Positions 1-13,659 of a stretch of 13,659 nucleotides of DNA are shown here, one piece after another. The notes beneath the pieces were generated by a model. The model ran no database searches. It worked only from the letters and a program-made list of their open reading frames with translations, and was not told where the DNA came from. The translations under genes were made by a program, and so were the position numbers. Every line of letters begins with the position of its first letter. Position 1 is the first letter of the stretch. Location: assembly GCA_040754655.1 (NCBI GenBank), contig JBFMCE010000099.1, positions 1 to 13,659 on the forward strand, written 5' to 3'. Source of the DNA: Bdellovibrionota bacterium (GTDB lineage Bacteria > Bdellovibrionota > UBA1018 > UBA923).

Positions 1-1
1 G

Positions 2-691
2 CAAAAAAAACACGGGGCGCGTTTTCGTGGTTTTGTAGACAAAGACGCAGTTTTTGAAAGGTTTTGGAGCTGGAGAGCGGGTTTGGGATGGCTTGGGAAA
101 AACACAATGCTCATCCACCGCAAATTGGGCTCGTATATCTTTCTGGGGGGCTTGTTCACAGATCTTGAGCTCACTCCTGATGAACCTTACCGCGACCATT
201 GCGGAAAGTGCACGAAGTGCATCGAAGCTTGCCCCACTCAAGCGTTCGTCAAACCGCACGTGCTTGATAGCAATAAGTGCATCGCTTACCACACCATTGA
301 AAACCGGGGGCCGATTCCCCAAGAAGTGATGGAGCGGTCATCAACGTGGATCGCGGGTTGCGACATTTGTCAGCAGGTTTGTCCGTGGAACGATCCGATC
401 CCAGAGACTGCTCATTTTAAGAAAGAAAATCAGGCCTTTGATGCAAGCTTCATGGATTTAGCCCAATGGACTCGGCAAGACTTCAAAGAACGGATGCGGG
501 GGGTTGCGATGTCTCGCATGAAATACGCTGGCTTCTTGCGAAATTTTACGGTCGCCATCTCGAATTCGTCGTTAGAGGCTCCGTTTAAACAAAAGCTGTT
601 TTCAAGGATCGAGCAACACATGCAGGGCCTTTCCAATGAGCAGGGTTTAAAAGCCGTACAGTCTGCCCTTGAGTGGGCCAAAAGCAGATAA
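2..691 (+). CDS. queG: Epoxyqueuosine reductase QueG (5' truncated by window edge)
   Basis: The frame is open from position 2 (QKKHGARFRGFVDKDAVFERFWSWRAGLGWLGKNTMLI). It carries the QueG motifs AGLGWxGKN, the Fe-S motif CGKCTKCIEACPT, CIAYHTIE, GCDICQQVCPWN and C-terminal LRNxxVAxxN. TAA at 689-691. Confidence 0.95.
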   Translation, partial: QKKHGARFRGFVDKDAVFERFWSWRAGLGWLGKNTMLIHRKLGSYIFLGGLFTDLELTPDEPYRDHCGKCTKCIEACPTQAFVKPHVLDSNKCIAYHTIENRGPIPQEVMERSSTWIAGCDICQQVCPWNDPIPETAHFKKENQAFDASFMDLAQWTRQDFKERMRGVAMSRMKYAGFLRNFTVAISNSSLEAPFKQKLFSRIEQHMQGLSNEQGLKAVQSALEWAKSR

Positions 692-779
692 CGGGACAGC
701 TCAATATCAATTATTTAATGCTTGGCGTTATTTAACTTTGCTTGCGGTTCTTGCGGGATTCACTGAAAATTATCGAGTG

Positions 780-1928
780 ATGAAAAGACAAATTCCGGTG
801 CTCCTCTTCTTGGTGGCGTTCAGCGCCTGCTCATTCGAAGACCCTCAATCATCAAAGAACGGAGGAGGGCTGAAAATCATTTTGGAAGAACAGGCAAGCT
901 CGCAGGAGCTGAGCATGAATTTAAGCCAGCTGAACTGGTTTCCGAACTCAAGTTCTTTTCGGACCCAAGCTACGCCGACATCGATCGCTGATTTCAATTG
1001 TTTCGCGGTTAACATCACGGGGCCCGGCGTTCCTCAGAGCAACAACCTCGATGGCTGTATTTCACCAGACAATATGAGGGGACGCGGTTTCGGGCTTACC
1101 TCGGATGGCGTTCCTCGGGGTCAATCCATCGAGGTTGACATTACGACGGGGCCAAGTAGAGCCATCGATGTGTATGGGATCTATCCTTCGAATCATTGCG
1201 GCGGCAGTGGGGGAAGCAGTGGTGGCGGAGGTTCAGGTGACGAAGAAGAAGAAGGCGCGGGATATTTCTTAGGCGGCGTGATGAGGAATATCGTCGAGGC
1301 GACGAGCATCACGGTTCCTATTTCATATGGCGGCGGCGGGCCCAGCGTACAATGTCCGAATGACTCTAAGTCTTTGGCCATGGATGGCGCACAAGGAAGG
1401 GCTTTTCGGTACTCGAGCGCGAGCTGCACGCAAGATGCTTCAGTTAGCGTGACAAGCGTGGCGCCTACTCCTGGTGGTGGTGCGAACGAAGCTGCAAGCT
1501 ATTCGGCCTACGCGGCAGAAGACGGTGCGGTGGCGACTTTGCAATGCACCTTCGGTGGCTCAGACACTGAGGTGGCAGAGTTTTATTGGGACCTTGCTGG
1601 CATCGACTTGAATACGTATCGGAATTTCACGGTCATTTGGGTCGGAGCATCAGGGCGTTTCACCTCGGCATGCGATGGCACTACGACGCTTTCAGATGCG
1701 GGCGGCGGCGGTGGCAATATGTTGCAGATTTACAATGCGACGGCTGGCCAATGGTGGACCATACAAAATACGACGCAAACGGTGACCAAGTACGTCTATC
1801 AGGGCGGGCAGACCCAGGGCTTCGCGCAAGGTGGCCGACTTTACATGCGGGTTGTGGCGGGTGAAGTCACTTCGACTCAGTGCTCGCGAGTCGTGACCGA
1901 TTATGCAAAGTTGATTTTAAAGAAATAA
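780..1928 (+). CDS. Hypothetical Cys-rich lipoprotein with Gly/Ser linkers
   Basis: ATG 780 (or in-frame GTG 777) gives MKRQIPVLLFLVAFSA-C, a signal peptide II with lipobox. Eight further Cys, a GGSGGSSGGGGSGDEEEEG insert and a beta-rich C-terminus. The ORF-track start at 669 overlaps queG and buries the signal peptide. Confidence 0.8.
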   Translation: MKRQIPVLLFLVAFSACSFEDPQSSKNGGGLKIILEEQASSQELSMNLSQLNWFPNSSSFRTQATPTSIADFNCFAVNITGPGVPQSNNLDGCISPDNMRGRGFGLTSDGVPRGQSIEVDITTGPSRAIDVYGIYPSNHCGGSGGSSGGGGSGDEEEEGAGYFLGGVMRNIVEATSITVPISYGGGGPSVQCPNDSKSLAMDGAQGRAFRYSSASCTQDASVSVTSVAPTPGGGANEAASYSAYAAEDGAVATLQCTFGGSDTEVAEFYWDLAGIDLNTYRNFTVIWVGASGRFTSACDGTTTLSDAGGGGGNMLQIYNATAGQWWTIQNTTQTVTKYVYQGGQTQGFAQGGRLYMRVVAGEVTSTQCSRVVTDYAKLILKK

Positions 1929-1973
1929 AATCTAGAAGTTGTCGGTCTGTCGCGTTTTGCCTATGTAAAGGCG

Positions 1974-2966
1974 ATGGAGCTCTCGCAAACCTCATCACGT
2001 TCGAAAACTATCGCGCTGACAGGCGGTACTGGGTTTTTGGGTTATCACCTCATCTTCTCGCTTCTTGAAGCAAACTATCGGGTCTTGTTGTTGAAACGAA
2101 AAGGAAGTTTTCATCCGCTGATGAAGACGTATCCTAAAGGTGTTGAAGCGCTTGAAATTGATTTTACCGACGAGGCGGCTCTGACGCGAGCCTGCGACAG
2201 GGCAGCCTCGGTCATCCATGCCGCAGGGTTGGTGAGTTACGACAATGAAGACCAAACTCAGATGTTTGAAGTTCATGTTGAACTCACCCGGCGCATGATC
2301 CGGTGCGCGCAAAACGCTGGTGTTCAGAGATTCGTGCATGTGAGCAGCATCGTCACGATTGGCCATGGTTTTGTTCCTCGCAACGAAGAGTCGCCGTTCA
2401 ATGCCCAAGATCTTGGGCTTGCGTATTGGACGACGAAATACGAGGCTGAACGTATTGCGCTTGCGGCAAACGCGCCAGGCTTTGAGGTCGTTGTCGTGAA
2501 TCCTGGGAGTCTGTTGGGGGAAGGTGAGAAGAACAACCAACTTCTGCCGTTTGTAAAAAAACTTGCGCGCTCTGAGCGGCCCTTTTTGCCCGATGGGGGC
2601 AGTGACTTTCTTGACGTGCGAGATGGGGCGAAAGGAACTCTATTGGCTTTGGAAAAGGGTAGGCCAGGTGAGCGGTATATTTTGGGTTCTGTGAATTTAA
2701 CCTACCGCCAATTCCATGAGAAATTGCGAAAAGTATTTGATCTTCGGTCTCGCCCACGGATGGTACCGCGATGGGCGCTGTCGGCGGTTGAGGCGATATT
2801 GCGAATCGTTGAGAAGGTCACGGGACTTGATTTCCCGGTCAACTCAGCAAGGCTTCGCAGGGTAAACGGGATTTACATGTTCCATCACCTGATCAAAGCG
2901 CGGCAAGAGCTTGGGTATACGCCCGCGCCGCTTGATCGCGCGATTCGGGCGATGGTGGAGGAATGA
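1974..2966 (+). CDS. NAD-dependent epimerase/dehydratase (extended SDR, HpnA/dihydroflavonol-reductase-like)
   Basis: TGGTGFLG Rossmann motif, VIHAAG, RFVHVSS, catalytic YWTTK (YxxxK), VVVNPG, DVRD, GRPGERYILG, KARQELGY. Confidence 0.9.
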   Translation: MELSQTSSRSKTIALTGGTGFLGYHLIFSLLEANYRVLLLKRKGSFHPLMKTYPKGVEALEIDFTDEAALTRACDRAASVIHAAGLVSYDNEDQTQMFEVHVELTRRMIRCAQNAGVQRFVHVSSIVTIGHGFVPRNEESPFNAQDLGLAYWTTKYEAERIALAANAPGFEVVVVNPGSLLGEGEKNNQLLPFVKKLARSERPFLPDGGSDFLDVRDGAKGTLLALEKGRPGERYILGSVNLTYRQFHEKLRKVFDLRSRPRMVPRWALSAVEAILRIVEKVTGLDFPVNSARLRRVNGIYMFHHLIKARQELGYTPAPLDRAIRAMVEE

Positions 2967-2967
2967 G

Positions 2968-2996
2968 CTGCGAAGTTGCGCGCTGTGCGGTTTTTT
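2968..2996 (+). terminator. Weak possible intrinsic terminator after the SDR gene
   Basis: Imperfect, G-U-rich hairpin CTGCGAAGT-TGCGC-GCTGTGCGG followed by TTTTTT (2991-2996), right after TGA 2964-2966. Confidence 0.3.
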
Positions 2997-3075
2997 AGTC
3001 GAGCATTAGTTGCCCTATTTATCAGCCCACAGAATGGCTATCGTGGAAGATTGGCGGTTGGTTCGTTTCAAGCGT

Positions 3076-4290
3076 TTATAGGTCAAAGTGAGCGATTTTT
3101 TCGTTCGATCCTTCGGTTAAATGAACCCAGTTCAGTGCTTCACTTAAATAACGTCTCTTGGAACCGTCGATCTTGGAAATAGAATAGCCCCATTTTGAAA
3201 GTTCGCCGTATTTCTTCATGCTAAATTCAACTCTATAAATTGAGTCTTCTTGAGGGGTTCGATTTATTTTATAATCAATATAGTCTGTAGAAGCATCGGA
3301 TAAGCTGGAAGCTGTTTCTATAAAATACTCACCATGTTGAATCCCGTCAGATGGTTTTTCAAGACCGTTTGCCTTCGCAACCGCTAAAATTGTATTTATT
3401 TCGCTCTTAATGGCATTTCGAAAATATCTGAATCTTATGTGAGTAGGTGCTATTTCAATGAACTGCTCATAAAAAAACCTTCCATTATCCCCTGATAAAC
3501 CGGGGTAGTTGAGATCAAACCATAATCTCCATGCTTCCAGTCCCGGTATTCGCCAAGCTCCTTCTCCTTCTTTGCGGCCAGCATCCAATACTACCCAGTG
3601 GTTGTAACGACTATCCCAAACCAAATTATTGCCGAAAACATTGAGGTCAATTTTGAGATTGTTTTCTTTAAGTTTGATGTACAGATCGCGCAGCCGGCTG
3701 ATCACCAACTGAGGATTCTGCTTAGTCTCAACGGTGTTTTTAAAGGAGCCAAAATCAACAAATTCCTTTACTAAGGCGACAAGTCGTTTGTTCCCGCCCT
3801 CATCACGAGAATAAATCGGACGAACCTTCGGAGCACCAATACCGGTTTTTTTAAACTTCTCGTAATTATCAAGTTCTTTTTCTAATGCCGAAAATGTAAA
3901 ACCACCGTGTCTATCGATTGGGAGCTTAATTACAGACTTGCAACTTGAACCCAAGCAATAAACTACCCCAAAATCGCCCTCACCGATCATTTCACCAAGC
4001 TCGATTTTTTTGCCATTTGGGAAAATCAAAAAATCGATTTGTCCTCGGACAACCTTTACGCCGGCTATCGATTTTCCATCGAGAATTTTTTCAAGATCCA
4101 AACCGCTTTTGTGCCTTCCTTGGTCGTTTACTTCACCTTTGACGCCAATCAAGTATTCTTCGCATCCAACGGATCGTGTCGATATCTGGAAGTCCGAGCC
4201 GGAACCGTTTCCGTGAGCGAGCCTGCCGACAAGCAGACAAGATAATAAGAAACCGGCCACAAAGCGGCTACAGGTAGAGGCGAACTGCAT
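3076..4290 (-). CDS. Secreted protein with a minimal protein-kinase-like domain
   Basis: ATG 4290 gives a signal-like MQFASTCSRFVAGFLLSCLLVGRLAHG. Kinase motifs occur in correct order: IGEGDFGVVY (Gly loop), VIK, EKELDNY (alphaC Glu), LVKEFV (hinge), KIDLNVFGNNLVW (catalytic loop), VVLDAG (DFG-like). AT-rich relative to flanks. The ORF-track TTG start at 4326 is less likely. Confidence 0.8.
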   Translation of the reverse strand: MQFASTCSRFVAGFLLSCLLVGRLAHGNGSGSDFQISTRSVGCEEYLIGVKGEVNDQGRHKSGLDLEKILDGKSIAGVKVVRGQIDFLIFPNGKKIELGEMIGEGDFGVVYCLGSSCKSVIKLPIDRHGGFTFSALEKELDNYEKFKKTGIGAPKVRPIYSRDEGGNKRLVALVKEFVDFGSFKNTVETKQNPQLVISRLRDLYIKLKENNLKIDLNVFGNNLVWDSRYNHWVVLDAGRKEGEGAWRIPGLEAWRLWFDLNYPGLSGDNGRFFYEQFIEIAPTHIRFRYFRNAIKSEINTILAVAKANGLEKPSDGIQHGEYFIETASSLSDASTDYIDYKINRTPQEDSIYRVEFSMKKYGELSKWGYSISKIDGSKRRYLSEALNWVHLTEGSNEKIAHFDL

Positions 4291-4313
4291 CTTGTAGGAG
4301 GTACTATAGTGTA

Positions 4314-4342
4314 TTGTTATAGTCAATTAATATGATTAAACT
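4314..4342 (+). promoter_or_regulatory. Candidate sigma70 promoter for the gene starting at 4375/4384
   Basis: TTGTTA (4314-4319), 17 nt, TAAACT (4337-4342) in an AT-rich divergent intergenic region. A strong SD GGAGGAGG follows at 4363-4370. Confidence 0.45.
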
Positions 4343-4383
4343 AACGTTTCTTTCCCGTTGTTGGAGGAGGTGAAGTGAAGGTA

Positions 4384-5411
4384 ATGAATCATCGGTGTTT
4401 GTTGCTCTTGGTAGGAGCTTCGGTGTTAGCTGCTTTTCTGAATGTGCAGTTCGCGCGCTCAGATGGTGCGATGCTTAACCATCGAATTGAAGTGCACCAA
4501 CGCAATGTTTCTTCTCCTGGAAATATCAGTTGAATCAGATCTGCGGCGGCGGAAGAATTCGGAATAGATGTGCTGTTGGTGGATACGAATTTTTTGGGCT
4601 GTAGCCCTCAAGACGCAAGTGTTTTGGTTTTGCCAAAGAACCTTTCAGCGGGGGCTGAAGTATTTGGGGTAGAGGGCGAAGAATTCAAGTGGGTGGAGCT
4701 GGAGAAAAAAGGTCTAACTCAGCACAGATGGAGCGCGATCGGCAATAAACCTCTTTATGCAGGGTTGGTTGTTTCAGGAAAAAATGCAGCTCATTCGGCG
4801 AAACTACAAAAAGCACAATCCAGAACTCAGTGAACGGAAAATTGGAAGCTCCTCGCTGCCTTGTCGGTGATGGAGAGGTAATCGCCGAAATTGCGGAAAA
4901 TAAGCTTCAAGAGTCTAATGGAAAGCTCTATGAGCTGATGGCAGTTGGCAAGGATTACAAGTTACCGCAGCATGGATCAGAGCGAAGATTTAACGAGCAG
5001 ATTTATAAGATCGTATATGTAAATTCTGAAGGTCGGTGTCAGGTCGCATTCCGAGACACTTATTCAGGCGATCCAGATCGCCAACCACATTACAGCTTGG
5101 ATGCATTTGTAAAAATCAAGAGCAGGTCAGATCAAGAGTTTTGGTTGCTTCTTAGTGGACGAGTCTGGGAAAATGACTTTATCAAAGTCTTGATCTTAAA
5201 CTCAAGGTATCGATTGCTGCGCTTCTTTTATCTGATAGGGCTTGAGATCATTACGCTCGGCGATAACGATCATAACTTTTTCACCATTGGGCCATGTCTG
5301 GTGGCTACCCTTCTGTCGGACTTGGTGCCAAGCCCGCTTACGCTCCGTGCTCAAAAAATAAAGCGAATATCTCGAGTGTATCAGTCGCATCCATCTCGAC
5401 CTTCAAGGTGA
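4384..5411 (+). pseudogene. Disrupted (or recoded/mis-assembled) secreted hypothetical protein gene
   Basis: Strong SD, then GTG 4375/ATG 4384 and signal-like MNHRCLLLLVGASVLAAFLNVQFARS. In-frame TGA at 4531-4533; the same frame continues (ORF 4570-4833). The -1 frame is open from 4749 to 5411, overlapping an A6 run at 4779-4784. The joined product would be about 342 aa. Confidence 0.6.
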
Positions 5412-6516
5412 GCAGGTGCTCTTTGTGCTCAAGGCCTGTTACCAAGTGGTAAAGTTTGGGGTCTCGAATGGTAGCGACACTACGGCGAAATTCGTTGATC
5501 ATCGCGTCTTCGCCGAGATTGTCATCAGACACGAGTTTCTGATCAAGCCAGATTTGAACTTTCACGGCTTGGGAAACATCTCCAGGATTCTTGGGTTTCG
5601 CTTGCGCGACCATGTAAACATCCGTGGCCTTGAAATTAATCGCCAGTTGAAGCTCATCCTTCGAGTTGGTCCCGTGAATGCTTTCGTGGGCGAGCACCCA
5701 CTTTCCATTGAGATAGGGCAGGTCTGGCGCGTACGAGCCCTGGCTTTCGTCGGTGAACGTCATTTCCTCGCCAATGCCTGTGAAGGGTTGCGCGTTTGCG
5801 AAACGAGTCTTTCTCTTGAACCCAAAGAAGATGTCTTGGGTCGTGGCCGGTATTTGATAGTCTGGAAGGTCGATCTTCCGCGTGGGCCTGATGACCGGCG
5901 GGCACGCGAGACCCGGACTGATTTCTCTCAAGAGAAGTTGAATGTTTTTTTCGAACTCAACATAATCGCCTTCACCTACGACGTCTTTCTGGGGTTTGCC
6001 CGAAGGGTCGAACAAGATTCGTCTTGGCCAATACCTGTTTTCAAAACTCCTCCAGATATCAAAATTATTGTCGAGAACCACGGGGTAGGTGATGTCGTAG
6101 GCCCGTATGGCATCAAGAACGTTTTTCTTGTCTTTGCCGAATTCAAACATCGGACAGTGCACCCCAACCGTGACTAGCCCCGCTGGTTGGTAACGGCGAG
6201 TCCACTCGACCACATAAGAGAGCGCGCGTTTGCATGGCAGAAGGGTATAGTCCCAAAAATCCACGAGCACGACCTTGTTCTTGATGTTCTCTGAAATGTG
6301 GAAAAGATAAGACTTCCCGTCGTCATCAAGATGGGCGATCAACAGCGGATCAGAGTTTATCCAATTCGACCAAGTCGCTTCGCGGGCTTCGGTCAAGGCG
6401 GCCTCGGGGCTTTTGGGCAAATCATCCATCAAGAACGACGCCTGCGGCTTTTGTTGCGCGTTCGGGTCTAAACGGAAGAGATTTTTATCTTCACCCAGAT
6501 CTACTTTTCTTTGCAT
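5338..6516 (-). CDS. DipZ-like redoxin (TlpA/thioredoxin fold plus DipZ C-terminal beta domain), degenerate CxxC
   Basis: KVVLVDFWDYTLLPC, GLVTVGVHCPMFEF, ITYPVVLDNNFDIWRSFENRYWP and GEGDY match the DipZ redoxin pattern. LNGKW, FKATDVYMV, PKLYHLV, HLLTL and LEIFALFF match the DipZ C-terminal domain. No signal peptide or CcdA domain. Confidence 0.85.
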   Translation of the reverse strand: MQRKVDLGEDKNLFRLDPNAQQKPQASFLMDDLPKSPEAALTEAREATWSNWINSDPLLIAHLDDDGKSYLFHISENIKNKVVLVDFWDYTLLPCKRALSYVVEWTRRYQPAGLVTVGVHCPMFEFGKDKKNVLDAIRAYDITYPVVLDNNFDIWRSFENRYWPRRILFDPSGKPQKDVVGEGDYVEFEKNIQLLLREISPGLACPPVIRPTRKIDLPDYQIPATTQDIFFGFKRKTRFANAQPFTGIGEEMTFTDESQGSYAPDLPYLNGKWVLAHESIHGTNSKDELQLAINFKATDVYMVAQAKPKNPGDVSQAVKVQIWLDQKLVSDDNLGEDAMINEFRRSVATIRDPKLYHLVTGLEHKEHLLTLKVEMDATDTLEIFALFFEHGA

Positions 6517-8007
6517 CTAATTGCTTCGTCCTCGCGTCATGCTGGTGAATATCCCGAACGAGCAGATCACGGCCAAGGTGAGAAAAGTGTATCGCATCGC
6601 CGTGATGAAGTTCTGGGCGGGCGAACTTAAGGGGCCATTGAATGAGGCTTGTTCAACGTAAAAGCGCATCAGCAATGTCGTGCTCAAAGCCGCTCCGGTA
6701 ACCAGGCCAAAATTGCGAACGGTCGCTAGAAGTGCTGAGGCGACCCCCAAGTGCGTTCGTGCCACTGCCCCCATGATCGCATTATTGTTTGGTGATTGGA
6801 ATAACCCGATTCCTGCTCCACACGCGACGAGATAGAGAACGAGCACTGAGGTGTTTTTGGTCACCAATCCTTGCCAAGGCAAAGACAGAGCGCCTAAGGT
6901 CAAACAAAGCAAAGTCATTCCGACGGTGCTTAAGACCCTTGATCCGTACTTGTCAGAAAGCCTGCCTGCGATAGGAGCCACGAAAAAGATGGTGAGCGGA
7001 ATCGCGGTCATCATGAGGCCTACTTGATGGGGCGGGTAGTCACGCACGTTTTGAAGGTAAAATGGCATCAGAAGAGTAAGGCTGCTGATCGCAACGAAAT
7101 TAAACAAGCTGCTGATGTTTGCAGCGAGAAAAAGCCGCGATTTAAAGAGCGTGAGGTCAAGAACCGGGTCTTTGATGCTCCATTCCCAGATGAGAAACAA
7201 AGCGAGAAGCCCTAACGCTCCGAACATGATGATCTTCTGCAAAGGGCCCGCAAGGCCAAGCACATTTTCGCGGTCGATGGCGAGGCTGTAACCAAATTGA
7301 ATGAACATCCAAAGGATAGCGCCTAACCAATCAAAATAACGCAGCTTGCTAATTGAAACCTGTAAACGCACCAAAAAAGGAAGCTTGCGCTCACGCTCTA
7401 AGATCGCAGTTTCGCTCGGGGTGGCCGTCATTGCGAGCAGTGAGGGAACATACCTTGTCACCAAGAAAGAACCCAAGAGCCCAAACGGGATGTTGACGAA
7501 AAAGATGCTGGGCCACGAAAAAAACCTGACAAGCAATCCTCCAAGCGTCGGGCCCAAGGCAAGTCCTGCTGAGACGACCATGGCAAGAGTGCCCAAAGCT
7601 TTTCCTCGTTCATTTGTCGGGAAAGCCGCTGTGATGATCGCGGGTCCATTCGCCATCAGCATTGCTGCTCCAAATCCCTGCAGGCCTCGAAAGAGAATCA
7701 ATTGATCGATTGTTGACGCGATCCCGCACAAGAAGCTACCCAAGGTGAAGGTGAGGTAGCCCATGTTAAAGACAATTTTCCGACCTATCACATCCGCTAA
7801 TCTGCCGAAAAACAAGAGTAGGCCTGTAATACTGAAGAGATACGCGATGACGACCCATCGTGAATAAGACAAGCCGGTTCGGAAAGACGCCGTAATGCTG
7901 GGCAGCGCGACGTTGACGATGCTTGAGTCGAGCGTGGCCATGAAGGTTCCGCAAGCTACAGCTCCTAAGATGGCCCACTTTTGTTGTATTCCAGATTCGC
8001 GTTGCAC
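6517..8007 (-). CDS. MFS transporter, DHA2 (EmrB/QacA-like) 14-TMS family
   Basis: FMATLDSSIVNVALP (motif D1), GRLADVIGRK (motif A), LFRGLQGFGAA, GPTLGG (motif C), WPSIFFVNIPFG, FDWLG, GRLSDKYGSR, FQSPNN. Start uncertain: GTG 8007 preferred, TTG 8043 possible; 8100 overlaps the transketolase gene. Confidence 0.92.
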   Translation of the reverse strand: MQRESGIQQKWAILGAVACGTFMATLDSSIVNVALPSITASFRTGLSYSRWVVIAYLFSITGLLLFFGRLADVIGRKIVFNMGYLTFTLGSFLCGIASTIDQLILFRGLQGFGAAMLMANGPAIITAAFPTNERGKALGTLAMVVSAGLALGPTLGGLLVRFFSWPSIFFVNIPFGLLGSFLVTRYVPSLLAMTATPSETAILERERKLPFLVRLQVSISKLRYFDWLGAILWMFIQFGYSLAIDRENVLGLAGPLQKIIMFGALGLLALFLIWEWSIKDPVLDLTLFKSRLFLAANISSLFNFVAISSLTLLMPFYLQNVRDYPPHQVGLMMTAIPLTIFFVAPIAGRLSDKYGSRVLSTVGMTLLCLTLGALSLPWQGLVTKNTSVLVLYLVACGAGIGLFQSPNNNAIMGAVARTHLGVASALLATVRNFGLVTGAALSTTLLMRFYVEQASFNGPLSSPAQNFITAMRYTFLTLAVICSFGIFTSMTRGRSN

Positions 8008-8082
8008 TCTTTCACTTTCAGATTCAGACCCAGTGTTTGTCAACTTCGAAGGGAGTATGTTACAGCACCTTAAGGAAACATT

Positions 8083-8916
8083 ATGCCTCAAATCGACCAA
8101 TTACGTCTGCAAGCACAAAAACTTCGAGCATCTATTCTAGAAATGTTAACCGAGGCCCGCTCTGGCCACCCAGGAGGAAGCCTTTCCTGTGTGGAAATCG
8201 TTACGGCTCTGTATTTCTCAGAATTGCATCATGATCCGAAACGCCCTGACATGCCCGATCGCGATCGTTTCGTGATTTCAAAGGGCCATGGGGTTCCAAC
8301 AGTCTACGCAGCAATGGCCCACACGGGTTATTTTCCTCTCGAAGAATTGATGACGCTAAGGAAGACGGGCGCAAGACTGCAGGGTCATCCTGATCGCGCA
8401 AGACTTCCGGGAATCGAAGCTTCGACGGGTAGCCTCGGACAAGGGCTCTCTGTCGCGCAGGGAATGGCACTGGCTGCGCGCATTTCGCCAAAACCGTGGC
8501 ACACCTATTGTTTACTTGGCGATGGAGAAATTCAAGAAGGACAAGTTTGGGAGACGGCGATGAGCGCCCCGAACTTTGGCCTGGGCGGGCTTACCGCGAT
8601 TCTCGACTACAATCGCGGCCAAATCGACGGACCTGTGAAAGACGTGATGGATATCGAGCCCATCGCAGACAAGTGGCGCGCATTCAACTGGGATGTCGTC
8701 GTGGTGGATGGCCACAAGTTTGAAGAGTTGCTGCCCGCTTTGAAAGAAGCGAGAAAAGCCGACATCCGCAATGGACGGCCTCGAATGATCATTGCGAATA
8801 CGGTCAAAGGCAAGGGAGTTTCATTCATGGAAGACAAGATCGAATGGCACGGCGTTGCCCCCACTCGGGAACAACTGCAGAAAGCCCTGGAAGAAGTGCG
8901 AGGACGATTGGTATGA
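8083..8916 (+). CDS. tkt: Transketolase, N-terminal (thiamine-diphosphate-binding) subunit
   Basis: SGHPGGSLS, DRDRFVISKGH, LQGHP, STGSLGQGLS, GDGEIQEGQVWE...DYN (TPP motif), TVKGKGVSFME, WHG. SD AAGGA at 8072-8076. Confidence 0.95.
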   Translation: MPQIDQLRLQAQKLRASILEMLTEARSGHPGGSLSCVEIVTALYFSELHHDPKRPDMPDRDRFVISKGHGVPTVYAAMAHTGYFPLEELMTLRKTGARLQGHPDRARLPGIEASTGSLGQGLSVAQGMALAARISPKPWHTYCLLGDGEIQEGQVWETAMSAPNFGLGGLTAILDYNRGQIDGPVKDVMDIEPIADKWRAFNWDVVVVDGHKFEELLPALKEARKADIRNGRPRMIIANTVKGKGVSFMEDKIEWHGVAPTREQLQKALEEVRGRLV

Positions 8917-9872
8917 CGACTACACCACAGAAGCCAAAAGCGACACGCCAAGCATTTGGAGAAGCCTTGGCCGAAATGGGCGCTTCTCATCCGAAGATAG
9001 TCGTATGTGACGCTGACCTTTCGAAATCGACGAAATCTGAGATGTTCTCAAAGAAATTTCCAGAGAGGTTTTTCCAGATCGGCATCGCTGAGGCGAATAT
9101 GATTGGAACGGGGGCTGGGCTTGCTTTGAGCGGCTTTGTTCCTTTTATCTGCAGCTTTGGTTGCTTCGTCACTGGTAGGTATGACCAAATCCGGATGTCG
9201 GTTGCTTACGCGAGAGCGAATGTGCGCATCGTAGGAACACATTCCGGCATCGGGATCGGTGATGATGGACACAGCCAGATGGGGCTTGAAGATTTGTCTC
9301 TCATGCGCGGTTTGCCGACGATGGTGGTCTTGCAACCTTGTGATGAGATCGAAACGCGCCAGATGGTGCAATTGCTGTCATCAGAAACGGCGCTGCAGCA
9401 GCCGGCCTACTTGCGTTTGACGCGTCAAGCATTGGCACCGATGCATGACTCTAATTACAAGTGGCAACTTGGAAAATTAGACGTCTTAAGACGCGGTTCA
9501 AAAGTAGCCCTTTTGGGTACAGGCGCGGGCACCCAAGAATGTATGCGAGCAAGTGAGATACTCAAGGCCAAGGGATTGAATGCTTCAGTAGTGAACGCGC
9601 ACACCTTGAAGCCTTTTGATGCTCAAGGCGTGCGCGCGCTCGCTAAAGAACACCAATATTTGTTTACTGTGGAAGACCATTACACCACCGGCGGACTTGG
9701 TTCTGCAGTTGCGGAAGCGCTTGCGGATCAGGGGCTCACTTCTCAAGTGCGGCTTGTGCGTTTGGGCGTTCAAGACGCTTTCGGAGAGTCTGGTGAGCCT
9801 GTTGAGCTTTACGAAAAGTTTGGCCTCGGTGCCGAAAAAGTGGCTGACTCTGTTCTCAAAGAGGTTCGTTAA
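8913..9872 (+). CDS. tkt: Transketolase, C-terminal subunit
   Basis: ATGA overlap with the upstream stop and SD GAGGA at 8900-8904. Motifs ATRQAFG, DADLSKST, GIAEANM, YDQIR, YLRLTR, TLKPFD, TVEDH...GGLGSAVAE, FGESG. Confidence 0.95.
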   Translation: MTTTPQKPKATRQAFGEALAEMGASHPKIVVCDADLSKSTKSEMFSKKFPERFFQIGIAEANMIGTGAGLALSGFVPFICSFGCFVTGRYDQIRMSVAYARANVRIVGTHSGIGIGDDGHSQMGLEDLSLMRGLPTMVVLQPCDEIETRQMVQLLSSETALQQPAYLRLTRQALAPMHDSNYKWQLGKLDVLRRGSKVALLGTGAGTQECMRASEILKAKGLNASVVNAHTLKPFDAQGVRALAKEHQYLFTVEDHYTTGGLGSAVAEALADQGLTSQVRLVRLGVQDAFGESGEPVELYEKFGLGAEKVADSVLKEVR

Positions 9873-9902
9873 AAGGCCGCGCGCACGCCTTGAAGCGCTT
9901 CA

Positions 9903-9956
9903 TGACTCTACCTTCCTTGCATCTCTTAAAGAGAGGAATAGGGTCAACTTGGAGGG
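9903..9956 (+). promoter_or_regulatory. Long imperfect hairpin containing an anti-SD segment just upstream of an RBS
   Basis: TGACTCTA (9903-9910) pairs with TAGGGTCA (9939-9946), TTCC with GGAA, TCTCT with AGAGA. SD GGAGGG is at 9951-9956. Confidence 0.35.
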
Positions 9957-9964
9957 CTCGCGAA

Positions 9965-10450
9965 ATGAAAATAAAAAGAAAAATTGCTCTCGGCTTGATT
10001 CTCACCGGTTCCGCATTCGCCCAAGGCCTTACACCTGGCGCCAACGGATCGAATGATGCCGGAGCGGATTTGCAGTCGAACGTAGGTTCGGCAGTCACGA
10101 ATCCCAGCACATCTCAGGGGCCGACTTCCCGGGGATCGGAACCCCTGGTTGAACGCCCATCGACGTCGACCATGACAGATGAAGAACGCGTCAGGAGAGG
10201 AGTCGCCGGAGAGCAGCCAAGGCTTCCGAACTCAGATCTCAATAATATTCCTTTAGAAGATCGGGATCGGTTCGAGTTCGAGCAACGCGCCGGCAGGCTT
10301 CCGGGCTCGACGACGAGAGATCCTGGTTCGACGTCGGATCAAGACACTCGTGGCGCGCCCCGTGTTCGCGGCACGCCGAATACTTTTGAGACCGATCTCA
10401 ATGCGGATGGCGATCAATTTGACAGGGGCGTCGACCAAGACCTTGAGTAA
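9965..10450 (+). CDS. Secreted, low-complexity/disordered hypothetical protein
   Basis: SD GGAGGG at 9951-9956, ATG 9965, signal peptide MKIKRKIALGLILTGSAFA|Q. The mature part is rich in D/E/R/G/P/S/T with no Cys. Confidence 0.8.
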   Translation: MKIKRKIALGLILTGSAFAQGLTPGANGSNDAGADLQSNVGSAVTNPSTSQGPTSRGSEPLVERPSTSTMTDEERVRRGVAGEQPRLPNSDLNNIPLEDRDRFEFEQRAGRLPGSTTRDPGSTSDQDTRGAPRVRGTPNTFETDLNADGDQFDRGVDQDLE

Positions 10451-11859
10451 AGCACGAGCGCGCTTTGGCCTGCGGTTTGGATGAGCGTTGAGTGTTGACA
10501 CCAACGTTCGTTGCAAGCCTTCCATTTCTCAAGACCGGTGATGACCCAAGCTTGAGCGGGCAGTTGTTTGCTCCAATTCCCGATTTCAACGGGGTTTACC
10601 TTGAGCACCGAACGTTCAAAGTACCACTCACCGCTTGTTCCAATTTGATTGTGATCGCCCGGGTGGTCGACAAACCAAACCGGTCCTAAGATCTCGGAGC
10701 GTCTTATCGTTTCTTTGAATGCCATGACCTCGGGCACTCGCTCGCGGTAGAGTTTCAATGGGAAGGTCGACCCGATGAATATCCAGACCACCGAGAGATA
10801 AAGCAGGGTTTTGGGTACCAACGGATGCTCAAGCCAATTCCAAATGCGCTTGTGAAGCGCCGCGGCTATTGCGAGCGCGAACGCCGGATAGGCTGGGGCG
10901 ATGTAGTACCAGAACTTCCACTTCACCAATGAAAAACCGCCCAAGAATCCTAGCCCAAAAACGGCAAATACCAAGGCCAGGCGGTTTTTCAAGCTCTGAA
11001 CGAGTGCCCAAACCAGCAAAGGCAACCACGGCCAATAATACTTCAGCAGGATATCGAAGAAGAAGAAAGGTTCTAGTGTCTGAGCACCAGCTCTGCCGGT
11101 GAGCGCGCTGCCAAGCACCTGGTCGAAAAGATATTGCTGCCAGAAGCGCCACTGATCGCTCTTCTCCACCCAAAAGGCCCAAGCCCCAACGCAAATCAAG
11201 AGGCTTGAAACATAGACGCATAAAGACTGGATGCGAGCCCTAAGAGTCAGTGAGTTTTCAGCGTTGGGCAAGGCAAGGAGAAAAGCAAAAAACAGCAGCG
11301 GCCACAAAACTACCGGGCCTTTAGAGAAAAGCGCAAGAAAAGTGCAGAGCCCCGCTAAGGTTGAAAAGAGCAAAGACCGGCGTTTGCGTTGGAGAATGAT
11401 GAAGAGAAAAGCGGAATAGATGAAAAACTCAAGCACAGGCTCGATGTAACCGCGTACAGAACTCAAAACAAAGTCGCGCGTAGAACACAGAATGAAGGCA
11501 GCCAATAAAGCTGTTCCTCGGCCAAGACCTGATTTCAGCCCGATGAGCGCGGTCACCAAAACGGTCAGAAGAGCGAAGAGCCTAGGAACAAGATTAAAAG
11601 CAAAATCATTGACTCCAAAAATCTTATAGCTCAGCGCAGTGACCCAGACGTACAGCGGTGGATGATCAAGAAGCGGGGCACCTTCGTAGATCGCGGGGAA
11701 GAGCTGACCTGTTTGAAGAAGATTTCGCGCCATGACTGCGCGTACTGCTCCATCGATCGTAGGCACAGGAGTGTGATGCAGCCCAACAAAGAAAAGGGCC
11801 CACGCGAGAAATACGATGCTGATGATATGCCAATTGACACCTCTTGAGGGGTGAGACAT
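10414..11859 (-). CDS. ArnT/PMT-like (GT-C fold) membrane glycosyltransferase
   Basis: TM1 followed by IDGAVRAVMARNLLQTG...YEGAPLLDHPPLYVWVTALSYKIFGVNDFA. Also SKGP, YWPWLPLL, KFWYYIAPAYPAFAL and many TM segments. ATG 11859 preferred (11871 possible); 11919 overlaps the divergent gene. Confidence 0.85.
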   Translation of the reverse strand: MSHPSRGVNWHIISIVFLAWALFFVGLHHTPVPTIDGAVRAVMARNLLQTGQLFPAIYEGAPLLDHPPLYVWVTALSYKIFGVNDFAFNLVPRLFALLTVLVTALIGLKSGLGRGTALLAAFILCSTRDFVLSSVRGYIEPVLEFFIYSAFLFIILQRKRRSLLFSTLAGLCTFLALFSKGPVVLWPLLFFAFLLALPNAENSLTLRARIQSLCVYVSSLLICVGAWAFWVEKSDQWRFWQQYLFDQVLGSALTGRAGAQTLEPFFFFDILLKYYWPWLPLLVWALVQSLKNRLALVFAVFGLGFLGGFSLVKWKFWYYIAPAYPAFALAIAAALHKRIWNWLEHPLVPKTLLYLSVVWIFIGSTFPLKLYRERVPEVMAFKETIRRSEILGPVWFVDHPGDHNQIGTSGEWYFERSVLKVNPVEIGNWSKQLPAQAWVITGLEKWKACNERWCQHSTLIQTAGQSALVLYSRSWSTPLSN

Positions 11860-11866
11860 ACCAAAA

Positions 11867-11895
11867 AACATACCTATGAGAGCAGCAGTCATCAA
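11867..11895 (-). promoter_or_regulatory. Candidate sigma70 promoter for the glycosyltransferase, lying mostly inside the MDR gene
   Basis: Minus strand: TTGATG (11895-11890), 17 nt, TATGTT (11872-11867), 7 nt, ATG 11859. No SD. Confidence 0.45.
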
Positions 11896-12904
11896 GCAAC
11901 ACGGAACCCCAGAGAGCATTATTTTCGAAGATCGTCCGATTCCAGCGCCAGCTGAGACCCAATATCTCGTTAAAGTGCGTGCTTGTGGTTTGAATCACCT
12001 CGATGCGTGGGTGCGACGTGGGGTGCCGGGCCATAAGTTTCCGCTTCCCCTTGTTCCGGGAAGCGACATCACGGGAGTCGTCGAAAAGACAGGGCTTGCC
12101 GCGAAGAAATTTAAAGCTGGTGACAAAGTCATCATCAACCCGGGCTTGAGTTGCGGGCATTGCGTTCATTGTTTTTCAGGCGCTGATCAGTTGTGCGCTC
12201 AGTGGGGTCTTTTGGGCGAGACGACCGATGGCGGTTGCCGAGAGTATATCGCTGTTGAAGAGCGTCAAGTGCATGCATTGCCGCCGCAGATTTCTTTTGA
12301 ACAGGGAGCCTGCATTCCGATCGCTTACGTCACGGCTTGGCAAATGCTTGTGGGCAAGGCCAGGGTGTGGCCCGGTGAGAGCATTCTTGTGCATGCCGCT
12401 GGAAGCGGGGTGAGTGTCGCCTGTATTCAGATCGCAAGGCTCTTTGGGATGCAAATCTTCGTGACCTCGACCTCTGAGGAAAAACTTCAGCGGGCAAAAC
12501 TCTTGGGAGCGCACAAGTTCATCAACACCTCTAAAGATTCTTTCCGCGAGCTTGTGAAAAACCACACGGCAAAACAAGGCGTCGACGTCGTTGTCGACCA
12601 TATCGGCGAACCCACGTTCGCCGATAGCATTCGATGCTTGAAGCGCGGCGGAAGGCTTGTGAGTTGCGGGGCCACGGCGGGGGCCGAACTCAAGATTGAT
12701 TGGAAGCATGTCTTCTTTAAGAACATCTCGCTGCTGGGAAGCACTTACGGTTCTCGCGGGGATTTTTGTGAAGTGCTCAAGCATTTTGAGCAAGGAAAAC
12801 TGGGTGCCGTACTCGATTCCACCTTGAAGCTTGAAGAACTTCCTAAAGCCCACCAGGCGTTAGAAGCGCGGCGAGTTTTCGGGAAGATTGTGGTTACTTG
12901 TTAA
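11876..12904 (+). CDS. Zinc-binding MDR-family alcohol dehydrogenase/quinone oxidoreductase-like protein
   Basis: GLNHLD, PLVPGSDITG, structural Zn motif CGHCVHCFSGADQLC, TAWQML, AAGSGVS nucleotide-binding loop, GGRLVSCGATAG, FGKIVV. Confidence 0.92.
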   Translation: MRAAVIKQHGTPESIIFEDRPIPAPAETQYLVKVRACGLNHLDAWVRRGVPGHKFPLPLVPGSDITGVVEKTGLAAKKFKAGDKVIINPGLSCGHCVHCFSGADQLCAQWGLLGETTDGGCREYIAVEERQVHALPPQISFEQGACIPIAYVTAWQMLVGKARVWPGESILVHAAGSGVSVACIQIARLFGMQIFVTSTSEEKLQRAKLLGAHKFINTSKDSFRELVKNHTAKQGVDVVVDHIGEPTFADSIRCLKRGGRLVSCGATAGAELKIDWKHVFFKNISLLGSTYGSRGDFCEVLKHFEQGKLGAVLDSTLKLEELPKAHQALEARRVFGKIVVTC

Positions 12905-13657
12905 TTTTTCGAACTCTTTCGGTGCATAAATCTGCAATTCGCCTAAAAGCAGGTAAGTTGGGTTGAAGACGCCTGCCTCGCCAATAGTCGCTTCGAAGTT
13001 CAAGAATTCGCCATAGACAGTGTCGAGAAAGAAGTACTCGCTATGCAGTTTGTACAGATCTGCGGCTGGCTTCCATTGTCTTAGCCCATTCATCACCGCT
13101 GAGATGCCTCGTTGGAATTTCCGTTCTTCCTGGCTAAGTGCGGCTGTTTTCCCTTCGACGATTTTTTTCATTGTTTGCAAAAAATCTTGGTGAATCCGTC
13201 CGAGGTAGCCTAGCGCAGACTCATGGCTGCGCGGGGGGGTTCTTTTGACGATGAGCCCTAGTAGATCAGAATTGCCACGAGGTCCTGAGAAGTGATCGTA
13301 AAAACTTTTCAATAAGGCTTCCCTATACTGTACTGCTTCAGAGCTCATTTCCAAAGGTGTGAAAAAACGGAGCTCAAAGCGCCCCTCGGGGTTCACCCAA
13401 TAGTCGGCTTCAGTTGGAGCGCGAAAAAGCCGCGAATAGTTTTTGTGAAGGCCACTCTTCCAAAAATCCGTCAAATGACCCCATAAAGTATTTGATAGGG
13501 AATCAGGACCTCCTTGCGTACCGATGACCTTCTTCATCGCGACCAAAGCATGCTCGCAGGCCTCTTTGGGTGGAGAGTTAAATTCGCCTGCTAGAGCTGT
13601 TGTCGTATTGAGCGACGATCCGATTGCCAAGGTGGTTAATAAAAATAATTTAAATAG
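12860..13657 (-). CDS. Secreted hypothetical protein (start lies beyond the window edge)
   Basis: The frame is open to the window end: ...LFKLFLLTTLAIGSSLNTTTALA|GEF, a signal peptide with an AxA site. The mature region looks helical; I recognise no family. Confidence 0.7.
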   Translation of the reverse strand, partial: LFKLFLLTTLAIGSSLNTTTALAGEFNSPPKEACEHALVAMKKVIGTQGGPDSLSNTLWGHLTDFWKSGLHKNYSRLFRAPTEADYWVNPEGRFELRFFTPLEMSSEAVQYREALLKSFYDHFSGPRGNSDLLGLIVKRTPPRSHESALGYLGRIHQDFLQTMKKIVEGKTAALSQEERKFQRGISAVMNGLRQWKPAADLYKLHSEYFFLDTVYGEFLNFEATIGEAGVFNPTYLLLGELQIYAPKEFEKLTSNHNLPENSPRF

Positions 13658-13659
13658 CT

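Follow-up and report, generated by a model that had tools for sequence, protein, structure and literature searches.

A candidate exported minimal kinase of an undescribed family encoded in a Bdellovibrionota genome

What use could a bacterium make of a protein kinase that it sends out of its own cytoplasm? The question is raised by a 404-residue protein encoded in a 13,659-nucleotide (13.7-kb) stretch of contig JBFMCE010000099.1, from the Bdellovibrionota assembly GCA_040754655.1; the whole of this stretch was analysed and is called the window below. An earlier note on this DNA, made from the sequence alone, had proposed that the protein joins a signal peptide to a stripped-down kinase and may be delivered into another cell. 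Our analysis suggests that the kinase is minimal but catalytically complete, that it is exported and acts in another cell, and that its family is undescribed; we give this whole chain of claims a little better than an even chance. Its individual links are held with unequal strength, and are taken up in turn. The features to which we refer are collected in Table 1.

Table 1. Position of the kinase gene and of its predicted features within the window.
Feature	Position	Strand	Remarks
Whole CDS, 404 aa	3076..4290	(-)	Intact ORF, ATG start, TAA stop
Predicted Sec-type signal-like N-terminus, residues 1-27	4210..4290	(-)	Hydropathy and sequence inspection
N-terminal extension, residues 28-83	4042..4209	(-)	Single Cys (C43), two predicted strands
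Minimal kinase core, residues 84-262	3505..4041	(-)	Matched by all relatives and NleH1/2
Gly-rich loop GEGDFG, residues 103-108	3967..3984	(-)	G105 invariant; G103 in at least 90% of sequences
C112-x4-C117	3940..3957	(-)	Flanks predicted beta2-beta3 turn; invariant 17/17
VIK, residues 120-122	3925-3933	(-)	Motif position
K122, ATP-anchoring lysine	3925..3927	(-)	Aligns with VLK lysine of NleH2
E139, alphaC glutamate	3874..3876	(-)	Invariant
IDLNVFGNN, residues 214-222	3625-3651	(-)	Motif position
Catalytic loop D215 to N222 (DLNVFGNN)	3625..3648	(-)	D215, N222 invariant
DAG, residues 236-238, DFG equivalent	3577..3585	(-)	D236 invariant
Weakly conserved helical stretch, residues 250-310	3361..3543	(-)	W...F...P...F in relatives
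Unique tail, residues 311-404	3079..3360	(-)	No relatives; pLDDT <50 from residue 312

The kinase motifs that the earlier note had read from the protein are present, in order and in the places it gave them, and the same residues are invariant across the 17 domains that make up the family alignment. Twelve positions are kept in every one of these domains (G99, G105, C112, C117, K122, P124, E139, G150, D215, N222, W225 and D236). The PKL motif order is followed by G103/G105, K122, E139, D215, N222 and D236, all of which except G103 belong to the invariant set. Successive motifs of the window protein lie 19, 17, 76, 7 and 14 residues apart, close to the spacing of PKA, which we take to be 22, 19, 75, 5 and 13. 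The catalytic Asp and Asn are separated by D+7 in the window protein, against D+5 or D+6 in its relatives. No APE motif can be read in the sequence after DAG, which bears out the claim that the activation segment is absent. Judged by its motifs and its modelled fold, the window protein is predicted to be a catalytically complete minimal kinase.

The kinase fold that had been anticipated for this protein was recovered by structure prediction. From the single sequence AlphaFold2 gave a poor model (pLDDT 36); with the 17-row alignment, 10-residue block means over residues 51-240 lay mostly between 75 and 94, with dips to 57-69 and about 85-94 in the core, in a good model that depends on 17 sequences only. 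The bilobal PKL fold emerges from this model and from its Foldseek matches in the PDB and BFVD. Against the PDB, ranks 1-3 were taken by NleH2/NleH1 (E 9.5e-7 to 1.9e-6, TM by target 0.62-0.66), PknB and BRAF came next, and the best 49 of at least 500 matches (E<=0.001) were all kinases. Most of the 50 BFVD matches listed were annotated as kinases, mostly viral protein kinases. When the family profile was searched against PDB sequences, NleH2 (1e-7) and NleH1 (1.5e-7) were followed by a PknB-like kinase (6.5e-6) and CK1 (1.1e-5). The ESM Atlas returned an OspG_kinase cluster among its feature matches and kinase families among its structure matches. On this evidence from alignment and model, we are highly confident that the protein has a kinase fold and represents a new family.

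NleH1 and NleH2 are effectors that enteropathogenic and enterohaemorrhagic E. coli deliver by type III secretion, and their structures (4lrj, 4lrk, 4o96) are the best PDB match by family profile as well as by fold. NleH2 aligns to the profile nearly without gaps (chain residues 10-137 of 167), and its five catalytic residues (K, E, D, N and D) fall in the same columns as those of the family. The likeness to the window protein is remote, with 15-16% identity, an rmsd of about 4.8 A and a TM by query of 0.31, a value that is low because the query is long. NleH has E and T at the columns of the C112/C117 pair, a different N-terminal region and no counterpart of the window protein's 95-residue C-terminal tail. 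Furthermore, NleH lacks a Sec signal and is delivered by type III injection, whereas the window protein has a Sec-like N-terminus. In the available part of PMC12756638, NleH is described as a minimal kinase without subdomains VIII-XI, and OspG as a truncated kinase too. The same kind of minimal fold is seen here, with no APE motif and with a domain that, in the relatives, stops about 50-60 residues past DxG. Given this, and with NleH as the best match by profile and fold, the truncated architecture of OspG/NleH type that had been suggested for the protein stands.

Other kinases lie further away. The Shigella type III effector OspG is represented by the ESM Atlas OspG_kinase cluster (score 0.95, with 169 of 256 features common to the window protein). 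OspG chains were found neither among the 60 PDB profile matches listed nor among Foldseek ranks to 49, and PF22303 (OspG_kinase) gave no hmmscan match at E<=10 with the whole protein or the core alone. OspG is activated by host ubiquitin/E2, according to the available part of PMC12756638, and nothing in the window protein suggests such activation. Hanks-type kinases (PknB, CK1, Aurora; PF00069) form a second tier by profile (6.5e-6 to 1e-3) and also by fold; compared with these, the window protein lacks the activation segment, APE and lower C-lobe, and it gave no Pkinase (PF00069) match at E<=10. Some relatives do show weak matches, to Pkinase over their N-lobes (P0003, 5e-9; P0011, 0.003) or, below threshold, to ABC1 (P0016, E 0.001). 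A kinase fold, a signal peptide and extracytoplasmic action are also combined in the eukaryotic secreted kinases Fam20C and VLK, which operate in a secretory pathway supplied with ATP. Among bacterial proteins, HopBF1 is a further effector kinase of minimal type, and CotH and CtkA are other minimal or secreted kinases; none of these five was among the PDB profile and Foldseek matches listed.

What follows DAG had been described as an unrelated tail of about 150 residues, which is right for only part of it. Relatives share a weak consensus (W...F....P.....F) over the first 50-60 or so residues, and residues 250-310, predicted to be helical with 10-residue pLDDT block means of 49-62, are probably the end of the C-lobe. 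The description does apply to roughly residues 311-404, over which no family member aligns. An ESM Atlas search with residues 262-404 yielded no usable feature match, and its structure rows were low in TM and mutually unrelated.

The N-terminal sequence, with its putative cleavage point, is MQFASTCSRFVAGFLLSCLLVGRLAHG/NGSGS. The n-region carries a single Arg (R9) ahead of a 13-residue hydrophobic core; by inspection and hydropathy the h-region is FVAGFLLSCLLVG, and A-H-G then precedes N28. The sole 19-residue Kyte-Doolittle window at or above 1.6 begins at residue 3, and there is therefore no second TM segment, as the earlier note had held. The residues LLSC (15-18) make a poor lipobox, and the protein may be a lipoprotein. 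In the extension that follows, the two strands are predicted at residues 50-54 and 60-65 (10-residue pLDDT block means of 70 and 86). A signal-like hydrophobic N-terminus recurs in 9 of the 16 family proteins, among which P0011 and P0016 have canonical signal peptides with Lys-rich n-regions. It is absent from the other seven, three of which are stored without an initial M and are likely partial records. When the 17 aligned sequences are taken as given, seven have no cysteines beyond the C112/C117 pair, including P0008 and P0009, for which the aligned part is the whole truncated stored protein; eleven of these 17 contain either 2 or 4 cysteines. This pattern suggests that C112 and C117 would form a disulfide. 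Taken together, we consider it likely from these sequence features that the window protein is exported.

The family itself appears to be new, in agreement with the earlier note: the window protein found no described family in Pfam, NCBIfam, PHROGs or PADLOC at E<=0.01, and no defence-system family in PADLOC. Matches to Pfam ARMC9_LisH (E 0.017-0.039 over 19 residues, in a search at E<=10), to three PHROGs of unknown function (E 0.034-0.2) and, by single-protein phmmer against PDB sequences, to CeuE-type binding proteins (E 0.29-0.31, residues 266-333) were at chance level. An exhaustive phmmer search of 1,835,955,588 representatives at E<=1e-3 returned 17 proteins, namely the query, 14 credible relatives and two low-complexity matches. 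The credible relatives match residues of about 57-263 of the window protein, in order. The two low-complexity matches, P0014 and P0018, were rejected as relatives, with 6 and 4 short matching stretches outside the core and no match to the profile of family alignment A1. A word-indexed homologue search returned the window protein alone when given that protein, and only P0013, the query (P0002) and P0019 when given alignment A1. In GTDB representative genomes, the single-protein search gave 146 pattern matches of which none was confirmed, and all five matches from a DNA-motif search of GTDB genomes were true family members. Two of these loci (L002 and L005) come from a Bacteriovoracaceae MAG and the other three from MAGs with an archaeal label, so a simple story of a bacterial predator fits poorly. 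A tblastn search of 50,697 phage and 72,556 plasmid records gave no match. The ESM Atlas also pointed to unnamed 'Uroviricota' clusters.

Relatives differ in the setting of the domain. Large proteins of 1153, 1182, 1226, 2132, 2133 and 3515 aa contain it, as does an open frame of 3464 codons, which gives 3379 aa when counted from its first start codon. In two of these giants it is present twice, and the giant domain-bearing proteins have signal-like N-termini. The domain thus occurs both standalone and as a module in large proteins, the modularity of polymorphic toxins. Its members share the pattern G-x-G-x-[FY]-G-x-V-Y-C-x(3-7)-C-x-x-[VI]-I-K-[IL]-P. As far as these sequence searches reach, the family is very rare, patchy and unnamed, and is absent from the four profile libraries scanned. 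No description of it was found in the literature searched, although a bioRxiv PKL survey may list related families; nor were NleH and predatory bacteria found together in any paper.

Within the window, the kinase gene is an outlier in composition, with a GC of 0.419 and a GC3 of 0.402 against 0.48-0.55 and 0.51-0.60 in the 11 other genes. Because of this low GC, the gene was probably acquired horizontally. An alternative TTG start lies at 4326, 12 codons upstream of the ATG. The 30 bases that precede the ATG contain no Shine-Dalgarno motif, and no site resembling a promoter was reported upstream of the gene. An apparent broken gene (4375-5411, (+)) adjoins the kinase gene, and an in-frame TGA lies at 4531-4533; a recoded genetic code for this TGA was rejected, since three of the 12 genes examined in the window end in TGA. 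A transketolase subunit is encoded nearby. Nine of the 120 relatives listed for it bear an organism name (five from Bdellovibrionota lineages, one 'Deltaproteobacteria' and three 'bacterium'), and by this measure, at 58-66% identity to named proteins, the window looks Bdellovibrionota-like. Rfam and tRNA scans of the window returned nothing. Neither the window nor the Bacteriovoracaceae loci L002 and L005 contain secretion or injection machinery, type III genes, an immunity gene or a conserved neighbour. No small neighbour that could be an adjacent cognate immunity gene is common to the three.

These surroundings bear on how the protein should be read. It could be a decaying or non-functional gene of kinase ancestry acquired by horizontal transfer, in keeping with its composition, the broken-looking gene beside it and the missing ribosome-binding and promoter-like signals. 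Against this, the reading frame is intact across 404 codons and all 12 family-invariant positions are kept, an unlikely state for a copy in decay, and we give this reading only the slightest chance. Nor do we put much weight on an uncleaved membrane anchor that would keep the domain cytoplasmic and make the protein an ordinary signalling kinase, a reading that we hold to be very improbable. R23 directly follows the hydrophobic core, so that the segment, with R9 before and R23 after it, has little charge bias, as might be true of an anchor. A cytoplasmic domain is nevertheless disfavoured, because the cysteine pair is invariant (17/17), with few other cysteines, as expected in an oxidising compartment, and because relatives such as P0011 and P0016 have textbook cleavable signal peptides. 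Furthermore, a sensor domain, partner gene or conserved context was not found in the window, L002 or L005, and the family is very rare and patchy.

More serious is the proposal that an exported enzyme with a kinase fold works extracellularly, or within the envelope of its producer, on a substrate other than protein, such as a lipid, a sugar, a cell-wall fragment or an antibiotic, using ATP from lysed cells or another chemistry such as AMPylation. RIO, Kdo (InaA) and APH, which are cytoplasmic housekeeping or resistance enzymes with compact kinase-like folds, do occur among the Atlas structure neighbours (TM 0.34-0.45, Kdo 0.45), and RIO2 appears at Foldseek ranks 28 and 37. Minimal kinases also lack the peptide-binding lobe, and no delivery system was found nearby in the window, L002 or L005. 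In addition, PKL folds are capable of AMPylation or glutamylation, according to the available part of the KINtaro paper (PMC10870513). However, RIO, Kdo and APH came behind NleH and the Hanks-type kinases in all of the searches, and the RIO, Kdo, APH and ABC1 profiles (PF01163, PF06293, PF01636, PF03109) gave no match even at E<=10. The best matches by sequence and by fold are protein kinases, and the D...N arrangement of phosphotransferases is retained in the catalytic loop. The clustering with housekeeping Kdo or RIO kinases that would have told against the earlier note was therefore not seen, and we regard action on a non-protein substrate as improbable.

We return to the reading that we favour, that of an exported minimal kinase acting in another cell. 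Under this model, the Sec machinery of a Bdellovibrionota-like producer would export the kinase from the cytoplasm, and a disulfide between C112 and C117 would staple the beta2-beta3 hairpin in an oxidising compartment. Its architecture would consist of an N-lobe, a catalytic loop and DxG, without an activation segment, APE or the substrate-binding subdomains. The kinase would work only where ATP is available, in or on another cell such as a predator's prey, because the periplasm of the producer would offer none. There it would phosphorylate a protein target, and the unique C-terminal tail may provide targeting or substrate choice. For the window protein itself, action in another cell is a tentative proposal to which we give somewhat less than an even chance. 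A broader and more speculative idea, which we consider rather unlikely as it stands, is that Sec-exported, disulfide-stapled minimal kinases are released into prey by predatory Bdellovibrionota and mounted on giant secreted proteins elsewhere, including in archaeal-binned organisms. They might then serve as an inter-microbial 'kinase toxin' that needs no type III, IV or VI injection, and possibly represent the environmental stock of NleH/OspG-type effectors.

To our knowledge, almost all known minimal effector kinases come from animal and plant pathogens, which inject them by means of dedicated machines. The family described here has the same stripped-down core, joined to a general export signal and an invariant pair of cysteines, and its sequence pattern defines a family missing from the four profile libraries scanned. 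One of its carriers is probably related to predatory bacteria, and in uncultured microbes the domain is a module of giant proteins. Should the family prove active, it would provide an outgroup for the origin of NleH and OspG, raise the question of where an exported bacterial kinase obtains its ATP, and widen the known roles of protein phosphorylation in microbial conflict.

The kinase gene encodes a 404-residue protein whose NleH-type catalytic core is complete. The ordered kinase motifs described in the earlier note are all present at the positions it gave and in the correct order, no APE motif follows the DAG, and a Kyte-Doolittle scan of the whole protein finds no second hydrophobic segment beyond the Sec-like N-terminus, so its observations are confirmed. 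The sole alternative start is a TTG at 4326, 12 codons upstream. With a GC content of 0.419 and a GC3 of 0.402, against 0.48-0.55 and 0.51-0.60 in the 11 other window genes, the gene is a compositional outlier, which points to horizontal acquisition.

The nearest known kinases were consistent between sequence and structure comparisons. A profile of 17 aligned domains, searched against all PDB sequences, returned NleH2 (E 1e-7, 34.9 bits) and NleH1 (1.5e-7) ahead of a PknB-like kinase (6.5e-6), casein kinase 1 (1.1e-5), ULK3 and Aurora kinases, and an earlier nine-sequence profile ranked these kinases alike, at lower scores. The alignment to NleH2 has almost no gaps across residues 10-137 of the 167-residue chain, with the catalytic K, E, D, N and D in register. 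The AlphaFold2 single-sequence model reached a pLDDT of 36; with the 17-row alignment, block means were mostly 75-94 in the core (residues about 50-240), 49-62 for residues 250-310, and below 50 from residue 312 onward. Foldseek placed NleH2 (4o96_A, 4lrk_A) and NleH1 (4lrj_B) at ranks 1-3 in the PDB (E 9.5e-7 to 1.9e-6, TM by target 0.62-0.66, 15-16% identity), followed by PknB and BRAF, with RIO2 at rank 28. The best 50 BFVD fold matches listed are mostly annotated viral protein kinases, and also include two replicase polyproteins, one portal protein and several unnamed entries. The ESM Atlas gives an independent though weaker line of evidence: its feature neighbours include an OspG_kinase cluster, and its structure neighbours include Kdo, RIO, APH and Pkinase clusters (TM 0.34-0.45). 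The protein shares with NleH the minimal architecture that lacks subdomains VIII-XI (PMC12756638) and is predicted to work like an NleH-type minimal kinase; it lies outside the OspG_kinase Pfam family because the PF22303 model gives no match.

Pfam-A (opened to E<=10), NCBIfam, PHROGs and PADLOC hold no credible match, and a word-indexed search across 5.8 billion clusters recovered nothing but the query. An exhaustive phmmer search of 1,835,955,588 representatives (cut-off E<=1e-3) yielded 17 proteins: the query, 14 relatives aligning to its residues about 57-263 (28-34% identity, E 2.7e-14 to 2.1e-4), and P0014 and P0018. The last two match several short stretches elsewhere in the query only, and were dropped because the profile built from the first alignment missed both while recovering all other relatives, together with P0019. 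This is a kinase family without counterpart in the libraries scanned, yet a real one. Relatives are either small (219-303 aa) or large (1153-3515 aa), the latter carrying the domain internally or near the C-terminus, with two copies in P0003. In P0007, P0010 and P0015 (1153-1226 aa), which belong to one subfamily with P0013 and P0019, the kinase domain lies at the extreme C-terminus, another conserved cysteine pair sits close to the end, and the middle of the protein holds a hydrophobic stretch rich in Gly and Ala (around residues 500-540 in P0007) that resembles a membrane-inserting hairpin.

Across the 17 domains (the window protein, eight small proteins, four locus-translated stretches and four stretches of large proteins), columns average only 22% identity, yet 12 positions are invariant: G99, G105, C112, C117, K122, P124, E139, G150, D215, N222, W225 and D236. 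The catalytic residues of a kinase-fold phosphotransferase account for five of them, and their invariance argues for an active enzyme. C112 and C117 flank the turn between strands predicted at 108-113 and 119-123 by AlphaFold2, and we infer a disulfide spanning the beta2-beta3 hairpin. The pair provides the only cysteines in 7/17 sequences as given (P0008 and P0009, both truncated, count here as whole proteins), and the cysteine count is two or four in 11/17. One further cysteine lies 10-25 residues past the signal-like segment in each of the six small proteins with an N-terminal region (the window protein, P0004, P0005, P0006, P0011 and P0012), in similar contexts in three (VGCEEYL, SACETFF, ETCLDFF). 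This gives most mature small proteins an odd cysteine number, possibly reflecting an intermolecular disulfide or covalent attachment.

The protein begins MQFASTCSRFVAGFLLSCLLVGRLAHG, followed by NGSGS, with one Arg, a hydrophobic core of 13 residues and a predicted A-H-G cleavage site; the exported form may be soluble, anchored or lipid-modified, although LLSC (residues 15-18) makes a poor lipobox. Signal-like N-terminal segments are a habit of the family. A strongly hydrophobic stretch occurs within the first 45 residues of nine of the 16 family proteins examined (the window protein, P0003, P0005, P0006, P0010, P0011, P0012, P0016 and P0017), several of which carry canonical signal peptides, for example MKKHKLLLCLLLLFSLQIFA/NSS. 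It is absent from the other seven, including P0004, P0007, P0013, P0015 and P0019, whose starts may be miscalled; P0006, P0008 and P0009 look partial, since their stored records lack an initial M. Taken with the invariant cysteine pair, these N-termini make a predicted extracytoplasmic location the best reading.

A protein-level scan of 185,579 GTDB species genomes found no relatives. A degenerate DNA pattern for G-x-G-x-[FY]-x-x-[VI]-[YFH]-C-x4-C-x-x-[VIA]-x-K-x-P, which has a single match in the window and none in 200 shuffled versions, identified five loci in these genomes (L001-L005), all encoding true family members. The giant genes of L001 and L004 (2133 and 2135 codons) have a common upstream neighbour of 342-348 aa with a weak Big_9 Ig-domain match, and L001 also carries a HepT/nucleotidyltransferase toxin-antitoxin pair and an RNA ligase.

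Coordinates of the kinase gene, its motifs, other window features and the genome loci
Feature	Position	Description
Kinase gene	3076-4290 (-)	ATG to TAA, 404 codons, uninterrupted
Gly-rich loop	residues 103-108	GEGDFG
Lysine motif	residues 120-122	VIK
Glutamate	E139	
Catalytic loop	residues 214-222	IDLNVFGNN
DAG	residues 236-238	
Further cysteine	4162-4164	C43
Lipoprotein-like ORF	669-1928 (+)	419 codons; likely real start gives MKRQIPVLLFLVAFSAC, lipoprotein-type signal; Gly-rich runs; no match in Pfam, NCBIfam, PADLOC
Apparently broken gene	4375-5411 (+)	divergent from kinase gene; GTG after GGAGGAGG opens 52-codon ORF, signal-like N-terminus MKVMNHRCLLLLVGASVLAAF...; in-frame TGA 4531-4533; frame open on to 4833; frame-shifted ORF 4830-5411 overlaps thioredoxin-like gene 3' end
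Thioredoxin-like gene	5338-6516 (-)	Thioredoxin_10 C-terminal domain, Thioredoxin_8; about 1 kb upstream of kinase gene, same strand
Split transketolase	8083-9872 (+)	N-terminal subunit 8083-8916; C-terminal subunit ORF from 8844
L001	1416-7817 (-)	giant signal-bearing 2133-aa protein with kinase domain; MAG labelled 'archaeon'
L002 kinase homologue	7749-8489	small signal-bearing protein; Bacteriovoracaceae MAG
L002 DUF4185 and Fic/DOC-family genes	8476-10817 (-)	convergent after kinase homologue
L003	4494-14888 (+)	signal-bearing; 3464-codon open frame, 3379 aa from first start codon; two kinase-domain copies, calcineurin-like phosphoesterase (Metallophos) domain; HD-like motif near end (by eye only); another Methanosarcinales-labelled MAG
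L004	2600-9007 (-)	giant signal-bearing 2132-aa protein with kinase domain; MAG labelled Methanosarcinales
L005		small signal-bearing protein; same MAG as L002

Family genes have ordinary neighbours that are not conserved between the window, L002 and L005, and no secretion-system or immunity gene was seen in these three. In the window they are a QueG-like Fe-S protein, the unnamed lipoprotein-like ORF, an NAD-dependent epimerase, the thioredoxin-like protein, an MFS transporter, the split transketolase, a PMT_2 glycosyltransferase and a zinc alcohol dehydrogenase; in L005, an aspartokinase-homoserine dehydrogenase and MntP; and in L002, a hybrid histidine kinase, a PilZ protein, and the DUF4185 and Fic pair, an arrangement absent from the window and L005. 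The divergent window region looks like a broken secreted-protein gene, and the two pieces scanned (4570-4833 and 4830-5411) matched no family. Recoding of its TGA is unlikely, as TGA is the normal stop in 3/12 window genes checked. Because the two transketolase ORFs share 73 bases, the second probably begins further downstream than listed. Among 120 relatives listed for the C-terminal subunit (identity up to 76%, query coverage 77-94%), nine are named: five from Bdellovibrionota lineages (Bacteriovoracia, Bdellovibrionia, Bdellovibrio sp. and Bdellovibrionota twice), one 'Deltaproteobacteria' and three 'bacterium'. This makes it likely that the window derives from a Bdellovibrionota-like organism.

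The earlier note proposed an effector acting inside another cell. In the mechanism proposed, the protein would be exported by Sec and the C112-C117 disulfide would form. The producer's periplasm is generally regarded as ATP-free; the kinase would be inactive there and become active on reaching an ATP-containing compartment of another cell, with the unique tail (residues 311-404) perhaps serving targeting. That giant multi-domain proteins with signal-like N-termini also carry the domain is consistent with an effector or toxin module. Against action in another cell stand the absence of a delivery system or immunity gene in the window, L002 and L005, and the archaeal labels of three of the five genome loci. 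The leading alternative is an exported enzyme whose substrate is a small molecule or envelope component, or one that performs another chemistry of the kinase fold. An anchored cytoplasmic signalling kinase is less likely, set beside the canonical signal peptides of relatives and the cysteine pair, as is a dead gene, set beside the intact reading frame and catalytic residues. Were action in another cell correct, the ATP-containing compartment would, for a member of a predatory phylum, be the prey cell, predation by the source organism being assumed.

The kinase fold and the minimal architecture are already known. Our literature searches found no description of this kinase family, and the accessible parts of two surveys of kinase-like families (PMC9758233; bioRxiv 10.64898/2026.09.18.752743) mention no such family. 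The following combination appears to be undescribed: a sequence family of its own, a Sec-type signal, an invariant cysteine pair on the hairpin, use of the domain as a module in giant proteins, and presence in both Bdellovibrionota-like and archaeal-labelled genomes.
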